Virus record (IMG/VR): IMGVR_UViG_3300037400_003286
DNA from: a virus
Taxonomy: Duplodnaviria; Caudoviricetes
Length of the DNA stretch: 64,000 nucleotides
Strand: one strand, 5' to 3'
The notes under the pieces are model-generated. The model had not been told where the DNA came from and made no database searches. It worked only from the letters and a program-made list of their open reading frames with translations. Position numbers and translations under genes: made by a program. Below, one piece after another: positions 1 to 64,000 of this stretch (positions within the stretch are counted from its first letter, which is position 1; the number at the start of each line of letters is the position of its first letter).

Positions 1-560
1 GTAAGAAAACGACTAATTGTTTGTCTTGATATATTAGGAATTTGTTCAGCAATTTTATAAGCAGATAATCCTTGTTTTCTTAATTCAATTATTTTATCTT
101 TTATTTCTCCTCTTATTAATGCTCTTGATGGCAAATATCCTTCAAAATTTTCTCTTGCTGTTATTATAGATTTCTTTCCTCCACAACTTCTACTACAACA
201 AGGATTTGGATGTGTACTCAAATCTTTTTTATCAAATAGAAATTCTGTTCCGCATATAGGACAAATACAAACAACCATCTCTTTCTTTACATGATCTTTT
301 CTTATATTATATCCTTTTGATATTACTTGAAGATTCTCTATACGATCATCTGTTTTATCACCATTTATATGATCAACATGATCTCCACCAGCAACGTCAC
401 AATTATAATGACTTGTATATAAATATTTAGCATATGATATTGTTTTCCTTGTTCCATCGTTATGATATAAACAAGACATCCTTCTATTTTCTCTATTAAC
501 TATAACATATACTTTTCTATATCCTTTCTTTTTATAAAATTCTGACAGTTCTATTTTCAT
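1..560 (-). CDS. HNH homing endonuclease (runs off the window edge)
   Basis: Not in the ORF track. Manual translation from ATG at 560 gives MKIELSEFY...DHVDHINGDKTDDRIENLQVISKGYN...CICPICG, an HNH motif plus a Zn knuckle. Confidence 0.85.
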   Translation of the reverse strand, partial: MKIELSEFYKKKGYRKVYVIVNRENRRMSCLYHNDGTRKTISYAKYLYTSHYNCDVAGGDHVDHINGDKTDDRIENLQVISKGYNIRKDHVKKEMVVCICPICGTEFLFDKKDLSTHPNPCCSRSCGGKKSIITARENFEGYLPSRALIRGEIKDKIIELRKQGLSAYKIAEQIPNISRQTISRFL

Positions 561-580
561 ATTATTACTTTATTATTTTG

Positions 581-657
581 TATGGGAGGTGGGGGATGAT
601 CCCACATGCGACCAATTACCCTTTCTACACTTTATAAGAGTGAGGGGATACACCCAT
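581..657 (-). tRNA. Atypical tRNA-like gene with a UAU (Ile) anticodon loop and no normal D arm
   Basis: Acceptor ATGGGTG/CTCCCAT, T arm GTGGG-ATCATCC-CCCAC, hairpin CACT-CTTATAA-AGTG. A D-loop-like TAATTGGT lies after the anticodon arm. Confidence 0.55.
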
Positions 658-672
658 ATATTAATATCATTG

Positions 673-744
673 TACCCCGACCTGGACTCGAACCAGGAAT
701 AGAAGCTTAGAAGGCTACTGGTATATCCCTTTACCTATCGGGGC
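673..744 (-). tRNA. tRNA-Arg(TCT)
   Basis: Acceptor GCCCCGA/TCGGGGT, anticodon loop CTTCTAA, T arm CCTGG-TTCGAGT-CCAGG. Confidence 0.9.
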
Positions 745-749
745 ATCAT

Positions 750-907
750 AAGATCGATCTATCTTATCATAAGAATCAAATCACCTATAGGATTTGGTAT
801 CTATTTCGGGTTGTCATCTTCCCCAACTCTGGCTGAACTCCACACCACTTCCTAAATAGTGAACTATTTCGATACCAAATAATTTGATATAAAGATAGAT
901 CGATCTT
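750..907. ncRNA. Long interrupted hairpin, putative ncRNA
   Basis: Nested inverted repeats: aagatcgatctatctt/aagatagatcgatctt, atcaaat/atttgat, atttggtatc/gataccaaat. Lies between tRNA genes. Confidence 0.5.
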
Positions 908-959
908 TGTTTCTTTTTCCTAAAATTGTTCCCACTATGTCAAAGAACTATTTAAAAAG

Positions 960-1031
960 TTGGCCCGCAGAGGATTGAACTTTGATTGACTGATTATGAG
1001 TCAGCTATCCTAACCTTTAGATGACAGGCCA
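960..1031 (-). tRNA. tRNA-Met/Ile2(CAT)
   Basis: Anticodon arm GCTGA-CTCATAA-TCAGT, GGCCTG/CGGGCC acceptor, TTCAATC T loop. Confidence 0.8.
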
Positions 1032-1038
1032 ATTTTTG

Positions 1039-1112
1039 TACTGGGTACGGGATATGATCCCGTAATCTTCAGCGTGAAAGGCTGACGAGTTAGCCAATTC
1101 CTCCAACCCAGC
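1039..1112 (-). tRNA. tRNA-Glu(TTC)
   Basis: Acceptor GCTGGGT/ACCCAGT, anticodon arm TCAGC-CTTTCAC-GCTGA, T loop ATCATAT. Confidence 0.9.
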
Positions 1113-1116
1113 ATAT

Positions 1117-1282
1117 AACAGGAGTTTATTAGAAATGATGCATCAAAAACACATAGGTATTACTTTGACTCTTACGTTCATTTCATGAGACATAGTTTCA
1201 TTCATTTCTGACAAACTCAAGTACGGCGATTATCCGTAAATCCTGCTACCTATATATTTTATTTCAGGATAAACTTCCTGTT
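1117..1282 (-). ncRNA. Putative structured ncRNA at the head of a tRNA operon
   Basis: Terminal inverted repeat aacaggagtttat/ataaacttcctgtt. Lies directly downstream of a promoter and boxA-like site. Confidence 0.4.
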
Positions 1283-1285
1283 TTA

Positions 1286-1297
1286 TTTCAAAGAACT
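1286..1297 (-). promoter_or_regulatory. boxA-like antitermination site (also at 938-949, 12067-12077, 13216-13227)
   Basis: GTTCTTTGA(A/C)A resembles rrn boxA. The four intergenic copies noted are all in tRNA operons, two just downstream of promoters. Confidence 0.65.
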
Positions 1298-1312
1298 CTC
1301 TTTTGTTTTACG

Positions 1313-1330
1313 TTGCAAATATACAACCTT
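1313..1330 (-). promoter_or_regulatory. Host-sigma (Bacteroidota -7 type) promoter. Copies at 5573, 9042, 13240, 15156, 16579, 19193, 24119, 25503, 33618, 40268, 55936, 58173, 62230; variant at 19717
   Basis: Repeated AAGTTGTATATTTGCAA containing TAnnTTTG, placed upstream of minus-strand genes, usually with TTTTCA further upstream. Confidence 0.85.
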
Positions 1331-1353
1331 TTTTCGAATGTGAAAAACATTTC

Positions 1354-1599
1354 CTATGAAATTTTTATCAAAGTATCATTTTCGTTAGCTTTCCTTATCC
1401 ATCTCATCAGGAGTAGTGCTTTTTCTGTAGGTTTGAAAGCGGCAGTTTCTCCGACATCATGTTTATCAGAAAGATCGATCTCTATCTGGTATATATGTCC
1501 ATCAACTGCATTCAGATGATAGACAGCAACACCACCACTCATTATATACTGTAACTGAGCGATTCCCTTAACTATTGGTTTAATATCCTGTACTATCAT
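1354..1599 (-). CDS. Hypothetical protein
   Basis: 81-aa ORF on the coding strand with ATG start. Confidence 0.7.
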   Translation of the reverse strand: MIVQDIKPIVKGIAQLQYIMSGGVAVYHLNAVDGHIYQIEIDLSDKHDVGETAAFKPTEKALLLMRWIRKANENDTLIKIS

Positions 1600-1631
1600 T
1601 TATTATATGTTTTGTTTATAAAATTATTTTG

Positions 1632-1705
1632 TAGGCGATGTTGGACTTGAACCAACGGTCTTTACATTATCAGCGTAACGCTTTGACCAACTAAGCTAAT
1701 CGCCT
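1632..1705 (-). tRNA. tRNA-Ile(GAT)
   Basis: Acceptor AGGCGAT/ATCGCCT, anticodon arm TTACG-CTGATAA-TGTAA, canonical D and T loops. Confidence 0.92.
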
Positions 1706-1826
1706 GTTTGGTATGAATTTTTAATACTTGTTTAAACATATTCTATTTTTGTCATACCATTATAACTTTTATAATCAATTATATAATTATTATTTTCTCA
1801 TATTATTTTTATTGTAAATATAAAAA

Positions 1827-2537
1827 TTATTTTTTATAAATTAAATCTCTGACTTGCTGTTTAGTATATGGTAAATCTCTTTTTTTACACCATTTTCTTA
1901 TACATGTTGATGAAACGCCATACATTCTTCCTATATCTTCAAAACTTTTTGTTTGTATTAACTTTAATAACTCATCCTTTGATGGCTGATTTTCTGGTTC
2001 AACTTTATATGTTGTTTTTCTATGTTTTTTGGCACAAGATACACATCTAATAGAACGATGTGATATTGGCTTTCCACAGTCAACACACAATTTTATATAT
2101 TTTGTTTTCTTGCTTCCAAAAGTTTCAGTTTGTGTGTGACAATTAGGACAAAGTATTCTTAAATTTTCTATTCTATTATCATTATGATCTCCATTTATAT
2201 GATCTAATTGTAACGTTAATGGTTTACCGTTCCATATTGGCCCTTGGTTGCATATTTCACAAACATCTTCTTTTAAACCTTCTTCAATTAAACGTTGTTT
2301 TAAAGCAGAAGATCTATATGGTCTATCTTTTTTTAATATTTCTGATAATTCTATTTTTTTACCAATTATATCTTTTTCTTTTATGAAAAAATATTGAATA
2401 CCATATTCATCAAGTTTATTTTTCAAAATTTTAACAGTTGTACCAGAAACAGATTTTCCCTGTTTCCTCAATATATCAGTTAAACTTGATGATTCATCAA
2501 CCAATCTCTGTAATTCTTCTTTTTCTGATATTAACAT
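1827..2537 (-). CDS. HNH homing endonuclease
   Basis: CEIC...LQLDHINGDHNDNRIENLRILCPNCH, then a Zn finger and a C-terminal HTH. Confidence 0.92.
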   Translation of the reverse strand: MLISEKEELQRLVDESSSLTDILRKQGKSVSGTTVKILKNKLDEYGIQYFFIKEKDIIGKKIELSEILKKDRPYRSSALKQRLIEEGLKEDVCEICNQGPIWNGKPLTLQLDHINGDHNDNRIENLRILCPNCHTQTETFGSKKTKYIKLCVDCGKPISHRSIRCVSCAKKHRKTTYKVEPENQPSKDELLKLIQTKSFEDIGRMYGVSSTCIRKWCKKRDLPYTKQQVRDLIYKK

Positions 2538-2631
2538 ATTTTACTTTGTGTTATTTTAATATATTTATTCAAAAAATGAAACCCAACAATCAAGCTTTTT
2601 TGTATTTTATCCTAACATTAATATGATCTTG

Positions 2632-2703
2632 TTGTGCTGGATGGATTCCAACCACCGACGCATACGGCTTCAACGTACCGCTCTAGCACTGAGCTACAGC
2701 ACA
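2632..2703 (-). tRNA. tRNA-Phe(GAA)
   Basis: Acceptor TGTGCTG/CAGCACA, anticodon arm GTACG-TTGAAGC-CGTAT. Confidence 0.88.
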
Positions 2704-2772
2704 ATATAAACTATAATTTTATAATTAAAATTCATGTTGCCTGGCCATTTAGCAGAACCGACCAAAACTAAA

Positions 2773-2815
2773 AACGGTCTGTTGATTTTTGTTTATCAAC
2801 AGACCGTTATTTTTT
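2773..2815. terminator. Intrinsic terminator
   Basis: Hairpin aacggtctgttgat/atcaacagaccgtt flanked by A and T runs. Confidence 0.7.
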
Positions 2816-2827
2816 GTTAACTTTATC

Positions 2828-3073
2828 TTATTCTATCAAGGATCGATCTTTTTTCAATTTTCCAATTTTAAAAGTTCTATTATCCTCTGTTATAAGATTG
2901 TCTGTTGATTTATATTCTCCTTGTAAGCCGTACTCTTCGAGCCATCTATACTGGTTAATATGTCCACAGTAAATGCATTCAGGTACAAATATACCCAAAT
3001 TAAACTCGTTATTAAATGCATTGACATTTAATGTAGCGAACAATATGCTTACTATGAGAATAATCTTTTTCAT
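2828..3073 (-). CDS. Small secreted protein (start revised to ATG 3073)
   Basis: Signal peptide MKKIILIVSILFATLNVNA; CxxC motif; GATAAATA motif 7 nt upstream. Confidence 0.65.
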   Translation of the reverse strand: MKKIILIVSILFATLNVNAFNNEFNLGIFVPECIYCGHINQYRWLEEYGLQGEYKSTDNLITEDNRTFKIGKLKKDRSLIE

Positions 3074-3101
3074 TACGTTATATTTATCTTCAAAAATTTT
3101 T

Positions 3102-3272
3102 TTACTCTGCGCAAATTGAATCGGCTGCAACAGAATCTACAACTACACTATCAACAAGTACAGTATCAACTGCTGTGCTGTCGTTTTCTACTGCTTCGGC
3201 TGATTTGCCATTTCCACAACTTGCAAATGTCATAGCTATCATGGCAAATGCTACCAAAAATAATTTCTTCAT
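3102..3272 (-). CDS. Small Bacteroidota-type lipoprotein (56 aa, below the ORF track cutoff)
   Basis: MKKLFLVAFAMIAMTFASCGNGKSAEAVENDSTAVDTVLVDSVVVDSVAADSICAE, with lipobox FAS-C and D-S/T repeats. Confidence 0.8.
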   Translation of the reverse strand: MKKLFLVAFAMIAMTFASCGNGKSAEAVENDSTAVDTVLVDSVVVDSVAADSICAE

Positions 3273-3510
3273 TTTTCTCTTAAAATCTTTTATTTTTAAT
3301 TTTCAATGTATTTATCTCGTTTGAGATATCTATTTATTTATTTCAGTTTTATTTTTAATAATTTTCAAAAACAAAAACACAACCGTCTGTAACATCTTAC
3401 GTCTCAATTTGGCCGATGTTGGACAGCCAACTCCGTTTAGATAAGTTCATTCCTCACCACAAGGAAAGTCGAGTTGGACGGTATACTGCCTCTACAGAAA
3501 GGCTGGATGG

Positions 3511-4464
3511 TTAGTCCACTTTACTCTGACCAGTCGTGTTTTCTTTTTTGTGTTCTGCATACAGATTAAGATAACCATGTGAGTTTCTTTTTCTGTTATA
3601 TACATACACTTTTGGATTCGCCATATATTTATTTATGAATTCCAACTCTTCTGTATAGTCATCCTTTTTCCTTGATACTATATCAGAAAGTTTCTTCATC
3701 TTTTTGAATTCTGTTTCACGATCAACATAAGACTTAATCTGTATTGATATGAAGTTTTTCAAATATTCATATGATGAATCTGTATTTCCCCAGGATGACA
3801 ACCTATTATTAAGTTGTGACATTATATGTTCCTTAGGATAACATTCGTACCAGGCAAAACCGTAGCTTTTCAGGAAATCTCTATAATCAGCAAACTGAAG
3901 GAAATGATATACGTTGATTGTATTTCCAATAATATTGTCATCTGCGAACAATGTTGGAGGTACTACAACATGTTTATCAAAATCCATTATAACATCAATA
4001 AGATGTCTTGATAGAATAACAGAGTTTCCTCTTGCATATATAGAATTCGTCAAAGGACATGGCAATCCAATTGTATACAATTCTCCGCAATATACACACT
4101 CGTCGTTTAAACCACTGTTTATAAATGCGTCAAGCAATCCTACGTTGACAACCGTACTTGTATTTGTCCTGAATATATAGTCATATTCTATATCAAACCT
4201 ATCAAGAAGCTTAAACACCTCATATGTTTTCTGATATGTTTCAAATATGCCATCTCCAGACTTACAGTAAATTCTATGATCATGAAAATCAACATATGAT
4301 CTTTCGCATCCACCAACATATGAATAGTATTCTATATTATCATACTGTCCTTTCAATATTGGTTTAGCCCATGTATCCCTGCAAACAATCTCTTCTTTCT
4401 TGAAGAATGGATCCTGGCATGACATCACAAGTACAACTATCTTTTTCTTCTTTTCTGTATCCAT
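3511..4464 (-). CDS. Glycosyltransferase-like protein (GT31/Fringe-like)
   Basis: Motif spacing VLVMS...RDTW...YDYIFRTNTS.VVN...ADDNIIG. Confidence 0.6.
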   Translation of the reverse strand: MDTEKKKKIVVLVMSCQDPFFKKEEIVCRDTWAKPILKGQYDNIEYYSYVGGCERSYVDFHDHRIYCKSGDGIFETYQKTYEVFKLLDRFDIEYDYIFRTNTSTVVNVGLLDAFINSGLNDECVYCGELYTIGLPCPLTNSIYARGNSVILSRHLIDVIMDFDKHVVVPPTLFADDNIIGNTINVYHFLQFADYRDFLKSYGFAWYECYPKEHIMSQLNNRLSSWGNTDSSYEYLKNFISIQIKSYVDRETEFKKMKKLSDIVSRKKDDYTEELEFINKYMANPKVYVYNRKRNSHGYLNLYAEHKKENTTGQSKVD

Positions 4465-4466
4465 TA

Positions 4467-5033
4467 TTATTGATAATCTTTATCTTGTCTTATACCGTAT
4501 TTATGAAAATATCTAAGTGGCCTCCATTTATGGCCGTTCACATAGAATCCCCATTTATGTCTTGGCTTGCCCTCAAACATTAATGTCCAGGCTCCACCTT
4601 TAGGTATCTTAAGATAATGTCTATCCTCAGCCTTTGAAAACCAGATAGACTGTCCCATATGAAAGAAATTATACCATGAGTTGAATATACCTTCTACGTA
4701 ACAATGTTTTTCGTTGAATACATGTTTCGCTAAATCATATTCATCAAATTCAGATTCTATTGGTCCTTTTAATACAAGATCCTTAGGATTCTTATCTGGT
4801 TCAATTGGTTTAACATTCCAATATTTTCCTTTAATTACTATAGATAGTAAATCTGCCGAATGATCATGAAAATACCTGTTATCATCAGATTTGATCCAAT
4901 GGTGTATTCTCATAGAATATCCGAACAAAATGAAAGTCCATCTGATCAAGTATGGATCATCTGGATAACCAAGCTTTTCAGCCCATCTTATCTGGAAATT
5001 CTTGAATTTCTTTGTGTTGCTTGATCCAATCAT
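4467..5033 (-). CDS. Cupin-like phage protein
   Basis: His-rich pattern YLIRW...IHHWIKSDDNRYFHDH...RH...WTL...KWGFY. Confidence 0.55.
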   Translation of the reverse strand: MIGSSNTKKFKNFQIRWAEKLGYPDDPYLIRWTFILFGYSMRIHHWIKSDDNRYFHDHSADLLSIVIKGKYWNVKPIEPDKNPKDLVLKGPIESEFDEYDLAKHVFNEKHCYVEGIFNSWYNFFHMGQSIWFSKAEDRHYLKIPKGGAWTLMFEGKPRHKWGFYVNGHKWRPLRYFHKYGIRQDKDYQ

Positions 5034-5175
5034 CTCGTAGTATATCTAAAGTGAAAGCCACAGTGCTGACATGCGAATACTTCGCCATGCTCATCAACAG
5101 CATTATTCAGGAAAAACTCAGTTTCCTTATGACATTTTGGACATTTAATCTTCATATTCTTATTTGTTTATTATG

Positions 5176-5304
5176 TCAATGGTGGAGGACTCGAACCCAG
5201 GATATGTTTGCAACCATATCCCTGTTTCCAATCTTCAGCATGTTCAGAATTTGTACGTCTACAACCTTTCCTCGCTGACGCTTTACCAATTAAGCTAACC
5301 ATTA
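5176..5304 (-). ncRNA. tRNA-like gene A with an expanded anticodon loop and a T-stem insertion
   Basis: Acceptor TAATGGT/ACCATTG, D arm, TCAGC/GCTGA stem around a 34-nt loop. A 29-nt insert splits the T stem GGA|GG/CCTCC. Confidence 0.75.
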
Positions 5305-5309
5305 TTATA

Positions 5310-5367
5310 CAGAAGTCGTTGTTTGGTCGTTAATTACAGTAACTTGATTGTTTGCTGTGAGACTTCC
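5310..5367 (-). ncRNA. ACAGCAA stem-closed RNA, copy E1
   Basis: GGAAGTC-tc-ACAGCAAA...GACTTCT-G. Confidence 0.75.
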
Positions 5368-5373
5368 TTATTG

Positions 5374-5563
5374 TCAGACGTGTGGGACTTGCACCTTAAT
5401 TCTTGTCTCGTACTAAGTATTTCTACCACGATCGTATTTCCGAAACCAGAATCCGTTTTGAACACAACCTTCAGCATGTTCGAGATTCACGGCGACGTAT
5501 CATTCGTCAATGCTGTCTCTCCGTTATCCGTCACTGACGCTCTACTAATTGAGCTAACGTCCG
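5374..5563 (-). ncRNA. tRNA-like gene B with an expanded anticodon loop and a T-stem insertion
   Basis: Acceptor CGGACGT/ACGTCTG, D arm, TCAGT/GCTGA stem around a 57-nt loop. A 67-nt insert splits the T stem GTG|GG/CCCAC. Confidence 0.75.
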
Positions 5564-5618
5564 TTGTTTCTGTTGCAAATATACAACTTTATTTTGATAT
5601 ATGAAAACGTTTTATGAA

Positions 5619-6059
5619 TTATTTTTCATCATTTTCTTCATCTGGATAATTCTCTGCTCTCCACGCTTCAAATTCATCAGGATACATTATTTCTAACTTT
5701 TCCTTATTATCATGCAGCCACTCAAGAATATCAACACAACAATCTATAAGATCATCACTCTGACGTGTATTGATCATCTTTCCATATGCTATCTGTTCCT
5801 TTAATATATCAAGATAGTTAAAATACGTACCATACTCATTTCTGGTTGCAAGATATGCTGGAAGCATGTTTATAAGTTTCTGTAGACTCCACGCTGGGAC
5901 AGATCTTGGATGATCATAATTATAGTTTCCTACTTTTAAATAATCACAAGCTGTACAGAATCCAGGTGAAGGCGCATAGTACATATCTGATGAAGAAGGA
6001 TCGATCCCTATTTCAATAAGTTTCTTACTCTGCTCTATATCAGTACAAATCTTACACAT
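5619..6059 (-). CDS. Hypothetical phage protein
   Basis: 146-aa ORF; PAWSL motif. Confidence 0.75.
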   Translation of the reverse strand: MCKICTDIEQSKKLIEIGIDPSSSDMYYAPSPGFCTACDYLKVGNYNYDHPRSVPAWSLQKLINMLPAYLATRNEYGTYFNYLDILKEQIAYGKMINTRQSDDLIDCCVDILEWLHDNKEKLEIMYPDEFEAWRAENYPDEENDEK

Positions 6060-6063
6060 ATAA

Positions 6064-6561
6064 TCAATTATCTATAACAATCGAAAAAATACCGTTAGTT
6101 AAATTCTCACATCTCTTCAGATACTCATACTCTTCCTTAGTCACCTGAGTTGTCCTACCGAAAAACTCATTTGAGTTTTCACGAGAATCAAGCTTGATAT
6201 AAACATCAATCATTTGATCAACTTTTCTATCCTCACGCTGACCAGGAATCTCTTCTATATTATCATCACTCCACTCAAAATCATCCCAACCCACCGAATA
6301 GCAAGTAAGCGTATGCTTATCACAATCAATCAAATATGCATAATCCTCATCTCCGTGCTGTCCTGATGTAAATTCATAACTTGAATCTTCATCATTTAGT
6401 GTCTTTGATATATACTTCTGGTTCCAATTCTCATCTCCAACATGTGAAAGGAAATCAAGAAGTTCACTTCCTACCCCATCAGGATAACCATCACAGTGAT
6501 GATACATCCATACGTCATTCTTACCTTTCTTTGCTATCTTAATAGTTGCTCGTGTACTCAT
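6064..6561 (-). CDS. Conserved-looking hypothetical phage protein
   Basis: Motif pattern MSTRATI...YHHCDGYP.GVG...HGDEDYAY. Confidence 0.75.
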   Translation of the reverse strand: MSTRATIKIAKKGKNDVWMYHHCDGYPDGVGSELLDFLSHVGDENWNQKYISKTLNDEDSSYEFTSGQHGDEDYAYLIDCDKHTLTCYSVGWDDFEWSDDNIEEIPGQREDRKVDQMIDVYIKLDSRENSNEFFGRTTQVTKEEYEYLKRCENLTNGIFSIVIDN

Positions 6562-6686
6562 TTCTTATCCTTTATGTTTTTAACTAATTGATAAAGCTGA
6601 TCGATCTCATCGAATGTCATCCCATATCTCATAGCATAATCTATGTTCTAATTAATATTAATTTTAATAAAAATTATTTATAAACC

Positions 6687-7925
6687 TTAATAATCTAAAT
6701 TATATAGATTTTTAAACTTTATTGGATTGAACAGCAATCCACTATTGATTATCTTATCTTTTACATAAGAATCACCAACTACTTTCCTCATTATGTTTAT
6801 CGCTCCATTGATATCTGCATTTATAACCTTTCCTGTATAACTTAAATATAAACCTCGTTTAACTCTTTTACCATTGTATTTTTCGTGAAATTCTATTGAT
6901 TCAAGAGATAACGAATCACATTTACTTGTATAGGATTCTTCATTTGTTATAACTATTATACCAACACATTCACATTTGTATTTCAGCATAGAAATCAATC
7001 TATCATAAGACACATTAACAAAATTCTGATTTGTAACCTTACCCAATTTGATGGAGTCTTTCCAACAATTGTTATAACCTATAATAAGATTACCTATTTT
7101 GTTTTGCATAAGATAATTTACTATGTGTCTGCTTACTTTGTGATAAACATCATCCAACTGATTATATCTTTTATTCCATAACTGATTTATTCTTTTTGAT
7201 TTTTTACATCCATTTTCTTTTTCTAATATTGATTTGTATTTTGATATAGTCTTGTTGAAATACTGGTTCTTTGATTTAATCTGTTTTCCAGAATATATAA
7301 CTGGATACTGATCCTCTGTAACAAGTGTAACAAGATTTGACAAGCCTAAATCTATACTTGCGAATTTCTTATAATCAACATAACATCTATATTCATCAAC
7401 TGTATATATAATTTCTATTTCTGTAAATCCATTCTTAGGATTAACTCTTATTTCGTTAAAATGATCTATACGTTCTTTGTATTCCTTATATTGTGGTATC
7501 TTAATATATAGATCTTTTGAAAAATATATTTTACTGTTCTTTATATAAGCACTTTGGTTTGTATATATGAGTTGATGATAACCATTCTTTCTCTTATACT
7601 GTGGTAATTTAGGGCAACCTTTAAATTTTTCTGGATGATTTTTATATTCTTTAATTGATTTAAAATATCCTTTTACATTCTTATCAAGAGCTTTAAGACA
7701 CTGCTGTGATACTTGAGCTTTCAGTTTCTTATAGTTTATTTCCCCATCCAGATTTACAAGATTATACATATATTTGTTCAAATCATAATATGAAACATAT
7801 TTGTTGTCTTTAAGCATTTGATTTACATAATATAATGCCTGGTTATACAAATCCTTTGAATATCTGCATAACTCAAACAACTTATCATTGTTTTCATAAT
7901 TATTGAACTTATACACTAATCTCAT
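6687..7925 (-). CDS. tnpB: TnpB RNA-guided endonuclease
   Basis: LYNQALY N-terminus, SIDLGL (RuvC-I), EESYTSK, NADINGAINI (RuvC-III). Confidence 0.92.
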   Translation of the reverse strand: MRLVYKFNNYENNDKLFELCRYSKDLYNQALYYVNQMLKDNKYVSYYDLNKYMYNLVNLDGEINYKKLKAQVSQQCLKALDKNVKGYFKSIKEYKNHPEKFKGCPKLPQYKRKNGYHQLIYTNQSAYIKNSKIYFSKDLYIKIPQYKEYKERIDHFNEIRVNPKNGFTEIEIIYTVDEYRCYVDYKKFASIDLGLSNLVTLVTEDQYPVIYSGKQIKSKNQYFNKTISKYKSILEKENGCKKSKRINQLWNKRYNQLDDVYHKVSRHIVNYLMQNKIGNLIIGYNNCWKDSIKLGKVTNQNFVNVSYDRLISMLKYKCECVGIIVITNEESYTSKCDSLSLESIEFHEKYNGKRVKRGLYLSYTGKVINADINGAINIMRKVVGDSYVKDKIINSGLLFNPIKFKNLYNLDY

Positions 7926-8514
7926 TTGTTAAGTCGTCCTCAAGTATCATCATTTTCTTTTTTCTTCTTGCAGAATACATTCTCGTAGAAAAACAATGTA
8001 TTAAAGAAATTATATCTGAAAATATTTCTTTCTCATCGTTTTCTGAATTTATCTGTCCGTTTACAACAATAAGTTCGCAGTTGAAGTTCTTAAACAAATC
8101 TCTCCACATATCAAACGATACACGAGTTAATCTATCTTTGTTTTCGATTATAACGGTCTTTATTTTTCTCTCTATTACAAGACTCAATATTTCATTGAAA
8201 GATTTTCTGTCATAATTCAATCCGCTTGCTATATCAGAATAAACCTTATCTACACCATATCCATTTTTATTTGCATATTCAGTTATCCTTTTGATTTGAT
8301 TTTCAAGATCTTTTTTCTGTTTTTGTGTAGATACCCTCGCATATATAACACATTTTCTATCCGTAGATATATGAGCGGCTGATAATACACTATCTTCATC
8401 ATAGTCATATTGACCATTTGGTAAAGGAGTATATTTTATCTTACCGTCTTTAACATATTTCGTCAAGGTTGGTCGAGTGATCTTTAATATTTTTAATACA
8501 TCTTTAGACTTCAT
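7909..8514 (-). CDS. tnpA: IS607 transposase (serine recombinase with N-terminal HTH)
   Basis: MerR-like HTH, IYARVST.KQK.DL, DIASG, DRLTR. Confidence 0.93.
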   Translation of the reverse strand: MKSKDVLKILKITRPTLTKYVKDGKIKYTPLPNGQYDYDEDSVLSAAHISTDRKCVIYARVSTQKQKKDLENQIKRITEYANKNGYGVDKVYSDIASGLNYDRKSFNEILSLVIERKIKTVIIENKDRLTRVSFDMWRDLFKNFNCELIVVNGQINSENDEKEIFSDIISLIHCFSTRMYSARRKKKMMILEDDLTNEISV

Positions 8515-8581
8515 ATTGTTATAATACGTCTTTTTATTATTTATTTTTATTTTATTTTATAAAAATTAATTGTTTTATGTA

Positions 8582-9040
8582 TTATATAAAATTTCTTAAC
8601 TTACCATACAAATAATGATATAACATCTGTGTTCTCGTTTTTGATATGTTTGAAATCTTTGTTTCAAAAAATCCACCACAAGGAAAAACTATCCTGTTAA
8701 ACCTGTTTGTATTCTTTATTATCTCATTAAAATCATCATCAATAACACTCTTGAATTCATCAAAATCAGAATCATTCCACCTTCCAGATATACCTTTCCT
8801 GAATTTGTTATAATAATGCTGTGTAGTAATAGGATAAGCATTGTCCAAACCACGTATTACAGCAGACGTAACTTTAGGATAATGCTTACCACAACCATAC
8901 TTGTGACTATACCATGAATCATTATAAATTATACCAGATCCAGAATCCCTGTCAGTATTGTCAGTGAAAATATACATAGTCGATGAATCAGACTTCACCG
9001 AATCCCTGTTATAATATTCTGTTGCAACATCTATAACCAT
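8582..9040 (-). CDS. Hypothetical protein, probably truncated by IS607 (start revised to ATG 9040)
   Basis: The track's MYICN N-terminus is a translation of the promoter. Motifs YIFTDN and SAVIRGLDNAYPITT. Confidence 0.65.
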   Translation of the reverse strand: MVIDVATEYYNRDSVKSDSSTMYIFTDNTDRDSGSGIIYNDSWYSHKYGCGKHYPKVTSAVIRGLDNAYPITTQHYYNKFRKGISGRWNDSDFDEFKSVIDDDFNEIIKNTNRFNRIVFPCGGFFETKISNISKTRTQMLYHYLYGKLRNFI

Positions 9041-9070
9041 ATTGCAAATATACAACTAATAATTGACATA

Positions 9071-9107
9071 TAAAAAAGATCGATCAATTTTGTATTGATC
9101 GATCCTT
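9071..9107 (-). terminator. Intrinsic terminator built from two GATCGATC sites
   Basis: gatcgatcaat/attgatcgatc hairpin followed by a U run on the minus strand. Confidence 0.65.
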
Positions 9108-9127
9108 CTATAAAGCTGTTTTTATGA

Positions 9128-9442
9128 TTACTTCTCTTTCTTGGTAAACCAACTGTCAATCCACTTGTGGATAGCCTCAATATCATAGATACCGTTTGAA
9201 GAAAGACCTACAACTGCACTCAAGGCTACATAGCTGGGCCACTGAATATCAGCACCAAGGAATCCCATAGCGATTGAACCGCATGCAAGACCTGCACCAA
9301 CAAGCCATGAAATAGGCTGCTTCCAGTTGTCAGCAATCTTGAAAAGCTGGTTGATTACTCCAGTAACGGTTGTAGACAATGCAACAAGGATAGGAGCCAT
9401 GTACCAGAAAGCATCATTAAAAATCTCTGTAATTACGTTCAT
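9128..9442 (-). CDS. Membrane protein, holin-like
   Basis: Three hydrophobic segments, GLSSNGIYD motif, basic C-terminus. Confidence 0.55.
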   Translation of the reverse strand: MNVITEIFNDAFWYMAPILVALSTTVTGVINQLFKIADNWKQPISWLVGAGLACGSIAMGFLGADIQWPSYVALSAVVGLSSNGIYDIEAIHKWIDSWFTKKEK

Positions 9443-9468
9443 TTTTTTCTAATTGTTTTGTTTTAAAA

Positions 9469-10221
9469 TTAATTTCCGATTGGAAATATACCTTCTCTAA
9501 AATAACGTTTTATTTCATTTATTACATAGTAAACATCAGGATTTCTATAAGTAGCTGAATGTGATCCGTTATCATTTATATCAAGATATAGCATTTCATT
9601 TTCATAAGAAGCTATAATTTTCCTTAATGTTCTGTATTGTTCCAATGTAGGTTCTTTGCCTATGTTTATGCTTTTTTGCAAAAACCTTATATTTCCAAGT
9701 TTTAGAAAACTATAAGTTGATTTTACTCCAGGGATCTTAGTCACTATGCAATGTTCCTCCAAAGTATATATGCAAGTTCCATCGGTGAGAATCCATCCTC
9801 TACCATCTTTCAAATATTCGCCTACTCTGAATATCTTTTTTGCAGCAGCATTTACCTCAGCTGGATCGTTCAAATCAATATCATCAACCAATAAAAATGT
9901 CTCCAATTCACCTTTTCCTTTCTTCATGCAGTCTGACAATATCGTTTCAGCACAATTCTTTCCATATTCATTTTCAATTGTAGAAAGATCTGCTGTAGCA
10001 AAGTCAAAACTATGAAATGTTTCATTGTCAAAAAATTCAAGATCAAATTCAACATAATCATTTATATATTGAATATAATTATCTCTTATGTCTTCAAGAT
10101 CATTATCTGATAACCAGTCAAGATATTCATCAATGTCAAAATTCCATTCGTACTCTATTTTTCCAATATAATTTATTGGCGGAAACATGGTGTTTAAAAT
10201 ATAGATTTTATTATTTATCAA
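9469..10221 (-). CDS. Hypothetical protein (start uncertain)
   Basis: 250-aa ORF; GWILTDG motif. Confidence 0.7.
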   Translation of the reverse strand: MINNKIYILNTMFPPINYIGKIEYEWNFDIDEYLDWLSDNDLEDIRDNYIQYINDYVEFDLEFFDNETFHSFDFATADLSTIENEYGKNCAETILSDCMKKGKGELETFLLVDDIDLNDPAEVNAAAKKIFRVGEYLKDGRGWILTDGTCIYTLEEHCIVTKIPGVKSTYSFLKLGNIRFLQKSINIGKEPTLEQYRTLRKIIASYENEMLYLDINDNGSHSATYRNPDVYYVINEIKRYFREGIFPIGN

Positions 10222-10287
10222 AAAAGAAAAAAGGATCTGAATCCTGTAGCAAAGTTTATCTGTATGCTAAATAGGATCGATCCTTGT

Positions 10288-10382
10288 CAGAAGTCTGAAG
10301 TTCTCCAACCGTACTCAGTTAAACTTAAATTTACATTTGATCAAGTATTAGAAAGTAAAAATAAGTTTGCAGTATGACTTCC
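10288..10382 (-). ncRNA. ACAGCAA-family RNA, copy E2 (ACTGCAA variant)
   Basis: GGAAGTC-at-ACTGCAAA...GACTTCT-G. Confidence 0.7.
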
Positions 10383-10472
10383 ATGTTGCCTGAAGATCGC
10401 TCTAACCAGATAATTTAACGGTAACGCGAGAGAACTCGGCTATATTATTTATTTTTGTGTTTATATAATTTG

Positions 10473-10544
10473 TGCGCCCGCTGGGTTACGATCCCAGGAC
10501 CCGTACATTAAAAGTGTACTGCTCTACCACTGAGCTACGAGCGC
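10473..10544 (-). tRNA. tRNA-Lys(TTT)
   Basis: Acceptor GCGCTCG/CGGGCGC, anticodon arm GTACA-CTTTTAA-TGTAC, T loop ATCGTAA. Confidence 0.92.
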
Positions 10545-10629
10545 ATTCCATATCACCCATAACTCAATGGCTATGGATGAACTACTGTTTTATATGTTTG
10601 AATTTCTTGTTCATCATTTTAATATTTTG

Positions 10630-10703
10630 TGCTCCCACTGGGACTCGAACCCAGGATCCTCTGTTTAAGAGACAGATGCTTTAACCAACTCAGCTATAGG
10701 AGC
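10630..10703 (-). tRNA. tRNA-Lys(CTT)
   Basis: Acceptor GCTCCTA/TGGGAGC, anticodon arm TCTGT-CTCTTAA-ACAGA. Confidence 0.92.
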
Positions 10704-10815
10704 AAATACTTATACATCCAAAGCTAAATCAGTTAGCCTCGAATGCTACATACGCTTCTTATGCTTAAACATCAATCTCATTTTATTTTTATGTTTTTGT
10801 TGTTATCTTGTTTTG

Positions 10816-10901
10816 CGGAGATAGGTGGTTACGATCCACAACCACTTTCGTGATCCATCTCATTAGCAGTGAGTGGGCTTTCCCCAAGCCTTCTCATCTC
10901 C
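10816..10901 (-). tRNA. tRNA-Ser(GCT)
   Basis: GGAGA acceptor, loop CTGCTAA, long variable arm, G discriminator. Confidence 0.85.
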
Positions 10902-10910
10902 AAAATTATG

Positions 10911-10996
10911 CGGAGAGCGTAGGTGTCGATCCCAATACCTTTCACAGTACCAACAGTTTTCAAGACTGCGCTGTAGGCCGCTACAGTTCACTCTCC
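10911..10996 (-). tRNA. tRNA-Ser(TGA)
   Basis: GGAGAG acceptor, anticodon arm GCAGT-CTTGAAA-ACTGT, long variable arm. Confidence 0.85.
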
Positions 10997-10999
10997 AAG

Positions 11000-12013
11000 T
11001 TATTCAATATTGTGTCTTCTTCTATATCTTAATAATGCGTTTTTACCAACATTAAATCGTTTTGCTATTTCAACCCACGAGGAGCCACACTCTCTCATAG
11101 ATTTTAATACATCAATATCTATTTTATCTTCCGATTCACAGTGTATCATTGATTCATTTGGTTCTCTCCCAATTACCCATCCATTTGACAAATATTCATC
11201 AATGTCTTGCTTCTTTATTTTTTTATTTTTTCCATCCTTCTTTATCCAACAAGTACCAAACTGGGAATTCTTTTCTCCTTGTTGATCGTTATTTAATCGA
11301 TGAGTTTCACTCATTTTTTGTTTTGTTTCATCTTTATGTTTTCTTCCAACCCAAAAATAAACTAATTCTCCAGATACGTATCGTGGATCATCTTTCTTTA
11401 CCATGTACGCATTTCCGTTTTTATCTTTTACTAATACCATATCTTGTGACACATAAAATAAAATACCTTGTTTAATTCTCTCATCGTTAACATCAACTAA
11501 AAATCTATTTGAATTTGAATCTTTAACAACTGCTTTATTTTTTGTTACTCCGTAAACAACTCCAGATCTGACAAGATAATGATCCTTTGGTAAATGATAT
11601 ATGTTTCCCTCAACATCTCTATAATTACCATATCCAATCGTATGGCCAACATATTCACCGCTTTTTATTTTTGGATCGTCAACTGGAGCAAAGAACACAT
11701 TTCCATTTTTGTCTTTAACTGTTGCTAAACCATATGAATTGAAACCAAATCCACCACACATTAAGTTATAACAATTTTGGTCTCTAACTAAATCTTCTGT
11801 AACAATTTCAGATTCATAAGCAAAAGCATCTTCTTTTGTTTCAAAGAATTTTAATATTTCCTTTGTAAAGAACTCTACGCCGTATTTTTTATATGCACGG
11901 TGTAATCTTTTACCAGATCCCATATATCCGTCATTTAAATCATCTGTAGAATGAACTCCATAATAAAAATGTCCGTTTATGTTATTAGTTATCTTATAAA
12001 AATAATGGTACAT
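11000..12013 (-). CDS. GIY-YIG (Seg-like) homing endonuclease
   Basis: YFYKITNNING.FYYGVHST...YMGSG...YN, internal VKDKNGN repeats, NUMOD3-like H.DETK.KMS, C-terminal HTH. Confidence 0.88.
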   Translation of the reverse strand: MYHYFYKITNNINGHFYYGVHSTDDLNDGYMGSGKRLHRAYKKYGVEFFTKEILKFFETKEDAFAYESEIVTEDLVRDQNCYNLMCGGFGFNSYGLATVKDKNGNVFFAPVDDPKIKSGEYVGHTIGYGNYRDVEGNIYHLPKDHYLVRSGVVYGVTKNKAVVKDSNSNRFLVDVNDERIKQGILFYVSQDMVLVKDKNGNAYMVKKDDPRYVSGELVYFWVGRKHKDETKQKMSETHRLNNDQQGEKNSQFGTCWIKKDGKNKKIKKQDIDEYLSNGWVIGREPNESMIHCESEDKIDIDVLKSMRECGSSWVEIAKRFNVGKNALLRYRRRHNIE

Positions 12014-12085
12014 AAGTTCGAATTGTTTTTATATTTATTTCGAACCAATGAATCAAAAATTATATTTTTCAAAGAACGCTTTTTG

Positions 12086-12249
12086 TATAGGTGACTGGAC
12101 TCGAACCAGCGACGACTGCATCGCTCCGCTAGACAGACTCGAACTGTCTTTTATCCATATATGCATCTCGCACTAACGGAGTTTCATTTTTGTCTGTCTT
12201 TCGTTGACAGTAACCAAATGCAGCGATCTACCAACTGATCTACACCTAT
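12086..12249 (-). tRNA. tRNA-Pro(TGG) interrupted by a 91-nt insert (12123-12213)
   Basis: Removing the insert gives a 73-nt cloverleaf with anticodon arm CTGCA-TTTGGGA-TGCAG. Confidence 0.8.
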
Positions 12250-12256
12250 ATATAAT

Positions 12257-12319
12257 CAGCACACCTAACTTAACATAAACCCATAATTATTGTTAGTAAA
12301 ATTTGCTGTATTGTGTGCC
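12257..12319 (-). ncRNA. ACAGCAA RNA, copy E3
   Basis: GGCACAC-aat-ACAGCAAA...GTGTGCT-G. Confidence 0.75.
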
Positions 12320-12325
12320 ATAACT

Positions 12326-12386
12326 CAAGAGGCTGCTTGTCATGAATTAAAAGTTCATTGCTAAAAAAGTTTGCTGTATGCCTCTC
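12326..12386 (-). ncRNA. ACAGCAA RNA, copy E4
   Basis: GAGAGGC-at-ACAGCAAA...GCCTCTT-G. Confidence 0.75.
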
Positions 12387-12398
12387 ATCATATATCTT

Positions 12399-12475
12399 CA
12401 GAAGACGTTTAATTTTCACCACTTCACCTGAAACTAATTAACATGATTATGAAAATAGTTTGCTGTATGCCTTCC
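12399..12475 (-). ncRNA. ACAGCAA RNA, copy E5
   Basis: GGAAGGC-at-ACAGCAAA...GTCTTCT-G. Confidence 0.75.
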
Positions 12476-12566
12476 ATCATATCATCCGATCAAAACTTCA
12501 ACCTTCTTTGAGGTAGGTGATAATATCGAATAATACTTTATATTTAACTTTTCAAATAACTCTTTG

Positions 12567-12638
12567 CGGTCTATAAGGGAGTCGAACCCTTGTCCCAGGA
12601 TAGACAGTCCAGTATAATGACCGTTATACGAATAGACC
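12567..12638 (-). tRNA. tRNA-Asp(GTC)
   Basis: Acceptor GGTCTAT/ATAGACC, loop CTGTCTA, G73. Confidence 0.9.
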
Positions 12639-12686
12639 AACATTTCAAGTTTTAATACAACAGTTTCTCGTAACTGTCTGATTTTG

Positions 12687-12760
12687 TGGAGGATATCGGA
12701 TTCGAACCGATGGCCCCAACATTGCAAATGTTGTGCTCTAGCCAACTGAGCTAATCCCCC
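12687..12760 (-). tRNA. tRNA-Ala(TGC)
   Basis: Acceptor GGGGGAT/ATCCTCC with G3.U70, anticodon arm CAACA-TTTGCAA-TGTTG. Confidence 0.93.
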
Positions 12761-13034
12761 AAATTGCCAATATCGTCAAGTTTTGCATTCATTTGTTCTG
12801 AGCTGTTGAATAAAAACTTCCACCCTGGTTAGGCTTTCAATCTTGGCATTTCCTGAATAACAATCTTCAGCTCCCGTCTAACTTTTGTGTTATTCACTAA
12901 GTCTGACAATCGTTGTTTCTCTGTTTGTAGTCACCACTTACTCCAGACACCGAAATGCTTAGTTACATTGGATAGTTTCGTCTATATCCACCGTCGTTTT
13001 TTATTACACCCTCTGACGGACATTTGGGTTTGAG

Positions 13035-13107
13035 AGCCTCTTGTCGGCTTCGAACCAACGACCCCGATATTACAAGTATCGTGCTCTACCAACTGAGCTA
13101 AAGAGGC
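13035..13107 (-). tRNA. tRNA-Thr(TGT)
   Basis: Acceptor GCCTCTT/AAGAGGC, anticodon arm CGATA-CTTGTAA-TATCG. Confidence 0.93.
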
Positions 13108-13130
13108 GTAACTATCTGATTATCAACTAG

Positions 13131-13204
13131 TTGCGCATCTGTGACTCGAACACAGGACCTCCAGGTTATGAGCCTGGCGAGCTACCAACTGCTACCAATG
13201 CGCG
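13131..13204 (-). tRNA. tRNA-fMet(CAT), initiator-like
   Basis: C1:A72 mismatch (CGCGCAT/ATGCGCA), anticodon arm CCAGG-CTCATAA-CCTGG. Confidence 0.85.
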
Positions 13205-13298
13205 ATATTATATTGTTTCAAAGAACTCTTGTTTCAACGTTGCAAATATACAACTTTATTTTGAAATAGAAAAATAATTTTCAAAAAATATTTTCAAT

Positions 13299-13607
13299 TT
13301 ATGCTATACTGTTCATCAACTCCTTGACAATCATGCTTCTAAGATCTGCTGGAATATCATCCTTGTATCCATCAAGAACGGTAATAATTTCTCCAAGCAA
13401 TTCATCTTCATTATCAATATGGTCATGAACCCATACATCCTGAACATTTACCTGATCGATCCATTTATCATTTGTACCGTCATGTTCTTTCATGAACTCA
13501 GCAAACTTGTCAGCATCTTCTTTTCGTGTATAGATAGCGTTAAGTTCTGTTGTTCCGTCTTTATATGTTGTCTGTACTGTCCAGACTGTATTCTTTGGTA
13601 TATACAT
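13299..13607 (-). CDS. Hypothetical protein
   Basis: 102-aa ORF on the coding strand. Confidence 0.7.
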   Translation of the reverse strand: MYIPKNTVWTVQTTYKDGTTELNAIYTRKEDADKFAEFMKEHDGTNDKWIDQVNVQDVWVHDHIDNEDELLGEIITVLDGYKDDIPADLRSMIVKELMNSIA

Positions 13608-13637
13608 AAACTTAAGTGTTAGATTTTTATAAATAAA

Positions 13638-14492
13638 CTATTCTATTAATTCTTTTATCTTTTTGTATTTTCTATTTAAATATATATCATCTTTTTCATT
13701 ATATATGCGTTTCAAAAAATATATTATTTTTCCTATATTTGCTGATCTTATACAAGAACTTTTATATTTACCATTTGAAGATTGTTTGATTTTAAAATCT
13801 ATTCCATATTTTTGTTTTAAATAACTTATTATATAACCCCAATCTTGTTCATATCTTCCAGATAAAGAAAGTTGTACAACACGTTTTTTTGTTTTTGAAA
13901 CGTATATACATCCATCACCGTCAAATAATCCCCTTAAAAAATATTCTATATAACATTCTGGTACATAGTTAAATATTTTTTCATGCGACTCTATAGATTT
14001 TGGATATTTACCTAAAGATTTAAGACGTGTTATGTTCTTATTATCGTAATCAGTGTAATAAAAAGTTTTTTGTACTTGTCTTCCTTCTCTATTTCTAATG
14101 TATGTTTTAAAACTCGCAACTTTTAATAATATATGTTCTATATCATCAGCGTCACTTTTTGCTATTTCTAATATAAGATTTTTATTTCTGCTTATGTATC
14201 CATCTGACCAAAAATATCCCAAAAAATATGCAAGTTCTTTTGGATTATCAGTTAAATTGAAATCAATTGAAAGATATTTTGTATTATCATAAAAAATTAA
14301 ACTATCTATTTCATCATCTGTTGCTTTACATGCGTATTTACAATAACCAAGTTCTTCATAACATTTCGTTACAGCACCACTTATTGATCTATTTAGTTTT
14401 TCCGCACAAAGACGAATACCAAATTTATCAACGTTTTCTTTTAGAAATTGAATTTCCTCATCTGAATATTGTTTATTGATTTTATTGCTCAT
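13638..14492 (-). CDS. LAGLIDADG homing endonuclease
   Basis: LAYFLGYFWSDG and FLRGLFDGDG motifs, terminal LNRK. Confidence 0.92.
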   Translation of the reverse strand: MSNKINKQYSDEEIQFLKENVDKFGIRLCAEKLNRSISGAVTKCYEELGYCKYACKATDDEIDSLIFYDNTKYLSIDFNLTDNPKELAYFLGYFWSDGYISRNKNLILEIAKSDADDIEHILLKVASFKTYIRNREGRQVQKTFYYTDYDNKNITRLKSLGKYPKSIESHEKIFNYVPECYIEYFLRGLFDGDGCIYVSKTKKRVVQLSLSGRYEQDWGYIISYLKQKYGIDFKIKQSSNGKYKSSCIRSANIGKIIYFLKRIYNEKDDIYLNRKYKKIKELIE

Positions 14493-14508
14493 AAATAATG
14501 TAGTAATT

Positions 14509-15135
14509 TTATGTATTTATCCACACACTCATATTTACATTTTTATTAATTTGAAAATCCATTTTCGATTTTAATTCATGCCATGAAATTGGTTTATAAT
14601 TATTAAAATCAACACCAACATCATATTGTGATGGAAAAGCAAAATCTATAATTCTTTTTATATCTTTATTATATTCTAAAATATTAATATTTTTTCGAAA
14701 GTGTGTATGTCCATGAATAGCGTATACATTATGTTGTTCCCTATATGCACCACCAAAGCACAGGAAAGGAAAATGGTTCAAGTATATTGATACGTCATCA
14801 ACTTGTATATACATTTGTTGTGTAACCATTTCAAAATACTTCGCATATCCTTCACGATAGTTTTTCATGTCGTGATTTCCCATGATCAGATAGTGTTTTC
14901 CTTTCAGTCTTGACAGTGCATCATTCCAGACTTGTGATCCTCCGATTGCAAAATCACCGAGATCAAACACTATTCCATCTTCATGTACGGTTTTATTCCA
15001 GTTGTCAATGAGCGTCTCGTTCATTTCCTCGATATTAGAGAATGGCCTGTGGCTATACTCTATGATGTTCTTATGACCTATGTGAAGATCTGATGTAAAA
15101 AACACCTTATCGGGGTTGAACTTGAATTCTTTCAT
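14509..15135 (-). CDS. Calcineurin-like metallophosphoesterase
   Basis: FTSDLH.GH, LGD, GNHD, H.P, HGHTH, DVGVD. Confidence 0.92.
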   Translation of the reverse strand: MKEFKFNPDKVFFTSDLHIGHKNIIEYSHRPFSNIEEMNETLIDNWNKTVHEDGIVFDLGDFAIGGSQVWNDALSRLKGKHYLIMGNHDMKNYREGYAKYFEMVTQQMYIQVDDVSIYLNHFPFLCFGGAYREQHNVYAIHGHTHFRKNINILEYNKDIKRIIDFAFPSQYDVGVDFNNYKPISWHELKSKMDFQINKNVNMSVWINT

Positions 15136-15243
15136 TTCTTTATTCTTTAATTCTATTGCAAATATACAACTTTATTTTCTATTATGAAAACAAAAATGGT
15201 GAACTTTTATCAAGTCCACCATTAACTTTATACTTTAAGCCTT

Positions 15244-15771
15244 TTAGTACGGTCTCTGTGCTACATAAGCATCTGGTTTTTCCGTCGCTGGCTTAGGTGG
15301 ACATTGTGCTGTGTATGTTGGTGTCGCCTCTGGTGCAACGTATGCATCCTTGATAGGGGGGCATGCAACATAGGTTGGTGTGATACTACTCATACCTGCG
15401 GACTCTGGATCGATCAATTCTGAAATTGCTGGAGTATCTACAGTATATCCTGCTTTCTCTTCATCATCTTTTGACTCATCATCCTTATCTTCCTCGTCCT
15501 TCTTATCATCAGATACAGACTCGTTCAGCATTTCTGCTGGCGCTTCAGGTTTATCAAGTGGCTCTGCATTCTCTGGTGCATCTTCTTTCTCAACATTCTC
15601 AGAAATGTTCTTAGGAGCAATTACCTCAGAAACATCCTTCTTGTCTTCTGTATCATCAACCTTCTCAAGATTTACAACATTCTCTTCTTTCTGCTCAGAT
15701 ACAACAGGAGTATCTTCGACAGTCTTTGCCGTAGTAACCTTTGTATCTTTATCAATTGTTTTCTTTGCCAT
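15244..15771 (-). CDS. Acidic low-complexity protein
   Basis: E/D/K/P-rich with C-terminal YVA repeats; GATAAATA motif upstream. Confidence 0.7.
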   Translation of the reverse strand: MAKKTIDKDTKVTTAKTVEDTPVVSEQKEENVVNLEKVDDTEDKKDVSEVIAPKNISENVEKEDAPENAEPLDKPEAPAEMLNESVSDDKKDEEDKDDESKDDEEKAGYTVDTPAISELIDPESAGMSSITPTYVACPPIKDAYVAPEATPTYTAQCPPKPATEKPDAYVAQRPY

Positions 15772-15878
15772 TGCTTAATGGTTTTGTTTTATTGCTTTCG
15801 TACTATTTATTTATCTTTGTTAAAAAAGGTATTTTTTTATTTTTTCTTAAAGTACGATTCATTATATTTATCTTTTAC

Positions 15879-16553
15879 TTATTTCTTTTTCTTCGTCATT
15901 ATATTATCAACCATACCATATTCAACAGCTTCCTGTGCATTCATCCAGTAGTCACGATCTGCATCAACAAGGATTTTTTCATAAAGCTGTCCAGTGTGAT
16001 CAGCGATAATATGAAGAAGTTCCTCTTTTGTCTTCTGCATTTCCTTTGCTGCAATCATGATGTCTGATGCCTGTCCTTCTGTTCCACCAAGAGGCTGATG
16101 AATAAGAACACGGGAGTGTGGAAGTATGTTACGTTTTCCTTTTTCTCCAGCACAGAGAAGAACAGCACCCATAGAAGCAGCCATTCCAGTACATATTGTA
16201 GACACGTCTGGGTTGATAAGCTGCATAGTATCATAGATACCTAGACCAGACGATACGTGTCCTCCTGGTGTGTTCAGATAAAGAGAAATATCTGATTTAT
16301 CATCGTTTGATGAAAGGTAAAGAAGCTGTGCCTGTACAATATTGGCAACATCATCATCAATAGGCACACCAAGGAAAATAATACGATCGGCCTGTAAACG
16401 GCTGAAAATATCCATTTGTGCTACATTTAGCTTACGTTCCTCAAGAATTGTAGGATTAATGTAAGCGTCGTTGAATTTAGCGTAACCATCAAGCGTCAAA
16501 GAGGAAAGTCCTCGATCTCTTGCATAGAGATAAAAATCTTTTCTATTATTCAT
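15879..16553 (-). CDS. clpP: ATP-dependent Clp protease proteolytic subunit
   Basis: DIFSRL..DRIIFLG, YLNTPGG, GMAASMG (Ser), IHQP (His), DRD (Asp). Confidence 0.97.
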   Translation of the reverse strand: MNNRKDFYLYARDRGLSSLTLDGYAKFNDAYINPTILEERKLNVAQMDIFSRLQADRIIFLGVPIDDDVANIVQAQLLYLSSNDDKSDISLYLNTPGGHVSSGLGIYDTMQLINPDVSTICTGMAASMGAVLLCAGEKGKRNILPHSRVLIHQPLGGTEGQASDIMIAAKEMQKTKEELLHIIADHTGQLYEKILVDADRDYWMNAQEAVEYGMVDNIMTKKKK

Positions 16554-16645
16554 ATCTTAACTTTTAATTGTAATCTTATTGCAAATATACAACTTTATTT
16601 TGATGTGTGAAAAAGTATGATTCAAAAATCATCAAATTAAGTTTG

Positions 16646-17491
16646 TTATATTGTTTGAGCATCTATTTTGATAGAATCTGCTTTTTCTTTTTTGCGATCT
16701 AAATAAACAGTAGCATTATCATACAAATAATTATAAAGATTTAAAAAATTATTATTTCCTCCAATTTTAATTTCCCAAACATCTTTATCTTTATATTTGT
16801 ATATATTAGCTGTTGTTAGACAAACATTTTTCAAATTATCAAGGATCCATGTTAAGAAATTTTTAGTCCCTAAGAAAGATATATTTCCATATGGCTTCCA
16901 ACTATCTTTCTTAGCTTTACATTGATAAACACTTCCATCACCATTATAATATCCACGAATAAAATGCGATAATAATTCATTTGGTATCTTATTCAAAGGT
17001 GGTGGCTGTAGTATTTTACTTTTATTGTAGAATACACCTTTATCTTGTAAACAATCAACAAACACCTTATTTCTTATACTTATAGCACACGCATTAACAA
17101 CACCATAAGGAGAATTGATGGTTTCTTTAATAATTTTATGATCGCTTTTAATCGCTTTTTTGAATTTTACAAGATGATCTAAATCTTTAATGTTAAGTTT
17201 AATACCAAAAACCTCATGATTGTTACACTTTGTAATATAACCATCAGCATAAATAAACCCTAACCAATAAGCTTTTTCTTCTGTATCTATTTTATCAAAG
17301 AAATATTCATCCACTGGTAATCTGTGTGATTCACTAAGATTTTTAATATGAATATTATTTTCTTTTAATATCCTTATTATTACGCTTCGATCTTTGCCAA
17401 ATCGCTTTGCTATATATAAAACGCTTTTTGTTTTATATAGTGTTAAAATTGTATTTAATTGAGACTCGTCTGGAATCCATTTCATATGCAT
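16646..17491 (-). CDS. LAGLIDADG homing endonuclease
   Basis: AYWLGFIYADG and HFIRGYYNGDG, terminal LDRK. Confidence 0.92.
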   Translation of the reverse strand: MHMKWIPDESQLNTILTLYKTKSVLYIAKRFGKDRSVIIRILKENNIHIKNLSESHRLPVDEYFFDKIDTEEKAYWLGFIYADGYITKCNNHEVFGIKLNIKDLDHLVKFKKAIKSDHKIIKETINSPYGVVNACAISIRNKVFVDCLQDKGVFYNKSKILQPPPLNKIPNELLSHFIRGYYNGDGSVYQCKAKKDSWKPYGNISFLGTKNFLTWILDNLKNVCLTTANIYKYKDKDVWEIKIGGNNNFLNLYNYLYDNATVYLDRKKEKADSIKIDAQTI

Positions 17492-17538
17492 AATAATATA
17501 TTTTAAAAGGCCACTCTAATGAGCAGCCTTATGATATT

Positions 17539-17593
17539 CAGCACACAAAGAGTAAAAGCAATTCTTCAAAATATATGTTGCTGTAAGTGTGCC
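17539..17593 (-). ncRNA. ACAGCAA RNA, copy E6
   Basis: GGCACAC-tt-ACAGCAA...GTGTGCT-G. Confidence 0.75.
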
Positions 17594-17600
17594 ATGTAAA

Positions 17601-17658
17601 CAGAAGTCGTTGTCAATCTAAAGCCTAATTTATAAAGTCTATTTGCTGTGCGACTTCC
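17601..17658 (-). ncRNA. ACAGCAA RNA, copy E7
   Basis: GGAAGTCG-c-ACAGCAAA...CGACTTCT-G. Confidence 0.75.
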
Positions 17659-17674
17659 TTGAAATATATATTGT

Positions 17675-17774
17675 CGATCCTCCAACAGATTTTAAAGGTT
17701 AGACATTGTATTCATTAAACATAATCTATCAAATCTTATAAAAGAGTTTGCTGTATGTCTGTCCTCAAGGATCG
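17675..17774 (-). ncRNA. ACAGCAA RNA, copy E8 (extended stem)
   Basis: CGATCC...AGACAT-ACAGCAAA...ATGTCT...GGATCG; begins 15 nt after the vWA gene stop codon. Confidence 0.65.
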
Positions 17775-17789
17775 TAGTGTACAATATAT

Positions 17790-19142
17790 TTATCCTACAG
17801 CTTTCTTGTATTCATCAAGAAGTTTGTTAAGGAACGCTGTTCCATCAAAACCAACCTCAAGGAACTTAAGAAGCATTGGAGAATATCCAGACAGATAGAT
17901 ATTACCATTCTGATCCATCTCAGGTATCGTGATGTTTCTCTCGTTAAGGTTCCACCACACAATCTTTGTTGTGTATCCATGTTCCTTCCAGAGTCTTTCA
18001 AGTTCTGACTTTGACTGGCTAGAACCAACATCAAACTCACAATCAGAAAGAACAACCAAATATTCAGGAAGATCTGTAAGATCCTTCAGAAGTTCCATAA
18101 CCTTGCCGAAGTCAGTGTTAGAGCAATCTCCAGTATACATAGACTGGATCTCACGCTCATACTGATTCTTACAGTTTGAGAGGTTCTGCTTACGGTTCTC
18201 TGTACGATAACCCCATCCGTCATTATACACGTTCTCTACACCAAGTGTAAGAAGAGAAGGACGAGAGCTAAAGGTGATAACCTTATTTGGTGCATATGTG
18301 CTGCACTTTGCGATGTAATGGCCAATAGCATAAGCCTTACCGATAGAATCGTTTCCGTTGCACATAGAACCAGATGTATCAACGATAGGAATTGCGTTGA
18401 TCTTGATCTTCTCAATCTTATCGAAGAAGAGAACAGGATCGATCTTGTCACGGTTACGATAGATGTCGTACACTGTGGTTGTAGCGATCTTGAGTTCCTT
18501 CTTTCCAGAACGAACATCCTCAAGATACTTCTCAAATCTTGCCTTTGTATCTTCCTTTGTTTTGAAGCGATTGAAGTACTTGATCATAGCAAGAGAAGGG
18601 ACCTGCTCGAACTTGATCTCACGAGTATTCTTACGAGAAAGCTTGTTTTCTGTTGTATTACACTTGATAAAGTGTCCATACTGCTGCTTATTCATGCCCC
18701 AGTACTTTGCAATCTGACGTGCAATCATTAGGTTCTTGGAACTGTAGCGAGGCATCCACTTCTTTACAAGTTCATTACCATTTTCAATTTCTCTCTTGAG
18801 ATAGTCAAGAATATCAGCATCAATGTAATAATCACGACGCTTTGAATCATAAACGAATAGATCATCAACACGACCAGACTTCACAATATCCTCGATAGAA
18901 CATCCAGCCATGTGCATCAGCACACGTCCAAGATCTCTACGTCCGAGACCGAATCTTGGATCACGTACAAAACGAGCAAACAACTGGTCTTTCTCAGTGC
19001 TACCGATTTGTACCTCTGACAAATGATTCTGATAATACTCTGTCAAAAACAACAGGTTTAACAGATTGTCATCATTAATCTTGGTGAAAGCGATATCACC
19101 GTTCTCAGTTCTCTTCTGATTGAAAATTTCTTCGAGCTTCAT
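17790..19142 (-). CDS. DUF2828-like protein: helical N-domain plus C-terminal vWA domain (Ro60/TROVE-like architecture)
   Basis: TENG, RDPRFGLGRR, GRVDDL, KWMPR, VPSLAM; MIDAS motif DTSGSM...NTDF...LSDCEFD; IVWWNL, SGYSP. Confidence 0.8.
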   Translation of the reverse strand: MKLEEIFNQKRTENGDIAFTKINDDNLLNLLFLTEYYQNHLSEVQIGSTEKDQLFARFVRDPRFGLGRRDLGRVLMHMAGCSIEDIVKSGRVDDLFVYDSKRRDYYIDADILDYLKREIENGNELVKKWMPRYSSKNLMIARQIAKYWGMNKQQYGHFIKCNTTENKLSRKNTREIKFEQVPSLAMIKYFNRFKTKEDTKARFEKYLEDVRSGKKELKIATTTVYDIYRNRDKIDPVLFFDKIEKIKINAIPIVDTSGSMCNGNDSIGKAYAIGHYIAKCSTYAPNKVITFSSRPSLLTLGVENVYNDGWGYRTENRKQNLSNCKNQYEREIQSMYTGDCSNTDFGKVMELLKDLTDLPEYLVVLSDCEFDVGSSQSKSELERLWKEHGYTTKIVWWNLNERNITIPEMDQNGNIYLSGYSPMLLKFLEVGFDGTAFLNKLLDEYKKAVG

Positions 19143-19244
19143 TGTCTTTGTCTTTTATGTTTACGTTATTTTGCTTTTGTTTATCTTTATTGTTGCAAAT
19201 ATACAACTTTATTTTGAAATAGAAAAATATTTCTATAAAAATTT

Positions 19245-19694
19245 TTATTTTATTCCAGAATGCCCATATCCACCTCCTCGATCATCTTCTGTTTTAAAAC
19301 TATCAACTTCAATTAATTCAGCTTTTTCAACTTTCTTAAATACAAGTTGAGCTATACGATCACCTGGATTTACTGTAAATGGTTCTTCACCAAGATTAAT
19401 AAGAATAACTCCTATCTGGTCCGAATATTTCTGATCGATCGTTCCTGGCGTATTACATACAGAAATGCCGTACTTCAATGCCAAGCCAGAACGAGGTCTT
19501 ACCTGTGCTTCATAACAGCAACCATCATCTTGTGGCATTTGTATATACAATCCTGTAGGAATAAGTTTCCTTTTTAATGGATCGATCGTTACAGGCTCTG
19601 TTAAATTTGCTCTCAAATCCATTCCTGCATCACCAACATGAGCATATTCTGGTAATGGATTATTACTTTTATTTACAATTTTAACTTTAATCAT
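19245..19694 (-). CDS. dut: dUTPase (trimeric)
   Basis: AGMDL, RPRSGLA, GTID, RIAQL, RGGGYGHSG. Confidence 0.97.
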   Translation of the reverse strand: MIKVKIVNKSNNPLPEYAHVGDAGMDLRANLTEPVTIDPLKRKLIPTGLYIQMPQDDGCCYEAQVRPRSGLALKYGISVCNTPGTIDQKYSDQIGVILINLGEEPFTVNPGDRIAQLVFKKVEKAELIEVDSFKTEDDRGGGYGHSGIK

Positions 19695-19769
19695 GTTTAT
19701 ATTGTTTTAATTTACGTTGCAATTATGCATCTTTATTCTGATATATAAAAATATTTGTAGAAAATTACT

Positions 19770-20681
19770 TTATTCATAACCATCATATGCTGATTTCCAC
19801 TCACCGTTCTCACCTATGATTGCAACATATCCCTCAGAAGGATCATAATGATCTTCACAATATGGACAAATCCATCCATTAGATAAGTATCTTGCTGGCT
19901 TACCACATTCTATGCAGGTATGATAACTTATGTTTTCATATTTAGCTAATAATTTATACAACTCATGAGATCCGTAATTACAATATATCTGTAGCGATCC
20001 AAACTTTTCCTTAATATCCATTATTCTCCACTTATAACGAAATTTATCCTTCCTAAGCTGTTGATCGATCTCTTTCAACAATTCCTTACCAAAAGCTTTA
20101 TACCATCCTTTATATTGTTTAAGTGCATCCCATTCTGTATGTGTAGGAATACAATGGAAAAGTTGTAGCACATAATCATTCAGAAAATCGGCAACCTTAA
20201 TCTTAAAGTAAAGCCATTTATCATCAATTATGTTATCAATAAAGAATGTCTTTTCTGGAAGTTCATAGTTACGGTTGGGCACAACATAGAAATTAATCAT
20301 ATTGTTTCTATATTCAAATCCGATACGATCGATACTTCTTGAATGTTGAATAGGTATCTGTCTAATTGTTTTATCCTGATTCCTTAGAATAACATAACTG
20401 TCTGTTATTTCAAATTTAAGATCAATATTGAAATCATTCTTAAATGTTCTCTGTAACAGTCTTTCTCCATGTTCACACCATTCATCAATAGTATAAACAT
20501 GAGTGCACAATGTTTTAACAGCATGTTTATAATTATTAACGTGATATTGGTGAAGTTTCCAATTGTTATAGTGTAAACCAGTAAACCTGTTCCTCGGATA
20601 GAGGAACGGGTACTTAATACACATATATGTACTGGTTATCGCTTTCTTTATTTTATGTAATATTTTCATTATTCCTCCCAA
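19770..20681 (-). CDS. Hypothetical phage protein with C-terminal Zn ribbon
   Basis: IKEKFGSL.IY...TCIECG...C.YC..H. Confidence 0.7.
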   Translation of the reverse strand: MGGIMKILHKIKKAITSTYMCIKYPFLYPRNRFTGLHYNNWKLHQYHVNNYKHAVKTLCTHVYTIDEWCEHGERLLQRTFKNDFNIDLKFEITDSYVILRNQDKTIRQIPIQHSRSIDRIGFEYRNNMINFYVVPNRNYELPEKTFFIDNIIDDKWLYFKIKVADFLNDYVLQLFHCIPTHTEWDALKQYKGWYKAFGKELLKEIDQQLRKDKFRYKWRIMDIKEKFGSLQIYCNYGSHELYKLLAKYENISYHTCIECGKPARYLSNGWICPYCEDHYDPSEGYVAIIGENGEWKSAYDGYE

Positions 20682-22285
20682 TAATGTTTGGCATCACTGT
20701 AATAATGATCATTAATCTCATCATAAGTCTTGAATCCTCCGTCCTTACGAATTGCAGCAAACGCTTCCTTAATGTTATACATAGGATTATTTTCACGTTC
20801 ATCATAAGGAACAAACTTCATGTTATAAGGCTTCTCAAGATTATAAGATGATTTATATGCCTGCTGACTAACACCATCAATATACATTGAGAATTCTCCC
20901 TCATTAAGTGTCATTGTCTTAGCATATGAGAAATTATCCTTAATCCACCAGAAATATCTGTTAGCGAAAGTTGTATCAATACTGACACAACTAGCATCTT
21001 TGAAAATACTTAGAAGATCTTCCTTTGTAAACTCCTTATATTTCTGAGTATTACCACGACCAGTTGTCTTATATCCAAGATAAAGAACAGGCATCCATAC
21101 ACCTTTGAATCTGTTAGAAATCTTATTTGTCAATTCAACACCAAGATACTCAGGAATCAAATGAGCTACAATATACTTATGACTTGCATCCCAACTTGTT
21201 TTACCCTTGTTAATAGTATTCTCGAAATCAATAAGTATGTCGGCATCTTCGACACTGAACACAGATACACCAATACCATCAACATATTTCATAAAAATAG
21301 AATTGATGTTTTTGTCTTTAATTACCTTTTTACAATCTTTTGCATTAATTGTAACATTGATGATGTGTCCCTGTTCCTTGATATATTGGAAAAGTTCCTC
21401 AAGATTAGGATAAAGCAGAATATTACCACCACCTATTGAGAATTCGATACGATGATAATTGTTCTTACGTGGTGTTCCTGCGTTTGAAATCATTGATTTC
21501 AGGAACGAAACATCAGCGTGCTTACCGTTCTTTGTGGCACTCATGTAACACATAGGACATCCATGTTCACATGCATTCGTAATCTTAAGATCAATCAGTT
21601 CTGGATAATCAGGAACAATTTCACCTTTAGATGTTGCGAAACGGATTTTTCCACAGAAACTGTTCTTTATAGGTCTGCGATCTGGATCATATCCATCATC
21701 TTCGTTTTTGTCTTTAATATGAACATAGTCACGAGAATCACCATATCCTACCCAATAGTTACCGTTTTTGGTTACACCCATATGTTGGAACGAATTGCTA
21801 CTATATTCGATCATATCTGGATCTGGACACTCAACATGTCCTTCAATAGTATCATATACGAAATCAGCCTCATCAGATCCACCAACAATTATGATGTCAT
21901 CATCTTCAATTACATTCTTCAGATAATCAACACTAGCCTCTATATTGTTAGGAAATGCAAGATTACCTCTACAATACATACCGAAACTATACTCAGTCTT
22001 ATCTTCCATCTCATCCTTGATAAGAGGGAAATACTGTTTCATCTCTGGATAGATAGATGACATGATCTTAACCAGAGGCTCATTATACATAATATCAGCG
22101 AGAACATACTTGATCTTTGCTTCACGGGATGCTGCAATCGTACTTGTGAATCGATCATAATAATTCGTCTCGAAAATATCAAGATCCTTGAAAAGCTCAC
22201 CGTCATTACGATAGATAAGCGAATGTGTTGAACTACTGTTTGTTGCTAGTCCCTTTCTGAAATTCTTTAGATAAACTGCTTTCAT
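20669..22285 (-). CDS. Radical SAM protein with an N-terminal TNSSS-motif domain
   Basis: IDLKITNACEHGCPMCY (CxxxCxxC), SIGGGN; N-terminus RKGLATNSSSTHS. Confidence 0.85.
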   Translation of the reverse strand: MKAVYLKNFRKGLATNSSSTHSLIYRNDGELFKDLDIFETNYYDRFTSTIAASREAKIKYVLADIMYNEPLVKIMSSIYPEMKQYFPLIKDEMEDKTEYSFGMYCRGNLAFPNNIEASVDYLKNVIEDDDIIIVGGSDEADFVYDTIEGHVECPDPDMIEYSSNSFQHMGVTKNGNYWVGYGDSRDYVHIKDKNEDDGYDPDRRPIKNSFCGKIRFATSKGEIVPDYPELIDLKITNACEHGCPMCYMSATKNGKHADVSFLKSMISNAGTPRKNNYHRIEFSIGGGNILLYPNLEELFQYIKEQGHIINVTINAKDCKKVIKDKNINSIFMKYVDGIGVSVFSVEDADILIDFENTINKGKTSWDASHKYIVAHLIPEYLGVELTNKISNRFKGVWMPVLYLGYKTTGRGNTQKYKEFTKEDLLSIFKDASCVSIDTTFANRYFWWIKDNFSYAKTMTLNEGEFSMYIDGVSQQAYKSSYNLEKPYNMKFVPYDERENNPMYNIKEAFAAIRKDGGFKTYDEINDHYYSDAKHYWEE

Positions 22286-22357
22286 TGTTATAATTGTTTT
22301 TATTATCTTTTAAAGTTATATATATTCGGCAATAAACTTGATTTATTGCCAGAAATG

Positions 22358-23158
22358 TTACATTTTTCTGAATGATGTCTTCAAATCAAAACCATGAGAC
22401 AAAATCTTTGTCTTATTATCTGGAGTTGATATTGGCTCTTGTTTTATGCTCCATAAGAAATTCTCAATATTAATATATGTGTTCAAATCATTAAGATCAT
22501 CATACCAATATTTAAGAATGTTCATATTCAGCTTGCTAAAGCAAAGATCTGTTACATAATGGACTCTTTTCTTTCCTGTATCCTTATCACACAGATAATT
22601 CCAATATGCTCCGCCATCATATAAGATTGTATCGAATTTTGTCCATACTGGTGATTTGAGTTTATCGAATATCTCCTTACATTCAACCTTCCAAGTAAAA
22701 CGACGAATATATTCTGAGCAATCCCTGGAATCAACAAAGCATTTCACATCCTTGAAATGAGGAACCTTTGAAACTTCTTTGTTTGCGAGATCGATCAACA
22801 GATTTGGATTTCCATTTGATAGAGCATCAACTATCTGTTTACTCAATATAATATAAATATGCTCTGGATAATCCGTTACTGATGTATATTTAACCCTCGC
22901 TACTGGTTGAGAATAGACATATGGATACACGCCAAAGATGAAATTGTCAAACGTTATGTTACCGTCCTTCTCGTTTCTTGGATTATGTGAATAATATCCA
23001 TAATATGAATTGTAATACGGTATATGGATATTTGGATTATCAAACAGTTTATCATACATATCATAAGATACGCCAATATTGCGGACATAAATTATATCCG
23101 CATCATGATCCTGTACAAGATAATCGTAAAAATCCTTATATTTAGAACATATCTTCAT
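22358..23158 (-). CDS. Hypothetical phage protein
   Basis: N-terminal KDFYD and C-terminal HGFDLKTSFR. Confidence 0.75.
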   Translation of the reverse strand: MKICSKYKDFYDYLVQDHDADIIYVRNIGVSYDMYDKLFDNPNIHIPYYNSYYGYYSHNPRNEKDGNITFDNFIFGVYPYVYSQPVARVKYTSVTDYPEHIYIILSKQIVDALSNGNPNLLIDLANKEVSKVPHFKDVKCFVDSRDCSEYIRRFTWKVECKEIFDKLKSPVWTKFDTILYDGGAYWNYLCDKDTGKKRVHYVTDLCFSKLNMNILKYWYDDLNDLNTYINIENFLWSIKQEPISTPDNKTKILSHGFDLKTSFRKM

Positions 23159-23269
23159 CGCCTATATACTTTTCTAACTTATCGTATACTTCCTTATTTT
23201 TAGTAAACTCAAGGCCAGAATATCTTAATGCTGACATAATCTGAGTTATTTCGCTTGATGATAAATCTA

Positions 23270-23599
23270 TTAACATTTTCTATTCTTTTCTAGTTTTGCA
23301 AATTCCTTTCTATCCCTTCGAGCTATTCTCATACCTTTTCTTGCATATTTGAGAACCTCTTTCTTAACTTTGTCATCAAGATTAAGCAAATCTATATGAT
23401 CTATAATAAACTTTGTTTCAATAATCGATCTATCACAGCTTTCAACATCAACAAGAGTATCTGAACTTATCAGGCAAACAAGATAAAGATATCTGCTTTC
23501 ATCGTGCTTAAGTATCTCTGATAATGTTACAACCTTATGACAAAACTCGAACAATTTATCATTATCTTGAATATGATGAACTAAATCAAATCTTTCCAT
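23270..23599 (-). CDS. Hypothetical protein
   Basis: 109-aa ORF overlapping the end of the upstream gene. Confidence 0.65.
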   Translation of the reverse strand: MERFDLVHHIQDNDKLFEFCHKVVTLSEILKHDESRYLYLVCLISSDTLVDVESCDRSIIETKFIIDHIDLLNLDDKVKKEVLKYARKGMRIARRDRKEFAKLEKNRKC

Positions 23600-24117
23600 C
23601 CTGGATTCTCCTCCTCTCTTTGTTTTTCCATTGCCTGTTCATAATCCCAAATTTCATCATACTTATCATCAATACTCCAACTTGGGACAAATATATCATT
23701 TGCCTTACACATAAGTAACATACGTGCAGCACCTTCCAACGGCGTTTCTCCTTCAGCTTCTATATATGACTTGCCATTATTGAATGTAGGTAGTTCCTTG
23801 TCTTCCCCTTCCTTCAACTTGAAATAATACGTCCATACATAGAAAGATGCATCTTTTAAGAATCCTAGAGGAGCACCAACATCATTAACAAAAGGATATT
23901 CATTCAAAAGATATAGAATATCAGCCAATGTGTATGTAGGAATAACGTGTTCAGAACTATATTCCTTAACCTCATCTTTATCGACTATATAATATTCATT
24001 ATCTTTCTTGACATAAAACCAAACAGCATTCTCCATTGTGATTCCTGCTTCCCTTAGTTTCTTACACCACCAGGGAGAAAGAAACGTATGTACTGTGTAT
24101 TTACCAAACTTAATCAT
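23581..24117 (-). CDS. Hypothetical protein (start revised to ATG 24117)
   Basis: The track's MLYICN N-terminus is a translation of the promoter; PTYTLADIL motif. Confidence 0.7.
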   Translation of the reverse strand: MIKFGKYTVHTFLSPWWCKKLREAGITMENAVWFYVKKDNEYYIVDKDEVKEYSSEHVIPTYTLADILYLLNEYPFVNDVGAPLGFLKDASFYVWTYYFKLKEGEDKELPTFNNGKSYIEAEGETPLEGAARMLLMCKANDIFVPSWSIDDKYDEIWDYEQAMEKQREEENPGWKDLI

Positions 24118-24172
24118 ATTGCAAATATACAACAAAAAATCGAGATTTGAAAATTGATATCGATTTATTTTT

Positions 24173-24880
24173 TTAACGAATACCGTATTCGTGTGTGTTT
24201 ATATCCTTCCAAACAGTTATACTTTTACGTTCCATATCATCACCAACAGTATTAAGTAGATATGATTTAACCGTACAGAAAGAGAAATCCTCATTCTTAA
24301 GATGTTCTGCATTTTCCATTTCCTCAAACTCTGAAATAGTATGTCCATCTCTATCGATCAATGTATTATAATATTCACATAACGATGAATCATTATAATC
24401 ATATCCTTCATCTGGACAATCTGGATATCCATAATTATATTCTCCATATTCGTCAAACGTCATAGGAAGTTTAGATTCATCGATATCATATTCATCACAA
24501 ACATCCTTTGCATGCTGTAATGCTTTATCTGGATCTGTAAATATTCCTTCTACATGATCCCACGAATCTTCATATTGACCACCATGAGATTCAACAATAT
24601 AAATTCTGTTTTCTGCCAATCTTTCAGCAATATCTCTTTCAATCACACACAAATCTTGTATTTCTCTTGTGGATATATCGTAAAGTTCATGTCCAGTTTT
24701 TGTTATTTTCATTGGTTTCAAACAAACCTCAACAACCTTAATAGGTTCATTAAAACAATAGACATGAATATCGTTATAATCAACATTGTTTTTATCCTTA
24801 TATAGATCTATCCTTTTCTTTTCTGTTTCAGTCAATGAATCATAAGGATAAAAAATCTCTTTAGCTGAATTTTGTTTCAT
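24173..24880 (-). CDS. Hypothetical protein
   Basis: 235-aa ORF with ATGA overlap to the upstream gene. Confidence 0.75.
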   Translation of the reverse strand: MKQNSAKEIFYPYDSLTETEKKRIDLYKDKNNVDYNDIHVYCFNEPIKVVEVCLKPMKITKTGHELYDISTREIQDLCVIERDIAERLAENRIYIVESHGGQYEDSWDHVEGIFTDPDKALQHAKDVCDEYDIDESKLPMTFDEYGEYNYGYPDCPDEGYDYNDSSLCEYYNTLIDRDGHTISEFEEMENAEHLKNEDFSFCTVKSYLLNTVGDDMERKSITVWKDINTHEYGIR

Positions 24881-25482
24881 AAGTTTTCGTATAATAATGT
24901 TAAATGATTTTTCTTAATATCTGGTGCAAAACCTAATCTGTTTATACATTTGTTTTCAAATGCAAGCGTATTGAACGGAGCCGTTACAAGATGCATACCT
25001 GTTCTTGTTGGAACAATGAGAACAACCTTATCTTTAAGTTCATCGTAGATGTTATCAAAGAAAATCATCTGTTCCTCGTCTATACCAACGACAAACTTCT
25101 TGTCTTTCCTATTGACATATTTTCCAGAGCAATGTTCATAAACAGAATATGGTTTACCGTAATTATGTGCTGCGGCTCTTGCGGCAGATTCGGCGGCAGT
25201 ATCCATAAGAATCTGATCGTACATTTTGTAATTAACAGAAATATACGCTCTCATTCTAAGTGCGTCACACACCTTCTTTATCTCAGGTTCATATTGATCA
25301 AACTTATCAATACATGGAAAATAATAATTCTTGAAATGCCTGTTTGCTGCTGGCATATCTGGATTATCCTTACCACGAGACATAATTTCCACAACATAAT
25401 GTTTCAATAAACTTGATTCATTATGTTGTGGAATCCCGTTATCTATAAGATATTGTCTTATAAGCTTAAAATTGTCAGTCAT
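24877..25482 (-). CDS. Hypothetical phage protein
   Basis: R.KDNP, RAYISVN, PT.TG.HLVT.PFN; downstream of promoter 25503. Confidence 0.75.
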   Translation of the reverse strand: MTDNFKLIRQYLIDNGIPQHNESSLLKHYVVEIMSRGKDNPDMPAANRHFKNYYFPCIDKFDQYEPEIKKVCDALRMRAYISVNYKMYDQILMDTAAESAARAAAHNYGKPYSVYEHCSGKYVNRKDKKFVVGIDEEQMIFFDNIYDELKDKVVLIVPTRTGMHLVTAPFNTLAFENKCINRLGFAPDIKKNHLTLLYENL

Positions 25483-25602
25483 ATTAAGTTATAATTATTC
25501 TGTTGCAAATATACAACTTTTATATTAATATGAAAAACAAATTGAGTAATAAATTAACATTGCTTAAGTATATCTAAAAATTAATATCTGTTTTAAGATA
25601 TT

Positions 25603-27666
25603 TTAATATTTTGCTATTTGAGAATATGTTAATCCTCCACCATAATTAAATCCTCCACCTATCGTTTGTCCGTATGTGACCTGTGCAAAATCTATATAAT
25701 TATTTTCTGGTTGAACATGTGAGTCATTTTCATCAAGATTATACAATCCAGCAAAATCATCATCACTCATTTCTGGATTATCCATAGCCCATTTTTGTAT
25801 AATCTCATTTATTATATAAACTTTTAATCTTTCAGCCTTAAATTGAATATATTCATCTATCCATGATATAAACGTTTTTTCATCAAGCATTCTCGGAATA
25901 TGATTGAACACTGGCATAGACAAGTCATCATGACAAGCGATACCTTTTATTTTTCCTCTAACATATCCAAAAGATTTCATTTGTTCAAATGTATCAACAC
26001 AAGTAACGATTGTTCTGTGCATTGATATAAGTTTATTACCCTTTATACAGTAATGCTCCTTGTTTGTTGTTGTCTTGAATCCATACTTTCTCTTTTGCTG
26101 CTCACCAGGAATAGGTTTCTTGTGATATGTTTTCAACACTGTTGATCCTGTGTATAGTTGATGTCTCTTGAATTCCTCGAAGAAAGACTTTCCATTGAAA
26201 TTCATCTCAACCATCACACGGACATTGTTTCTCTCATGATCCTTAAACAAGTTATACGAAAGAGCAGAGCATACCCTTGCTGCCTGGATTTCATCTTCAG
26301 AACTGTTCTTATATTTACCCACCTGAACAAATCTTATACAGTCTTGTGTTCTGCAACTAAGATTTGAATATCTCTTTATATTAGATGGTGAATTCAAAAC
26401 AACTTTGAATATGTTGATTGTGTTAGCATCTGGCGTTTTCTCTTTAGTCTGGAAACGCTCATCTGGATCTCCATTACCTTCTGCAATATCAACAAGGAAT
26501 ACGAATATGTCGTTTTCATCTATATTGTTAGGATCAAAATCAGGATGCCATGTAATATGTTCATCATTTACATATTGGTTATTTACATAGATTGTTTTAT
26601 GAACATATTGTTTAACCAATCTGTCTGTAAAGTTCATATCTTCAGATTTCATAAGCATCTTTGAATTCTTATTAAACTGAAGTTCAAACTCCTGAGCAAA
26701 TTCCTCTTCACCAAAGTCTGCTTTCATTTGTGCAGCCCACGCATCATCATGACCAGGAACCTCCCAATAGTCTGTTCTTATGTATCTAAATGAATTCTTT
26801 TTCTCTATAGCACCAGATACAATTTCATAAAATTTATTTGTTGTTCCGTTTGGCGTTGATGTGATAATGCATTGAGATACTCTAGACGAAGACAAAGTAG
26901 GATAAACTGATCTCCAGAAGTTATTTACAATATTATCTGGAATATGTGCAAACTCATCAAGAAGTACACAGTGAATTGTAAAACCGATAGATGCTGTATT
27001 CGTTGTAGCAGATGAAAGAATCTTTGAGCCATTATCAAGCTTCAAAGCAGTCTTACCCCATTGTTCTGTTCCAGGCTTAAGCCAGAAAGGAAGACCTTTG
27101 AATATATTAATAATCTTATCAACAATCTCAATAGCGGTCTTTTCTTTATTAGCAACAATAAGAATATTTCTGTCTATGTGAAAGATAAGCATCCATGAAA
27201 GGAACACAGCAATAGTGGTTGTATTATGAGATAATATATCATTTGTATAATAACGATGATTTGGATGATCGATCGTCATATCATACATCATAAACTTATA
27301 AGGGCATTTATATAAGTATGATATTATTTCTGGCCCATCTATAGTTTCTATATAATCCCCAACTTCCAGATCTTTAACAAAAACTTGTTCTTTATTTTCA
27401 TTATAAACTATATGATTATCAGCACATTCTATATGTTTTCCACTTTCTGTTCTAATTTCATAAACAGTATATGGCTGTGTAATATGAATTTGCGACGCAT
27501 ATTCATATCCAGTATCGGTTAAAACTTTAGATTTTATATTAATAGAATTAATTATCTTTTTTGATATGTCATTTTCATCGAAGGAATATTCATAATATTC
27601 CAAACGTTCAACATACTCTATTAATTTTCCTATAAAATTTTTTAATATACGTTTAATTCTATTCAT
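25603..27666 (-). CDS. terL: Terminase large subunit, C-part, fused to a split-intein C-fragment (aa 1-148, 27223-27666)
   Basis: Intein blocks CADNH and YYTNDILSHN|T; then TTT, ANK, LLDEFAH (Walker B), ITSTPNG, FAQEF, VDIAEG and HDD nuclease motifs of T4 gp17 type. Confidence 0.93.
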   Translation of the reverse strand: MNRIKRILKNFIGKLIEYVERLEYYEYSFDENDISKKIINSINIKSKVLTDTGYEYASQIHITQPYTVYEIRTESGKHIECADNHIVYNENKEQVFVKDLEVGDYIETIDGPEIISYLYKCPYKFMMYDMTIDHPNHRYYTNDILSHNTTTIAVFLSWMLIFHIDRNILIVANKEKTAIEIVDKIINIFKGLPFWLKPGTEQWGKTALKLDNGSKILSSATTNTASIGFTIHCVLLDEFAHIPDNIVNNFWRSVYPTLSSSRVSQCIITSTPNGTTNKFYEIVSGAIEKKNSFRYIRTDYWEVPGHDDAWAAQMKADFGEEEFAQEFELQFNKNSKMLMKSEDMNFTDRLVKQYVHKTIYVNNQYVNDEHITWHPDFDPNNIDENDIFVFLVDIAEGNGDPDERFQTKEKTPDANTINIFKVVLNSPSNIKRYSNLSCRTQDCIRFVQVGKYKNSSEDEIQAARVCSALSYNLFKDHERNNVRVMVEMNFNGKSFFEEFKRHQLYTGSTVLKTYHKKPIPGEQQKRKYGFKTTTNKEHYCIKGNKLISMHRTIVTCVDTFEQMKSFGYVRGKIKGIACHDDLSMPVFNHIPRMLDEKTFISWIDEYIQFKAERLKVYIINEIIQKWAMDNPEMSDDDFAGLYNLDENDSHVQPENNYIDFAQVTYGQTIGGGFNYGGGLTYSQIAKY

Positions 27667-28864
27667 TTATAAAATCTATACACTTTTGAATTGTTTTTTC
27701 TTTATCGTTTTTAAATTCCGATTCCCATATAGACATGATTTTAAATCCTTTCTTCACTATAATATCTTCTTTTTCTTTATCATAATCCCATTTTTGTTTA
27801 GCTGTCATTTTTAATTGAGAATTATAATATTCTTGATCATATTTTGATGGGTTACAATGCCAATAATCCCCATTAAATTCTATAATTTTATTTTTATATG
27901 TGAAATCATAATTATATCTTTTCTTTGAATTATCATCAAATATTTCATATTGACCAAGATCGCTTGTAGCTGAATAATATTCATTAGGATTCAAACCTAT
28001 TCTATTTGCTATTTCATTTATACAATCAATCTCAAATGTAGAATATGAATTTGCTGATAAATTATATGGGAATTTTGAAAATTCACCATTTTTATATTTT
28101 TCTTCTATCTTAGCAGACCATAATTTTTGTCTTTCATAATATCTCTCTTTTCCTTTAACGTATCCATATTTTTCTATACATTTTTCTAATGTAAATGTAT
28201 TTTGCCTTTCGTGTAAAATTTTTCTAGCATCATCTTCAGAATACCCTCTTTTTATATAGTATTCTAATCTTGTATTATAATCTCGTTTTTTAGATATTGA
28301 TTTTATAAAATCTAATCTATTATTGTCATCTATATTTCTTTTTTTATAAAACTCTTTACTAAAAGGAGATCTTTCAAGTCTTTCTTGTTTTGATGTTTTT
28401 AATGATGATGCTGGATTATTATCACCTATTAAATTATTTTCTATAAATTTTTTAGATGTTATGACACAATTAGGATACATCTTTTTATATTCATCCATCG
28501 TAATATTATGAAAATATTTAAGATGGCTTTCATTTAATTGGTGCATTTTACATCCACATATTAAACACTTTACATAATCTACATTTTCTACACCAATAAG
28601 ATTATTATTTCTTGATTTTTGTTTTCTTAATGTCGCTTGCTTGTTTTTATATTGTATTCTGCATCCATCTGAACAGAATTTTGCATTTTTATGAACAATA
28701 ACATGTTTTCCACAATTTTTACATGTTATTTCATGATATAAATTATCTTTATTTTTATCTCTGCATTCTTTTGAACAATATTTGTTATTTCCTGGTGAAT
28801 AGAATTCTTTACCACAAACAACGCATATATTTTTTCTTAAATATTTCTTATCACAGTCTACCAT
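27659..28864 (-). CDS. Free-standing homing endonuclease (Vsr-like PD-(D/E)XK) between the split-intein halves
   Basis: Several Zn fingers; C-terminal YDF...IIEFNGDYWH...D..K...IWESE; overlaps both terminase halves. Confidence 0.85.
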   Translation of the reverse strand: MVDCDKKYLRKNICVVCGKEFYSPGNNKYCSKECRDKNKDNLYHEITCKNCGKHVIVHKNAKFCSDGCRIQYKNKQATLRKQKSRNNNLIGVENVDYVKCLICGCKMHQLNESHLKYFHNITMDEYKKMYPNCVITSKKFIENNLIGDNNPASSLKTSKQERLERSPFSKEFYKKRNIDDNNRLDFIKSISKKRDYNTRLEYYIKRGYSEDDARKILHERQNTFTLEKCIEKYGYVKGKERYYERQKLWSAKIEEKYKNGEFSKFPYNLSANSYSTFEIDCINEIANRIGLNPNEYYSATSDLGQYEIFDDNSKKRYNYDFTYKNKIIEFNGDYWHCNPSKYDQEYYNSQLKMTAKQKWDYDKEKEDIIVKKGFKIMSIWESEFKNDKEKTIQKCIDFINE

Positions 28865-29414
28865 ATATTTTATATAATAAAGATTTTAAAAAGCAAAGGA
28901 CTATCTTATATATATTATTTTTCCTATTGTTCTCTTTATTATATTTATCTCCTATTGAAATCTCGTTTGGATGACTTCCAGACAAAGGAATTTCGTTTAT
29001 TTTTGATAAATAAAAATGGCACTTCCCACTTTGTCTTGCCGACATCCATACCACGTTTCTGTTTACTGGAAGAATTAGATCATCTTCTGGATCATAATCC
29101 TCAGCTGTTACCGTCGATATTACGTTTCTCTGATAATCTCTAAGATTAACTGTACTCAATCCATGATCCGTCATGAACTTTGCATAATTCTCAGCATAAT
29201 AAACTGGATCATCATAACACTTTTGATATTCTTCAAGTTCCTCTTCTGACATCTTGAATGGAATATTAGCAGCCCTTAGATCCAAATCACGCATAAAGAA
29301 AGGCTCAAAGTCAATATCATAACCTTGATTCCTATCCTGTATCAACTGATTTATAAGTTGAGTTGAATATATTCTTCGTTGTTTCTTCGATTTTCCTTCC
29401 TGTTGTTCAGCCAT
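28851..29414 (-). CDS. terL: Terminase large subunit, N-part, fused to a 56-aa split-intein N-fragment (28854-29021)
   Basis: EYQKC..DPVYY..NY, LRDYQ (Q motif), SARQSGK|C. Splicing restores Walker A RQSGKTT. Confidence 0.93.
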   Translation of the reverse strand: MAEQQEGKSKKQRRIYSTQLINQLIQDRNQGYDIDFEPFFMRDLDLRAANIPFKMSEEELEEYQKCYDDPVYYAENYAKFMTDHGLSTVNLRDYQRNVISTVTAEDYDPEDDLILPVNRNVVWMSARQSGKCHFYLSKINEIPLSGSHPNEISIGDKYNKENNRKNNIYKIVLCFLKSLLYKIYGRL

Positions 29415-29486
29415 TTTTCATTCTTAAATTAAAAAATGGGGTATCACCATTCTTGGCGACACCCCAGACAGGGACCCGCCCGTTCT

Positions 29487-29867
29487 TTATCTGTCGTTTT
29501 TGTCTATCAAGAAACCTATACTTTTAGTACCATTTATGTAAATGTCAAGCACAGCATAATCGTATCCTTCACCAGAATCGCCAAAATTAATATCACAAGA
29601 AATAGTTATATTGTCAGAGTGATATACATATTTGCTAATCTGTTCATTAACCTTTTCCATTACCTGATTTGCAGCATATGTTGTATTAAACACCATATAC
29701 TCAAGATCGACACCAAAATCATAGTCACCGAATACCTGTCCGTTCAACGTACCAAGTATCATCCTTATCTGTGATATGACGGATTCGACCTCGTTTTGAT
29801 AATCAATAATGGTTGGATCGTAATATGGATCCTTCTCATCTCTTATGTATATCTCTTTAACTTTCAT
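29487..29867 (-). CDS. gp25-like baseplate protein
   Basis: QI.MILGT..GQV.GD.DFG.DLE pattern. Confidence 0.7.
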   Translation of the reverse strand: MKVKEIYIRDEKDPYYDPTIIDYQNEVESVISQIRMILGTLNGQVFGDYDFGVDLEYMVFNTTYAANQVMEKVNEQISKYVYHSDNITISCDINFGDSGEGYDYAVLDIYINGTKSIGFLIDKNDR

Positions 29868-30574
29868 TATTCCTTAACTTTGAATTCAGCTTCTGCTGTA
29901 TTATTTATCTTATCTATATGTCTTTGCCTTGCTCCAGCTATAAGATTTCTTGTTGATGTTACAACCATTCCAGACTGATTTTCAATCTTAGGTGTATTTG
30001 AACTATTTCCTGGCAATCCAGTAGCAAAGTCTTCACCGATCTTGTCACGAATTTCGTATTTAAGATCAACATACGTCTTACGCATTCTCTGTTCAGTATC
30101 AAATATCTGCTTGTTTATCGATTGTATCTTATCAGTAAGCTGTCCGAAAACTTCATAGTTACGAGGCATAGCATTTCCAGCATTAACCTGTTCCATGATT
30201 GATCTTTGCATTACAACATTATTCTCTTTCTGCATGTAAAGATCAGCGAGTGTTTCTATATCCTGTTCTATTTTGTCCTGGACATATTCCTCGTCTATTA
30301 TGTCATTTGGTATAATATGCTTAACTATACCAAGTATGGTTTTTCTTGCCTTTTTTCTTAATCCTTTCTTTATTCCATCATAATCGAAATTAAGCATCTT
30401 TACCTGCATAGTTTCAGCAGCAGAAGTAGAATCAACAACAGCCTGTACTGGTTGAGCTACAGGTTGGTTTGCTGTTATTACATCCGCCTCTGATGGAGCA
30501 TTTGCTGGAGTGATAGGATCCAATCCGTTAAGCAATTTCTCAAAATCTGTTCTGTCTGACTTAATTGTACTCAC
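29867..30574 (-). CDS. Probable terminase small subunit (T4 gp16-like)
   Basis: PRNYEVFGQL helix and C-terminal VVTSTRNL resemble the gp16 PRAYEV...FVGST motifs; lies upstream of terL. Confidence 0.6.
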   Translation of the reverse strand: MSTIKSDRTDFEKLLNGLDPITPANAPSEADVITANQPVAQPVQAVVDSTSAAETMQVKMLNFDYDGIKKGLRKKARKTILGIVKHIIPNDIIDEEYVQDKIEQDIETLADLYMQKENNVVMQRSIMEQVNAGNAMPRNYEVFGQLTDKIQSINKQIFDTEQRMRKTYVDLKYEIRDKIGEDFATGLPGNSSNTPKIENQSGMVVTSTRNLIAGARQRHIDKINNTAEAEFKVKE

Positions 30575-30595
30575 TTCTGTAAGTAATTGTTTTAC

Positions 30596-30603
30596 TATTT
30601 ATC
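30596..30603 (-). promoter_or_regulatory. Late-promoter-like GATAAATA (also at 3081, 3309, 15808, 46100, 49460, 50554, 63893; plus strand at 33593)
   Basis: Resembles the T4 late promoter TATAAATA; precedes TerS, tape measure, sheath and the plus-strand gene. Confidence 0.65.
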
Positions 30604-30620
30604 TACAAAAAATGACGGAT

Positions 30621-31343
30621 TCAATTTCCGTCATTCTTTTTATTTCTTCCTACTTTGTATTTGCTAACAAGGAAATTACTATCAAGTCCCTGAACATATT
30701 GCCCATCTTTTATAGACCAGGGAGATACTTTATACCTGTATCCGTTAATAATAACTTCTACAAGAAAATCGTTAATTACTCTTGGCTTTGCTTGAATAGA
30801 ATAGTTCTGTATCCTATCAGTTATTTCAAATTCACCAACAGGATACTTATTATAATCTACAACTTTTGAATTGGAATTGTCGTTTTCGTGAACTCCAGTT
30901 CCTCCTTCGTCCTTTTGTACTTTTCGTTTATTTCGTCTAGTTTTAATGACAGATCCACTATCGTTTGCTTTGACCTTTCCTGACTTGCTTCCAGACGGTT
31001 TACTTCCTCCGTCAGTCTTTGAATCATTTTGTCCTTTGACATCAGTGGAATCACTCTCTGAACTAATATTGTCTTGATTGATTTTAAGTGATCTGAATCC
31101 TCTTTTAGCTTGATGTCTAATTTCTTTATTGCTGAGTTCAGGTGATTCTGATTTTTCATCAGTGTGCTGTGATCCAATCTGTTTAATGCTATCTGTTTCT
31201 TTGTTTTTCTTGACAGCTTTACTAAACAAATCCACATTATTACTATTATTAGAAACAGTAATCCCGTCACCAAATAATGCAAAAGAATTGGATTTTGTAA
31301 TATCTGTAGTAGTTTGTCTACCATTATTCTTTGTTCTTGCCAT
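30621..31343 (-). CDS. Hypothetical protein with a disordered N-half, overlapping 30857-31324 in another frame
   Basis: Open frame from MARTKNN with a globular-looking C-terminus; start uncertain. Confidence 0.5.
   Translation of the reverse strand: MARTKNNGRQTTTDITKSNSFALFGDGITVSNNSNNVDLFSKAVKKNKETDSIKQIGSQHTDEKSESPELSNKEIRHQAKRGFRSLKINQDNISSESDSTDVKGQNDSKTDGGSKPSGSKSGKVKANDSGSVIKTRRNKRKVQKDEGGTGVHENDNSNSKVVDYNKYPVGEFEITDRIQNYSIQAKPRVINDFLVEVIINGYRYKVSPWSIKDGQYVQGLDSNFLVSKYKVGRNKKNDGN
30857..31324 (-). CDS. Membrane-anchored coiled-coil protein
   Basis: N-terminal TM helix then heptad repeats; TAATG coupling to the upstream gene. Confidence 0.6.
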   Translation of the reverse strand: MVDKLLQILQNPILLHYLVTGLLFLIIVIMWICLVKLSRKTKKQIALNRLDHSTLMKNQNHLNSAIKKLDIKLKEDSDHLKSIKTILVQRVIPLMSKDKMIQRLTEEVNRLEASQERSKQTIVDLSLKLDEINEKYKRTKEELEFTKTTIPIQKL

Positions 31344-31572
31344 TAAAATTTTTATTTTCAAACATGTAAGCAAATGCTTCTGGTGGAACATTATCTTTTT
31401 TTATAAATCCAAACTCCTTTGTTCCACCGAAACCATTAAAGCTTATAAGTTTCCATCCATTTTCAAATAAACGTGTAAGTGTATCTGGTGAGAGTGCTCT
31501 CTCGTATGTTACGCAAGATCTATATTTTTCTGTCGTATTCTTTTCAAAATCCGACATCTTGAATTCATTCAT
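31324..31572 (-). CDS. Hypothetical protein
   Basis: 82-aa ORF; GWKLIS motif. Confidence 0.65.
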   Translation of the reverse strand: MNEFKMSDFEKNTTEKYRSCVTYERALSPDTLTRLFENGWKLISFNGFGGTKEFGFIKKDNVPPEAFAYMFENKNFNGKNKE

Positions 31573-31607
31573 TTCTCCGAAAATTATTTTTATCTTATCA
31601 AAGATAT

Positions 31608-32054
31608 TTATCCATTTTCGGCTTCAAGATCCTCTTTCCAGTAAGGGTAATGCTTCTTTTCGTTTTCTGAATTATCCCATCTAATCTCTTGCATTCCACA
31701 ATAAGGACACTGATTAAGAACGAAATTCATCTTATCATCATTTTCATCCGTTATTGTATCATCATAGTCAGATAACATAAAATTGTTACTCATTGACACT
31801 TTGTGTCCACAATTAGTACAATGACCATTCATAATATCTGGTTCCTCTATTCTCATAGAGATGTCCTCTTCTCCATTTTCATAGAATGGATAATCCTTCC
31901 TTTCCTCTTCTGGAACCTCAGTACATTCATATCTCGCACCACAATAAGGACAGTGAAACATATAGGTTTGTCCATAATCGACATCACCTTCCAATACTTC
32001 TTCAAGTTCAAGTTCATGCGCACATCTTGTGCAAATAGCACCTTCTGTAATCAT
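31608..32054 (-). CDS. Zn-ribbon repeat protein
   Basis: Four CxxC motifs arranged as two repeats, each ending E.K.YP(F/Y). Confidence 0.7.
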   Translation of the reverse strand: MITEGAICTRCAHELELEEVLEGDVDYGQTYMFHCPYCGARYECTEVPEEERKDYPFYENGEEDISMRIEEPDIMNGHCTNCGHKVSMSNNFMLSDYDDTITDENDDKMNFVLNQCPYCGMQEIRWDNSENEKKHYPYWKEDLEAENG

Positions 32055-33562
32055 TACTGTAAATTGTTTTTAAGTTTCTTTTCTCTTTCTTTTAATATAT
32101 CGATCAGATGATATTTCTCTTTTTGAGCTTTAACCATCATCTTTTTATATTCCTTACGTTTAGCGAAGTAATCACTAAGTATCTTAGGAATGAAACCTTC
32201 AAATTCGTTAGTGTAAACACATCCGTTTGTACACTTGATTTCATTCTCCTTCGGTATATGGTTCTTATCCTTGAAAAGTAACGTATCTGGTGATATGTTG
32301 AACTGTCTCATTGTTGTAGGATAAAGAGAAGCATAGTCCAAGCAATATACGTTTCTGTATATTCCAGGAATAGGTGAAAACACGAAAGCACCTTCATATT
32401 CCTTCTTTTCCTTATCTTTCTTTACAACAGGGAATACTCTGTTCTCTCTGTAAAGATATTCCGCCTGTACGATTTCGATACTCTTTGTAGAACTGTATGT
32501 TGATAGCACTGGAACATTCATAAGGGAAGCCAAACCGAACATAACAGAACTTGTCTTCAGTTTCTTATCGATCTCTCTAATAAGGACACTATCGATAGCA
32601 TTATAGAAAACGTATTCCTTTTTCTGCTTTTCCCACATTTCCTTGAATCCAAGCTGGTGTACAACCTTTTTAACACCAAGAACCTTATCTGCAACCCAGT
32701 CAAGTTTATTACTAACCTTAGGAGAAATAGATCGATCATGTTTCTTGTATAACTCCATATAGTCATACATACACTTATGCATCGGTAGCTTAATGTTGTC
32801 GGCTGCAACATCCTGTGGCTTATATGTGAACCACGTCTTCGTTGGAGATAAACTTGTTATATCAAGACCTAACTTTGGAACACGGTTATAAAGATAAGGC
32901 CAGTCATATCCGAACCAGTTCCATCCTGTTACACACTCAAGTTTATCTATAAAATTAAAGAAAAGATCATTCAGTAACGAAAATTCAGATGCATGATACC
33001 TGTACACAAACTTATAATCAGTATCAAATTGCTTACAATGCTTCTTTATTTCGTCTTGAATCCATTTAATTTCATCCTGTGATAGATTAGCCAGACCTAA
33101 CACGTAAACGGTATCCTCGACAACTATAGACACTGTATTGACAGGTCTCTTTGCGTCTTTAGCCTCTGGAAATCCTTCATCATCAACGTCAACCTCAATA
33201 TCCATGAATGCTGTTTTCGGAATATACATCTGACGCATTTCCTTCAACTGCTCATTTTCTGGGAACCATCTCTCAAGATCCATTATAATTTCATGGACAC
33301 GCTGCTCCGTAAATTTATCTGTAATAGGCTTTTTTACAACTGGCTTTCCGTCCCATGACTTATATAAAGTATCTGGTGTATCATCCTTTGTTGCGTATTT
33401 CCATTGATACATCAATTCATTTGGAATCATCCAAAAGAATGGTTTAACGGTTTGATTCTTATCAACATACGATATATACAGGAATTTCTGTGCTCTACCA
33501 TATTGATCAAGCACTGGTACACCATTCCTTGTATAATCGTGTATTTCCGTGTTAACTATCAT
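32054..33562 (-). CDS. Family B DNA polymerase, N-terminal subunit (exonuclease + motif A)
   Basis: DIEV (ExoI), GWN..GYDWPY (ExoII), YNAIDS (ExoIII), YEGAFV, DYASLYP, NISPDT. Ends in the first finger helix. Confidence 0.93.
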   Translation of the reverse strand: MIVNTEIHDYTRNGVPVLDQYGRAQKFLYISYVDKNQTVKPFFWMIPNELMYQWKYATKDDTPDTLYKSWDGKPVVKKPITDKFTEQRVHEIIMDLERWFPENEQLKEMRQMYIPKTAFMDIEVDVDDEGFPEAKDAKRPVNTVSIVVEDTVYVLGLANLSQDEIKWIQDEIKKHCKQFDTDYKFVYRYHASEFSLLNDLFFNFIDKLECVTGWNWFGYDWPYLYNRVPKLGLDITSLSPTKTWFTYKPQDVAADNIKLPMHKCMYDYMELYKKHDRSISPKVSNKLDWVADKVLGVKKVVHQLGFKEMWEKQKKEYVFYNAIDSVLIREIDKKLKTSSVMFGLASLMNVPVLSTYSSTKSIEIVQAEYLYRENRVFPVVKKDKEKKEYEGAFVFSPIPGIYRNVYCLDYASLYPTTMRQFNISPDTLLFKDKNHIPKENEIKCTNGCVYTNEFEGFIPKILSDYFAKRKEYKKMMVKAQKEKYHLIDILKEREKKLKNNLQ

Positions 33563-33667
33563 TGTCTCTTTTCTGTTTTAATATATATTTTAGATAAATA
33601 TGAGTGAATATTCCTTGTTGCAAATATACAACTTTATTTTGAAAGCAGAAAACAAATTAAGCAATAA

Positions 33668-34768
33668 ATGGCAAAAGACAGCAGTGCTAAAATAAATGGA
33701 AGTACAAACGAAACGTCAGATGATTCTCTAAGATTATTCTCTGCGTATGATGCTGTATGCCATGCTGAGGAACAACTTGATAGCATAGAAACTGAGGTAG
33801 AAAACGCTATACCAAAGAAAATAGATCTTTGTACCATACAAGATGTATTAGCTATCCTTGATAAAGTCCAGGGTGCTATGATGGATGTTCAGAATGTAAT
33901 GACTTCTGCTGTCACAAATGTTCTTTCTGGTGCTATGCAGGATGCTACAAACCTCGCCAATGAAGGTGTAGATGCAGCTAAGAATGCTGCAACAGATGCT
34001 GTCAACAAGAAAAAGAAAAAAGCAGAGGATTCATCATCAGCACAGCTTGCTGTTGATGCAAAATACACAAAATATCTTGCAACACAAATAATACTTAAAA
34101 AATTCCAGATTATAAAATACAGAATAGAACTTATAAAAACTGGAATACAGATAACAGTAGCAAAACTCACAAAAGGAGTCCTGACTGGAATATTAGGAGG
34201 AAAAGGATCTGCTGGAGATCCAATCAACATGACTATGGCAACAACTATGGCAACTGCTGGTGCAACAGTAAGCACAATAATGTCAGTCATTGATGCTATC
34301 GTTACGGCTATAAACAGCATAACAATTATGAATGTAAACGGTGCTGGTATGGCATTTTTCCCAACACCAAAGAGTATTATGAAAGTAGATATAAACATAG
34401 CAAATTCGAAGCAATCTACAACAAATAATATTCCAGAAGCGATCGATCAAATGATCACAGAAGCCGAAAACAAAGTAAGGGAATCAAACGGGGCCATAAA
34501 AAAATCAAAAGTGCTTGCTATGGGTGCAGCTGGTGCTGCTTCTGCACCGTCTGGTAAATTTGATCCTGGTTCATTTGGTAGTCTTCCAAAATTCGATCCA
34601 TCAATAATAAGAACAGCCGTTATGATGCTTTTCCAGATGCTTATGGATGCAGATGCTGTACCAAGATATGAAAAGCTTTCTGTTGCAAACATAAGATTCC
34701 TTGTTTTCCTTGTTACTGGATTCGAGCCTGCTGGAAAAAATACATTCGGAATACCAGGATTTCCATAA
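33668..34768 (+). CDS. Hypothetical Ala-rich protein, possibly virion-associated; the only credible plus-strand gene
   Basis: 366-aa ORF, GATAAATA upstream, convergent terminator downstream. Confidence 0.75.
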   Translation: MAKDSSAKINGSTNETSDDSLRLFSAYDAVCHAEEQLDSIETEVENAIPKKIDLCTIQDVLAILDKVQGAMMDVQNVMTSAVTNVLSGAMQDATNLANEGVDAAKNAATDAVNKKKKKAEDSSSAQLAVDAKYTKYLATQIILKKFQIIKYRIELIKTGIQITVAKLTKGVLTGILGGKGSAGDPINMTMATTMATAGATVSTIMSVIDAIVTAINSITIMNVNGAGMAFFPTPKSIMKVDINIANSKQSTTNNIPEAIDQMITEAENKVRESNGAIKKSKVLAMGAAGAASAPSGKFDPGSFGSLPKFDPSIIRTAVMMLFQMLMDADAVPRYEKLSVANIRFLVFLVTGFEPAGKNTFGIPGFP

Positions 34769-34772
34769 AATA

Positions 34773-34795
34773 AAAGCTACCTTAATTGGTAGCTT
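34773..34795. terminator. Bidirectional terminator between convergent genes
   Basis: aaagctacc-ttaatt-ggtagcttt. Confidence 0.7.
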
Positions 34796-35651
34796 TATTT
34801 ATAAGTGCATAGTATAAATTATATGTGTATGAATTTGTGTTGATCTTTTCATATGAAGAGTCATCCTTAAGCCATATAATCCTTCTTCCTATAACCTTGA
34901 ATCCGATAGGTTCAAGAGCTAATTGATACAAACTTAACTGTAACTGATATACATTGAAGCTGCAATTAAGAAGTTCATTAAAAGGATAAAGCATTCGTTC
35001 ACCTCTGAAGTTTTTATACAGATCCTTGTTGGTTTTATAATCGAAGATTACGAATCCGCTTTTATCTGATGTTTTATTATCTAATTCAGCATCATAATAA
35101 AACAGAAGATCAAACGTTCCAGAATATCCTAAATCTTCTCTGCAAACCTGATTCTCTGAAGCTATAGGAACAAAACATTGTGGTAAATCATTCCAGAATT
35201 TAACAACAGCATCTTCCTTTTCATTTATACTGTTGAATTCATCACCATTCAACCTGTCTTTGAAGTTCGGAAGGATCTTGTCATCCTGGTATGTCATAAA
35301 ATAGAAACAACTTTCACCGAATTCATGTACATTTGTTCCGTTATCACATGCAGTATACTTTATAACCGTCCATTGTTCAAGTATCTGTTGCTGTGTCATC
35401 TGATAGTATTTTGAAGTAGGATCGTTGTAATACTTCTCATACATCTCTTGAGATTTTGCAGCAGCATCAAATTTTGGTGTAAACAGATGTGTTACATTGC
35501 TTACACTCTCAAGTTGTTTTCCATTGTAATAATATCTATGACCTTCATTAACAAAAACGAGACCCTGATAGCTTCTCTTTATTAGGTCTCGCATTTGTTG
35601 GTATTTGTCAAGATTACTTATGTTTTTCCACTTTCCTCTTTTTAGTATCAT
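34782..35651 (-). CDS. PD-(D/E)XK exonuclease
   Basis: SVS, GTNVH, E...SGTFDLL...DYKTNK, YQLQLSLY. Confidence 0.85.
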   Translation of the reverse strand: MILKRGKWKNISNLDKYQQMRDLIKRSYQGLVFVNEGHRYYYNGKQLESVSNVTHLFTPKFDAAAKSQEMYEKYYNDPTSKYYQMTQQQILEQWTVIKYTACDNGTNVHEFGESCFYFMTYQDDKILPNFKDRLNGDEFNSINEKEDAVVKFWNDLPQCFVPIASENQVCREDLGYSGTFDLLFYYDAELDNKTSDKSGFVIFDYKTNKDLYKNFRGERMLYPFNELLNCSFNVYQLQLSLYQLALEPIGFKVIGRRIIWLKDDSSYEKINTNSYTYNLYYALINKATN

Positions 35652-35734
35652 TATTGTCAGTATTAAATTCCTTAACCTTTACGCAATATTGTTCTGGTGC
35701 TTTTATAAATCCCCCAGCAACCAATTCCACCTGT

Positions 35735-36313
35735 TTAGGATTCTTGTTCGGCTTCAGCTTCTTCTTGCAGAATATTTTCTTCAGCCAGCTTTTTATTCTC
35801 TTTATCATTTATGAGATTGTTTATTTTTGGTATTATTCTTGGAACACATTCTATCAATTTTGTCTTTCTGAGAGAAGGAAAGAACACAACCTCATCAAAC
35901 AAAGAATAATAATCGTTCACTTTTGGTATATCGAAATCATCAAGAATAACATAACTCTCTATAACTGAATTAGTGATTACATTTATAGAATTCTTTATAG
36001 CAACAATGGTATCGCAATTCAAATTACTATTAATGTAAATCATACCGATATAACGCTTTGATTTTGCTCCAGAAACAATAAGCCTTTCAAGTTCCGTATT
36101 AATCAAATACTTATGTGTTGGCTTTTCTGGGTTCAATCCAGATTCTTTCAGTATATCATCAACATCTATTATATAAAATGAACTGAGATTGCTAAAAAGA
36201 TTCTTCAGCTTTCGTAGTGGTTCTATTGTTGCGTAAAATTTCATTCTTAAATTACCGTGAAGATTTTTGGGTTTCTCTACACGGTTATTTATTTTCATTT
36301 TTAAGAGAATCAA
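35735..36313 (-). CDS. Hypothetical protein
   Basis: 192-aa ORF in an operon; start uncertain. Confidence 0.7.
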   Translation of the reverse strand: MILLKMKINNRVEKPKNLHGNLRMKFYATIEPLRKLKNLFSNLSSFYIIDVDDILKESGLNPEKPTHKYLINTELERLIVSGAKSKRYIGMIYINSNLNCDTIVAIKNSINVITNSVIESYVILDDFDIPKVNDYYSLFDEVVFFPSLRKTKLIECVPRIIPKINNLINDKENKKLAEENILQEEAEAEQES

Positions 36314-37089
36314 TTTTCCTCAACCGACATAGAGTTTGAATATGCTGAAGATAATGCTTTTTTCAATTCAGCGATAATCATCTTTGTATCAATATCACTT
36401 ACTATACAATCTATAAACTTATTGAATCCGTCCTCAAATTCTGATGATGCTATATTGGCAATATACTTAGATGGTAACTTCATATTCAGTGAAAGTTCCA
36501 CAGGAGTGTCATGCTTTTTACACGAATCAACAAGAATCTTTACTGGATCAAAAGAAATCTGTTTGTTCTCAACTGGTTTCGGTTGTTCAACAACTTCTTG
36601 TTTCTCAACTTTTGTCTCAACTGCTTTTGGCTGTTCAACAACTGGATCCTTTTTCGGTTCCTCTGTCTTTATACGATATTCATCAATAGAAGGAAGATCG
36701 ATTATCCTTTGTTCTTTTCTTGGAGGAACAAGCCTATCTTTTCCAATATCCGAATTCTCGATATTGGTTGTATCGCCGTGAGCCTGAAGAATATCATGAA
36801 GTGAAGGTATATCTATATCTTCACCTTTCATAGATTCATCTATATATTTCTTCGGTTGTATCTGTTCTAATGTCCAAGGATTAGACGGTGATTCGATTTC
36901 AACCATGAACTTATTCTTCAGATCTGCCGTAGAATTAGTCATCTTTGAAATAAATCTCAGATTACAAGACTCGCCATCATCAAAATTATAAAAAGTTTCA
37001 CCTTCAAATTCCTCTATACTCTCAAGAAGAACAATGTCACCTTTCATTTCTCCGTCGATCCACTGGAAATATCTTTTTTGTTTTCTCAT
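36310..37089 (-). CDS. Hypothetical protein
   Basis: 259-aa ORF in an operon. Confidence 0.75.
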   Translation of the reverse strand: MRKQKRYFQWIDGEMKGDIVLLESIEEFEGETFYNFDDGESCNLRFISKMTNSTADLKNKFMVEIESPSNPWTLEQIQPKKYIDESMKGEDIDIPSLHDILQAHGDTTNIENSDIGKDRLVPPRKEQRIIDLPSIDEYRIKTEEPKKDPVVEQPKAVETKVEKQEVVEQPKPVENKQISFDPVKILVDSCKKHDTPVELSLNMKLPSKYIANIASSEFEDGFNKFIDCIVSDIDTKMIIAELKKALSSAYSNSMSVEEN

Positions 37090-37116
37090 TTTAATTCTAT
37101 GTTCTTAACTTTAACG

Positions 37117-37476
37117 TCAGTTATCTTTATCTGGTATAATGAGTTTTCCGTACTGTCTTTCGTATTCATATTTCCATTCACATTCTCTGTATTGTTCGTC
37201 TTTGAACCAGTTAAGATAGTCAACCCTAAAATTCTCCAGAGCCTCTTGAAAATGTGCTTTATAGTTTCCATGCGAAATATGATTTAGTCTTTGCTCAATA
37301 ATAGTGAAACAATGTTCAGTACCTTTTATTCTCCATACAACAGAGGCCATTGTGTCATATTGATGCGCCTGGGCAACAATATATTCTATTGTTATAGGGT
37401 CTCTCCATCCTTTTGGTGATACTTCTACAGTATGTAATTCACCATTAGCTAAACCGAAATCAAAAGAAAATGGCAT
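37117..37476 (-). CDS. Hypothetical protein
   Basis: 119-aa ORF in an operon. Confidence 0.7.
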   Translation of the reverse strand: MPFSFDFGLANGELHTVEVSPKGWRDPITIEYIVAQAHQYDTMASVVWRIKGTEHCFTIIEQRLNHISHGNYKAHFQEALENFRVDYLNWFKDEQYRECEWKYEYERQYGKLIIPDKDN

Positions 37477-37505
37477 ATATAATCATGTTTTAAAGGAAGC
37501 TGATC

Positions 37506-37976
37506 TTACTCAGCTTCCTCTTTTGAACTCTTTGGAGTATATTCGATAACATCCATGATTTTTGTTTCCTTTGCTTCAACGCTGGTATAATCAATCATGG
37601 TTCCACCCATCATTTCATCTACACCCTTGATTGCACCATTAAGCGTGCTAGCTTGAACAAGGCATACAAAATTGGAACGTTTTTCTTTCTCTGTCTTTTC
37701 ATCTATAGTGATGAACTGAAGCTTTGCCTTATAGAAGCGATCTGCCATTTCATCATCAGAAAACCAGATCTCCTTATATTTTGCTTTCTTGATGTCCTTT
37801 ACTTCATATTCTCCACTAATATAAGCAGCCATTTCCTCGATAATACGAGCCTCCGCCTCTGTGAAAGAAAGAGCTTCTACTGTATATAATTCGGTAATTT
37901 TCTTCTGAAGGCCATCCTCCATTACCTTTTCATACTGAACTTTACATTCAAACCATTCAGATGTCTTTGATCTCAT
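37506..37976 (-). CDS. DUF4494-like protein (Bacteroidota family)
   Basis: WFECKVQYEK.MEDG.QKK.TE.Y.V.ALSFTEAEARI...ETKIMDV. Confidence 0.85.
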   Translation of the reverse strand: MRSKTSEWFECKVQYEKVMEDGLQKKITELYTVEALSFTEAEARIIEEMAAYISGEYEVKDIKKAKYKEIWFSDDEMADRFYKAKLQFITIDEKTEKEKRSNFVCLVQASTLNGAIKGVDEMMGGTMIDYTSVEAKETKIMDVIEYTPKSSKEEAE

Positions 37977-37988
37977 AAAAACAATTTA

Positions 37989-38279
37989 TTAAATTATTAA
38001 ACCTGACTTATTTTCTTGATTAGCTGATGAATCCTTCGATTCACCTAAAATTCGTGCAGCATTTCCCTTGTCCATATATTCTTGTGGAATTTTTCCACAT
38101 TTTGTACAAACATAAACTGGAATATCTACAATCTCATCTCTACCTGTCATTGTAACAATCTTTGATACTTTCTTCAAGATTGCTGCTGGTGCGAATGTTT
38201 TACATCCGCACTCACATACAATATTAGGAGAGTCAATCACTGCACCATAATTAATGGTTGGATTTCCTATATTTTCCAT
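37989..38279 (-). CDS. Zn-ribbon protein
   Basis: CECG...KKVS...CTKCG. Confidence 0.7.
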   Translation of the reverse strand: MENIGNPTINYGAVIDSPNIVCECGCKTFAPAAILKKVSKIVTMTGRDEIVDIPVYVCTKCGKIPQEYMDKGNAARILGESKDSSANQENKSGLII

Positions 38280-39325
38280 TATTCCTCGTTTTCTTTTTCT
38301 GATGGAATATTCTTTGGCATCTGATCACCGATCACGATACGATATTTTCCATCGTCTGTCCAATCGATACGATGAACATATGCCATGAACATATCACCAA
38401 CAATAAACTCACCTCTATCGAAGCTACTCTCCATATCTGGCGACATTGTGCTTCTGTGCATTAGACTTGCAAACGGATATTCACCATGTGCGTCACGGAT
38501 TGCGCAGAACAAACCGTTCTTAGACTGACCAGTAACACGAACATTAACTCTAAGTCCAGGAGTCAACTCATGCTCAACACGAGAAGGAAGAGTAAGCTCA
38601 AGGTACTTCTTATGCGAAACAACAAAGTTACTTGTCTGCTTCGAGAAGTTAACAACACATACATTCACAGTCTTACCAACAAGAGACTCGAAGTCTGTAA
38701 TCGGACCACTTGCTGCAAGTGAACCAGGAAGGAAGCACTTAACTCCATTAATATCAACAGTGTAACCACCGTTATTAACAGAAAGAATATGAGCAGCATA
38801 TCCGTATTTAGGAGTTCCCTCTTTCAGTTGCTCCATAAAGTCATGCTCGATATTTGCACGAACACCCTCCCAGATAGACACACGATTCTCTACAACCTTA
38901 GCAGTTCTTGCACGTTGCAGGATAATCTCCTTAGCCTCTGGATCCTTCAATGCAGACATGAATTGCTTAACACTACTGCAACCGATTGAATCGATAAACT
39001 GATGTTCCTTATTCATGTCAACCACAGCCGACATACCACCAAATGTGTCAAGAATAACCTCATGATCAGAAACCTGAGTAAGAGACTTAACATTGTAAAT
39101 AGAACCAGTAATCTGATCCTTTGGTGTGTAAACCTGGCCATTGAAATGAGCTTCCATCATATCATAAAGCTCCTGAGCATATGGCTCGTGACAATATACT
39201 ACATCACCATGTTTTGTTTTAACGTTACGATTTGGAATTAAATTTTTACCATTGTAACCATTTTCGTACAACGACCAATCGAAATCAGGATCTGGCTGTA
39301 CATTAGAATACTTTGTATTTACCAT
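38279..39325 (-). CDS. Ribosomal protein bS1-like RNA-binding protein
   Basis: GGYTVDINGVKCFLPGSL...VVSHK matches the RpsA S1 domain; a further S1-like domain follows. Confidence 0.8.
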   Translation of the reverse strand: MVNTKYSNVQPDPDFDWSLYENGYNGKNLIPNRNVKTKHGDVVYCHEPYAQELYDMMEAHFNGQVYTPKDQITGSIYNVKSLTQVSDHEVILDTFGGMSAVVDMNKEHQFIDSIGCSSVKQFMSALKDPEAKEIILQRARTAKVVENRVSIWEGVRANIEHDFMEQLKEGTPKYGYAAHILSVNNGGYTVDINGVKCFLPGSLAASGPITDFESLVGKTVNVCVVNFSKQTSNFVVSHKKYLELTLPSRVEHELTPGLRVNVRVTGQSKNGLFCAIRDAHGEYPFASLMHRSTMSPDMESSFDRGEFIVGDMFMAYVHRIDWTDDGKYRIVIGDQMPKNIPSEKENEE

Positions 39326-39351
39326 TCTAAATTATTTTAAATAAAACAACA

Positions 39352-40230
39352 TTACTCATTCATTGCTGCTATAACGATCTTTGTCGTTGAATTAACAGCG
39401 TCAAATAAAACTCTATCTACACTACCATCAATCGTGTTTTTTCCGATAATGATTTTGAAATTCTCATCAGACTTATCAAGCATCTTCAGGAAACGATCTC
39501 TTGTTACAGGAATATTGATTGGATACAATGGTTCCGCATCAAGTTCACCAATCTTATAGATAAAATTGGATTTCTTGTCAGATCCAATTCCACGATCCTT
39601 AACGTAAAGGGTTTTATCCTCGTTATAGAACACAAGGGCATCTTTTCTAACATCGATCTTAACAATGTCAGATGTCTTAATAATCGAATTGATTGCAGAT
39701 GAACTGATCTCAATAGATACGGAATCTGTTGCGTTGAATACAACACTCTTAAATGTATCATCAGACAGATATGTCAACTCTGATACACGGAATCCATCCA
39801 TTCTCATTTTAAGAATATCAGAACTAAAAGCGATGGATGTAGTGATAAAATCAATTGATTTATCCTTCTGGTTCTGAAGCATTTCATAGTCAATTTCAAT
39901 GTTGAAATTTGACTCTCCTTTCTCATTTACATCAGATCCGAGGCGTTCTACGATTTGGATGAACTTTTTAAGTTGGATCAATATACCAACCTTAATTCTG
40001 TTATCACCTCTTTCGCTTTCGCCATCATCAGAAACAATTGAAACGTGAGCTTCATCAAATGTTATGGATGAAAATCTGATTGAGGATTTATCCTCTGTAA
40101 ATGTCTTTGCTACGAATGCACGTAGATTTGTGTCGATTTCAAGTAAAAGAGATTCTCTGATTCTCAGATAGCTCTTTAGATAATTGATAAACGGATCGGC
40201 ACTTCCATTTAAATTTAGTTTTAACGTCAT
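39352..40230 (-). CDS. Hypothetical protein, possibly a sliding clamp
   Basis: 292 aa with a repeated helix-plus-strands pattern; behind an early promoter. No diagnostic motif. Confidence 0.4.
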   Translation of the reverse strand: MTLKLNLNGSADPFINYLKSYLRIRESLLLEIDTNLRAFVAKTFTEDKSSIRFSSITFDEAHVSIVSDDGESERGDNRIKVGILIQLKKFIQIVERLGSDVNEKGESNFNIEIDYEMLQNQKDKSIDFITTSIAFSSDILKMRMDGFRVSELTYLSDDTFKSVVFNATDSVSIEISSSAINSIIKTSDIVKIDVRKDALVFYNEDKTLYVKDRGIGSDKKSNFIYKIGELDAEPLYPINIPVTRDRFLKMLDKSDENFKIIIGKNTIDGSVDRVLFDAVNSTTKIVIAAMNE

Positions 40231-40343
40231 TTAAAAAATATTAAAAAGTGAAACATACTGTTACCTGTTGCAAATATACAACTTATTTTCCAAACAACAA
40301 AATGTTTTTCAATAATTGTTTTTGCCAGACTTTTAAGCCTTCT

Positions 40344-40383
40344 TATATTATTATACGCATGTTTTTCAAAAACGATTAAATAT
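40344..40383 (-). promoter_or_regulatory. Third promoter class ATATTTAATC-N16-CGTATAATAATATA (also 58126-58165; half site 63984-63997)
   Basis: Two copies with identical boxes and identical 16-nt spacing; contains TATAAT. Confidence 0.55.
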
Positions 40384-40414
40384 AACAAAAAATTAAGCTG
40401 GAAAAATATCCAGC

Positions 40415-42277
40415 TTAATTTATATTTGTTTTTCCTCTTAATGTTATGTTTATAGGACCGACCAGAGCATTAATGTCATCCTCATAATAGACATCGTTTG
40501 CTGATGTAAATCCTCCTCTGAACAAAGGCTGGATGTCATTTATGTCAAGCATGTTTCCAAGTCTGTCCGTAACGCTTCTCTTTAATACTATATCACCGTA
40601 TTGATCAATTCCATAATTACCCTTACCGAAGTAATTCTGGTTGTTTTTATCAGCGTCAAAAAAAACAGATACAGAGTCAACACCGTCAACACCCTCAACT
40701 ATTCTTATAATATCGGATACTGGCATTCTGTCTCTTCTTACATTTGAAATAAGATAATCAGAAACAGCGGATACAATTGAACTCTTAACAGAATTGAAAT
40801 CATAATTACTCCACATCTGTATGAATATGTTCATTGCAAATTTAACATAGACTGGATCTATAATCTGGTTATCAACAGTTATAATCTTTTGACCAGAATT
40901 GTCAATAAGACTTATGATATTTGATTTCTCATCTTCTGTCAACTTGAATCTATCTTCAGAACACGTAAAATAATTCTCTCCAGAACTCAATCTCTTTGTT
41001 ATGTCTGGTATAAGATACAGATAGATAACATTATCATCAAGCTTAGACTCATCATACTTTATTCTAAGAGCATCAAGCTCAACCTTCATCTGATTCAACT
41101 GATTAAGAATATCCTGTGCATCTTTTGATGAAACACCAGTAAGAGCAACCTGATCAGAATAAAGCTGCTTTGTAGTATTGTATTCTGCTTTCTTTGTTGT
41201 ATATTGTTCCTCTATTTTTATATCCTCCTTTGTGTTGAATCCAGAGAACACATCAACAATAGAGAATAGATTTAACTTGGACAAGAATGTTTTGTAATTG
41301 TCAACATTTGCAAAAACAAAGTTCCTGGAAGCATGAGGTGCTAACTGACGAGTCATCTCTATACTTTCACCGTTTGATCCGAATAGAATATCAGAAGAAG
41401 ATGACAATGTGTATATGCTGTTAAGATCAACATAATCATCGTTTATATCATATCCACCATCGGCGAAAGCCCAATAGTTCTCATCGCCAACGTGTTCAAC
41501 ATTACCATTATCTCCACCACACACAATATATTCGCAAAGAATTGTTGATCCTAATACTGGTATTTTTCCATTATTACCAGTACCGAAGAAAACATCTATT
41601 CCTCCGTTCATACTTGTTCTTACAATACAAGCCTCTTGCTCATATCCCATATCAAGTATAGACTTAACTGTTTCCCATCTCTTTCCGTTAACATAAACGT
41701 TAAGGAAGAAATCATCTATAATAGAATCAGTCTTATTGGCAAAGTTAAATGACTGCAATGCTTCTCCAGTACCAGTACCCTGCTGGTATTTAAGTTCACC
41801 CTGGATAATAGGTATCTCAACCTTAGAATCATAAGCACCAACAGTTATCTGCATTGTATTCTGAGGTAAAATAGCAAGATATGTAAGACCGTTTGATCCG
41901 TTTGTAATCTTTGTATAATTCTTTATGTATATCGTCTGTCCTTCATATTCAGATGACATGTTGTACGTCATATACAATGAACCCCTTGCTGCAACACCGA
42001 GAGAAGGTGAATGACCAGTCAATTCAGCCAAGCCTCTGATCGATCTTGCCTGATACGCCGTTTTGATGTTCATCTCAGTTATTGAATTCTCGACATAGAA
42101 TAGTATCATTCTTCCGAGATTTACAGTAACATTAACGATCTGAGCAAACGGTGAGGCTGATGTGAACTCCCTATCATTTGCAGCATAAACAGTTTTAAGG
42201 TAATTGACAACATCTTCATACATCTGTGTCAATCCTATTCTGTTCGTCTTGAATATTTTAAAATCTAACTTTGCCAT
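40415..42277 (-). CDS. Baseplate wedge protein (T4 gp6-like)
   Basis: TAYQARSI.GLA...G, IIQG, V.FG.G..GKIP, G..GN, GESIE...AP...DNY. Confidence 0.85.
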   Translation of the reverse strand: MAKLDFKIFKTNRIGLTQMYEDVVNYLKTVYAANDREFTSASPFAQIVNVTVNLGRMILFYVENSITEMNIKTAYQARSIRGLAELTGHSPSLGVAARGSLYMTYNMSSEYEGQTIYIKNYTKITNGSNGLTYLAILPQNTMQITVGAYDSKVEIPIIQGELKYQQGTGTGEALQSFNFANKTDSIIDDFFLNVYVNGKRWETVKSILDMGYEQEACIVRTSMNGGIDVFFGTGNNGKIPVLGSTILCEYIVCGGDNGNVEHVGDENYWAFADGGYDINDDYVDLNSIYTLSSSSDILFGSNGESIEMTRQLAPHASRNFVFANVDNYKTFLSKLNLFSIVDVFSGFNTKEDIKIEEQYTTKKAEYNTTKQLYSDQVALTGVSSKDAQDILNQLNQMKVELDALRIKYDESKLDDNVIYLYLIPDITKRLSSGENYFTCSEDRFKLTEDEKSNIISLIDNSGQKIITVDNQIIDPVYVKFAMNIFIQMWSNYDFNSVKSSIVSAVSDYLISNVRRDRMPVSDIIRIVEGVDGVDSVSVFFDADKNNQNYFGKGNYGIDQYGDIVLKRSVTDRLGNMLDINDIQPLFRGGFTSANDVYYEDDINALVGPINITLRGKTNIN

Positions 42278-42291
42278 TTATTGTGTATTTA

Positions 42292-45200
42292 TTAAGCTAT
42301 TTTAAAAGATGTTGGTATCTTAACTTCCATTATACCGCTATCACATGCGCTATTATCTGGAGTGAGTGTAAGCGTACTATTTTTTATTGCATTAACTATT
42401 GCTTCAGCAAGAGCGACAGGATCAAACGCTGTTGTTTGATTATTAACCTGCTGATTAACAGTAGTGTTATTAGGTGTTCCAGGAGTTTGTGGTGTGTACT
42501 TTTGTTGTGGTGTTGGTGTATATTCAGGAGCCTTATATGTTTGAGCATTCTTAATAAGGTTATTAAGAGACTCAATTGCATTCTTACCACCATTAACATC
42601 CTCAACTACAGCCTTTATTCTCTTCTCGAATTCATCAAGTGCTTTATTTCTCTTATCCTCATCCTTAATAAGAATAGTATCAAGATCCTTGAATGCCGTT
42701 TTGAGGTTTTCAACACTCTTTGAGAATGCGTCAACATTTGGCTTACTCTTAGGCATCTTCTTATCAACAACATCGGTCATAAATTTTACAATCGATTTGC
42801 TGTTAGTAAGAATTCTTTCACCTGTAAGATTTGACATGCTTCCAGCAATCTTCAGAACAGATTGTATAACAGCAACCTTTGTGCTCATGGTTTCAACATC
42901 AATTGCTGAAATTGAAGTTATAAGCTGTGAATTTGCATAAACAATAGCATCTGAATTTGATCTTATTAAATCAGCCTTTATCTTTTCACTTGACATTTCT
43001 ACAGCAGACTTAACCATATCATTGATAGGCTTTAGCAACTTATCAAGAGATGTACTCTGGAAGAAATTAATATCTTTCCAGCTATCTGCATCTTTATATA
43101 CAGCGGTTACGAAAGAAGTGATAAGATCAGCAATAACATTACCTGTTCTCTTTACATCAACCTCTGGTCCAGTTTGTATATTACCATCCTTATCAACGTA
43201 AATCTTTCTCAGTGTTCCGTTTGATCCTGGCATTAATCCAGAAACCATATCAACAAACTTACAGATAGGTTCGATGATAACACCAAGAATACCAGCAACT
43301 TCTCTTACAGAATCTGCTCTCTTGTTTGTTTGACCAAACAATCCCTCAAAGAATGTTCTATCACCATAAATCAGTTCAGCCCAATTCTCAGTAACTTCTT
43401 TCTTATAAAGTTCTGAAACGAATGATGTAATAGCACCAGCTATGACAACAGCCACATTTTTGATGTTTACTGGATAACCTATCTTAACTTCACCCTTTTC
43501 ATCTATACTAACGGTGCAAAGAGTATCTGGATCATCACCAGTTGTAAATCCTGTCAACATCTCAACGAATTTAGAGATAGGTTCAGTTATTGTAGAAAGA
43601 ACTTCAAATATCTCTTTAGCATTATACATATTTCGTACTTCCTCGAAACTGTATTGACTGTTTTCAACAAAAGCCTTAACAGTCTGTGCTATAACTGTTG
43701 CGAGATTCTTTATATCAACTGGTTCACCATAACGCACTTCACCAGTTTCCTTGTCTATTGAAAGTATCTGTCGTAATCTTCCAGAATCATCAACTATGCC
43801 TACAATCTGAGCGATCTTAGATATTGATTCAGCCACAGTCAATATGCTTCCAACAAGTTCAGCCAGAAGTGCATATTTAGCCATCATTTTAAGCATTGTG
43901 AATATACCAATGTCTACACTGAAATTATCGGAATTGATATTCTTCAAAATAGCTGGAATACCTACAGTTAGCGTATCTTTAATCTTTTCTGCTCCACCAG
44001 CTTCCTCGATTGCTTTTGATAAATTAACAATCTGATGTACAACACCAATCACAAGAAGAGAGAATCCAGCAACAGCAAGCATTCCTGGAGTACCAAGAGC
44101 AATAGGTATTATAAGTAATGCCATTGCACCAGCAAGCAAACCAAATGTACCAAGCATAGCAGACATTCCGAGAACATCCATCTCAAGCTCTTTCCAGTTA
44201 GTACCAGACTCTGTTATGGCGTTATGTAAATTAACAACAAGATGAGCTATTCCTATAGCACCAACCATCAACAGTTCAACAGGAACAAGAGCGATCGATC
44301 CAAGTAATACTGGCGCAAATATAAGTCCAAATGCAGCAGCCAATAATCCAAATGTACCAACTATTCCAGCAAGACCGAGAACATCAAGCTCAAGATCCAT
44401 CCATCCGATTCCAGCTTCTTCTTTTACATTGTGTAATCCGATAAGAAGATGTGTTACACCTATAGCACCAGCTATAAGCAATTCAACAGGAACAAGCGCA
44501 ACAACACCTAAAAGTATTTCTGGTGCAATGAAACTTGCAGCAGCAGCCAACAGGCCAAATGCTGTTATGATACCCATTACACCAAGTACATCAAGATAAA
44601 GATCACCCCATGTTATATCATTCTGTGTCTTTACATAATCTAATGCTACAACCAATCCTGCTACAGCTATAGCACCAGCAGCCAACAATTCAATCATAGC
44701 TACTGCTGGTATACCGACCGAAATATACTGTTGTAGTTGTCCAGCAACAGCAGCCAAAGCACCAAATGCAACGATTATAGACATAGATAGTCCGATAGCT
44801 GCAAGTATATCAAGTTCGTGTCCTGTTGTATAATCTGCCAATTGTTTTGCAACAAAGACAACAGCCATAGCACCAAGAGCAAGACCCTCAAGAATAGCCA
44901 ACGAAATCATAGCTTGCTGTGACGATTTCAATACCTGAGATGCGGCCCATCCGATACCTATCAATAATCCCATTACTGCAACAACAGAACCAAGACCTAT
45001 TAGTATAGACTTATAATTTTCAGCAGCATAATCGCCCAGGAATTTAGCAGCAACTATAAGGATCATCGATACAAATGTCAATGCAAATATTGCGGCATAT
45101 GATTGGATCACTTCTCTCGACATAGCAGCCTTACCAGCAAGACCTACAAGCCAAAATACGGCTGTCAACAATATCATTGTAGCACCAACAATTGCAATAC

Positions 45201-46077
45201 CTTTCATCAAAGGTTCCCAACCACCAAGAGCTTCAATAGCCATTCCAAGACCAAAACAAGCAGCAACAAGTATAACAGATGCAAGCATCATTGTCATGAT
45301 GTCTTTCATCGCAGAAAATGCGCCAACGCCTTTGATAACTTTACCAGCAAGTCCTGTTAACAGTATAACAGCAGTTGTTGTCAAAAGAACAGCACCCAAT
45401 ACCATCAACCCACCAAGAATAATATCTCTTGTTGGTCCAATCATAAGTATCAATCCGAGTCCCATACAAAGTCCAACAAACAAAGTGGCCTTCACGACAA
45501 CTTTCATAAGAGGATCGATCGCCTTTGTTACGTCATTAAGCTTCTTTATCCTATCAGTAACGTTAGACATTTTTGAGACAGTTGTTAATATAGCATCTAT
45601 TGCTTTTATTACGCCATTTGCCAATTTTAATCCTAACGTTGCTATTGGAGCCTTTACAACAAGTCCAGCAGCACCGTTAAGTGACTTAGCCAATATATCA
45701 AGTGATTCAACAAGTATCTTCGCATTGTTTGCAGCATCCTTGTTATTCTTAGCACATTCAGAAAGCTTATTAACACTTTTAATAACCTGATCAAGAACCT
45801 TAGTAAAACTCTTTATCTTAGATCCAGACAATTTAGAAATACTAAGAATGCTTGGTGAAAGTGTATTAAGCATACTTACAACTTCACCTATGCTAGCTTT
45901 TGATATACTTGGTTTTGCAATATCGGCAGCAGGATTTACATCAGCATTAGTAGTAACATTACCGCGTGACAATTTAGCAGTAGCCGCTTCTCCAGATCCG
46001 TTTTGCGGAGCCATAGATTTAGCTATCTCCTTTACGGTCATATTAATACTTGATAATATGTCGATAGTATTTTGCAC
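42292..46077 (-). CDS. Tape measure protein
   Basis: 1261 aa; long hydrophobic A/G/L repeats with periodic W.DL..DVLG; follows the sheath and tube genes. Confidence 0.8.
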   Translation of the reverse strand: MQNTIDILSSINMTVKEIAKSMAPQNGSGEAATAKLSRGNVTTNADVNPAADIAKPSISKASIGEVVSMLNTLSPSILSISKLSGSKIKSFTKVLDQVIKSVNKLSECAKNNKDAANNAKILVESLDILAKSLNGAAGLVVKAPIATLGLKLANGVIKAIDAILTTVSKMSNVTDRIKKLNDVTKAIDPLMKVVVKATLFVGLCMGLGLILMIGPTRDIILGGLMVLGAVLLTTTAVILLTGLAGKVIKGVGAFSAMKDIMTMMLASVILVAACFGLGMAIEALGGWEPLMKGIAIVGATMILLTAVFWLVGLAGKAAMSREVIQSYAAIFALTFVSMILIVAAKFLGDYAAENYKSILIGLGSVVAVMGLLIGIGWAASQVLKSSQQAMISLAILEGLALGAMAVVFVAKQLADYTTGHELDILAAIGLSMSIIVAFGALAAVAGQLQQYISVGIPAVAMIELLAAGAIAVAGLVVALDYVKTQNDITWGDLYLDVLGVMGIITAFGLLAAAASFIAPEILLGVVALVPVELLIAGAIGVTHLLIGLHNVKEEAGIGWMDLELDVLGLAGIVGTFGLLAAAFGLIFAPVLLGSIALVPVELLMVGAIGIAHLVVNLHNAITESGTNWKELEMDVLGMSAMLGTFGLLAGAMALLIIPIALGTPGMLAVAGFSLLVIGVVHQIVNLSKAIEEAGGAEKIKDTLTVGIPAILKNINSDNFSVDIGIFTMLKMMAKYALLAELVGSILTVAESISKIAQIVGIVDDSGRLRQILSIDKETGEVRYGEPVDIKNLATVIAQTVKAFVENSQYSFEEVRNMYNAKEIFEVLSTITEPISKFVEMLTGFTTGDDPDTLCTVSIDEKGEVKIGYPVNIKNVAVVIAGAITSFVSELYKKEVTENWAELIYGDRTFFEGLFGQTNKRADSVREVAGILGVIIEPICKFVDMVSGLMPGSNGTLRKIYVDKDGNIQTGPEVDVKRTGNVIADLITSFVTAVYKDADSWKDINFFQSTSLDKLLKPINDMVKSAVEMSSEKIKADLIRSNSDAIVYANSQLITSISAIDVETMSTKVAVIQSVLKIAGSMSNLTGERILTNSKSIVKFMTDVVDKKMPKSKPNVDAFSKSVENLKTAFKDLDTILIKDEDKRNKALDEFEKRIKAVVEDVNGGKNAIESLNNLIKNAQTYKAPEYTPTPQQKYTPQTPGTPNNTTVNQQVNNQTTAFDPVALAEAIVNAIKNSTLTLTPDNSACDSGIMEVKIPTSFKIA

Positions 46078-46179
46078 TAGTTTGATCTAAACATTTTACT
46101 ATTTATCTGAAAAATCCTAATATGGCGATTTTTAATCTCCGTGAGATTAAATTTTATACAACGTCTAAATAAAAAACAA

Positions 46180-46208
46180 AAATGGACCACGATTCGTGAT
46201 CCATTTTC
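46180..46208. terminator. Intrinsic terminator after the tail tube gene
   Basis: aaaatggaccacg-att-cgtgatccatttt. Confidence 0.65.
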
Positions 46209-46249
46209 ATCAAATTAAAATATAATTGTAACTAGTTAAAGTCAGTCTA

Positions 46250-46882
46250 TTACAACATTACTTCATCCCAGTAATCACAACGTAATGTGTATCCAGTAAC
46301 CTTATAAAGTGTATTCTTCTGTGAATAATCAAGCTGTGGAACAGGAAGATTAGTAATTGGGAATACATTATAAAGAGTCCACTGCCAGAAAGGTTGGTTA
46401 GCCTTATCGTGCATTGTTACTGTTACAGTTGGAGCAACATAGTTTACCTTCAATCCTTGTCTACCAGTAAGAGGATCCCAGATAAGATCGTTCCATCTTC
46501 TAAGAATCTTTAAGGTATACATGTCTGGTGAACCAGCAGCAGAACCTCTGACGTTGATCTCAAAGTCGAGCTTCACATCAATGTAAGTCTGGTCAGTACC
46601 AGAGTTAGCGAAGCTTCGATCAGCGAATTTATAGTGCTGAAGTGTTGCACCAGGAACCTTGTTTGTATCCAATCCATCAACCTTCTGAACACCTTCAAGT
46701 AACAGGTTCTTATCATCGTCTGAAACACCGCCTGTGCCTGTCAAGCCCTTTGGAAGCTGGAATTCAACAGTAAACAAGTTAAGATAAACAGGCTCGTACA
46801 TCTCCATAGAGACGCGAGATGTCTTAAAGTGAGGAAGACCCATCAGTCCGACGGAAGTCAATCCAGTGCCATCATTTGCCAT
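46250..46882 (-). CDS. Tail tube protein (gp19-like)
   Basis: EP...NLF.V, LRRW...DP.TG, W.L.NVFP, CDYW; directly after the sheath gene. Confidence 0.85.
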   Translation of the reverse strand: MANDGTGLTSVGLMGLPHFKTSRVSMEMYEPVYLNLFTVEFQLPKGLTGTGGVSDDDKNLLLEGVQKVDGLDTNKVPGATLQHYKFADRSFANSGTDQTYIDVKLDFEINVRGSAAGSPDMYTLKILRRWNDLIWDPLTGRQGLKVNYVAPTVTVTMHDKANQPFWQWTLYNVFPITNLPVPQLDYSQKNTLYKVTGYTLRCDYWDEVML

Positions 46883-46908
46883 ATCTATTAATCTTATTTT
46901 CTTTTATT

Positions 46909-49413
46909 TTAAGCGGTCGTTGAACGGTTGAGTGTGATAGGAACAACGATCTTTTCCATATTTTGTGAAATCCAAACACCGATATCAACGATACAGAACT
47001 TATTGTCGATAACTTCCTTGTCGTTGTTGAGATCGTCGCACTCAATCTCATACTTAACAAGAGCACCAGAGTCTTTCATAGCACTCAGTATTGGATTGAT
47101 ACGAGTAATAATCTCCGCACGGGTTGTAGGTATATTGTATGTGAACACATATTCATCAAGTACAGCCTTACAGCTAATCTGAATTGTGTTGAGAAGTTCT
47201 CTTACATGCAAGAAACTCAAGTCAGAGTTAACAAGCTGGTGTGCTGTTCTGTCACCATAGATAAGGATGTTACCGTTTCTATTGATGATAGGATTGATAC
47301 CGAATGGTTCAAGATAACCTCTGTCTGTATCATCGAAATCATACTCAAGACCAACAATCTGGACATTGTTAATAATACCGTTCATGTTAGCAACAGTCTT
47401 ATAAGGATCACCGCCTGTAAACTTATTCATGAATGTATTAGATACATCTGCTGCTGGAGGAACGAGGATTGTTCTCTGTCCGTCTGCATACTTGAAGAAT
47501 GGAGCGAAGATACCAACATGGTCTGCGCCATTTTCAAAATCAGGAAGAGTAAATGACTTAGTGTCAACAGGATAAACAAGATCCTGATTACCACCCTGAG
47601 GAATGTATGCTACATCAAATGTAGGACGTGGATCGCCCATTGACTTATCCCAGTTATCACCGAAGAATGGAGCATCAGACTGAGCAAACTGAGTCATAGA
47701 AGGCGCATTGATAAGTGCTGTACAGTGCTTCTTGTCGAGAGCAAGGTTAGCAAGATGTACCTTACCAGCGCAATTCTCACCAAGACCATAAGCCATTGTA
47801 TCTACAAGATAACGGAAATCGATAGAGTCATTGTTAAGAAGTCCTCTGCGGATACCCTTATCGTTCAACATAGCATAGATCTTTTCAACACCAGCTTCAG
47901 GATCGATATTACCTTCCTTATCATATCCAGGCATATGTCTGTTGCAAATCTTCAATCCACTAAGAGCAAACAGAGTCAAAGTAGAATACATGCTCTTGTA
48001 TGACTTGTGGATCTCAACATTCATCTGTGCGCTGTCACCAAGAACAACATCAACAGCAGTGAAACGATAAATGATTTCACTTGTCTCATCATTCAGGTTA
48101 GTACGTGTACCACGTTTCTTGATGATACGTGTCATCAATCCGTTCTGAGCACGAACATAGTCGCCGATATTAACATTCAATCCATCAACCTCGCTCAATG
48201 TGAACTGTGTAGAAGAATCGATATTCTCATCATCAACAGTTTCATAAACCTTGATATACTCTGTAGGATTATCAATATTGTAAGACATGATAGTGAAAGG
48301 AACAGAAGCATCAGTTGTCAGCTTATGTCCAACCATATCAGGAATGAAGTTTGCAACAGTATCTCCAGTATCTCCAGCATCCTCATTATAAATGCCATCA
48401 CCTACCTCATCATAGAAGAATGTAGAGCCATCAAGAGCAATAAGGTCAAGTGCCTTTTGATTGATACCGAACATAAGTCCAGTCTCGTTGCACTTCTTAT
48501 TAACAAGATAGTCAATAGACCTCATGTTTCCTTGCTTGTCTGTGAAGTTAGGAAGGATACATCCTGTCCAAGAACCAATCACATTAACAGCATCAAGACG
48601 CAAGAACTTAGCAAGCTTATCCTTGAGAAGACCTTCCTCAGAGAAGTATCCAGACCATACAACATCGCTAGCAAACGAAGCGTACTTAGACTTGTCCCAG
48701 TTACCAGCAATTGCGATAACATCAACAAAGTAGTCAGATACGTAATCATTTGGATTGATCCACTTGTAAGGAATATCATCCTGATTTCCGTAATAATCAA
48801 GGAATGTTACGTTATATCCGTTAACTGATTCTGATTTTCTTACAATAACAGAAATGTCTCTTGTTCCGCAGTTAGAAACACCGAACAAAGCGGCTTTCTC
48901 AATGGTATCAACATCAACAGAGGCATCAACACCATTCAACATTTCCTCAGAACCATTTATAAATGAATTTTCTACGAATGCATCATCATCGGCGATCCAG
49001 AAACGAGTTCTGTCATACATATAAGCATAAGGTGCTTTGGTTGTATGTGATTCGATCTTAGGATCAAGAGATAACAGTGTATATCCAACAGTATCCTTAT
49101 TGCTTTCCTTGTCACTGGTATCAACATTGAGCATGTTCATCACGTACACAGGTGATTTCTGCAACATTGTACGGATGTTTCTATTTGTCCAGCATCCCCT
49201 GCGTTCCATCTTTCTGTCGATTGGACCAAACAGCTTATTACACTCGTCTGAGTTAGCAATATAAACAGGACGGTTGAAAGGTCCCTGCATATTAAAACCA
49301 ACTGCCATACGAAGTGCTGTCTGCACATTGGATGACGAAATTATAGAATTATCAATCTCAATGAAATAAACACCAGAAGCAGGATAGTCTGAAAAATTAA
49401 TTTTTTGTGACAT
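46909..49413 (-). CDS. Contractile tail sheath protein (gp18-like)
   Basis: SGVYFIEID, GPFNRP, VPPA, INPI, YGDRT, LHVRELL, FTYN...TR, CDDLNN..EVID. Confidence 0.93.
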   Translation of the reverse strand: MSQKINFSDYPASGVYFIEIDNSIISSSNVQTALRMAVGFNMQGPFNRPVYIANSDECNKLFGPIDRKMERRGCWTNRNIRTMLQKSPVYVMNMLNVDTSDKESNKDTVGYTLLSLDPKIESHTTKAPYAYMYDRTRFWIADDDAFVENSFINGSEEMLNGVDASVDVDTIEKAALFGVSNCGTRDISVIVRKSESVNGYNVTFLDYYGNQDDIPYKWINPNDYVSDYFVDVIAIAGNWDKSKYASFASDVVWSGYFSEEGLLKDKLAKFLRLDAVNVIGSWTGCILPNFTDKQGNMRSIDYLVNKKCNETGLMFGINQKALDLIALDGSTFFYDEVGDGIYNEDAGDTGDTVANFIPDMVGHKLTTDASVPFTIMSYNIDNPTEYIKVYETVDDENIDSSTQFTLSEVDGLNVNIGDYVRAQNGLMTRIIKKRGTRTNLNDETSEIIYRFTAVDVVLGDSAQMNVEIHKSYKSMYSTLTLFALSGLKICNRHMPGYDKEGNIDPEAGVEKIYAMLNDKGIRRGLLNNDSIDFRYLVDTMAYGLGENCAGKVHLANLALDKKHCTALINAPSMTQFAQSDAPFFGDNWDKSMGDPRPTFDVAYIPQGGNQDLVYPVDTKSFTLPDFENGADHVGIFAPFFKYADGQRTILVPPAADVSNTFMNKFTGGDPYKTVANMNGIINNVQIVGLEYDFDDTDRGYLEPFGINPIINRNGNILIYGDRTAHQLVNSDLSFLHVRELLNTIQISCKAVLDEYVFTYNIPTTRAEIITRINPILSAMKDSGALVKYEIECDDLNNDKEVIDNKFCIVDIGVWISQNMEKIVVPITLNRSTTA

Positions 49414-49584
49414 AACTTTTCTAGTTTTATATTTTACTTTAGTTTGAAATTCTTTTCTTTATTTATCTTTAACAGTTTGCCAGTTTTTTATAAAAAGACG
49501 AAAGATATATTTATTCAAGATCATTAAAAAAGGCGATCCTCAACAGAATCGCCTACATTATTTATTATATTAGTGTACTCTTTA

Positions 49585-50553
49585 TTATTCTTCATCTTCT
49601 GCTCCGAAAATGTCACCGAGGTTATCGAAGTCAAAATCCTCATCACCCTCGCCTTCAGCATTTTCTTCGTCATTTTCTTTATCTTCTGAATCTTCCGACT
49701 CTTCATCGTCACCGACAATTTCTCCACCGATTTCCTCTTCAAGATCTATGCCCTTCTTTGCAAGATAGTCTTTCAATTCCATTACGGCATTTACGTCAAT
49801 ACGAATATCTATATTTTCTGCGTCTTCGTCTGCATCCAGGATTTCAATATCATCTTCTGAAATTCCAGCATCAATAAGCTCATCTTTACACTTATCTTCG
49901 TCACCCTTCTTAACAGAAATAATAACAGCTTTCATTTCTTCATCCTGATCTTCTTCGTCCTTATTCTCTTCGTCCTTGGTGTCATTCTCTGAATCATCTT
50001 CTTTTTCTCCAGCTTCTTTTGCTTCAGAATCTTCATCAGAACCTTCTTCACCATTATCTTTATCTTCGTCCTCATCTTCGGTTACACCCTCTGATTCAAA
50101 CATCTTACGAAGTCTTGCAAATCTTTCAGCTACAGATTCGTTTGTATCTTCTTTCTTATCTTCATTAACACTATCAGAAGTGTCGTTGTTCTCAGTATTG
50201 GACTCACTTGTTCCACATTCAGAAACATTATCATCCTGTGAACTGTTTACGGTAAATACCCATTTACCAACACCATCAACTGTGAACACAACAGTATTGC
50301 CATTCTCATCATAAGCGACATCATCCTCATCGATGTTATCACTATTGGCAACGTTTGTCATAATATTATATGCATCTTCAATAGCATCCTCAAGTGTGCT
50401 ATATGTATCTTCGAAATCTTTTGAATCGGTCAATTTACCGTTAGCATCAAATTCATCAAGAGACAAACTGAACACAGAAACAGACTCGTAGATTTTCTTT
50501 GTCTTATAATTATATCTTTTCATCTTGTTATAAAATGAATTTACTATTTTCAT
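49585..50553 (-). CDS. Highly acidic protein, likely late/virion assembly
   Basis: D/E-rich; GATAAATA directly before the ATG. Confidence 0.65.
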   Translation of the reverse strand: MKIVNSFYNKMKRYNYKTKKIYESVSVFSLSLDEFDANGKLTDSKDFEDTYSTLEDAIEDAYNIMTNVANSDNIDEDDVAYDENGNTVVFTVDGVGKWVFTVNSSQDDNVSECGTSESNTENNDTSDSVNEDKKEDTNESVAERFARLRKMFESEGVTEDEDEDKDNGEEGSDEDSEAKEAGEKEDDSENDTKDEENKDEEDQDEEMKAVIISVKKGDEDKCKDELIDAGISEDDIEILDADEDAENIDIRIDVNAVMELKDYLAKKGIDLEEEIGGEIVGDDEESEDSEDKENDEENAEGEGDEDFDFDNLGDIFGAEDEE

Positions 50554-50667
50554 TATTTATCTTTATGAAAACCACGCCATTTTTATTTTTTCTTCGGTGG
50601 ACAGTTTCCACATCTCTTTTTACATACAATTGGCTTCATTATCAAAAAGATTTGTTTGATCTATTTA

Positions 50668-51534
50668 TCAAAGAAAAAATGCAGAGTAACGTTTAAGATA
50701 TTCAAGATATGCCTTTTTATATTCCTCTCCGTTCCTTCTTATTGGTTTATATTGATCTGTCAGAACTGTACCTTTATCGTTAATATAGAAAACCTTCTGG
50801 CAATCCAAGCAGAAGCAATTATCAAACCTCAAAGGTCTGCCAACATTTTGCATCGTGTGACCAAACACCTGGATACAATTTGCAACATTTACATCATTGC
50901 TCATTAATATATCAGTAACATCAGCCCATATAAAACTTGGATGATTACACCAACCACCTCGTGATGTTCCAACCTCTCCTATAATATTTAATATACTTCT
51001 ATCATAAGATAACGCTTTAATATCAGTGTTCTTTATTGTTTTATATGTAAATGCTTTTCTTTCAACATCTTCATCATGATTATCTGGATCACATACACCA
51101 AAAATGTCAGAATGATAAGAGAACCACTGAAAACAAAATCCAGCATGACTGAATATAAAATTATTATTTCCTATTCTTTCACACTTGATATAATCAAACA
51201 AATCAAGATTATTGATAAACAGACCACAGATTTCATCTTTATTGTAATAATCCATTCTGCAACCTCTTCTAGATCCATCGATATAATGGAAATCATGATT
51301 ACCTATAAGAAGAGTTATTCTTTCTGGATATTTTTTCTTTAGCTTTATTATTCTCTTAAATCTTTTTAATGCTGATTCTGGTGTTATTTTTTCTCTAGGG
51401 TAAGGATCAATATAATCACCAAGAAATATTATCTTGGTATCTTCAGAGTTTTCAAGAAAAAGATTAACATCATGCTCATAGAAATCTCTTCCATGAACAT
51501 CTGGTACTATAACATATTTTATATCGTTTGTCAT
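50668..51534 (-). CDS. Metallophosphoesterase (Ser/Thr phosphatase-like)
   Basis: DVHG, LGDYID, GNHD, SHAG, FGHT. Confidence 0.9.
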   Translation of the reverse strand: MTNDIKYVIVPDVHGRDFYEHDVNLFLENSEDTKIIFLGDYIDPYPREKITPESALKRFKRIIKLKKKYPERITLLIGNHDFHYIDGSRRGCRMDYYNKDEICGLFINNLDLFDYIKCERIGNNNFIFSHAGFCFQWFSYHSDIFGVCDPDNHDEDVERKAFTYKTIKNTDIKALSYDRSILNIIGEVGTSRGGWCNHPSFIWADVTDILMSNDVNVANCIQVFGHTMQNVGRPLRFDNCFCLDCQKVFYINDKGTVLTDQYKPIRRNGEEYKKAYLEYLKRYSAFFL

Positions 51535-52010
51535 TAAAATAGTGCCTTTGTTTTTGGCTCTTTATTTTCTTTTGCTTCTTCTGGATAAGGAAATTCCTCG
51601 ATCCTTATATGATGTTTATAATTAAGAATATCTCTCAAGATGTGTCTGTGACAAAAATCAGACGGCTTTTCATAGCATAGAAAAACAATCGCCTGATATT
51701 TATCAGAAAATTCTTCATCCATTGTTTGATACCATTGATCTACATCCTTGTATTGATATGAACAGTTTTTAAAAAATTCATCAAACTGTTCTTCATATCT
51801 TCTTCTATATTCTGATGGATCTATATTTCCAGATTTAATATCGTTAAGCAATTCTTTTGTTGGCGCAAGAAAATTACCTCTTACAAAAAGAAAATTATCT
51901 GGTGCATTATCTTTTAACCACTCTGGACAATACTGAGAAATTCCCACCATCAAATAGTTGGCAGGAATATTCTTCATATTTGCATAATATGATGTATATA
52001 ACTTAATCAT
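51534..52010 (-). CDS. DUF488-like protein
   Basis: YTSYY, LAP, LCYEKP.DFCHR. Confidence 0.75.
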   Translation of the reverse strand: MIKLYTSYYANMKNIPANYLMVGISQYCPEWLKDNAPDNFLFVRGNFLAPTKELLNDIKSGNIDPSEYRRRYEEQFDEFFKNCSYQYKDVDQWYQTMDEEFSDKYQAIVFLCYEKPSDFCHRHILRDILNYKHHIRIEEFPYPEEAKENKEPKTKALF

Positions 52011-52185
52011 GTATGTCTATTAAAAATTCATCAAGTTTCCCATTCCAGAAACCCTGTTCTTCACAATAATTCTTGAACTCCTGTAATGCATCTTCTGCAC
52101 CAGCTTTATATACAACTCGATCGATCAATGTCGATTCATCATTTCCTGGAAACTTATTCTCAACTAATTCATTAATTGTTTTCAT
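52003..52185 (-). CDS. Hypothetical protein
   Basis: 60-aa ORF packed between its neighbours. Confidence 0.55.
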   Translation of the reverse strand: MKTINELVENKFPGNDESTLIDRVVYKAGAEDALQEFKNYCEEQGFWNGKLDEFLIDIHD

Positions 52186-52187
52186 AT

Positions 52188-53552
52188 TTAAAATAAACTT
52201 GGTGTATATGTAAGTGTCGGAGGAATTTCAAAATATCCCATAGCAACAACTATACGATTCAACGGACTTAATAACATCTTCTCAAACTGAATATCAATAT
52301 CGATTGCTGGCGCAAATTCAATTGGGAAAGAATCAGGAACAAAGCCGAACACTGTATCTTCACCAGTATAATAGAATCTTACCTTTTCTCCAGACTTTAA
52401 TAGTGAATACTTACTCTTGTATTTCTTTCCCTTGTTGAACAGCATATTGTTATAAACTGCTGCCGCCCTAACATGGATAGGAATAGGAAGCTTATCGTTT
52501 GTCAGATATTCATTACCGTTCTCATCAACCTTTGTCTTAAACTGGAAATATTCAATTTCTGGTGTCTTGTCGTTCTTGACAAAATTCTCATAGTTTGATA
52601 TTCCTTTTGTAATGGAAATATCATTAGGATTCTGCATTACGAAACGTTTCTTGATTTCCTTCAGCTTTGATACTATCTCACTAAGTGTTGGTTTTCTTCC
52701 AGTATTCAGAATACCCATTACATAATTGACGAAAGTCTTCATTTCCTCACGACAATAGTCTGTAGTCGTTCCCTTGACAACATCGAAACCAGTATATGTA
52801 ATATGTTCAAGAGGTTCAAATCTTGCACCAGAATCGATCCATTCAACATCACACATATAATTCTTCTTTGCAAGCATGATGATTGTACGGGAAATCTTCT
52901 CAAGTTCAAACTTCTCGAAGTTGTTCTTACAGTGATTTCTTTCAGCATAATTATCGAACTTGTCATCCATATATGATTCAAGAATCTCCTCATAGAAAGC
53001 AAGGTCAAATTCAAGCTGTTGATCCTCTGGAATATAACAAGCATCAATCAAAGGCTGAAGTGTAATATATGCAGAATTATGAACAAGTATGTCATTTGCA
53101 AAGAACGTATGGGTGTCATCACCCATTTCAATGTCATACACATATTCATTATCATACTCACCTGTACATAAGCATGATACGACTTTATCGGATCCTTCAA
53201 CAATATCACCATACATTACTTCCAATGATAATACATAATCATCTGGATGTATCTCGCAAGGTTTAACTTTATATAGTTTATTGTCTCTCAAAACCATCAT
53301 AGAATGATCATTGGTAACTGTAACAGAATGACCGAATCTCGTTGTTATAGTCCACTTTGGTTTTGATACCTTATGGCGAATTATACGCTTTACGTCACCA
53401 TAGTATAATTGAGAAATGTTTGTAAGGGTCGATCCTTTGAAATTCAATACCTTATCATCAGTATAAACAGATTCATGTCCAGCAAGTGTGGACTCTCCTT
53501 TATTAGATGAACGTATCTTTCTTATTGATACTATTTTTTCAAATTGACTCAT
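52188..53552 (-). CDS. Family B DNA polymerase, C-terminal part, fused to a split-intein C-fragment (aa 1-159, 53076-53552)
   Basis: VTNDHS (block B), YVYDIE...FFANDILVHN|S; then SAYI, FELE, AKKNY, GFDVVK, PIHVRAA..YN, SGEKV. Confidence 0.92.
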   Translation of the reverse strand: MSQFEKIVSIRKIRSSNKGESTLAGHESVYTDDKVLNFKGSTLTNISQLYYGDVKRIIRHKVSKPKWTITTRFGHSVTVTNDHSMMVLRDNKLYKVKPCEIHPDDYVLSLEVMYGDIVEGSDKVVSCLCTGEYDNEYVYDIEMGDDTHTFFANDILVHNSAYITLQPLIDACYIPEDQQLEFDLAFYEEILESYMDDKFDNYAERNHCKNNFEKFELEKISRTIIMLAKKNYMCDVEWIDSGARFEPLEHITYTGFDVVKGTTTDYCREEMKTFVNYVMGILNTGRKPTLSEIVSKLKEIKKRFVMQNPNDISITKGISNYENFVKNDKTPEIEYFQFKTKVDENGNEYLTNDKLPIPIHVRAAAVYNNMLFNKGKKYKSKYSLLKSGEKVRFYYTGEDTVFGFVPDSFPIEFAPAIDIDIQFEKMLLSPLNRIVVAMGYFEIPPTLTYTPSLF

Positions 53553-54723
53553 TATTTATATATTTTTTAATCTCAGATAAAATACTATTTCTAACCTTTC
53601 TCTTATTATGTTTATAGTCATCCTCCCAAACAGTTATAATTTTGACACCTATAGTGTCTTTTATATCATTTTCTCTCTGTTTTTCAGATTCCCATATATC
53701 TCCAACGATTCTACCGTTTTGTTCATATAACCCATCAAAAATATCAGTTTCTTTATATACTCCTGGTTTTGGATGAAATTTTATACCATTAAACTCTATA
53801 CATATATTTAAAGTCTTATCATAAAAATCTAAATAATATAAATGATTATTTTTTGTATAAACCTCATATTCATAATTATATTCAGCAAAATATATATCAT
53901 GATCTTTAAATATATCATCTGTTATCAAAGACTTAAACAATTCTTGAGAAATAATAGAATACGATTTGTTTATATATCTGGCATTATTGAAATTATTCCA
54001 TTTATTTAATCCTTCTTCTTCACCATATGTAGTTATAAAATATTCTCTTGTATTACTATAAGCCTCTTTCTCTCTATATTTGTTCCATTTTTCAAGACCT
54101 TCCTTCTCACCATATCTTTTTATAAAATTATCAAGAGTACACGATCTACTTTTATTATAATTATCAAATTCCTCTTCAGTCATTCCATATTTTTCATGCT
54201 TATATTCATATGTGTTTGTTATTCTCTGCTTTTCCAGATAAATATCCCATCTTTTTTGCCCTTCTTCTTCACCATATTTTTTAATAAATGATTCCAAAGA
54301 ACGTATACACAATTCATTATTTTTTTGATTTATTTCTTCCTCTGGAATATCAAATGCATATTGTGCATATATTGTTGGTCTATTAAAAACCCTAGATTTA
54401 TTTTTTATATCAATCCATTCTTTAAAATGTTTTGACATGCATTTTTCACAAACACATAATTTATAAACCTTTCCATTTATCTCTTTTGTTGATATTGGTG
54501 ATGTACCCATATAAACTTTTGGATAATCTTGATACGCTCCTCTAAACCCAACATTCTCATAATACAGTTCACCGCCACAATATTTACACATATTCCTATT
54601 TTCATATATAGGATTATCTTTTAACAAATCTGCAAATTTTTCATATGATTTATTATTATTAAAATCTTCACATCTTTGTTTATTATAATAATTAACTTTT
54701 TTCCCTGATAATACGTCTGGCAT
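53539..54723 (-). CDS. Free-standing homing endonuclease (Vsr-like) between the split-intein halves
   Basis: Three FI..YGE.EG..W repeats; LDFY...IEFNG..FH...VWEDD. Confidence 0.85.
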   Translation of the reverse strand: MPDVLSGKKVNYYNKQRCEDFNNNKSYEKFADLLKDNPIYENRNMCKYCGGELYYENVGFRGAYQDYPKVYMGTSPISTKEINGKVYKLCVCEKCMSKHFKEWIDIKNKSRVFNRPTIYAQYAFDIPEEEINQKNNELCIRSLESFIKKYGEEEGQKRWDIYLEKQRITNTYEYKHEKYGMTEEEFDNYNKSRSCTLDNFIKRYGEKEGLEKWNKYREKEAYSNTREYFITTYGEEEGLNKWNNFNNARYINKSYSIISQELFKSLITDDIFKDHDIYFAEYNYEYEVYTKNNHLYYLDFYDKTLNICIEFNGIKFHPKPGVYKETDIFDGLYEQNGRIVGDIWESEKQRENDIKDTIGVKIITVWEDDYKHNKRKVRNSILSEIKKYINNESI

Positions 54724-54794
54724 AATAAATTATAAATAGTTTTATTTATTATATTTATTTACAATTTTATGGTGGCTCCTGCATATTTTTGTAA

Positions 54795-55910
54795 TTAAGT
54801 AAAAATTTCATCGTTATATAATATATCATCAGGATATACATAGATGATTTTATCCGATCTTTTTACTTTAACTTTATCGTTCTTATTATATCGTATAATT
54901 TTTCCAGATTCTGTTTTTATTTCAAAAACATCTTTTTCAGAATTTTCTTCATAAAAATCTTCTATAGTAATACCATCAACATGTTTCTTTGTACGAATAA
55001 TAGTATCTTTTGAAACAGAGTCTGTATTATGAACAAGAATACCGTTTGCAAAGAAATTATGATAATTATCTGTATCAGAATCCACTTCAATATCGTAAAC
55101 ATACGCAACATTTCTATTTGATACACACTCTACAGAAAATCCAGAAACACAAATAAGATCATTTTCACCTTTCAAAAATAAAAATGTATCTTTATCTATA
55201 TCATCAGGTTTAACTTCCTTAAAATTAGTATCATAATATTTTAATAAAGAATGATCTTCTGTACAAACAACATAAGTATCATCATTAAACACTTTATATA
55301 ATCTTTTGTTTACTTTGTGTCGCATAACATACTTTATTGGCTTCTTGTCAATCTTTCCAGTAATTAAATCGACACAATATATGCTTCTGTTAGATTTTAC
55401 ACGTTCTTTACCAAACTGATCGATCTCTATATCTGTTCCTTCATTGAAAAGATCTGCAATCATCATAAAAGAATCATCCGAAAGTGTTATCAAACTATCA
55501 CCAACAACGGAATCACCATATACCTGAACGGTGTCTAATTTGATCGTATTATTTTTAGCACACTCAAGGAATTGATCATATTTGAATGCATCACCGAATA
55601 TGTTTCTCAATCTATCAGCGATACGTTTATGACCCTCATAGTCCTGGTTCCAATGATTGTTTATATAATCATTGATTTCAATAACCGAAAACTTAATCAG
55701 ATCCTGTCCCTGAAGAGTAATAGACTCTGCAATGTCTGAATCAGCAAGGTTAAAGAATGCCGTACCGAACACACCATATACACTATTAATAAACGTCTTT
55801 GCGGACAACTGCATAGTGTTATAGTATTCCTCTTCGTTCTCAAGATGATCGATCCTCGATTTAAGCTCTTCAATCGAACAAGTTTCTGGATTAAAATTCT
55901 GTTCTTCCAT
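54795..55910 (-). CDS. Family B DNA polymerase, middle part, with a cis mini-intein (55026-55511) and a split-intein N-fragment (54798-55019)
   Basis: KTFINSVYG (motif B), ITLQGQ, YGD|SVVGDS...TEDH...FFANGILVHN|TD|SVSKDT...stop. Confidence 0.92.
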   Translation of the reverse strand: MEEQNFNPETCSIEELKSRIDHLENEEEYYNTMQLSAKTFINSVYGVFGTAFFNLADSDIAESITLQGQDLIKFSVIEINDYINNHWNQDYEGHKRIADRLRNIFGDAFKYDQFLECAKNNTIKLDTVQVYGDSVVGDSLITLSDDSFMMIADLFNEGTDIEIDQFGKERVKSNRSIYCVDLITGKIDKKPIKYVMRHKVNKRLYKVFNDDTYVVCTEDHSLLKYYDTNFKEVKPDDIDKDTFLFLKGENDLICVSGFSVECVSNRNVAYVYDIEVDSDTDNYHNFFANGILVHNTDSVSKDTIIRTKKHVDGITIEDFYEENSEKDVFEIKTESGKIIRYNKNDKVKVKRSDKIIYVYPDDILYNDEIFT

Positions 55911-55992
55911 TTTATATGTTTATATTATACCTCTTTTGCAAATATACAACTTTTTATTTAACAATGAAAAAGTTTTGGCGAAAAACCAAAAC

Positions 55993-56940
55993 TTAATCAA
56001 ATTTACTTTTTTGTTTCATCACTCCATCGTAGATTCCGTTTTTCTTCATTTCGTCTACTATCATCTGTGATAGTTCTGCGATCTGAGGATGAGGCTTTCC
56101 AGTCTTTCCGAACAATCTCAAGTCAAGGAAAAATCTCCAATCTGATTCATATCCAGTTATACATAACTCTGTTTTCAGGCAAAGAGGAAATACAGCCCTT
56201 GCTTGCTGTGGAGTAAGCGGATTATCCTTGAAACCAGTCTTGAAACGAGCATCTGGTTTTCTTTCATCCCATTTACCACGCAATGCGAAATATACATCCT
56301 CTGTATCTTTCATCAATTGCATGAATGCTTCCTGCTGCTGTAATGTTGCATTTGGGAACCAGTCTGGCATAATATACGCAATATCTGTTCCGTATTTCTC
56401 ATTTGAATAATCAACAAATCTTGTACTCTCCTGAGCAAACGAAAAAGCACGATGTCTTACAGCCTCGTTTGCAATAGCCCTGTCTGTAATCAATCTAAAC
56501 GTATAACGCTTCTCGTGCATATCTGTCGGTTCACACCAGAATTTCAAGTCATCAAGTCTGTTGTTCTCTACAAGCACACGAAGATTTGTAGTCACATATA
56601 CACAATCTTTATCATACTTACATTTTGAATACTTGTTTGTCGAATAAAAATCAAGTTCACACTCATACTCAACCAATTCAATATTGTTCTCGTATTCAAA
56701 ATTCCTATAACACTTGAGATAAACAGCACAGCTTTCAAGCATAGCTGTATGATGAGATTTGATCATTCTTTCCACAAAAGCTTTGGCTCCTTCAAATGTT
56801 CCATCACACTTAGCCTCGCTTTTATAACATGTCCTGGCTGTCTTTTCAATTAATTTATAAACACCCTCAACCCCAGGATCCTGTTTAAGATATTCAGCTT
56901 TCTGTTCTAATAAAATCATAAAACTAACTTTATTTTTCAA
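55993..56940 (-). CDS. thyX: FAD-dependent thymidylate synthase
   Basis: ARTCYKS, H.AMLE, RHRAFSFAQESTRF, QARAVFP, HPQ. Confidence 0.93.
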   Translation of the reverse strand: MKNKVSFMILLEQKAEYLKQDPGVEGVYKLIEKTARTCYKSEAKCDGTFEGAKAFVERMIKSHHTAMLESCAVYLKCYRNFEYENNIELVEYECELDFYSTNKYSKCKYDKDCVYVTTNLRVLVENNRLDDLKFWCEPTDMHEKRYTFRLITDRAIANEAVRHRAFSFAQESTRFVDYSNEKYGTDIAYIMPDWFPNATLQQQEAFMQLMKDTEDVYFALRGKWDERKPDARFKTGFKDNPLTPQQARAVFPLCLKTELCITGYESDWRFFLDLRLFGKTGKPHPQIAELSQMIVDEMKKNGIYDGVMKQKSKFD

Positions 56941-57187
56941 ATTTAATAAGATCGATCACATTTGAAACCTTTACATCTTGATTTTCATCAACAAGCTGCT
57001 TCAGGTACTTCTTAATGTCCCATACAGCCTCAGCATAACCGTTATTAAGTCCAGTTATTACACCGTCAGTGTAGGCTTGCTTACCAGGGCAGTCTTTGTA
57101 TGCTTCTACCCATCCGTTATTCTCTTGAATATCAAATTGATTTTTTACACTTTCCTTCTGATGTGAATCGATAATAAATTTATTCAT
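56930..57187 (-). CDS. Hypothetical protein
   Basis: 85-aa ORF in an operon. Confidence 0.6.
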   Translation of the reverse strand: MNKFIIDSHQKESVKNQFDIQENNGWVEAYKDCPGKQAYTDGVITGLNNGYAEAVWDIKKYLKQLVDENQDVKVSNVIDLIKFEK

Positions 57188-57199
57188 GTATGTAATTAT

Positions 57200-58093
57200 T
57201 TAATTGTGAATTAAGACTTCTTCTACGTTACCTCTCTTAGATCCTACAGAGTTTATAATTCTCTTTGCGCTGATCGTATCTATGATATATCCATCGTATA
57301 GAACATCAAAGTAATCTCCGCATTTTGAATTGCTTAACAGAAACTTACCGCCATTATGAACAATTCTATCACAGAACTTTTTCAGGTTAACCTGTTCCTG
57401 ATCATCAAAAGAATCTTTTGTATATGACGTAAACGATGCTGTTTGACTAACAGGTTTGTATGGAGGATCGAAATAATATATTATATCAGATTTCTCCATC
57501 TTAGCAATATCAAGTATAACATCAGTCCTTCTATAGTCACCAGTCATAAACGTAACCTTGCTCCCTAATGCAATATGACATTTATCAAGTTCGTCTTCAT
57601 TAAAGATATAGATGTGTTCCTTCTGTCCCCAGGGAACATTAAATTCACCCTTCTGGTTTACTCTATACAAGCCATTGAACCCACACTTATTAAGGAAAAT
57701 AAATGCAGCAGCACCCCACGCATCAGACATAGGAAGTTCACCTTTTATCCAGTGATTATACTGATACCTGTAAAGAATGTACTTTTCCTTCTTCATAGGA
57801 TCATTATTATATGCTGTCTGGATCTGATATAGATGTTCTTTGAACTCAAGATATTTCTGATCATCAGCGATAACTTTATATACGTTCATAAGCTGTTCGT
57901 TTGCATCATTGATGACAGCATACTTCATATTTGAACACGTTTCAAGTAGGTGGAACAATACAGATCCACCACCAACGAATGGTTCAACGTATATAAATTC
58001 TTTTGAATTCTGTCGAAGATCTCCAATCTTCTCGTCTATGATATTAATTAACTGCGATTTACCGCCAGCCCACTTTACAAAAGGCTTCGCCAT
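57200..58093 (-). CDS. dam: DNA adenine methyltransferase (Dam family)
   Basis: KWAGGK, EPFVGGGSV, GFNGLYRVN..G.FNVP, DPPY, FTSY, SNS. Confidence 0.93.
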   Translation of the reverse strand: MAKPFVKWAGGKSQLINIIDEKIGDLRQNSKEFIYVEPFVGGGSVLFHLLETCSNMKYAVINDANEQLMNVYKVIADDQKYLEFKEHLYQIQTAYNNDPMKKEKYILYRYQYNHWIKGELPMSDAWGAAAFIFLNKCGFNGLYRVNQKGEFNVPWGQKEHIYIFNEDELDKCHIALGSKVTFMTGDYRRTDVILDIAKMEKSDIIYYFDPPYKPVSQTASFTSYTKDSFDDQEQVNLKKFCDRIVHNGGKFLLSNSKCGDYFDVLYDGYIIDTISAKRIINSVGSKRGNVEEVLIHN

Positions 58094-58229
58094 GTGTTTC
58101 TTTTCTGTTTCATTTTAATTATATCTATATTATTATACGTGTTTTTAACGTAAATGATTAAATATATTCTTATTGCAAATATACAACTTTTTACTGGATA
58201 TTGAAAGGATATTTGATATTTTATTTAAA

Positions 58230-58311
58230 TTACATCCGATCGGATATAAAATAAACCCGAAAGGGTATAATTACATTAGATCGAATGTAAAATATACCTG
58301 TTCGGGTATAA
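58230..58311. repeat. Four tandem imperfect palindromes of about 20 nt
   Basis: ttacatccgatcggatataa / ataaacccgaaagggtataa / ttacattagatcgaatgtaa / atatacctgttcgggtataa. Confidence 0.65.
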
Positions 58312-58439
58312 AATAAAAACCTCCTTACCAAACGGAAAGGAGGAAAAAATATACATTATTAATCTATGAAAAAGTATTATCAGCGTCATCACGACGCAGT
58401 ACCATGAAAAACACATATGCAACGTTTCACAACGTGGCT

Positions 58440-59195
58440 CTATTCTAAACTATTTATTTCAATTGTAAGTGGCTCATATGCAATTCTGTAATTCTCATCT
58501 TTCATGCTTACATTAGCAACCTGTATTCCGTTGTAATTTTCAAGATGATGGTTTCCAGAATGAATATGACCAACAAACCAATATCTTATAAACTTATTCT
58601 GAATTGCTTCTGTAAGTTCTATTGATCCATACTCAGGCTGATTAGGAAGCTGCAAAGAAACACCAGTATCGTTTACGAATTTTCCTGGACTGTGAGTCAA
58701 AAGAATATCAACCTTGTCTGGTATCTCTGCAAAAGACTCTTTCAATCCTTCTGAACTTTTATAGAATGCCCAATTACTTAAAACTGGTATGTGTGGTGTT
58801 CCGTAAAATGTGATTCCTTCATATTCATATGATGTATCCTGAAGGTATACAATCTTTCCTGGAAAATCAAGATTGTCTTCAACCATGTCAGTGAAATCCT
58901 CATATTGCAATTTATGATTGGACCAACGTGGTGTTCCAACCTTTTCCATATAATCATTGAACATTTTCTGGAAAACAAAATCGTGATTTCCAGCGATAAT
59001 AATCACCTTCTCACAATCAAGTTTCTCACACCAATTAACGAAACGCCCAGCCAGCCAAGCTACACTCTTAGTATAATTTCTCTGAATCTCAAGCGGAACA
59101 ATATCGCCACAGATACAAAGGACATCACAAGGATCTATAATTGGAAGATCCCCGTGAATATCCGATATTGCTGTTATTTTAAGTTTCTTAATCAC
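58440..59195 (-). CDS. Metallophosphoesterase
   Basis: SDIHG, CGD, GNHD, THSP, GHIH. Confidence 0.9.
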   Translation of the reverse strand: MIKKLKITAISDIHGDLPIIDPCDVLCICGDIVPLEIQRNYTKSVAWLAGRFVNWCEKLDCEKVIIIAGNHDFVFQKMFNDYMEKVGTPRWSNHKLQYEDFTDMVEDNLDFPGKIVYLQDTSYEYEGITFYGTPHIPVLSNWAFYKSSEGLKESFAEIPDKVDILLTHSPGKFVNDTGVSLQLPNQPEYGSIELTEAIQNKFIRYWFVGHIHSGNHHLENYNGIQVANVSMKDENYRIAYEPLTIEINSLE

Positions 59196-60342
59196 AATAA
59201 ATCTGTCTTGTTAAAAGTTGACCACCAATCATAGTGTCATAGCAAATATATTGCTGTTGAGGCTTCTCATACTCGAATCCGTTTGTCAAAGCAAATGAAT
59301 TGTATGAAATGATCGATCCGTTTACAACAGCATTAGGAGTATTCACACTTGAATGGAAATGTCCTATGAAAATCATATCCTGATGGAACACCTTCTGATA
59401 CTTCAGGCAAAGTCTATTCAATGCTGGATATATACCGCAAATAGTTCCTGTACCACCAGATTTAATCTGGAATCCATGAGCAAAAATAAACACCTTATCG
59501 TCAACGGTATTTACAATCGCAAGCTCACTCTCAGGAATGTAGAACTCAATAGGAAGATCAGTCAACTCACACTGCTTCTTGATGTTCTGGTACATCATCC
59601 ACTCATAGCTCATCTTATAACCGTTATTGTGCTGGATCTTCTTTGATGTTCTTGAATGATTACCAACGATACCTATGAAGCGAATCTTCTTCAACTTTGG
59701 AAGTTCTGGATTCTCACACAGATATTTAAGTCCACTGTAAATGAGTGATTGTGCCTTTAATGTAGCCTCAAGAGGAGAAAGCTGGTTAGTCTGCTCAAGT
59801 TCCTGATGAATATATCCAGAGATAGTATCACCAAGTGAAGCGAAGATAAGTTCATTTACATCATCCTGTGCAAGACATGCAGCCAAATTACGGAAATAAT
59901 TCTCTATACGTCTTTCTGCAATTTCAAGATTATACTCGTTAAGGAAGTTGACAGACTCTGGAGTAACAGTTTCCTCGATATGAGCATCACTGAATAAAGC
60001 TACAGCATATCTGTGTCCTTTCTTAGTCGAAAACGGTTTGAACTTATAAATCTGGAAAGGCTGAGACTCAACCTCCTTAGCTTTCAGGAACTCCTGATAT
60101 TCTTTATCATCCTCGTGATTTTTCTCGACAACAACCACTTTCGTGTTATCATCTTCCTCAGCCTTTGCTCCTATACAGCTATAAACAACACCTTTATGTT
60201 CAAAATATCCTTTTTCGTTTATATCTCTTCTGATTCTTTTTCTATCAACATGGATAGACTTTGCCATTTTACGTATACTCTCAAAAGAACTGCCATCATT
60301 TCCGACAATCTTATTAGGTACACTCGTCTTTACGTTTTCCAT
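59188..60342 (-). CDS. Calcineurin-like phosphoesterase with an N-terminal HTH-like region
   Basis: SDAH, LGD, GNH, HG, GHFH, NGS. Confidence 0.85.
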   Translation of the reverse strand: MENVKTSVPNKIVGNDGSSFESIRKMAKSIHVDRKRIRRDINEKGYFEHKGVVYSCIGAKAEEDDNTKVVVVEKNHEDDKEYQEFLKAKEVESQPFQIYKFKPFSTKKGHRYAVALFSDAHIEETVTPESVNFLNEYNLEIAERRIENYFRNLAACLAQDDVNELIFASLGDTISGYIHQELEQTNQLSPLEATLKAQSLIYSGLKYLCENPELPKLKKIRFIGIVGNHSRTSKKIQHNNGYKMSYEWMMYQNIKKQCELTDLPIEFYIPESELAIVNTVDDKVFIFAHGFQIKSGGTGTICGIYPALNRLCLKYQKVFHQDMIFIGHFHSSVNTPNAVVNGSIISYNSFALTNGFEYEKPQQQYICYDTMIGGQLLTRQIYCD

Positions 60343-60369
60343 TAATTCTATTCTGTTTCTTTTGTCTAC

Positions 60370-60780
60370 TTATTTATTATTCTTCTTTGACTGCGAACCA
60401 TATACCTTCTTGAACATATCATCTGCATTTTTCTTATACAGGTGTTCATCAAAATCATAATCGGTTGCTAGTCCATATTGAAGATTAAACCATTCAAATT
60501 CTCTATACAGTGTATCTTTCTTCCAGTATCTTTGTGGAGCATAATCCTTCCAGTGCTCATAAAAATATTGTCTGAAAGCATTGAATTCATCAAAATTATG
60601 AAATTTGTACTTTGAAAACCATTTATCCTGGTATTCAACATTAGGATCGATCTCATCCTTATTCTTTGGCTCCTTCGGAAGATTAAGAATATATTCAAAA
60701 TTAATCCCGTAAGGTTTTAGCTCAAAATCAATAACATCCCTGATGAATTGATCAGCTGTAATTTTCTTTATATATGCCAT
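60370..60780 (-). CDS. Hypothetical protein
   Basis: 136-aa ORF; WFNLQYGL. Confidence 0.7.
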   Translation of the reverse strand: MAYIKKITADQFIRDVIDFELKPYGINFEYILNLPKEPKNKDEIDPNVEYQDKWFSKYKFHNFDEFNAFRQYFYEHWKDYAPQRYWKKDTLYREFEWFNLQYGLATDYDFDEHLYKKNADDMFKKVYGSQSKKNNK

Positions 60781-60782
60781 GA

Positions 60783-61919
60783 TTATTTGTTATGTGTAAT
60801 TCCGTTAATTCTAACCCACTGTGATTCCTTATAATCATCAAGCGTGAAGCTGTTAGTATATGACATTGCGGACCTGAGATAAGATTCCTCATTATCAACC
60901 CACTGCTTCAATGTATATTCTACTTTCTGTGTCTTGATTAATCCTTCAGATGTCTTCAGATTTTGATTGCTTTGTGTCTCAATCTGAGCATATTTAGTAG
61001 ACATTCCGTAGAACATCTTGTTAATTTCAAGCAATCCAAGCTTGACAAGTCTCATCGCATCATAATATTGTATAGGACGTATTGGCTTACCTACTCTGAA
61101 AAGATCGACAATATAGTTTCTTATCTTGAAACGTCCGATGTTAAACCAGGATTTACCATATGTCGTGATACCAGAACTTTCAATACACTTATTGAACAAT
61201 CCACCAATCATAACATAATCAGCGTATATCAGTGCTTTCTGAATATCTCTGAATCCCTTAATTCCGCCATCAGCTATAACCTTGCACTTTCCATCACATT
61301 CTTTTCTTATCTCGTTTATTTCCATAAGAAGCGAGAACGGAGGATAATATACACCTGTGTTACTGGCTGTAAGACATGCACTTCCTGTTCCGATTGATAC
61401 ACGGACATAATCGCATCCTACATCATTATATACTCTATATGCTTTTGGGTTTGCTATATTACCAGACATAACGAGAACCTTATTCCCGAACTTCTTCTTA
61501 ATGTCTTGAATAAGGTTCAGCAATTTTCTCATATGGCCGTTTGCAAGATCAATGCACACTCTCAATTGATCTCCATCCTCAATATATTCTGGATCATTTA
61601 TCTGATCGTCGTTGAGAATGTATTTCTCTGCCTCAGCAAGAGAAAATGCAACAAAAGGCTTATGTTGTGATTCAGTTCCACATGTGTACCACAATATATT
61701 AAGTCTTTCTTCTAATCGTATTGTTCTTGGGATTACAACATTAATTCTGTTGTCTAAAAAGTTTCTCCAATTCGTATCATCAATAACGGATCCCATAGGT
61801 GACGCAAAAATAGGAAGCATTCCATCGATATATGGATTGCATTCCTTTCTTGATTCTATGTCAGTAAGAGTTTCTGGTACGATACTAATATCATCGTAGT
61901 GTAGTTTTACATCAGTCAT
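60783..61919 (-). CDS. GMP reductase / IMP dehydrogenase family enzyme
   Basis: YDDI.IVP, SPM, IDLANGH, GNIA, IGTGSACLT, IADGGI, FYGMS, SEG, LRSAMSY. Confidence 0.9.
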   Translation of the reverse strand: MTDVKLHYDDISIVPETLTDIESRKECNPYIDGMLPIFASPMGSVIDDTNWRNFLDNRINVVIPRTIRLEERLNILWYTCGTESQHKPFVAFSLAEAEKYILNDDQINDPEYIEDGDQLRVCIDLANGHMRKLLNLIQDIKKKFGNKVLVMSGNIANPKAYRVYNDVGCDYVRVSIGTGSACLTASNTGVYYPPFSLLMEINEIRKECDGKCKVIADGGIKGFRDIQKALIYADYVMIGGLFNKCIESSGITTYGKSWFNIGRFKIRNYIVDLFRVGKPIRPIQYYDAMRLVKLGLLEINKMFYGMSTKYAQIETQSNQNLKTSEGLIKTQKVEYTLKQWVDNEESYLRSAMSYTNSFTLDDYKESQWVRINGITHNK

Positions 61920-61937
61920 TAATATATTTGTTAATTG

Positions 61938-62192
61938 TTAATAGCGTCGATCATAGTCATATTCCTTATACTGATCGGCAAGTTTTTGCAATTCATGTGC
62001 AAAAGCATTGTTCTGAGTATATATACCATGTGCCTTTGCATATTCCTCTACAACGTCACGGATAGATTTTCCACCACCATTTCCATTACGACCAATCTTC
62101 TGATCGATCAAATCTCTAAGAGGATGACTCTTTGAAGCTTCACTGATTCCATATCCGATTGCTCCACTTACAACATTACTTAAAAGTCCCAT
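61938..62192 (-). CDS. Hypothetical protein
   Basis: 84-aa ORF behind promoter 62230. Confidence 0.65.
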   Translation of the reverse strand: MGLLSNVVSGAIGYGISEASKSHPLRDLIDQKIGRNGNGGGKSIRDVVEEYAKAHGIYTQNNAFAHELQKLADQYKEYDYDRRY

Positions 62193-62251
62193 TTTATTTC
62201 TTTTTTAATGTTAAACTTATATCTTTCTGTTGCAAATATACAACTTATTTT

Positions 62252-62473
62252 TCATTTTGAAAAATGTTTTTTGATCTTTTTATGAATGATAAATCCAAGG
62301 ATAATAAAAAGTATATGGAGCCAGAAAAGTGATATAGCAAATATAAGGATGTAAACGGTTAAGGATTTGTCTATAACATTTTTGCTTGTTGATCCTACAA
62401 GGATCAATAATATGCTCAATATGCAAATAGCTGTTAAAATGTACAGTATCAGATCGTGTTTTTTATTAATCAT
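62252..62473 (-). CDS. Small two-TM membrane protein
   Basis: Two hydrophobic helices and a basic tail. Confidence 0.5.
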   Translation of the reverse strand: MINKKHDLILYILTAICILSILLILVGSTSKNVIDKSLTVYILIFAISLFWLHILFIILGFIIHKKIKKHFSK

Positions 62474-62474
62474 A

Positions 62475-63881
62475 TCAAAAAGTATTATAATTTTTTAATA
62501 TTAGACTAGTCTTTGAAAAACACCTTGAAAACTCCGTATGCGTTTCATCCAGAGAAAGTCTATATCTGGTTTTAGACTTTTTTAGAGCATAATATATATC
62601 CTTCAGACCAGTACCATCTTCTATATTAAATTCTTCCAACGACTTAATATAGAAAATTTTGTATGCACCTAAATCTGGGAATATTATATTACGTTTTATT
62701 TCTTTTATTTTTTCTATATGCTGTAAATTGAATTCATATCCACGTCTTCCTATTTCAATAGAAGCAAGAATCATATCAGGAAGATTTAAAGAACGAAATA
62801 AGAAATTACCTACAAATGAACTGAAATCTGGTTGTACTTTAATAAATTTAATATCAAATATATTACAACGTTTCTGTAAATTTAATTCAAGTTTATTCCT
62901 ACACCAGTTATTATTAACTAACCTATTGTATCGTTTACCTCGTTCAGCATCCTTTGATTTTATATTTAAATCCTCTATGCAGAAAGACTCACATTGATAA
63001 TAAAGACATATATCGATTAATTTTTTAGAAATCTGATATGTTTCGTATGTACGTTTATTATTCAGATATATCTTTTTTGGATCTTCTGAATCTGTATGAT
63101 TTTTTATTAATTTTTCAGATATTTTATTAATCTGTTCAATAGAAAATACACCAGACTTAATTATATTAAACTCATTCTCAGATCTCCAATCAACTATAGA
63201 CCAACCAATATAATTTGGATTCATATCTATAGACATAATACGATTTTCAACAAACCTGTCACGTTTATATTGTTCTATTTTTGATTCATCAAAACTTATA
63301 TAGATATATTCTCTATCCAATGAATAAGTTAATGATACTTCTTTCTTATTCTGCAAATCATATAATCGTGATAAAACCTTTTCACGTTTACCATAAACAC
63401 CTTTAAGCTCAAGTATATAATGATTATGTCTATCGTTTTTGAACTCTATCGAATGCAGATCCTGATTTATCTGAAATTTTCTGTTTCCTTTCTGATTTGA
63501 TTCACCAAGAGAACATAAATTTGATAATCTATGTGAAAGATATTCATCTTTTGATATTAAACCTTTACATCTTCTTATATAATTCTTTCTACCCCCAAAT
63601 ATAATACGTCTTTCTGAATTATCTGATTTTTTAAGTCTATTTACTAAATCAGATGCTTGTTGTTCAGCACAGGATACCATGTGACTATCCATCAACTCAA
63701 CATTATTAAGTTGTGTTTTCATAGCATCCTTTATTTGTTTGGCAGACCAACCATCAATTACACGATTATATCCATAATGAAGAAGTGAACTGTATTGTTT
63801 CATACATTTCAAAATAAAAGCATTTGCTTCTTCATTTACTGAATATTTAAATTTATATGTAATCAATGATTGTGTATTCAT
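62475..63881 (-). CDS. TnpB-related RuvC nuclease (Cas12f-like size), no transposase in the window
   Basis: IFGG, GNRKF, SIDMNP (RuvC-I), IEDLN (RuvC-II), V.P.FSS.VG, PD...ASIEIGRRG. Confidence 0.8.
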   Translation of the reverse strand: MNTQSLITYKFKYSVNEEANAFILKCMKQYSSLLHYGYNRVIDGWSAKQIKDAMKTQLNNVELMDSHMVSCAEQQASDLVNRLKKSDNSERRIIFGGRKNYIRRCKGLISKDEYLSHRLSNLCSLGESNQKGNRKFQINQDLHSIEFKNDRHNHYILELKGVYGKREKVLSRLYDLQNKKEVSLTYSLDREYIYISFDESKIEQYKRDRFVENRIMSIDMNPNYIGWSIVDWRSENEFNIIKSGVFSIEQINKISEKLIKNHTDSEDPKKIYLNNKRTYETYQISKKLIDICLYYQCESFCIEDLNIKSKDAERGKRYNRLVNNNWCRNKLELNLQKRCNIFDIKFIKVQPDFSSFVGNFLFRSLNLPDMILASIEIGRRGYEFNLQHIEKIKEIKRNIIFPDLGAYKIFYIKSLEEFNIEDGTGLKDIYYALKKSKTRYRLSLDETHTEFSRCFSKTSLILKNYNTF

Positions 63882-64000
63882 ATTTCTTTATATATTTATC
63901 TAAATATATTTTGTCGATTTATTCATTCTTTTTAATATTATAAAAATATAACATATTTCATAAATATTAATGTTATTATAAACTATATTATTATACGTCA

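Follow-up and report, generated by a model that had tools for sequence, protein, structure and literature searches.

Two neighbouring minus-strand genes in the 64,000-nt stretch of viral DNA analysed here (the window) resemble tRNA-Val genes that are each interrupted twice, once in the anticodon loop and once in the T stem (Table 1). Comparison with the sequences of related phages identifies both as genuine RNA genes that are conserved and belong to a giant gut phage. Our preferred interpretation, in which we place about even confidence, is that both genes encode unspliced, non-decoding mimics of tRNA-Val that would be co-transcribed with a cupin gene, and that their inserts are expansion arms. 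The literature on phage tRNA introns and RtcB, on tRNA-like RNAs associated with cupins, and on T4 species 1 leaves the family undescribed; no published description of a cupin-linked family of expanded look-alikes was found.

Table 1 Features of the look-alike array, listed in order from the promoter to the cupin gene
Feature	Coordinates	Strand	Details
-7 promoter box TATATTTG (TAnnTTTG), Bacteroidota-type	5576..5583	minus	13 nt upstream of gene 2
tRNA-Val look-alike 2 (gene 2)	5563..5374	minus	190 nt; structural parse
Gene 2 enlarged anticodon loop	5532..5476	minus	57 nt; begins GA, 3′ end GAACAU
Gene 2 T-stem insert	5462..5396	minus	67 nt, between positions 51 and 52
Stem-closed ACAGCAA RNA	5310..5366	minus	bracketed by both look-alikes
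tRNA-Val look-alike 1 (gene 1)	5304..5176	minus	129 nt; structural parse
Gene 1 enlarged anticodon loop	5273..5240	minus	34 nt; begins GA, 3′ end GAACAU
Gene 1 T-stem insert	5226..5198	minus	29 nt; hairpin with loop GUUGCAAA
Zinc-ribbon-like small ORF	5030..5155	minus	41 aa; between gene 1 and cupin
Phage cupin, phrog_4786, annotated 'cysteine dioxygenase'	4467..5033	minus	188 aa; PHROG E 1e-20

Structure of the look-alike genes

A sequence-only reading of the window had described the two genes as doubly interrupted paralogues with intact acceptor, D and anticodon stems, and the structural parse bears this out. Pairing is complete in both (acceptor 7/7, D stem 4/4, anticodon stem 5/5), and these stems covary across the family. 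Gene 1 has the acceptor UAAUGGU/ACCAUUG, the D arm GCUU/AAGC, the anticodon stem UCAGC/GCUGA and the variable loop AGAUU; gene 2 has the acceptor CGGACGU/ACGUCUG and the anticodon stem UCAGU/GCUGA, and the discriminator is A in each. The same reading was also right about the sizes and shared ends of the two enlarged loops and about the T stems, which are split after the third pair as GGA, 29 nt and GG opposite CCUCC in gene 1 and as GUG, 67 nt and GG opposite CCCAC in gene 2. The gene 1 loop consists of a 5′ GAGG, a hairpin (UUGUA-GACG-UACAA) and a 3′ UGAACAU, and that of gene 2 of a 5′ GAC, an irregular hairpin with a GACG cap and a single-stranded CGAACAU. The inserts do lie at the same positions in both genes, as had been noted, but the accompanying description of them as unrelated in sequence holds only in part, since hairpins recur in the inserts of relatives: a GACG-capped hairpin in the loop insert (found in 6 of 20, where shuffled sequences would give 0.05) and a GGUUGCAAAC hairpin in the T insert. 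The loop motif of the gene 1 T insert, GUUGCAAA, is common to the homologues L025 and L060.

Measured against a canonical decoding tRNA, both genes retain the acceptor, D arm and T loop of an L-shaped elbow, with canonical elbow pairs in gene 1 only. Neither has a continuous 5-bp T stem, nor a canonical 7-nt anticodon loop with U33 and a purine at 37; the last seven loop nucleotides are UGAACAU in gene 1 and CGAACAU in gene 2, and position 33 is G in both. In gene 2 the T loop (UGCAAGU) and the D loop (AAUUAGUA) are also non-canonical. ARAGORN calls neither gene, and the Rfam tRNA model scores gene 1 at 24.4 bits, under its 29-bit threshold, and gives no match for gene 2. The folding z-score is -3.16 for gene 1, and gene 2 folds no better than shuffled sequence (z = -0.62).

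Organisation of the array

The look-alikes had been proposed to have their own promoter, and a box with the sequence TAnnTTTG, the consensus of the Bacteroidota-type -7 box, is indeed found ahead of gene 2 and recurs before homologues (L024, L025, L026, L030 and L060). The order behind this single promoter is gene 2, ACAGCAA RNA, gene 1, zinc-ribbon-like ORF and cupin gene, with no terminator-like site between the promoter box and the cupin gene. The proposal that the look-alikes flank an ACAGCAA RNA was likewise confirmed: this stem-closed RNA begins 8 nt past the discriminator A73 of gene 2, and 6 nt separate its end from gene 1. It scores 31.3 bits with the Rfam model Dicty_Class_I_RNA, under the 41.5-bit threshold of that model. 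Further ACAGCAA RNAs in the window likewise abut tRNAs.

Gene 1 ends 143 nt before the cupin start, with only the 41-aa ORF between them; this ORF has weak PHROG matches only and also follows the RNA in L026, L096 and L156. The His motifs of the cupin are conserved in alignment, and it has neither a Pfam match nor a PDB sequence match. A structural model (pLDDT 69) retrieved only generic cupins in a fold search, at a TM of about 0.4; TYW5 appeared at rank 46, too weak for use as a relative. Matches in the ESM Atlas are limited to viral clusters and distant CDO-like ones, and an identical cupin was found on one contig only (Logan SRR12668996). Two opposite-strand ORFs (5012-5278 and 5323-5604) were rejected as genes because they have no credible family match.

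Homologues and linkage to the cupin gene

The family was identified with a structural parser in place of a covariance model, because inserts vary from 7 to 143 nt and one alignment of them all was unreliable. About 20 distinct homologues were recovered from IMG/VR megaphage contigs, all within about 1.5 kb of the phrog_4786 cupin gene, and one lies upstream of this gene in the marine Paraglaciecola phage GD1. Phe-type versions lie upstream of a methyltransferase gene and a cupin gene in the cultured Caulobacter, Brevundimonas and Rhizobium phages CcrColossus, Bajun and RHph_Y1_11; in RHph_Y1_11, one look-alike gene is hidden beneath an annotated CDS. About 30 of 38 loci show this arrangement of RNA and cupin, as do GD1 and these three alphaproteobacterial phages; the frequency is biased upwards because the cupin served as the seed for finding most loci. 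A scan of the whole genome of one relative (G004) found one such RNA, 283 nt upstream of the sole cupin gene, and the phrog_4786 cupin is single-copy in five related genomes. Most relatives have a single copy of the RNA with no adjoining ACAGCAA RNA. In most, too, the RNA is found 20-60 nt ahead of the cupin start, and no terminator intervenes; in L028, L029 and L036 it is downstream of the cupin gene, and in mycobacteriophage Bongo and Burkholderia phage AH2 the linkage is missing.

GenBank phages have no close DNA homologues beyond short tRNA-like stretches, and the exact motif GAACATGCTGAAGRTTG had 22 matches in IMG/VR, all of them chance occurrences inside coding DNA. In metagenome contigs the motif occurs at 120 loci, and L096 and L156 are the only real relatives among them.

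Conservation of the stems and of the folded arms

All stems covary across the family, including the split T stem. In 10 distinct members the triplet that completes the T stem is at a fixed offset, 5 nt past the anticodon stem in nine and 4 nt in one, and occurs as five covarying types (GUG/CAC, GGU/ACC, GGG/CCC, ACA/UGU and GGA/UCC); all 10 triplets match the 3′ strand of the same gene, whereas only 25 of 90 combinations with the strand of another member can pair. Sizes form a continuum, with loops from 7, 8, 8, 12 and 34 nt upwards, the largest having 143 nt, and T-stem inserts from 0, 1, 3, 4 and 26 nt upwards, the largest having 89 nt.

Changes between close strains preserve the predicted arms. 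Gene 2 differs from its counterpart in L096 at 16 positions, of which 8 make up four compensatory pairs, 5 are wobble-compatible and 3 are unpaired, so that none of the 16 breaks a predicted pair. Two of the compensatory pairs (42/73 and 53/62) fall within the enlarged loop, and of the four differences in the T insert three keep a pair through wobble-compatible changes and one is in an unpaired stretch. In gene 1, the G84-C105 pair of the T insert is replaced by U-A in the near-identical strain L156. Compensatory changes are thus present inside both inserts among close strains, and the arms are kept folded by selection.

This conservation bears on a further possibility, that the genes are decaying tRNA pseudogenes with random insertions. 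Such a reading would account for the failure or sub-threshold scores of tRNA detectors and for the z-score of gene 2, but it is already contradicted by the comparative data: the position of the inserts is conserved in about 20 lineages with no sign of the random decay that had been named as the alternative outcome of a homologue search, the stems covary, no substitution between gene 2 and L096 breaks a pair, and the promoter is conserved. We regard pseudogene decay as extremely improbable.

Valine identity

The valine identity set consists of A35, C36, A73, G20 and G45 (PMC9976931). Both window genes have A35, C36, A73 and G45, and U rather than G at position 20. N-A-C is found at 34-36 in every cupin-adjacent member in the unfiltered parse, and is fixed among the Bacteroidota-phage members as well as in that of the Paraglaciecola phage. 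Both genes and all cupin-adjacent relatives carry A73, 18 of 20 have C1-G72 and most have G45. The earlier suggestion that the loop end nAC-A-U and A73 are Val-like is therefore strongly supported by the fixed N-A-C. Readings of the loop end as a GAA or CAU anticodon were rejected because only N-A-C holds a fixed register relative to the stem throughout the family. The companion suggestion, that the fold hides the anticodon, is unsupported, because the loop is single-stranded in its 3′ half (34-38) and is more conserved there than anywhere else.

Splicing and other explanations

The main competing explanation is that both genes encode genuine tRNA-Val, interrupted at 31/32 and 51/52 by ribozyme-less introns that a putative endonuclease and a phage RNA ligase would remove to give decoding tRNAs; we consider this rather unlikely. 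Exact removal of the insert would give canonical 7-nt loops of Val or Phe type in some relatives, namely UUGACAA in GD1, CUUACAU in L046, AUGACAU in L051 and AUGAAGA in the alphaproteobacterial phages, and such restored loops would be the expected look of an intron at 31/32. An RNA ligase (PF09414) is encoded by all five relatives and RtcB by one of them, and in GD1 an RNA ligase and a phosphatase lie two genes upstream, so that splicing by proteins keeps some probability. The conserved insert helices could be recognition elements, and a tRNA-Pro-like gene interrupted in the manner of the tRNA introns of Lak megaphages, published as 'enigmatic' (Devoto et al. 2019, PMC6784885), is present in the same window. 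Against these points, the spliced products of the window genes would carry G33 and A34, a combination not known from any bacterial elongator tRNA, and U33 is present in only 8 of 20 family members. A 1-4-nt insert cannot be an intron, and the 8-12-nt loops and 1-4-nt T-stem bulges of the short members are unspliceable; a normal tRNA-Val(UAC) is in any case also present in three complete relatives (G001, G002 and G004).

Nor was a splicing apparatus of a familiar kind found. Bulge-helix-bulge motifs, which have 3-nt bulges on opposite strands 4 bp apart and had been suggested as a feature to look for at the junctions, are absent from both genes: gene 1 has nothing of the sort, and gene 2 has a 3-nt 5′ bulge followed by a 4-bp helix (35-38/78-81), with 7 unpaired nucleotides beside the anticodon stem and a 2-nt bulge on the opposite strand. 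The suggested search for a ligase or endonuclease elsewhere in the genome gave a divided result, with the ligase present in 5/5 relatives and a splicing endonuclease in 0/5; EndA (PF01974) was not found in the five related phage genomes under conditions that detected archaeal controls, and RNA ligase, RtcB and Pnkp were absent among the 40 ORFs scanned in the 64-kb window. The archaeal-type route raised by the sequence-only reading is thus unsupported, by its motif and, in these five genomes, by its enzyme. Group I introns reach about 200 nt or more and have a catalytic P3-P9 core, which RF00028 can detect. The inserts here measure 27-67 nt; for the window region Rfam gives no hit to an intron or a ribozyme even at an E value of 10, and it gives none for GD1 or for the 207-230-nt inserts of CcrColossus. 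Of the two alternatives originally offered, spliced tRNAs consequently fit less well, and tRNA-shaped scaffolds or decoys fit the comparative data better because of the size continuum from 1-4 nt, the variable U33, the coexisting tRNA-Val and the compensated insert helices.

Two narrower explanations dispense with a function of the RNA in relation to the cupin enzyme. The genes may serve only as processing punctuation, that is, as handles for RNase P and RNase Z that free the ACAGCAA RNA and trim or stabilise the cupin mRNA. The exact bracketing of the ACAGCAA RNA by both genes, the abutment of other ACAGCAA RNAs in the window to tRNAs and the terminator-free spacing of 20-60 nt before most cupin genes are all consistent with this, but punctuation needs no N-A-C-A-U, A73, G45 or compensated folded arms, the RNA is downstream of the cupin gene in three loci, and most relatives have one copy with no adjacent ACAGCAA RNA; we judge it quite unlikely. 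It is also improbable, in our estimation slightly more so, that the RNAs are uncleavable decoys for a host tRNA-targeting defence nuclease, or for another host factor that binds tRNA-Val, in either case with no tie to the cupin. Anticodon nucleases often cut in the loop's 5′ half, and here it is this half that is replaced while the body and the 3′ half are kept, in genes located in an early, strongly promoted tRNA region. A decoy function leaves unexplained, however, both the T-stem arm and the cupin linkage across phages of Bacteroidota, gamma- and alphaproteobacteria, and we know of no tRNA-Val nuclease.

Proposed function and significance

In both RNAs the arms leave the tRNA body at 32/33 and 51/52, and N34-A35-C36-A37-U38 forms the single-stranded 3′ side of the loop. 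If the genes are unspliced mimics, as we prefer, RNase P and RNase Z would cut at the tRNA-like ends, freeing the two RNAs, the intervening ACAGCAA RNA and the downstream mRNA, and CCA would be added by the host CCA enzyme. A35, C36 and A73 are readable by valyl-tRNA synthetase, which would probably charge the RNAs. The lack of a U-turn may keep the RNAs off the ribosome, together with the bulk of the arm next to the anticodon and the arm within the T stem; the T stem is the surface bound by EF-Tu, which an arm there would be expected to hinder. The RNA could then be a substrate, carrier or regulator for the co-transcribed cupin enzyme. We put forward the fullest form of this model only tentatively, as more doubtful than probable: an RNA charged by host ValRS and structurally barred from EF-Tu and the ribosome would act as an aminoacyl carrier, substrate or guide for the cupin, its expansion sites would evolve freely like rRNA expansion segments, and RNA and enzyme together would make up an undescribed two-part module.

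tRNA genes that fail the detectors are usually dismissed as pseudogenes or introns, and here they belong to a widespread, selected family linked to a single phage-only metal enzyme. If these RNAs carry an amino acid yet are kept off the ribosome, they would represent a use of aminoacyl-tRNA-like molecules by phages outside translation, and a DNA-phage counterpart of the TLS-Val of plant viruses; if they are spliced, they would represent two-site, protein-dependent tRNA splicing in bacteria, which has never been shown before. The cultured phages that carry relatives (CcrColossus, Bajun and GD1) make either answer testable. There is also a gain for annotation, as look-alike genes can lie under an annotated CDS.

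Comparison with known systems

Several known systems share part of this organisation. Group I tRNA introns also interrupt the anticodon loop of bacterial-type tRNA genes, but the anticodon-loop inserts here are 27-50 nt with no Rfam intron match. Archaeal non-canonical introns are likewise short and can occupy several positions per gene, T arm included; they require a bulge-helix-bulge, which both genes lack, and EndA, which was not found in the five related genomes, and the hosts here are bacteria. The T4 genes rnaC and rnaD (species 1 and 2) encode extra stable RNAs of 120-140 nt that end the phage tRNA cluster, for which we know of no function. The T arm of rnaC RNA is canonical, but for neither RNA can a sequence relationship or a Val-type loop be demonstrated, and T4 has no cupin neighbour, so these genes are a lead only. 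YrlA/Y RNAs (RF02553) similarly combine a tRNA-like module with a dedicated protein partner (Ro60/Rsr), and the window contains a DUF2828/DUF7788 gene, but YrlA is permuted, with its ends in the anticodon-side stem and the acceptor closed, and the putative partner here is a cupin and not Ro60. RF02553 does not match the 5176-5563 region, and the weak YrlA matches in other places run across two neighbouring tRNAs.

The Lak introns come from the same phage group and are also short, ribozyme-less, conserved inserts in the anticodon loop; the window's tRNA-Pro-like gene (12249..12086) carries an insert of this type. Lak inserts occupy 36/37-37/38 and have three parts, namely a UAC hairpin, an A-rich spacer and a mini-tRNA that has a T arm and a 7-bp acceptor; their removal restores a canonical loop. 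In contrast, genes 1 and 2 have their insert 5′ of the anticodon with no mini-tRNA, have a second insert that splits the T stem, and are left with no U33 after removal. A possible functional parallel is the TLS-Val of tymoviruses such as TYMV, which keeps A35 and C36 and is read by ValRS while being non-decoding, and some TLS-Val tolerate large inserted stem-loops (PMC9976931). These elements form the 3′ ends of RNA genomes and have a pseudoknotted acceptor and a normal 7-nt loop, whereas the look-alikes are separate genes of DNA phages, in which the acceptor stem is normal and the loop enlarged. Both share A35 and C36, often with A73, and valylation of the phage RNAs is a prediction.

Two interrupted tRNA-like genes in a megaphage tRNA region

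The window is AT-rich (31-39% G+C), carries nearly all of its genes on the minus strand, and includes 12 tRNAs called by ARAGORN together with a split terminase, a family B polymerase and a tail sheath gene. Its sole megablast matches were short stretches of Prevotella Lak megaphages, and the relatives of the phage are viral contigs of 360-500 kb. Judged by this gene content, these matches and the size of the relatives, the window is the tRNA region of a Lak-like megaphage. Scattered among the tRNA genes are four that resemble homing endonuclease genes (HNH, GIY-YIG and two LAGLIDADG), and an IS607-like pair, consisting of a serine recombinase (Resolvase and HTH) and TnpB (OrfB_IS605 and a Cas12f-like TNB domain), lies just upstream of the tRNA look-alike locus. 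A further site, without an ARAGORN call, matched Rfam tRNA-Sec at 47.5 bits (threshold 47); its loop, CUUGAAA, is more in keeping with a class II tRNA-Ser(UGA) than with tRNA-Sec.

Read on the minus strand, the structure that the sequence-only reading had claimed for the two tRNA-Val look-alikes, gene 1 and gene 2, is borne out exactly. Both have a 7 bp acceptor stem, a 4 bp D stem, a 5 bp anticodon stem (UCAGC/GCUGA and UCAGU/GCUGA, respectively) and discriminator A, and the enlarged anticodon loops (34 nt and 57 nt) both start with GA and end with GAACAU. The variable loops are AGAUU and AGGUU, and a second insert splits the 5′ strand of the T stem (GGA + 29 nt + GG facing CCUCC in gene 1, GUG + 67 nt + GG facing CCCAC in gene 2). 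ARAGORN called neither gene, and the Rfam tRNA model scored gene 1 at 24.4 bits (threshold 29) and did not match gene 2. In gene 2, GUGUUC (RNA positions 99-104, comprising the 5′ T-stem triplet and the first three T-insert bases) can pair with loop GAACAU (positions 83-88), and RNAalifold ranks it above the cloverleaf; as nothing comparable exists in gene 1, the pairing is probably due to chance.

The promoter proposed for the gene pair was recovered as a TAnnTTTG box preceding gene 2, and the ACAGCAA RNA said to be flanked by the pair is present as a stem-closed RNA. No terminator-like site was found between this promoter and the next protein genes. Each stem-closed ACAGCAA RNA in the window adjoins a tRNA or tRNA look-alike; matches to Rfam Dictyostelium Class I RNA were below threshold (31.3 and 23.2 bits), and a CAGCAA-bearing element lies inside tRNA anticodon loops in relatives L027 and L060.

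Coordinates of features in the window and in related sequences
Feature	Sequence	Position	Strand	Remark
Promoter box TAnnTTTG	window	5583..5576		
Gene 2	window	5563..5374	-	190 nt
Gene 1	window	5304..5176	-	129 nt
ACAGCAA RNAs	window	5310-5366, 12257-12318, ~12326-12390, ~12399-12470	-	first lies between gene 2 and gene 1
Zinc-ribbon ORF	window	5030..5155	-	41 aa
Cupin gene	window	4467-5033	-	188 aa
IS607-like pair	window	6687-8514	-	
tRNA-Sec match	window	10911-10997	-	
tRNA-Pro(UGG)-like gene	window	12249..12086	-	
Homing-endonuclease-like genes	window	1827-2537, 11000-12013, 13638-14492, 16646-17491	-	
Calcineurin-like phosphoesterase	window	14509-15135	-	
Phage ClpP protease	window	15879-16553	-	within 14509-22285
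DUF2828/DUF7788 protein	window	17790-19142	-	
Radical SAM protein	window	20669-22285	-	
tRNA-Phe(GAA)-like genes, CcrColossus	L063	1422-1694, ~1715-1960		
tRNA-Phe(GAA)-like genes, Bajun	L065	~1375-1950		
tRNA-Phe(GAA)-like gene, RHph_Y1_11	L064	1780-2004		
Gene 2-like RNA	L096	16-205	+	
GOLLD-like RNA	L027	4695-5101	+	
tmRNA of G001	L189	6454-6853		
tRNA(CUA) of G002	L191	8521-8592		

Homologous RNAs beside a cupin gene in other phages

Because DNA-level searches found no homologues of gene 1 or gene 2, the search was anchored on the 188-aa protein encoded downstream, and most homologues were reached by seeding with its gene. This protein matches PHROG 4786, annotated as 'cysteine dioxygenase', has no Pfam family match and is predicted to fold as a generic cupin. 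In most of 38 related IMG/VR loci (protein identity 48-80%), a tRNA-like gene built to the same plan adjoins the cupin gene, typically directly upstream of it and preceded by the same promoter box. Five related genomes, of which four are complete, each have a single copy of the cupin gene. In one of them, G004 (360 kb), an unseeded structural scan of the whole genome located just one RNA built to this plan, 283 nt upstream of the cupin gene.

Cultured phages also carry unannotated members. The member upstream of the cupin gene in Paraglaciecola phage GD1 has a 50-nt insert with a GCU-GACG-AGC hairpin; a canonical loop, UUGACAA, comes after the insert, and the CCA is encoded. Genes for an RNA ligase and a phosphatase occur at a distance of two genes. 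In both Caulobacter phage CcrColossus and Brevundimonas phage Bajun, two tandem copies with GAA anticodons and inserts of about 200 nt (207 nt in the parsed CcrColossus copy) lie upstream of a methyltransferase and cupin pair. Rhizobium phage RHph_Y1_11 has one copy, hidden where it overlaps the start of a CDS annotated as 'DNA methyltransferase'; across these tRNA-Phe(GAA)-like genes, inserts measure ~160-230 nt. Mycobacteriophage Bongo and Burkholderia phage AH2 have the cupin with no such RNA nearby.

Other RNAs were seen in the relatives. A GOLLD-like RNA (Rfam RF02032, 98.9 bits, threshold 150, E 8.5e-25) lies downstream of the cupin gene in L027 and adjoins tRNAs. A tmRNA whose tag reads GNYEYALAA is present in the complete genome G001, and G002 encodes an amber suppressor tRNA with anticodon CUA, a hint that phages of this group recode TAG.

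Covariation in stems and inserts

All four stems covary across 20 distinct members, the split T stem being the most telling case. T inserts of ten members measure 1, 3, 4, 26, 29, 30, 67, 84, 84 and 89 nt, and in all ten the three bases that complete the T stem lie at a fixed offset 3′ of the anticodon stem; these triplets fall into five covarying types and pair with their own 3′ strand in 10/10 cases, against 25/90 combinations with the strands of other members. A metagenome scan yielded a near-identical strain (L156) and a locus 92% identical to gene 2 (L096). Between gene 2 and L096 there are 16 differences and no indels: eight make up four compensatory pairs, of which two lie in the acceptor stem and the others in the loop insert (one of these in the stem beneath a GACG cap), five are wobble-compatible and three are unpaired. 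Gene 1 has four differences from L156, and two of these together replace G-C by U-A in the T-insert hairpin. GACG-capped hairpins occur in 6 of the 20 loop inserts, including those of gene 1, gene 2 and GD1 (0.05 expected from shuffling), and the T-insert loop GGUUGCAAAC is common to gene 1, L025 and L060. On the strength of stem covariation, compensatory changes and shared insert hairpins, gene 1 and gene 2 with their inserts are functional, folded RNAs and not debris. The L096 RNA combines gene 2-like inserts with a gene 1-like acceptor stem and occupies the gene 1 position directly before the zinc-ribbon ORF, which suggests recombination between the paralogues.

Identity elements and rival explanations

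In all cupin-adjacent members of Bacteroidota-type phages, and in GD1, the 3′ anticodon strand is preceded by five bases: N-A-C, a fourth base that is mostly A, and finally U or A; together with an invariant A73, this upholds the Val-like character noted earlier for the loop end and discriminator. C1-G72 is present in 18/20 members, and G45 is usual. The wobble base may be A, U, G or C, with A34, unusual among bacterial tRNAs, predominating; U33 occurs in 8/20 members only, and gene 1 and gene 2 have G33. All of the valine identity set A35, C36, A73, G20 and G45 (PMC9976931) is present except G20. Five short members (L032, L033, L035, L039 and L048) measure 74-79 nt; their loops span 7-12 nt and their T-stem bulges 0-3 nt, and insert size is therefore a continuum across both sites, from 1 nt to >100 nt. 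An ordinary tRNA-Val(UAC) is likewise encoded by the complete relatives G001, G002 and G004, and in G002 it lies directly 3′ of the cupin gene.

The conserved synthetase-read positions, the relaxed U-turn position, the predominance of A34, a size continuum that includes inserts too short for introns, the normal tRNA-Val that makes a second decoder redundant, and the structural selection on the arms point to an RNA selected for tRNA-Val-like recognition but not decoding. This evidence favours an unspliced tRNA-Val mimic that would be co-transcribed with the cupin gene and work with its product, a reading to which we give about an even chance. RNase P and RNase Z would process the tRNA-like ends, the same cuts freeing the ACAGCAA RNA; CCA would be added, and the RNAs may be valylated, kept from EF-Tu and the A site, and in contact with the cupin.

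Protein-dependent splicing, in which the inserts are removed, would account for the perfect loops that exact removal restores in several lineages, and ligases are at hand; however, the product of gene 1 or gene 2 would carry G33 and A34, and we consider it unlikely. The region has no Rfam intron or ribozyme match, and the insert junctions form none of the bulge-helix-bulge motifs that the sequence-only reading had proposed looking for. Of the RNA ligase or endonuclease that it had also proposed looking for, RNA ligase domains are present in five of five related genomes (RtcB in one), and no EndA-family gene was found in those five; the 40 window ORFs scanned include neither RNA ligase nor RtcB. 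That the RNAs serve purely as processing punctuation is quite improbable, and a role as nuclease decoy even more so. Random decay is contradicted by the covarying homologue stems and by the gene 2-L096 differences, none of which (0/16) breaks a predicted pair, and pseudogenes are scarcely credible.

Comparison with known systems

'Enigmatic' tRNA introns located at 36/37-37/38 and containing a mini-tRNA have been reported in Lak phages (Devoto et al. 2019, PMC6784885). The window tRNA-Pro(UGG)-like gene is of this type, whereas gene 1 and gene 2 are not. The tRNA-Pro(UGG)-like gene scores 47.3 bits with Rfam tRNA, and its 88-nt insert at 36/37 comprises a UAC hairpin, an A-rich spacer and a mini-tRNA, the latter having a T arm and an acceptor of 7 bp (CUCCGUU/AGCGGAG); deletion of the insert would leave the canonical Pro loop UUUGGGA. 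A literature search found no description of a cupin-linked family of tRNA-Val look-alikes. The closest functional analogue may be the valine-accepting tRNA-like structure of tymoviruses (TLS-Val), with YrlA/Y RNAs and the T4 stable RNAs rnaC and rnaD as looser analogues.

Follow-up and report, generated by a model that had tools for sequence, protein, structure and literature searches.

The stretch of DNA analysed here (the window, 64 kb in length) has 13 tRNA genes interleaved with five homing-endonuclease genes, and a TnpB and serine-recombinase pair also lies within it. Judging from the tail sheath (46909-49413), which matches those of Prevotella phage Lak genomes best (41-43% identity), the carrier is a giant gut phage and a distant relative of the Lak megaphages. 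On the minus strand lies a tRNA-Pro(UGG) gene that is split by a 91-nt insert without an ORF (Table 1). The Rfam tRNA model RF00005 spans 12249..12086 end to end on this strand (47.3 bits, E 4.8e-9), with a gap of ~95 positions in the alignment, inside the anticodon loop. ARAGORN in its default mode missed a tRNA-Pro at 12086-12249, and called a 73-nt tRNA-Pro(tgg) once the 91 nt had been excised in silico. Read along the minus strand, the 5′ exon consists of the acceptor strand AUAGGUG, the D arm GAUC-AGUUGGUA-GAUC, the anticodon stem strand CUGCA and the loop bases UU-UGG, whilst the 3′ exon consists of GA-UGCAG, the variable loop, the T arm GCUGG-UUCGAGU-CCAGU and CACCUAU-A.

Table 1. Coordinates of the interrupted tRNA-Pro gene, of the parts of its insert and of neighbouring genes in the window.
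Feature	Position	Strand	Basis or remark
tRNA-Pro(UGG) gene with intron, 164 nt	12086..12249	minus	Rfam RF00005 and ARAGORN on joined exons
5′ exon, tRNA positions 1-36, last bases the anticodon UGG	12214..12249	minus	sequence; L008 comparison
Intron, Lak-type, tRNA-shaped, 91 nt, between G36 and G37	12123..12213	minus	L008 junction; family descriptor gives the same ends
Lead UUA	12211..12213	minus	family consensus N/W-U-A (slash, splice site), U+2 and A+3 invariant in 15/15
Hairpin H1, CUGUC-AACGAAA-GACAG	12194..12210	minus	fold; hairpin at the same position in 15/15 members, stem sequences differ
A-rich linker ACAAAAAUGAAA	12182..12193	minus	structural parse
Acceptor-like 5′ strand CUCCGUUA (CUCCGUU(A))	12174..12181	minus	paired with 12124-12131
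Connector: small hairpin GUGC-GAGAU-GCAU and D-loop-like GG at 12155-12156	12149..12173	minus	fold; GG in 14/14 T-loop members
T arm GACAG-UUCGAGU-CUGUC	12132..12148	minus	fold, alignment
Acceptor-like 3′ strand UAGCGGAG ((U)AGCGGAG), completes the 13-bp stack	12124..12131	minus	paired with 12174-12181
Single unpaired C, discriminator-like, last base of the intron	12123..12123	minus	invariant in 15/15
3′ exon, tRNA positions 37-73, first base G37	12086..12122	minus	sequence
SegB-like GIY-YIG homing-endonuclease gene	11000..12013	minus	72 nt downstream of tRNA-Pro; neighbour, outside the RNA
HNH homing-endonuclease genes	3-560 and 1827-2537		
LAGLIDADG homing-endonuclease genes	13638-14492 and 16646-17491		
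Calcineurin-like phosphoesterase gene	14509-15135		inside the tRNA cluster

A 27-nt pattern from the D and anticodon arms of the tRNA-Pro, used as a sequence query, led to one IMG/VR contig (L008) and three metagenome contigs (L009, L010 and L011). L008 belongs to another phage and carries an intron-less tRNA-Pro(UGG) in which the 27-nt D/anticodon arm is identical and the anticodon arm reads CUGCA-UUUGG/GA-UGCAG. Because the intron-less junction is UUUGG/GAUGCAG, the border of the insert was placed between G36 and G37. An earlier, sequence-only reading of this DNA had described a tRNA-Pro(TGG) with a 91-nt insert directly after the anticodon, whose removal gives a 73-nt tRNA-Pro, and had proposed a comparison with the tRNA-Pro loci of related phages; RF00005, ARAGORN and the L008 junction, which is the one predicted, agree with it on all these points. 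That reading had named an assembly chimera as a refutation, which was not borne out. The identical 164-nt gene is present in the three independent metagenome contigs, where the adjoining cassettes are partly different, and the identical sequence rules out a chimera. When IMG/VR was searched with exact patterns, neither the intron nor an uninterrupted allele of this tRNA body came up, apart from chance matches within coding DNA.

In its intron mode ARAGORN gave a tRNA-Ala(tgc) with the intron at 35/36, a one-base shift. This call was rejected because the acceptor has A3:U70 and not the G3:U70 of alanine. It is also contradicted by a regular tRNA-Ala(UGC) with G3:U70 at 12686-12760, by the L008 homologue, which has UGG-G37, and by the sequence UUUGGG with G37 in 6/7 intron-less tRNA-Pro genes (drawn from L008, Lak genomes and contigs of related megaphages).

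The minimum-free-energy fold of the whole 164 nt contains both the outer cloverleaf and the inner helices, and both splice sites emerge at one junction of this predicted fold. Folded alone, the insert has a z score of -3.08, with 0/200 shuffles folding equally well, and a 5+8 bp stack that stops one base short of the splice site arose in 1/20000 shuffles of it. The hairpin, the acceptor-like stem, the T arm and the single unpaired base before the 3′ exon lie where the sequence-only reading had put them, the minus strand of the gene being unstated there. Moreover, the insert has the characters of a tRNA-like processing module, namely a stack of >11 bp (here 13 bp), a UUCGAGU loop, a GG in the connector and an unpaired C. 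An Rfam search of 11900-12450 with E values up to 10 gave the outer tRNA as its sole match, and neither a ribozyme nor a group I intron.

Architecture of the intron family

The sequence-only reading had called its inferred splicing route unusual; the type of insert is not a new one, having been published in 2019 (PMC6784885) and 2026 (PMC13037316). Devoto et al. (2019, Nat Microbiol) described "enigmatic", highly conserved introns in Lak tRNAs, one of which, in tRNA-Thr, "itself may encode a tRNA" (PMC6784885, Fig. 4, Table S6). Their Table S6 lists four intron sequences with "no hit in rfam", and the introns were variable in presence between strains and identical in sequence across cohorts (PMC6784885). 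The 2026 survey of 262 recoded jumbo phages likewise noted tRNA introns that "could encode another tRNA" (PMC13037316). We found no mechanism for Lak-type tRNA introns in the literature after 2019. By its layout and predicted fold, the tRNA-Pro intron belongs to this published, mechanistically open kind, and what is new here is tRNA-Pro as an intron carrier, in a divergent lineage.

We assembled a family set of 15 introns, comprising the four from Table S6, which were located in Lak-A1 and Lak-A2, ten further introns and the tRNA-Pro intron. Lak-B1 accounts for two of the ten, and three megaphage contigs from IMG/VR for the other eight; L027 and L033 were reached via a neighbouring vWA/TROVE-like protein, and L036 via a scan with a family-derived DNA pattern. 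The members occupy eight tRNA types (Pro, Asn, Phe, Thr, Gly, Ala, Met and Lys), and their exons form perfect cloverleaves in all 15. As MAFFT alignments misplaced the 5′ strands by 1-2 columns in several members, a scripted structural parse was used instead.

Every member begins with the lead N/WUA, in which U+2 and A+3 are invariant, followed by a 5′ hairpin of 3-6 bp, usually with C first, and an A/U-rich linker of 8-17 nt; every member also ends in a C immediately before the 3′ exon. The hairpin loop is A-rich and 6-9 nt long in 14/15, the one departure being Asn_L033. In the 14 members with a T loop there are, without exception, 13 paired positions past the loop (5-6 of the T stem and 7-8 of an acceptor-like stem) and then the single C. 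This 13-position stack is fully paired in 12/14, Ala_L027 having a single G·A mismatch, and Met_L033 a base left unpaired along with a loop of 8 nt. Asn_L033 is the exception to the design, with a 13-bp hairpin with a GUGA loop in place of the T arm and a tail of AC. For each member, the 5+8 stack occurred in 1-8 per 20000 shuffles. Several Watson-Crick or wobble pair types are found at 12 of the 13 pair positions, indicating covariation, and RNAalifold reported compensatory changes in 4/5 T-stem pairs. The connector ranges from 7 to 79 nt, yet it contains GG in 14/14, often as its sole G residues; the joint chance of this is ~2e-6, a figure that overstates independence as the members are partly related. 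The smallest member (65 nt) consists of a 3-4 bp hairpin and the minihelix, with almost nothing else.

Thus the tRNA-like module at 12124-12181, which had been noticed from the single sequence, turns out to be conserved, its stack, T loop and GG recurring with covariation in the 14 T-loop members. Because a GG facing a UUCRANU loop corresponds to the D-loop/T-loop elbow of a tRNA, we regard the inner module as an authentic, conserved mimic of a tRNA, in which T loop and GG make up a real elbow.

When the family rules were cast as a descriptor, it picked out exactly 12123-12213 in the window, against an expectation of 0.02 matches for each shuffled window; two ordinary tRNAs with a chance hairpin upstream were picked as well. 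A search of 185,579 bacterial and archaeal species genomes with family patterns, of the Asn type and the ACAG-AGUAAA-CUGU type only, gave no matches. Larger 'introns' of 232-811 nt that ARAGORN predicted in related loci were considered unsupported, since they match no group I model and are not spanned by an Rfam tRNA.

Insertion sites and mobility

The inserts always lie in the anticodon loop, at 35/36 or 36/37. For Pro and Thr the position 36/37 comes from comparison with intron-less alleles, whilst for Phe, Ala, Met and Lys it was set by the requirement for a 7-nt loop with a purine at 37. The 'tRNA-Tyr(GTA)' of Devoto et al. has exons that match the intron-less tRNA-Asn(GUU) of Lak-B1 in the D arm, T arm, G73 and short variable loop, and Lak-A1 and Lak-B1 each have a regular long-arm tRNA-Tyr as well. 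Therefore, this intron is that of a tRNA-Asn(GUU), inserted at 35/36. In the intron-bearing tRNA-Asn of Lak-B1, the joined exons restore the intron-less anticodon arm UCUGA-CUGUUAA-UCAGA. If the route of removal proposed below holds, megaphage tRNA annotation would be corrected in such cases, since intron offsets alter the inferred anticodon (e.g. from Tyr to Asn). The exon-side bases that flank the splice sites vary among members, which speaks against both group I pairing rules and a DNA target of specific sequence. The constant feature is the intron's own ends (WUA... ...C) rather than a fixed position in the tRNA.

A near-identical Asn intron is found in two unrelated tRNA-Asn bodies, GGGAAUA... 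in Lak-A1 and GCUUCGA... in Lak-B1, and the Lak-B1 orthologue of the Lak-A1 body is intron-less. Moreover, the hairpin ACAG-AGUAAA-CUGU is common to tRNA-Phe and tRNA-Asn introns of different phages. One intron in two tRNA bodies, together with a common hairpin, shows that the element moves between anticodon loops. The distribution of the Asn intron and the perfect exon cloverleaves are typical of a tolerated mobile intron.

Such mobility could instead be that of a selfish insertion which is never removed, the tRNA-Pro being dead or a mere carrier and the tRNA shape serving the spread or stability of the element. The same Asn intron in two tRNA bodies would fit, as would the strain-variable presence and the identical intron sequences across cohorts (PMC6784885); so would the many homing endonuclease genes of the tRNA cluster, whose own presence differs between strains. 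However, decay would be expected of dead genes, and the exon cloverleaves are perfect in 15/15; the sites are confined to two positions of the anticodon loop; and the copy of tRNA-Thr(UGU) for Lak-A1 in the tables of Devoto et al. is the interrupted one. We regard a selfish insertion of this kind as unlikely.

The SegB-like GIY-YIG gene next to the tRNA-Pro is absent from the strain contig L011, which has the same intron, and therefore the intron and the gene are separable. It is possible that the gene product acts in trans as a homing or mobility helper of the intron. As TnpB is encoded nearby, a hairpin-ended element of the IS200/IS605 type was also considered, and was rejected because each tRNA has different bases 5′ of the insert and a fixed target is therefore lacking; the conserved features, being tRNA mimicry at the RNA level, contradict it too.

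Alternatively, as the sequence-only reading had also suggested, the RNA might stay unspliced and work as a tRNA look-alike with two elbows, a decoy or scaffold directed, for example, against host anticodon nucleases or offered to a tRNA-binding phage protein. The elbow is intact in the outer module and in the inner one, and the window contains other expanded tRNA look-alikes as well as a TROVE/vWA-like gene accompanied by small RNAs closed by stems. For a decoy, however, there would be no need of a site so exact that a 7-nt loop with purine 37 is restored. Furthermore, orthologous intron-less alleles exist, and the insert type is found in eight tRNA species whose common feature is the anticodon loop only. 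We consider such a decoy very improbable.

A possible route of removal

From the sequences compared here, removal by proteins, and not self-splicing, seems most likely. We lean towards a protein-dependent intron, cut at the 3′ site by an enzyme of the RNase Z type and at the 5′ site by a different nuclease, with the exons sealed by an ATP-dependent RNA ligase, and give this reading a little less than an even chance of being right. A host RNase Z-type enzyme would bind the elbow and the stack and cut after the C, leaving a 5′-phosphate on G37. A second endonuclease would cut the 5′ site, three bases ahead of the hairpin, and leave a 3′-OH on G36; candidates are a host enzyme of the RNase E/G type reading U+2, or a phage enzyme reading the hairpin. 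The halves, held by the tRNA stems, would then be sealed by a phage ATP-dependent RNA ligase, and the excised mini-tRNA would possibly be trimmed further by RNase P.

For the mammalian enzyme, substrates in which the acceptor and T stems exceed 11 bp are cut by tRNase Z only after the first unpaired base, or discriminator, and micro-pre-tRNAs in which the other arms are missing are readily processed as well (PMC9141469). The conserved elbow and the ruler of 13 bp plus one base at the 3′ site thus point to an RNase Z-like enzyme. Moreover, an encoded CCA is absent from all phage tRNAs examined, where C74 is followed by (A/U)A in 130/137, so that the ordinary tRNAs of the phage already depend on such 3′ processing. 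At the 5′ site, the invariant U+2 fits the dominant signature of RNase E (PMC5222698), and RNase E/G may be named as no more than a candidate, resting on only two or three invariant bases. RtcB, EndA, RNase Z and RNase E/G are all absent from Lak-A1 and Lak-B1, which have 4-7 matches to RNA ligases of PF09414, and a Bacteroides control genome matched RNase Z, RNase E/G and RtcB. Since the Lak genomes are without RNase Z, the host enzyme would have to act. The 64-kb window yielded no RNA ligase gene; in L030, a relative of the studied phage, a PF09414 RNA ligase gene adjoins the vWA/TROVE-like gene.

Several observations count against this route. The stack is 13 bp, against the canonical 12, and Asn_L033 is without a T arm. 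Immediately ahead of the stack there is mostly A or C, against U at -1 in 110/137 ordinary tRNAs, which makes the inner module a less than optimal substrate for RNase P. This bears on the sequence-only reading, in which host RNase P or RNase Z could excise the inner module. The 3′ end does fit the cut position of RNase Z, by analogy with the mammalian enzyme (PMC9141469), whereas the 5′ site would need another nuclease. If RNase P cut where the inner module begins, the 5′ exon would keep 32 nt (lead, hairpin and linker), and thus P and Z alone would give no ligatable halves. RtcB, for which that reading had suggested assays, does not fit. RNase Z and RNase E leave 5′-phosphate and 3′-OH ends, which suit ATP-dependent ligases and not RtcB; the ends left by RNase P are a misfit for RtcB in the same way, and Lak has several ATP-dependent RNA ligases and no RtcB. 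A fuller scheme, in which the mini-tRNA would recruit RNase Z at the 3′ site, RNase P and/or a WUA-hairpin-guided RNase E/G would act at the 5′ site, and a phage ligase would reseal the halves, would amount to a splicing pathway unknown in bacteria and their viruses; we put it forward tentatively, as a real possibility that stays well short of probable. The same ligase chemistry acting on nicked tRNAs might explain insertion into new anticodon loops.

Proteins could also remove the intron by other chemistry. A metal-independent endonuclease of the phage or the host would cut both sites, leaving a 2′,3′-cyclic phosphate and a 5′-OH, and the halves would be joined by host RtcB or by phosphoesterase/kinase healing and ATP-dependent ligation. 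Such a nuclease could recognise its sites by the WUA lead, the hairpin and the C that never varies. RtcB is present in the Bacteroides control genome, and a calcineurin-like phosphoesterase gene lies in the tRNA cluster (14509-15135), its fold being that of the bacterial Pnkp end-healing enzymes. Against this stand the absence of both an EndA-type endonuclease and RtcB from Lak genomes and the fact that a bulge-helix-bulge cannot be drawn; the conservation of a full tRNA elbow and of an exact 13-bp ruler would also be left unexplained. We think that this chemistry is doubtful here.

The invariant bases at both sites (U+2, A+3 and the terminal C), the meeting of the two sites at the same junction of the predicted fold, and A-rich single strands that could dock in helix grooves speak for a further possibility, a new self-cleaving or self-splicing class in which the hairpin, the A-rich linker and the 13-bp helix would form a catalytic three-way junction that draws the splice sites together. 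Yet there is no match to a known ribozyme or group I intron with E up to 10, the smallest member (65 nt) offers little more than a 3-4 bp hairpin and a minihelix, the exon bases flanking the sites vary, and what is conserved is tRNA mimicry and not a catalytic core. An RNA-catalysed reaction therefore strikes us as highly unlikely.

Comparison with known systems

To our knowledge, the only established ways of removing a tRNA intron are self-splicing of group I introns, in bacteria and organelles, and EndA plus a ligase, in archaea and eukaryotes. Group I introns occur in the anticodon loops of bacterial tRNAs such as cyanobacterial tRNA-Leu UAA and Azoarcus tRNA-Ile, and are mobile and variable in presence. 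The Lak-type introns resemble them in interrupting the anticodon loop of tRNAs of the bacterial type, in or beside the anticodon, and in their mobility and variable presence. However, the tRNA-Pro intron is 91 nt long, against at least 200 nt, its 5′ exon ends in G and not U, and the intron ends in C and not G. With these lengths and end bases, and no match to the P1-P9 core (RF00028) at the gathering score or at E up to 10, a group I intron was rejected, as were known self-cleaving ribozymes (hammerhead, twister, pistol, hatchet and others), which gave no match at E up to 10 in 11900-12450.

In the bulge-helix-bulge tRNA introns of archaea and eukaryotes, EndA cuts and RtcB or Trl1 seals. The route proposed here would share with them the protein-dependent removal of a short anticodon-loop intron, followed by ligation of the halves; the position differs, being 36/37 here and 37/38 there. 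A bulge-helix-bulge intron, which has two 3-nt bulges with a 4-bp helix between them at the splice sites, was rejected on inspection of the fold: the 13-bp stack ties up the 3′ end of the tRNA-Pro intron, and UUUGG finds no complement beside it. The EndA family (PF01974), absent from Lak-A1 and Lak-B1, was matched among the controls in archaea only. Thus Lak-type introns fit neither established removal pathway. If the proposed route is true, it would constitute a third mechanism of tRNA splicing, and the many RNA ligase genes of huge phages would gain a role in the making of tRNAs.

MALAT1/mascRNA and the t-elements of plant mitochondria are tRNA-like modules that are cut by RNase P and RNase Z. 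The inner module shares with these, and with micro-pre-tRNAs (PMC9141469), an embedded acceptor/T-arm stack with an elbow and one unpaired base before the flank. The known modules, however, make RNA ends and their flanks are not rejoined, whereas here the flanks are tRNA halves that would need ligation, and the stack has 13 bp.

The closest relatives are the introns of Devoto et al. (2019), which are likewise anticodon-loop inserts of ~65-140 nt with no ORF, no Rfam family and a tRNA-like fold. No match in primary sequence was found between them and the tRNA-Pro intron, although the layout of the Lak Thr, Phe, Gly and 'Tyr' introns is the same, from the WUA lead through the hairpin and A-rich linker to the 13-bp stack and the C. 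The intron studied here differs in being in a new tRNA type, Pro, and in a distant lineage (tail sheath ~41% identity). Neither earlier report gives a common architecture or a mechanism (PMC6784885, PMC13037316). The architecture comes from the present comparison of 15 members, and it turns the Lak-type intron into a testable design, made of a mini-tRNA with an elbow, a 13-bp ruler and a WUA-hairpin signal.

tRNA gene identities and flanks

Devoto et al. 2019 (PMC6784885) described one intron-bearing Lak gene as a 'tRNA-Tyr(GTA)'. This gene, however, looks like a tRNA-Asn(GUU) whose intron sits at 35/36. It agrees with the intron-less Lak-B1 tRNA-Asn in the body, in G73 and in having a short variable loop; once joined, the anticodon arm of the Lak-B1 intron-bearing copy is identical to that of the intron-less gene. 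Moreover, a regular long-arm tRNA-Tyr is also present in both Lak-A1 and Lak-B1. Within the window, the segment adjoining tRNA-Ser(gct) scored 47.5 bits against the Rfam tRNA-Sec model (threshold 47); ARAGORN called no tRNA there, and one possibility is a tRNA of the long-arm or suppressor type.

Flanks were counted for 137 tRNA genes from the window, the Lak loci and the related loci L019-L036. Position 74 is C, followed by (A/U)A, in 130/137, and a full CCA was never seen; U is found at -1 in 110/137. C74-(A/U)A and U-1 together form a signature of tRNA-gene flanks that is strongly conserved across this phage group.

The tRNA-Pro intron and surrounding mobile genes

Homing-endonuclease genes of the tRNA cluster come and go between strain contigs that are otherwise 97-99% identical. 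Compared with the window, metagenome contig L011 carries other sequence in place of the GIY-YIG cassette and contig L010 is without both LAGLIDADG genes. The tRNA-Pro intron is unchanged across all three. The tRNA region also houses an IS607-like pair, whose TnpB has OrfB_IS605 plus a Cas12f-like TNB.

Within the window intron the strands CUGUC/GACAG occur twice, in the hairpin and in the T stem, and therefore alternative pairings are possible. This identity was not seen in other intron members; it may reflect either chance or a conformational switch.

Small RNAs and candidate RNA-repair genes

Immediately upstream of the window tRNA-Pro are small RNAs that are closed by a stem and carry an ACAGCAA motif. 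One matches the Rfam Dictyostelium class I RNA model weakly (23 bits), and a relative in related locus L022 scores barely above the threshold (41.8 against 41.5 bits). Because the small RNAs lie near a DUF2828/vWA (TROVE-like) gene, the two together suggest a Ro/Y-RNA-like system. Bacterial RNA end-healing enzymes use a calcineurin-like metallophosphoesterase fold; since the product of one window gene shares this fold, a link to RNA repair is possible. In the related megaphage locus L030 a vWA/TROVE-like gene lies directly downstream of a PF09414 RNA ligase gene, a pair that we liken to bacterial Ro-Y RNA-ligase operons.

Coordinates of the features discussed
Feature	Location	Strand	Remark
IS607-like pair	window 6687-8514	minus	TnpB + serine resolvase
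tRNA-Sec model match	window 10911-10997	minus	
Homing endonuclease	window 11000-12013		GIY-YIG
Homing endonucleases	window 13638-14492, 16646-17491		LAGLIDADG
Intron T arm	window 12132-12148	minus	
Intron hairpin	window 12194-12210	minus	
Small RNAs	window 12257-12318, 12326-12390, 12399-12470	minus	
Small-RNA relative	L022:11753-11825		
Metallophosphoesterase	window 14509-15135	minus	within tRNA cluster
DUF2828/vWA	window 17790-19142		
PF09414 ligase	L030:526-1248		
vWA/TROVE-like	L030:1674-2990		
'tRNA-Tyr(GTA)' and compared genes	L001:11984-12148; L007:13707-13922, L007:8321-8392		Lak-A1; Lak-B1

Follow-up and report, generated by a model that had tools for sequence, protein, structure and literature searches.

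How can a working DNA polymerase be made from a gene whose catalytic motif C is interrupted twice, two codons apart, with the coding sequence broken into separate ORFs at the second interruption? The question is raised by a locus on the minus strand of a 64,000-nt stretch of phage DNA (Duplodnaviria; Caudoviricetes; IMG/VR record IMGVR_UViG_3300037400_003286), referred to here as the window. Read along the minus strand, the motif C region consists of YGD, a 162-aa intein (intein 1), the dipeptide TD, the start of a second intein (intein 2) with a stop codon, a free-standing endonuclease gene, the rest of intein 2 and SAYITL. The features are listed in Table 1; a slash in a motif marks an insertion point.

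Table 1. Features of the interrupted polymerase locus, in window coordinates.
Feature	Positions	Strand	Basis or remarks
Upstream polymerase ORF (371 aa)	54795-55910	-	PolB motif B, VYGD, 162-aa Ser1...HN element, Thr-Asp, 74-aa Ser1 element up to stop
Endonuclease ORF (394 aa)	53539-54723	-	ORF list and sequence
Downstream polymerase ORF (454 aa)	52188-53552	-	First 159 aa end ...HN, then SAYITL and PolB thumb
N-extein of PolB polymerase-domain gene, aa 1-133 (motif B through VYGD)	55512..55910	-	DNA_pol_B; phrog DNA polymerase
Intein 1, contiguous 162-aa Ser1 mini-intein at the classical pol-c site YGD/TDS, +1 = Thr	55026..55511	-	Motifs and Pfam
Middle extein Thr-Asp (ACA GAC), TD of YGDTDS, 6 nt	55020..55025	-	Sequence
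Intein 2, working N-piece, about 28-29 aa (Ser1, block A hairpin, short helix)	54934..55019	-	blastn to L040
Endonuclease cassette, 1,429 nt	53505..54933	-	Single-point insertion in codon 29 of a contiguous mini-intein
Vestigial N-intein tail, 46 aa, non-catalytic	54798-54933	-	Part of cassette; own stop at 54795-54797
Met and 16-codon basic leader of downstream ORF	53505-53552	-	Part of cassette; 14-nt overlap with the end of the endonuclease gene at its stop
Intein 2, working C-piece, 143 aa (RH motif IRHKV, block B TNDH, block F, terminal HN)	53076..53504	-	Motifs and Pfam
C-extein (Ser+1, AYITL..., palm end and thumb of PolB, stop)	52188..53075	-	DNA_pol_B and phrog matches
Separate gene for N-terminal part (exonuclease and motif A) of the same PolB	32054..33562	-	tblastn with PTm1 ORF-236, E 1.5e-27; NCBIfam PolB family matches

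Two inteins in motif C

In a profile search, both ORFs flanking the endonuclease gene matched Pfam Intein_splicing above the cut-off, and both matched DNA_pol_B. Removal of the two elements restored YGDTDSAYI, as the preliminary description of this DNA had proposed, and the restored motif is identical to that of the intein-less alleles L041 and L042. The N-extein showed 98.2% nucleotide identity to L040 with 0 amino-acid changes, and the C-extein, compared by eye, looked the same as that of P0010, an allele with a contiguous intein 2 and without intein 1. The gene for the exonuclease part lies ~19 kb from the polymerase-domain gene.

Intein 1 follows the first Asp of motif C and precedes the Thr (VYGD/intein/TDS) and is an allele of the pol-c site (YGD/TDS; PMC549080). 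It carries the marks of a class 1 intein (HINT), namely Ser1, block B TEDH, a terminal HN and Thr at +1; its RH motif is MRHKV, and the Pfam Intein_splicing score was 37.2 against a cut-off of 35.8. The best solved relative was 9hth (E 4.8e-16). In a tree of phage sequences only, intein 1 fell in a lineage of inteins from YGD/T (site a), apart from those at DTD/S (site b), with support of 99/96. Its self-excision in cis is putative. Intein 2, at DTD/S, is likewise a class 1 mini-intein with Ser1 and has Ser at +1; the two inteins are related but distinct, and cysteine-less. Motifs and Pfam together thus bear out the earlier reading of two Ser1 mini-inteins with a 6-nt extein between them.

[quoted passage not shown] The working parts comprise 28-29 aa and 143 aa, and the other 46 and 16 aa belong to the inserted cassette. 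In blastn, L040 positions 2879-2952 matched window positions 55007-54934, which lie in the N-piece, and the N-piece aligned to residues 1-28 of the contiguous inteins in L005, L028, L040 and P0005. The C-piece was 49% identical over 147 aa to the whole intein of L003, from about residue 27 on, and 95% identical to the contiguous intein of P0005, which is itself without the cassette; its Pfam Intein_splicing score was 44.8 bits. Block A (N1) stands alone in the N-piece, and block B (N3), C2 and C1 are in the C-piece, with the junction at codon 29. The TNDH, RH, block F and HN motifs are all on the downstream ORF, and the copy of block B on the upstream ORF reads NKND. By these sequence features, intein 2 is classed as an atypically split intein resembling the proven PolB16 OarG intein, and it would splice in trans.

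A docking model of the N-piece on the C-piece scored 0.81, against 0.00 for the best of 3 controls; the runs agreed in at least 95% of contacts, and partner pLDDT was at least 88. Of 80 solved complexes, 58 reached this mark, as did 2 of 110 mismatched pairs; the counts hold only as rough guides, since alignments made for this analysis were used. In the model, block A is set against blocks F and G and the RH/TNDH region, and the interface residues, which were listed singly and not as pairs, include the leader (residues 1-18 of the downstream ORF) and the tail. Because solved split inteins exist, the pass may reflect likeness to them and not binding.

The inserted cassette and its endonuclease gene

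Compared with the contiguous allele L040, the insertion junction is precise to 2 nt, with L040 position 2952 as the end of the N-piece and 2951 as the start of the C-piece. The cassette holds, in order, the vestigial tail with its stop, a spacer, the endonuclease gene, and the Met with the basic leader. Alignment of the upstream ORF gave block A, a gap of ~50 columns, and then the degenerate end of a canonical N-intein in which NKND replaces the TxxH of block B. This tail scored 14.9 bits against a profile of canonical N-intein ends, a value reached by 0 of 1000 shuffles; likewise, no shuffle (0/1000) reached the profile score of the tail of L009. The same type of cassette is present in L009 and L010, where it is inserted after residue 13 of a related intein. 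With its block B dead, the tail cannot take part in catalysis. Identity among the fractured relatives was 24-35% in the tail, 55-66% in the endonuclease and 49-61% in the intein core, and this faster divergence suggests that the tail may be weakly constrained. The tail is acidic and the leader is basic in the window, L009, L044 and L045. As judged from the alignments, both are flanks of the endonuclease cassette and not working parts of the intein.

The 394-aa endonuclease has a Cys-rich N-terminal region, helical repeats and a C-terminal Vsr-like nuclease domain. In its AF2 model (pLDDT 78), residues ~254-390 aligned with the catalytic domain of I-Bth0305I (3r3p_A) with a Z of 10.8 and an rmsd of 2.5 over 97/97 residues (VIA-align); the Z values were 10.9 against 3hrl and 10.1 against Vsr (1cw0_A). 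Pfam and NCBIfam gave matches below threshold, with a weak match to MTES_1575, and the PTm1 homologue matched DUF559 weakly. That homologue, annotated 'VSR endonuclease', is 28% identical to the window protein, and look-alikes in the Atlas are named 'DNA mismatch endonuclease family'. The nearest homologues in IMG/VR are flanked by the two parts of PolB inteins that are fractured canonically. The model points to a catalytic domain with a Vsr-like fold of the I-Bth0305I type in a predicted homing endonuclease, its target being likewise a matter of prediction.

Host-gene halves with split-intein parts flank this free-standing gene on the same strand, so the second intein is indeed split around it, an arrangement that Dassa et al. 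2009 (PMC2677866) described as a 'fractured gene'. The loci in that paper have a hairpin as an accessory trait, which is not required for the layout; directly upstream of the endonuclease ORF of the window, no significant hairpin was found (fold of 54700-54830 versus shuffles, z 0.16). The suggestion that each intein insertion destroys the homing site of the other did not hold up: neither intein has an endonuclease domain, the sole endonuclease gene is inside intein 2, and the insertion point of its cassette is intein DNA, not polymerase DNA.

Intein 2 would formerly have been contiguous, until the 1.43-kb cassette entered at one point in codon 29; the donor was probably a canonically fractured intein of the same family. 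The cassette would have brought the degenerate last ~46 aa of an N-intein, which provide the stop of the upstream ORF, the Vsr-like homing endonuclease gene, and a Met with a 16-aa basic leader, at which the downstream ORF restarts. A further reading, which we put forward tentatively and think somewhat less than an even chance, is that the cassette is a self-sufficient 'gene-fracturing kit'. Its coding ends (an acidic N-intein tail and a basic C-intein head, a non-catalytic split-intein remnant) would act as a docking clasp, so that an intein, perhaps any protein, could be broken at an ectopic point with the halves still brought together. If this is true, canonical fractured inteins could give rise to atypically split ones, a neighbouring endonuclease-less intein could hitch-hike, and a three-part mobile unit would sit inside six codons of a catalytic motif.

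Alleles and competing explanations

A survey of related phages, which had been proposed for alleles with 0, 1 or 2 inteins, yielded all three kinds. The motif is without an intein in L041 and L042, has only the YGD/T intein in L006, and has only a contiguous DTD/S intein in L005, L040, P0005 and P0010. Both inteins, contiguous and with the TD dipeptide between them, are present in L007, P0012, P0022 and P0029. Alleles that carry both inteins contiguously in a single chain are common, which shows that a pair of folded inteins can be tolerated at a distance of two residues. The earlier suggestion that splicing is probably ordered gained no support.

The fractured arrangement is not a one-off. 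Independent metagenome contigs from AUXO (L039), Logan (L044 and L045) and ENA (L046) have the same layout as far as each reaches: L039 has the same first ORF and ends just after it, in L044 and L045 the three ORFs are all present and their junctions agree with those of the window, and L046 contains the endonuclease gene and third ORF but lacks the upstream gene. Ser1, TxxH, RH and HN are kept in these contigs as far as they reach, with endonuclease identity down to 55%, and the clusters of the downstream ORF comprise 17, 44 and 33 sequences. It is therefore extremely improbable that alleles present together (contiguous, fractured or single-intein) were joined into a chimera during assembly, or that a sequencing error made the stop. 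Similar samples do contain, side by side, alleles whose exteins are nearly identical (L040 and P0010 compared with the window), a situation prone to chimeras, but the junctions, the stop and the cassette position are shared by assemblies of different sources, and the downstream ORF of the window itself is on a 196-kb contig. The earlier concern about an artefact can be set aside.

Over intein 1, TD and the N-piece of intein 2, nucleotide identity to L039 was 98-100%, against about 77% in the adjacent extein, and it jumps exactly at the left end of intein 1. This comparison covers the first ORF; the endonuclease cassette and the downstream piece are beyond the end of L039. The identity step indicates a single joint transfer of intein 1, TD and the N-piece.

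We consider it probable that the locus carries a composite element of two neighbouring mini-inteins, the second fractured by the cassette, with cis and then trans splicing restoring motif C. The mobile element would sit in the polymerase-domain gene of a split family-B DNA polymerase of a large phage of gut/rumen-type metagenomes. Intein 1 would splice in cis and join YGD to TD; the short N-piece of intein 2 would dock on the C-piece, probably helped by pairing of the acidic tail with the basic leader; intein 2 would then splice in trans to restore YGDTDSAYI. The ligated polymerase would contain a peptide spanning VYGDTDSAYITL, and the spliced product would work with the separately encoded exonuclease subunit.

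The polymerase pieces might instead assemble non-covalently through the intein pieces and the tail and leader, with at most C-terminal cleavage of the C-piece, as in Aeh1 NrdA. Functional tails from a mobile endonuclease insertion have a precedent (PMC3045599), PolB16 has a marked C-terminal cleavage side reaction (PMC10189870), and the opposite charges of tail and leader recur as described above. We nevertheless regard such assembly as unlikely: the break would separate the second catalytic Asp of motif C from its Ser, and the same-site relative PolB16 OarG does splice in trans (PMC10189870). Ser1, TxxH, RH, HN and Ser+1 are kept in the window, L044, L045, L009 and L010 (endonuclease identity down to 55%), and the residues of the C-piece are kept in the fractured alleles known from the downstream gene only (L046, P0015, P0016, P0033, P0048 and P0094). 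Such conservation is expected only if the splicing chemistry is under selection.

That the gene is instead a decaying, non-functional one, wrecked by successive hits of mobile elements, would fit the degenerate intein fragment with its dead block B and a gene in four pieces, the distant exonuclease part counted. Decay is very unlikely, as all ORFs at the locus are open with intact catalytic residues, the layout recurs in at least 4 further, considerably diverged contigs and in clusters of 17-44 sequences, and the exonuclease/polymerase split is common to PTm1 and intein-less relatives. The composite element with cis and trans splicing remains the preferred reading.

The alleles of this one essential gene form a natural population-level series (none, either single, both contiguous, both with one fractured), with near-identical exteins in some pairs, and are rare material on the invasion, co-travel and loss of inteins and homing endonucleases. 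They give, at nucleotide resolution, a candidate origin of an atypically split intein by ectopic insertion of a cassette from a canonically split relative. Two folded splicing domains around a dipeptide with a catalytic Asp are a stringent natural test of the extein context that inteins need. For protein engineering, the locus offers a related cysteine-less pair two residues apart, one putatively splicing in cis and the other, which has a 28-aa N-piece, in trans, and it raises the question whether a vestigial tail and leader help the halves meet.

Comparison with known systems

The PolB16 OarG intein (sheep gut metagenome; PDB 8cpn/8cpo) is atypically split with a 15-aa N-piece and trans-splices in vitro (PMC10189870). 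It shares with intein 2 a family-B polymerase host, the GDTD/S site, Ser1, Ser+1, the lack of cysteine, a short N-piece, and a long C-piece with block B and the RH ('NX') motif (PMC10189870); the window C-piece matched 8cpo at E 7e-5. It is a distant relative, however, 9hth being closer, its N-piece has no reported tail, and the paper mentions no endonuclease cassette, vestigial intein flanks or neighbouring second intein (PMC10189870).

Dassa et al. 2009 (PMC2677866) described a terminase intein fractured at an unusual point, with all N motifs except N1 in its C part, and a model in which the invading element gives an upstream stop and a downstream Met. Their loci resemble the window in having split-intein halves around a free-standing Vsr-like endonuclease gene in one orientation and in the overlap of the endonuclease stop with the downstream start. 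The window differs from them in that its cassette flanks are recognisable remnants of a canonically split intein, comparison with contiguous alleles fixes its insertion point, another intein is present 6 nt upstream, and no significant upstream hairpin was found. The PolB of Tenacibaculum phages PTm1/PTm5 and of Lak megaphage (AP019524, MK250029) is also split into exonuclease and polymerase genes and has a DTD/S intein with a VSR-annotated endonuclease between its halves, intein and endonuclease both homologous to those of the window. There the intein is fractured at the canonical place after block B, and the YGD/T intein is absent.

Intein 1 occupies the same YGD/TDS site as the pol-c inteins of archaeal PolB, Mimivirus and the split Pol of Nanoarchaeum, with the same Ser1 and Thr+1 (PMC549080), but it is a mini-intein without an endonuclease domain, and among solved structures it is closest to a phage-type PolB intein (9hth), not to an archaeal one. 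Neighbouring sites are known in DnaB (a/c, two residues apart; PMC4760082) and in MCM (a/d; PMC10643990), where two inteins can likewise share one gene and single-intein alleles occur in the population; for DnaB, only co-occupancy of b plus a is described. No report was found in the literature of two inteins present at once a dipeptide apart, or of a cis intein beside a trans intein. In Aeh1 NrdA (mobE insertion; PMC3045599), coding tails likewise arrived with an endonuclease insertion, on both fragments, and are essential for assembly; that system has no intein and no covalent rejoining, and in the window any such role of tail and leader is putative. Each kind of component is known already, and the locus would be a tandem variant in which the second intein is fractured at an unusual early position.

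Layout of the polymerase locus

Coordinates of the features in the window and of the corresponding tail and leader in the related contig L009.
Feature	Sequence	Position	Strand
N-ORF (first ORF), 371 aa: start just before PolB motif B, on to VYGD	window	54795-55910	minus
Intein 1, 162 aa: Ser at start, TEDH, RH motif, HN at end	window	55026-55511	minus
Thr-Asp, two codons (ACA GAC) after intein 1	window	55020-55025	minus
Endonuclease gene, 394 aa	window	53539-54723	minus
C-ORF (third ORF), 454 aa: first 159 aa with RH, TNDH and terminal HN, then SAYITL and remaining polymerase	window	52188-53552	minus
Exonuclease/motif-A part of the same PolB, separate 502-aa gene	window	32054-33562	minus
468-aa ORF	window	62475-63881	minus
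384-aa ORF	window	59188-60342	minus
Tail end	window	54798-54857	
Leader	window	53505-53552	
Tail end	L009	4684-4743	
Leader	L009	5917-5955	

The preliminary description of two Ser-initiated elements two residues apart in the polymerase, the second one split, was borne out by the ORF list, the sequence and Pfam. On the minus strand of the window, the second element (intein 2, at DTD|S) began directly after the Thr-Asp codons and met a stop after 74 aa. The stop of the endonuclease ORF overlapped the start of the C-ORF by 14 nt, and both outer ORFs matched Intein_splicing above the cut-off as well as DNA_pol_B in Pfam. The exonuclease/motif-A part forms a gene of its own, 19 kb transcriptionally downstream of the polymerase-domain genes; three ORFs at two loci thus encode the polymerase prior to splicing. 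In Tenacibaculum phage PTm1 this part also occupies its own gene, two genes upstream of the polymerase part.

The 468-aa ORF was considered as the missing exonuclease part of PolB and rejected, having no similarity to PTm1 ORF-236. It was TnpB-like, with a weak match to TIGR01766 (E 6e-4, below the cut-off) and RuvC-like motifs by eye; no transposase was seen nearby. The 384-aa ORF matched phrog_284 (E 3e-38), an exonuclease family of phages, and, weakly at its N-terminus, NUMOD1; its product could be a nuclease equipped with a DNA-binding module of the homing-endonuclease type.

Relatives of the locus were obtained via the C-ORF, the endonuclease and a metagenome scan; the N-ORF scanned against viral contigs gave no match. 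The metagenome scan recovered the independent contig L039 (2 kb), which has the same first ORF and stop. Look-up of C-ORF homologues yielded two contigs (L044 and L045) with all three genes and junctions identical in layout to the window, and a third (L046) with the endonuclease gene and third ORF. Their endonucleases were 67%, 55% and 74% identical to that of the window, respectively. Ser1, TxxH, RH, HN and Ser+1 were retained in L044 and L045, and the C-piece residues among them in L046. Clusters of fractured C-ORFs held 17, 44 and 33 member sequences. Given this recurrence, the retained residues and the cluster sizes, an assembly error or a gene in decay is unlikely.

Origin of the break in intein 2

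The two ORF-defined fragments had been taken as the N and C halves of intein 2. The split itself stood; the assignment of the halves did not, as the tail and leader are flanks of the endonuclease cassette. When aligned with the canonical fractured inteins of PTm1, L003 and the Lak megaphages (split after block B) and with contiguous relatives, the fragments were not simple halves. The intein part of the N-ORF consisted of block A (28-29 aa, the N-piece), a jump of about 50 alignment columns, and a copy of the final ~46 aa of a canonical N-intein (the tail), which had the same end point as canonical N-inteins and NKND in place of the block B TxxH. That of the C-ORF was a 16-aa leader followed by intein residue ~29 to the end (the C-piece), uninterrupted across the point where canonical relatives split.

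Nucleotide matches to the related contig L040 located the break (L040 2879-2952 to window 55007-54934; L040 2951-3093 to window 53504-53362). As these matches adjoin on L040 but stand apart in the window, positions 53505-54933 are, judged from the alignment, a 1,429-nt insertion at one point in codon 29 of intein 2. The database protein P0005 has an intein that is contiguous, 95% identical to the C-piece and free of the cassette insertion. Scored against a profile of canonical N-intein ends, the tail reached 14.9 bits, which 0 of 1000 shuffles attained; by its sequence it is a genuine homologue of those ends. In IMG/VR, the closest homologues of the endonuclease were flanked by the halves of canonical fractured PolB inteins in Lak-like phages. 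On the simplest reading, the endonuclease gene moved out of a canonical fractured intein, taking its two coding flanks along, and inserted ectopically into a relative that was contiguous.

Two other accounts were weighed. The C-ORF might hold an almost complete intein whose block A lies near residue 28; this was rejected, that stretch being internal in contiguous L003, L005 and L040. A redundant full intein beside a canonical N-intein, followed by reciprocal decay, was rejected for the window because its junction relative to L040 is a single point (2 nt overlap), at which the pieces neither overlap nor leave a gap. Under the same model, the leader of the L009 type is ambiguous. L009 and L010 also carried cassettes of the type proposed to have entered intein 2, here placed behind residue 13 of a related intein; the polymerase in these loci has no intein 1. 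Their endonuclease was 36% identical to that of the window, and their tail 48% identical over 27 aa, with the same left end and a likewise dead block B. Many 545-aa database proteins resembled the L009/L010 type.

In the canonical fractured PolB of Prevotella phage Lak-C1 (L004 3617-4462), codon two of the N-intein was an in-frame TAG, and a sense codon (Gln) stood at this position in L035 and L038. TAG recoding has been reported for Lak phages, and the in-frame TAG agrees with it.

Endonuclease and proposed splicing

Neither Pfam, NCBIfam nor a profile search against PDB sequences classified the endonuclease, and every Foldseek E-value for its AlphaFold model (pLDDT 78, from eight homologues) was above 0.07. 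Only structural superposition of the model gave a clear classification: the C-terminal domain (residues ~254-390) superposed on the I-Bth0305I catalytic domain (Z 10.8, rmsd 2.5, 97/97 residues), a DUF559-type endonuclease (Z 10.9) and E. coli Vsr (Z 10.1). The protein was 28% identical to the product of a PTm1 gene annotated as VSR endonuclease. No significant RNA hairpin was found 5' of the gene.

After the insertion, intein 2 would be an 'atypical' split intein, with Ser1 and block A in a short N-piece and everything else in a long C-piece. A terminase intein is known whose C part carries all N motifs but N1 (Dassa et al., PMC2677866), and PolB16 OarG, an intein that occupies GDTD|S in a PolB from a gut metagenome, trans-splices in vitro with a 15-aa N-piece (PMC10189870). 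Intein 2 of the window resembles the latter in site and in its short N-piece, and its splicing is predicted.

The complex model of TD and the N-ORF part with the C-ORF part scored 0.81, compared with 0.00 for the best of three controls. Of 80 solved complexes 58 scored this high, as did 2 of 110 mismatched pairs; these counts are rough since own alignments were used. The runs agreed in at least 95% of contacts, with a partner pLDDT of at least 88. Because split inteins have already been solved, the pass may show likeness rather than binding. The best-defined modelled contacts were those of block A with block G and the RH/TNDH region, as arranged in a normal intein, and the interface included all of the leader and a large part of the tail.

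The window, L009, L044 and L045 all combined a net acidic tail end with a net basic leader. Charges in the shifted cassettes of the window and L009 were -4 and -7 for the tail end and +3 and +5 for the leader; canonical relatives had N-intein ends between -1 and +2 (neutral to basic) and C-intein starts that look acidic by eye. Relative to them, the polarity appears reversed. The opposite charges of tail and leader would fit a docking clasp formed by the two, which recalls the mobE-derived tails of Aeh1 NrdA (PMC3045599); the clasp is kept as a hypothesis because no other part diverges as fast as the tail (24-35% identity).

Intein 1, which is intact, presumably splices in cis, and may well do so before intein 2 because the N-piece of the latter cannot fold alone. 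Since alleles with both inteins contiguous are frequent, the architecture as read from sequence demands no order, intein 1 first included.

Alleles, transfer and known systems

Alleles with zero, one and two inteins, which the preliminary description had proposed to survey, were all found among close relatives. L041 and L042 had no intein and a single 433-aa ORF with VYGDTDSAYITL. A contiguous intein was the sole intein at YGD|T in L006 and at DTD|S in L005, L040, P0005 and P0010. Both inteins were contiguous in one chain, with the identical TD between them, in L007, P0012, P0022 and P0029 (35 members). The L007 allele (5404-7899) was 831 aa, about 65 aa above the other contiguous-tandem proteins (762-768 aa), with an apparent extra insert in the C-extein. 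In L008, a contiguous PolB intein had Thr instead of Ser after DTD, and at least three further genes (ORFs at 1142, 9634 and 12010) had ...ILSHN|S intein-like junctions; L008 looks like an intein-rich phage.

The N-extein of L040 was 98.2% identical to that of the window in nucleotides, with zero amino-acid changes, and the C-extein of P0010 looked the same as the window's; both were without intein 1 and had an unbroken intein 2. Judging by these exteins, nearly identical phages thus differ in intein content. Intein 2 of L040 (Ga0326512_10053184) and P0010 had ~75% nucleotide identity to the window's despite essentially equal exteins, and the comparison with window 52188-55910 implies a recent allele replacement inside one phage population.

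Between L039 and the window, nucleotide identity was 77% in the N-extein and 98-100% in intein 1, TD and the start of intein 2, with the switch no more than about 20 nt from where intein 1 begins on the left. It follows from this switch that the tract from intein 1 through the N-piece has moved as one block between diverged genomes. The L039 contig stops just past the first ORF, and the comparison, covering intein 1, TD and the N-piece, indicates that intein 1 travelled together with, at a minimum, the N-piece next to it. The earlier proposal that each insertion destroys the homing site of the other is unsupported, since neither intein has its own endonuclease and the sole one present lies inside intein 2, at a point that is intein DNA.

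The two inteins are homologues, sharing 33% identity (E 3e-16). Among 26 phage inteins, a tree separated eight at YGD|T from eighteen at DTD|S with 99/96 support, and contiguous, canonically fractured and atypically fractured forms were interleaved in the DTD|S group.

The searched literature (tandem, adjacent or back-to-back inteins) yielded no description of two inteins at once with a dipeptide between them, or of a cis intein followed directly by a trans intein. Nor did it yield an endonuclease cassette with recognisable split-intein remnants as coding ends, or a nucleotide-precise case of an atypical split arising. Each ingredient is already described: pol-c inteins, DTD|S PolB inteins (one atypically split), and fractured genes with Vsr-like endonucleases. 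Intein 1 occupies YGD|TDS, known as the classical pol-c site from the PolB inteins of archaea, Mimivirus and Nanoarchaeum (PMC549080). Insertion sites two residues apart are known from DnaB a/c (PMC4760082), and MCM has neighbouring inteins with single-intein alleles in the population (PMC10643990).
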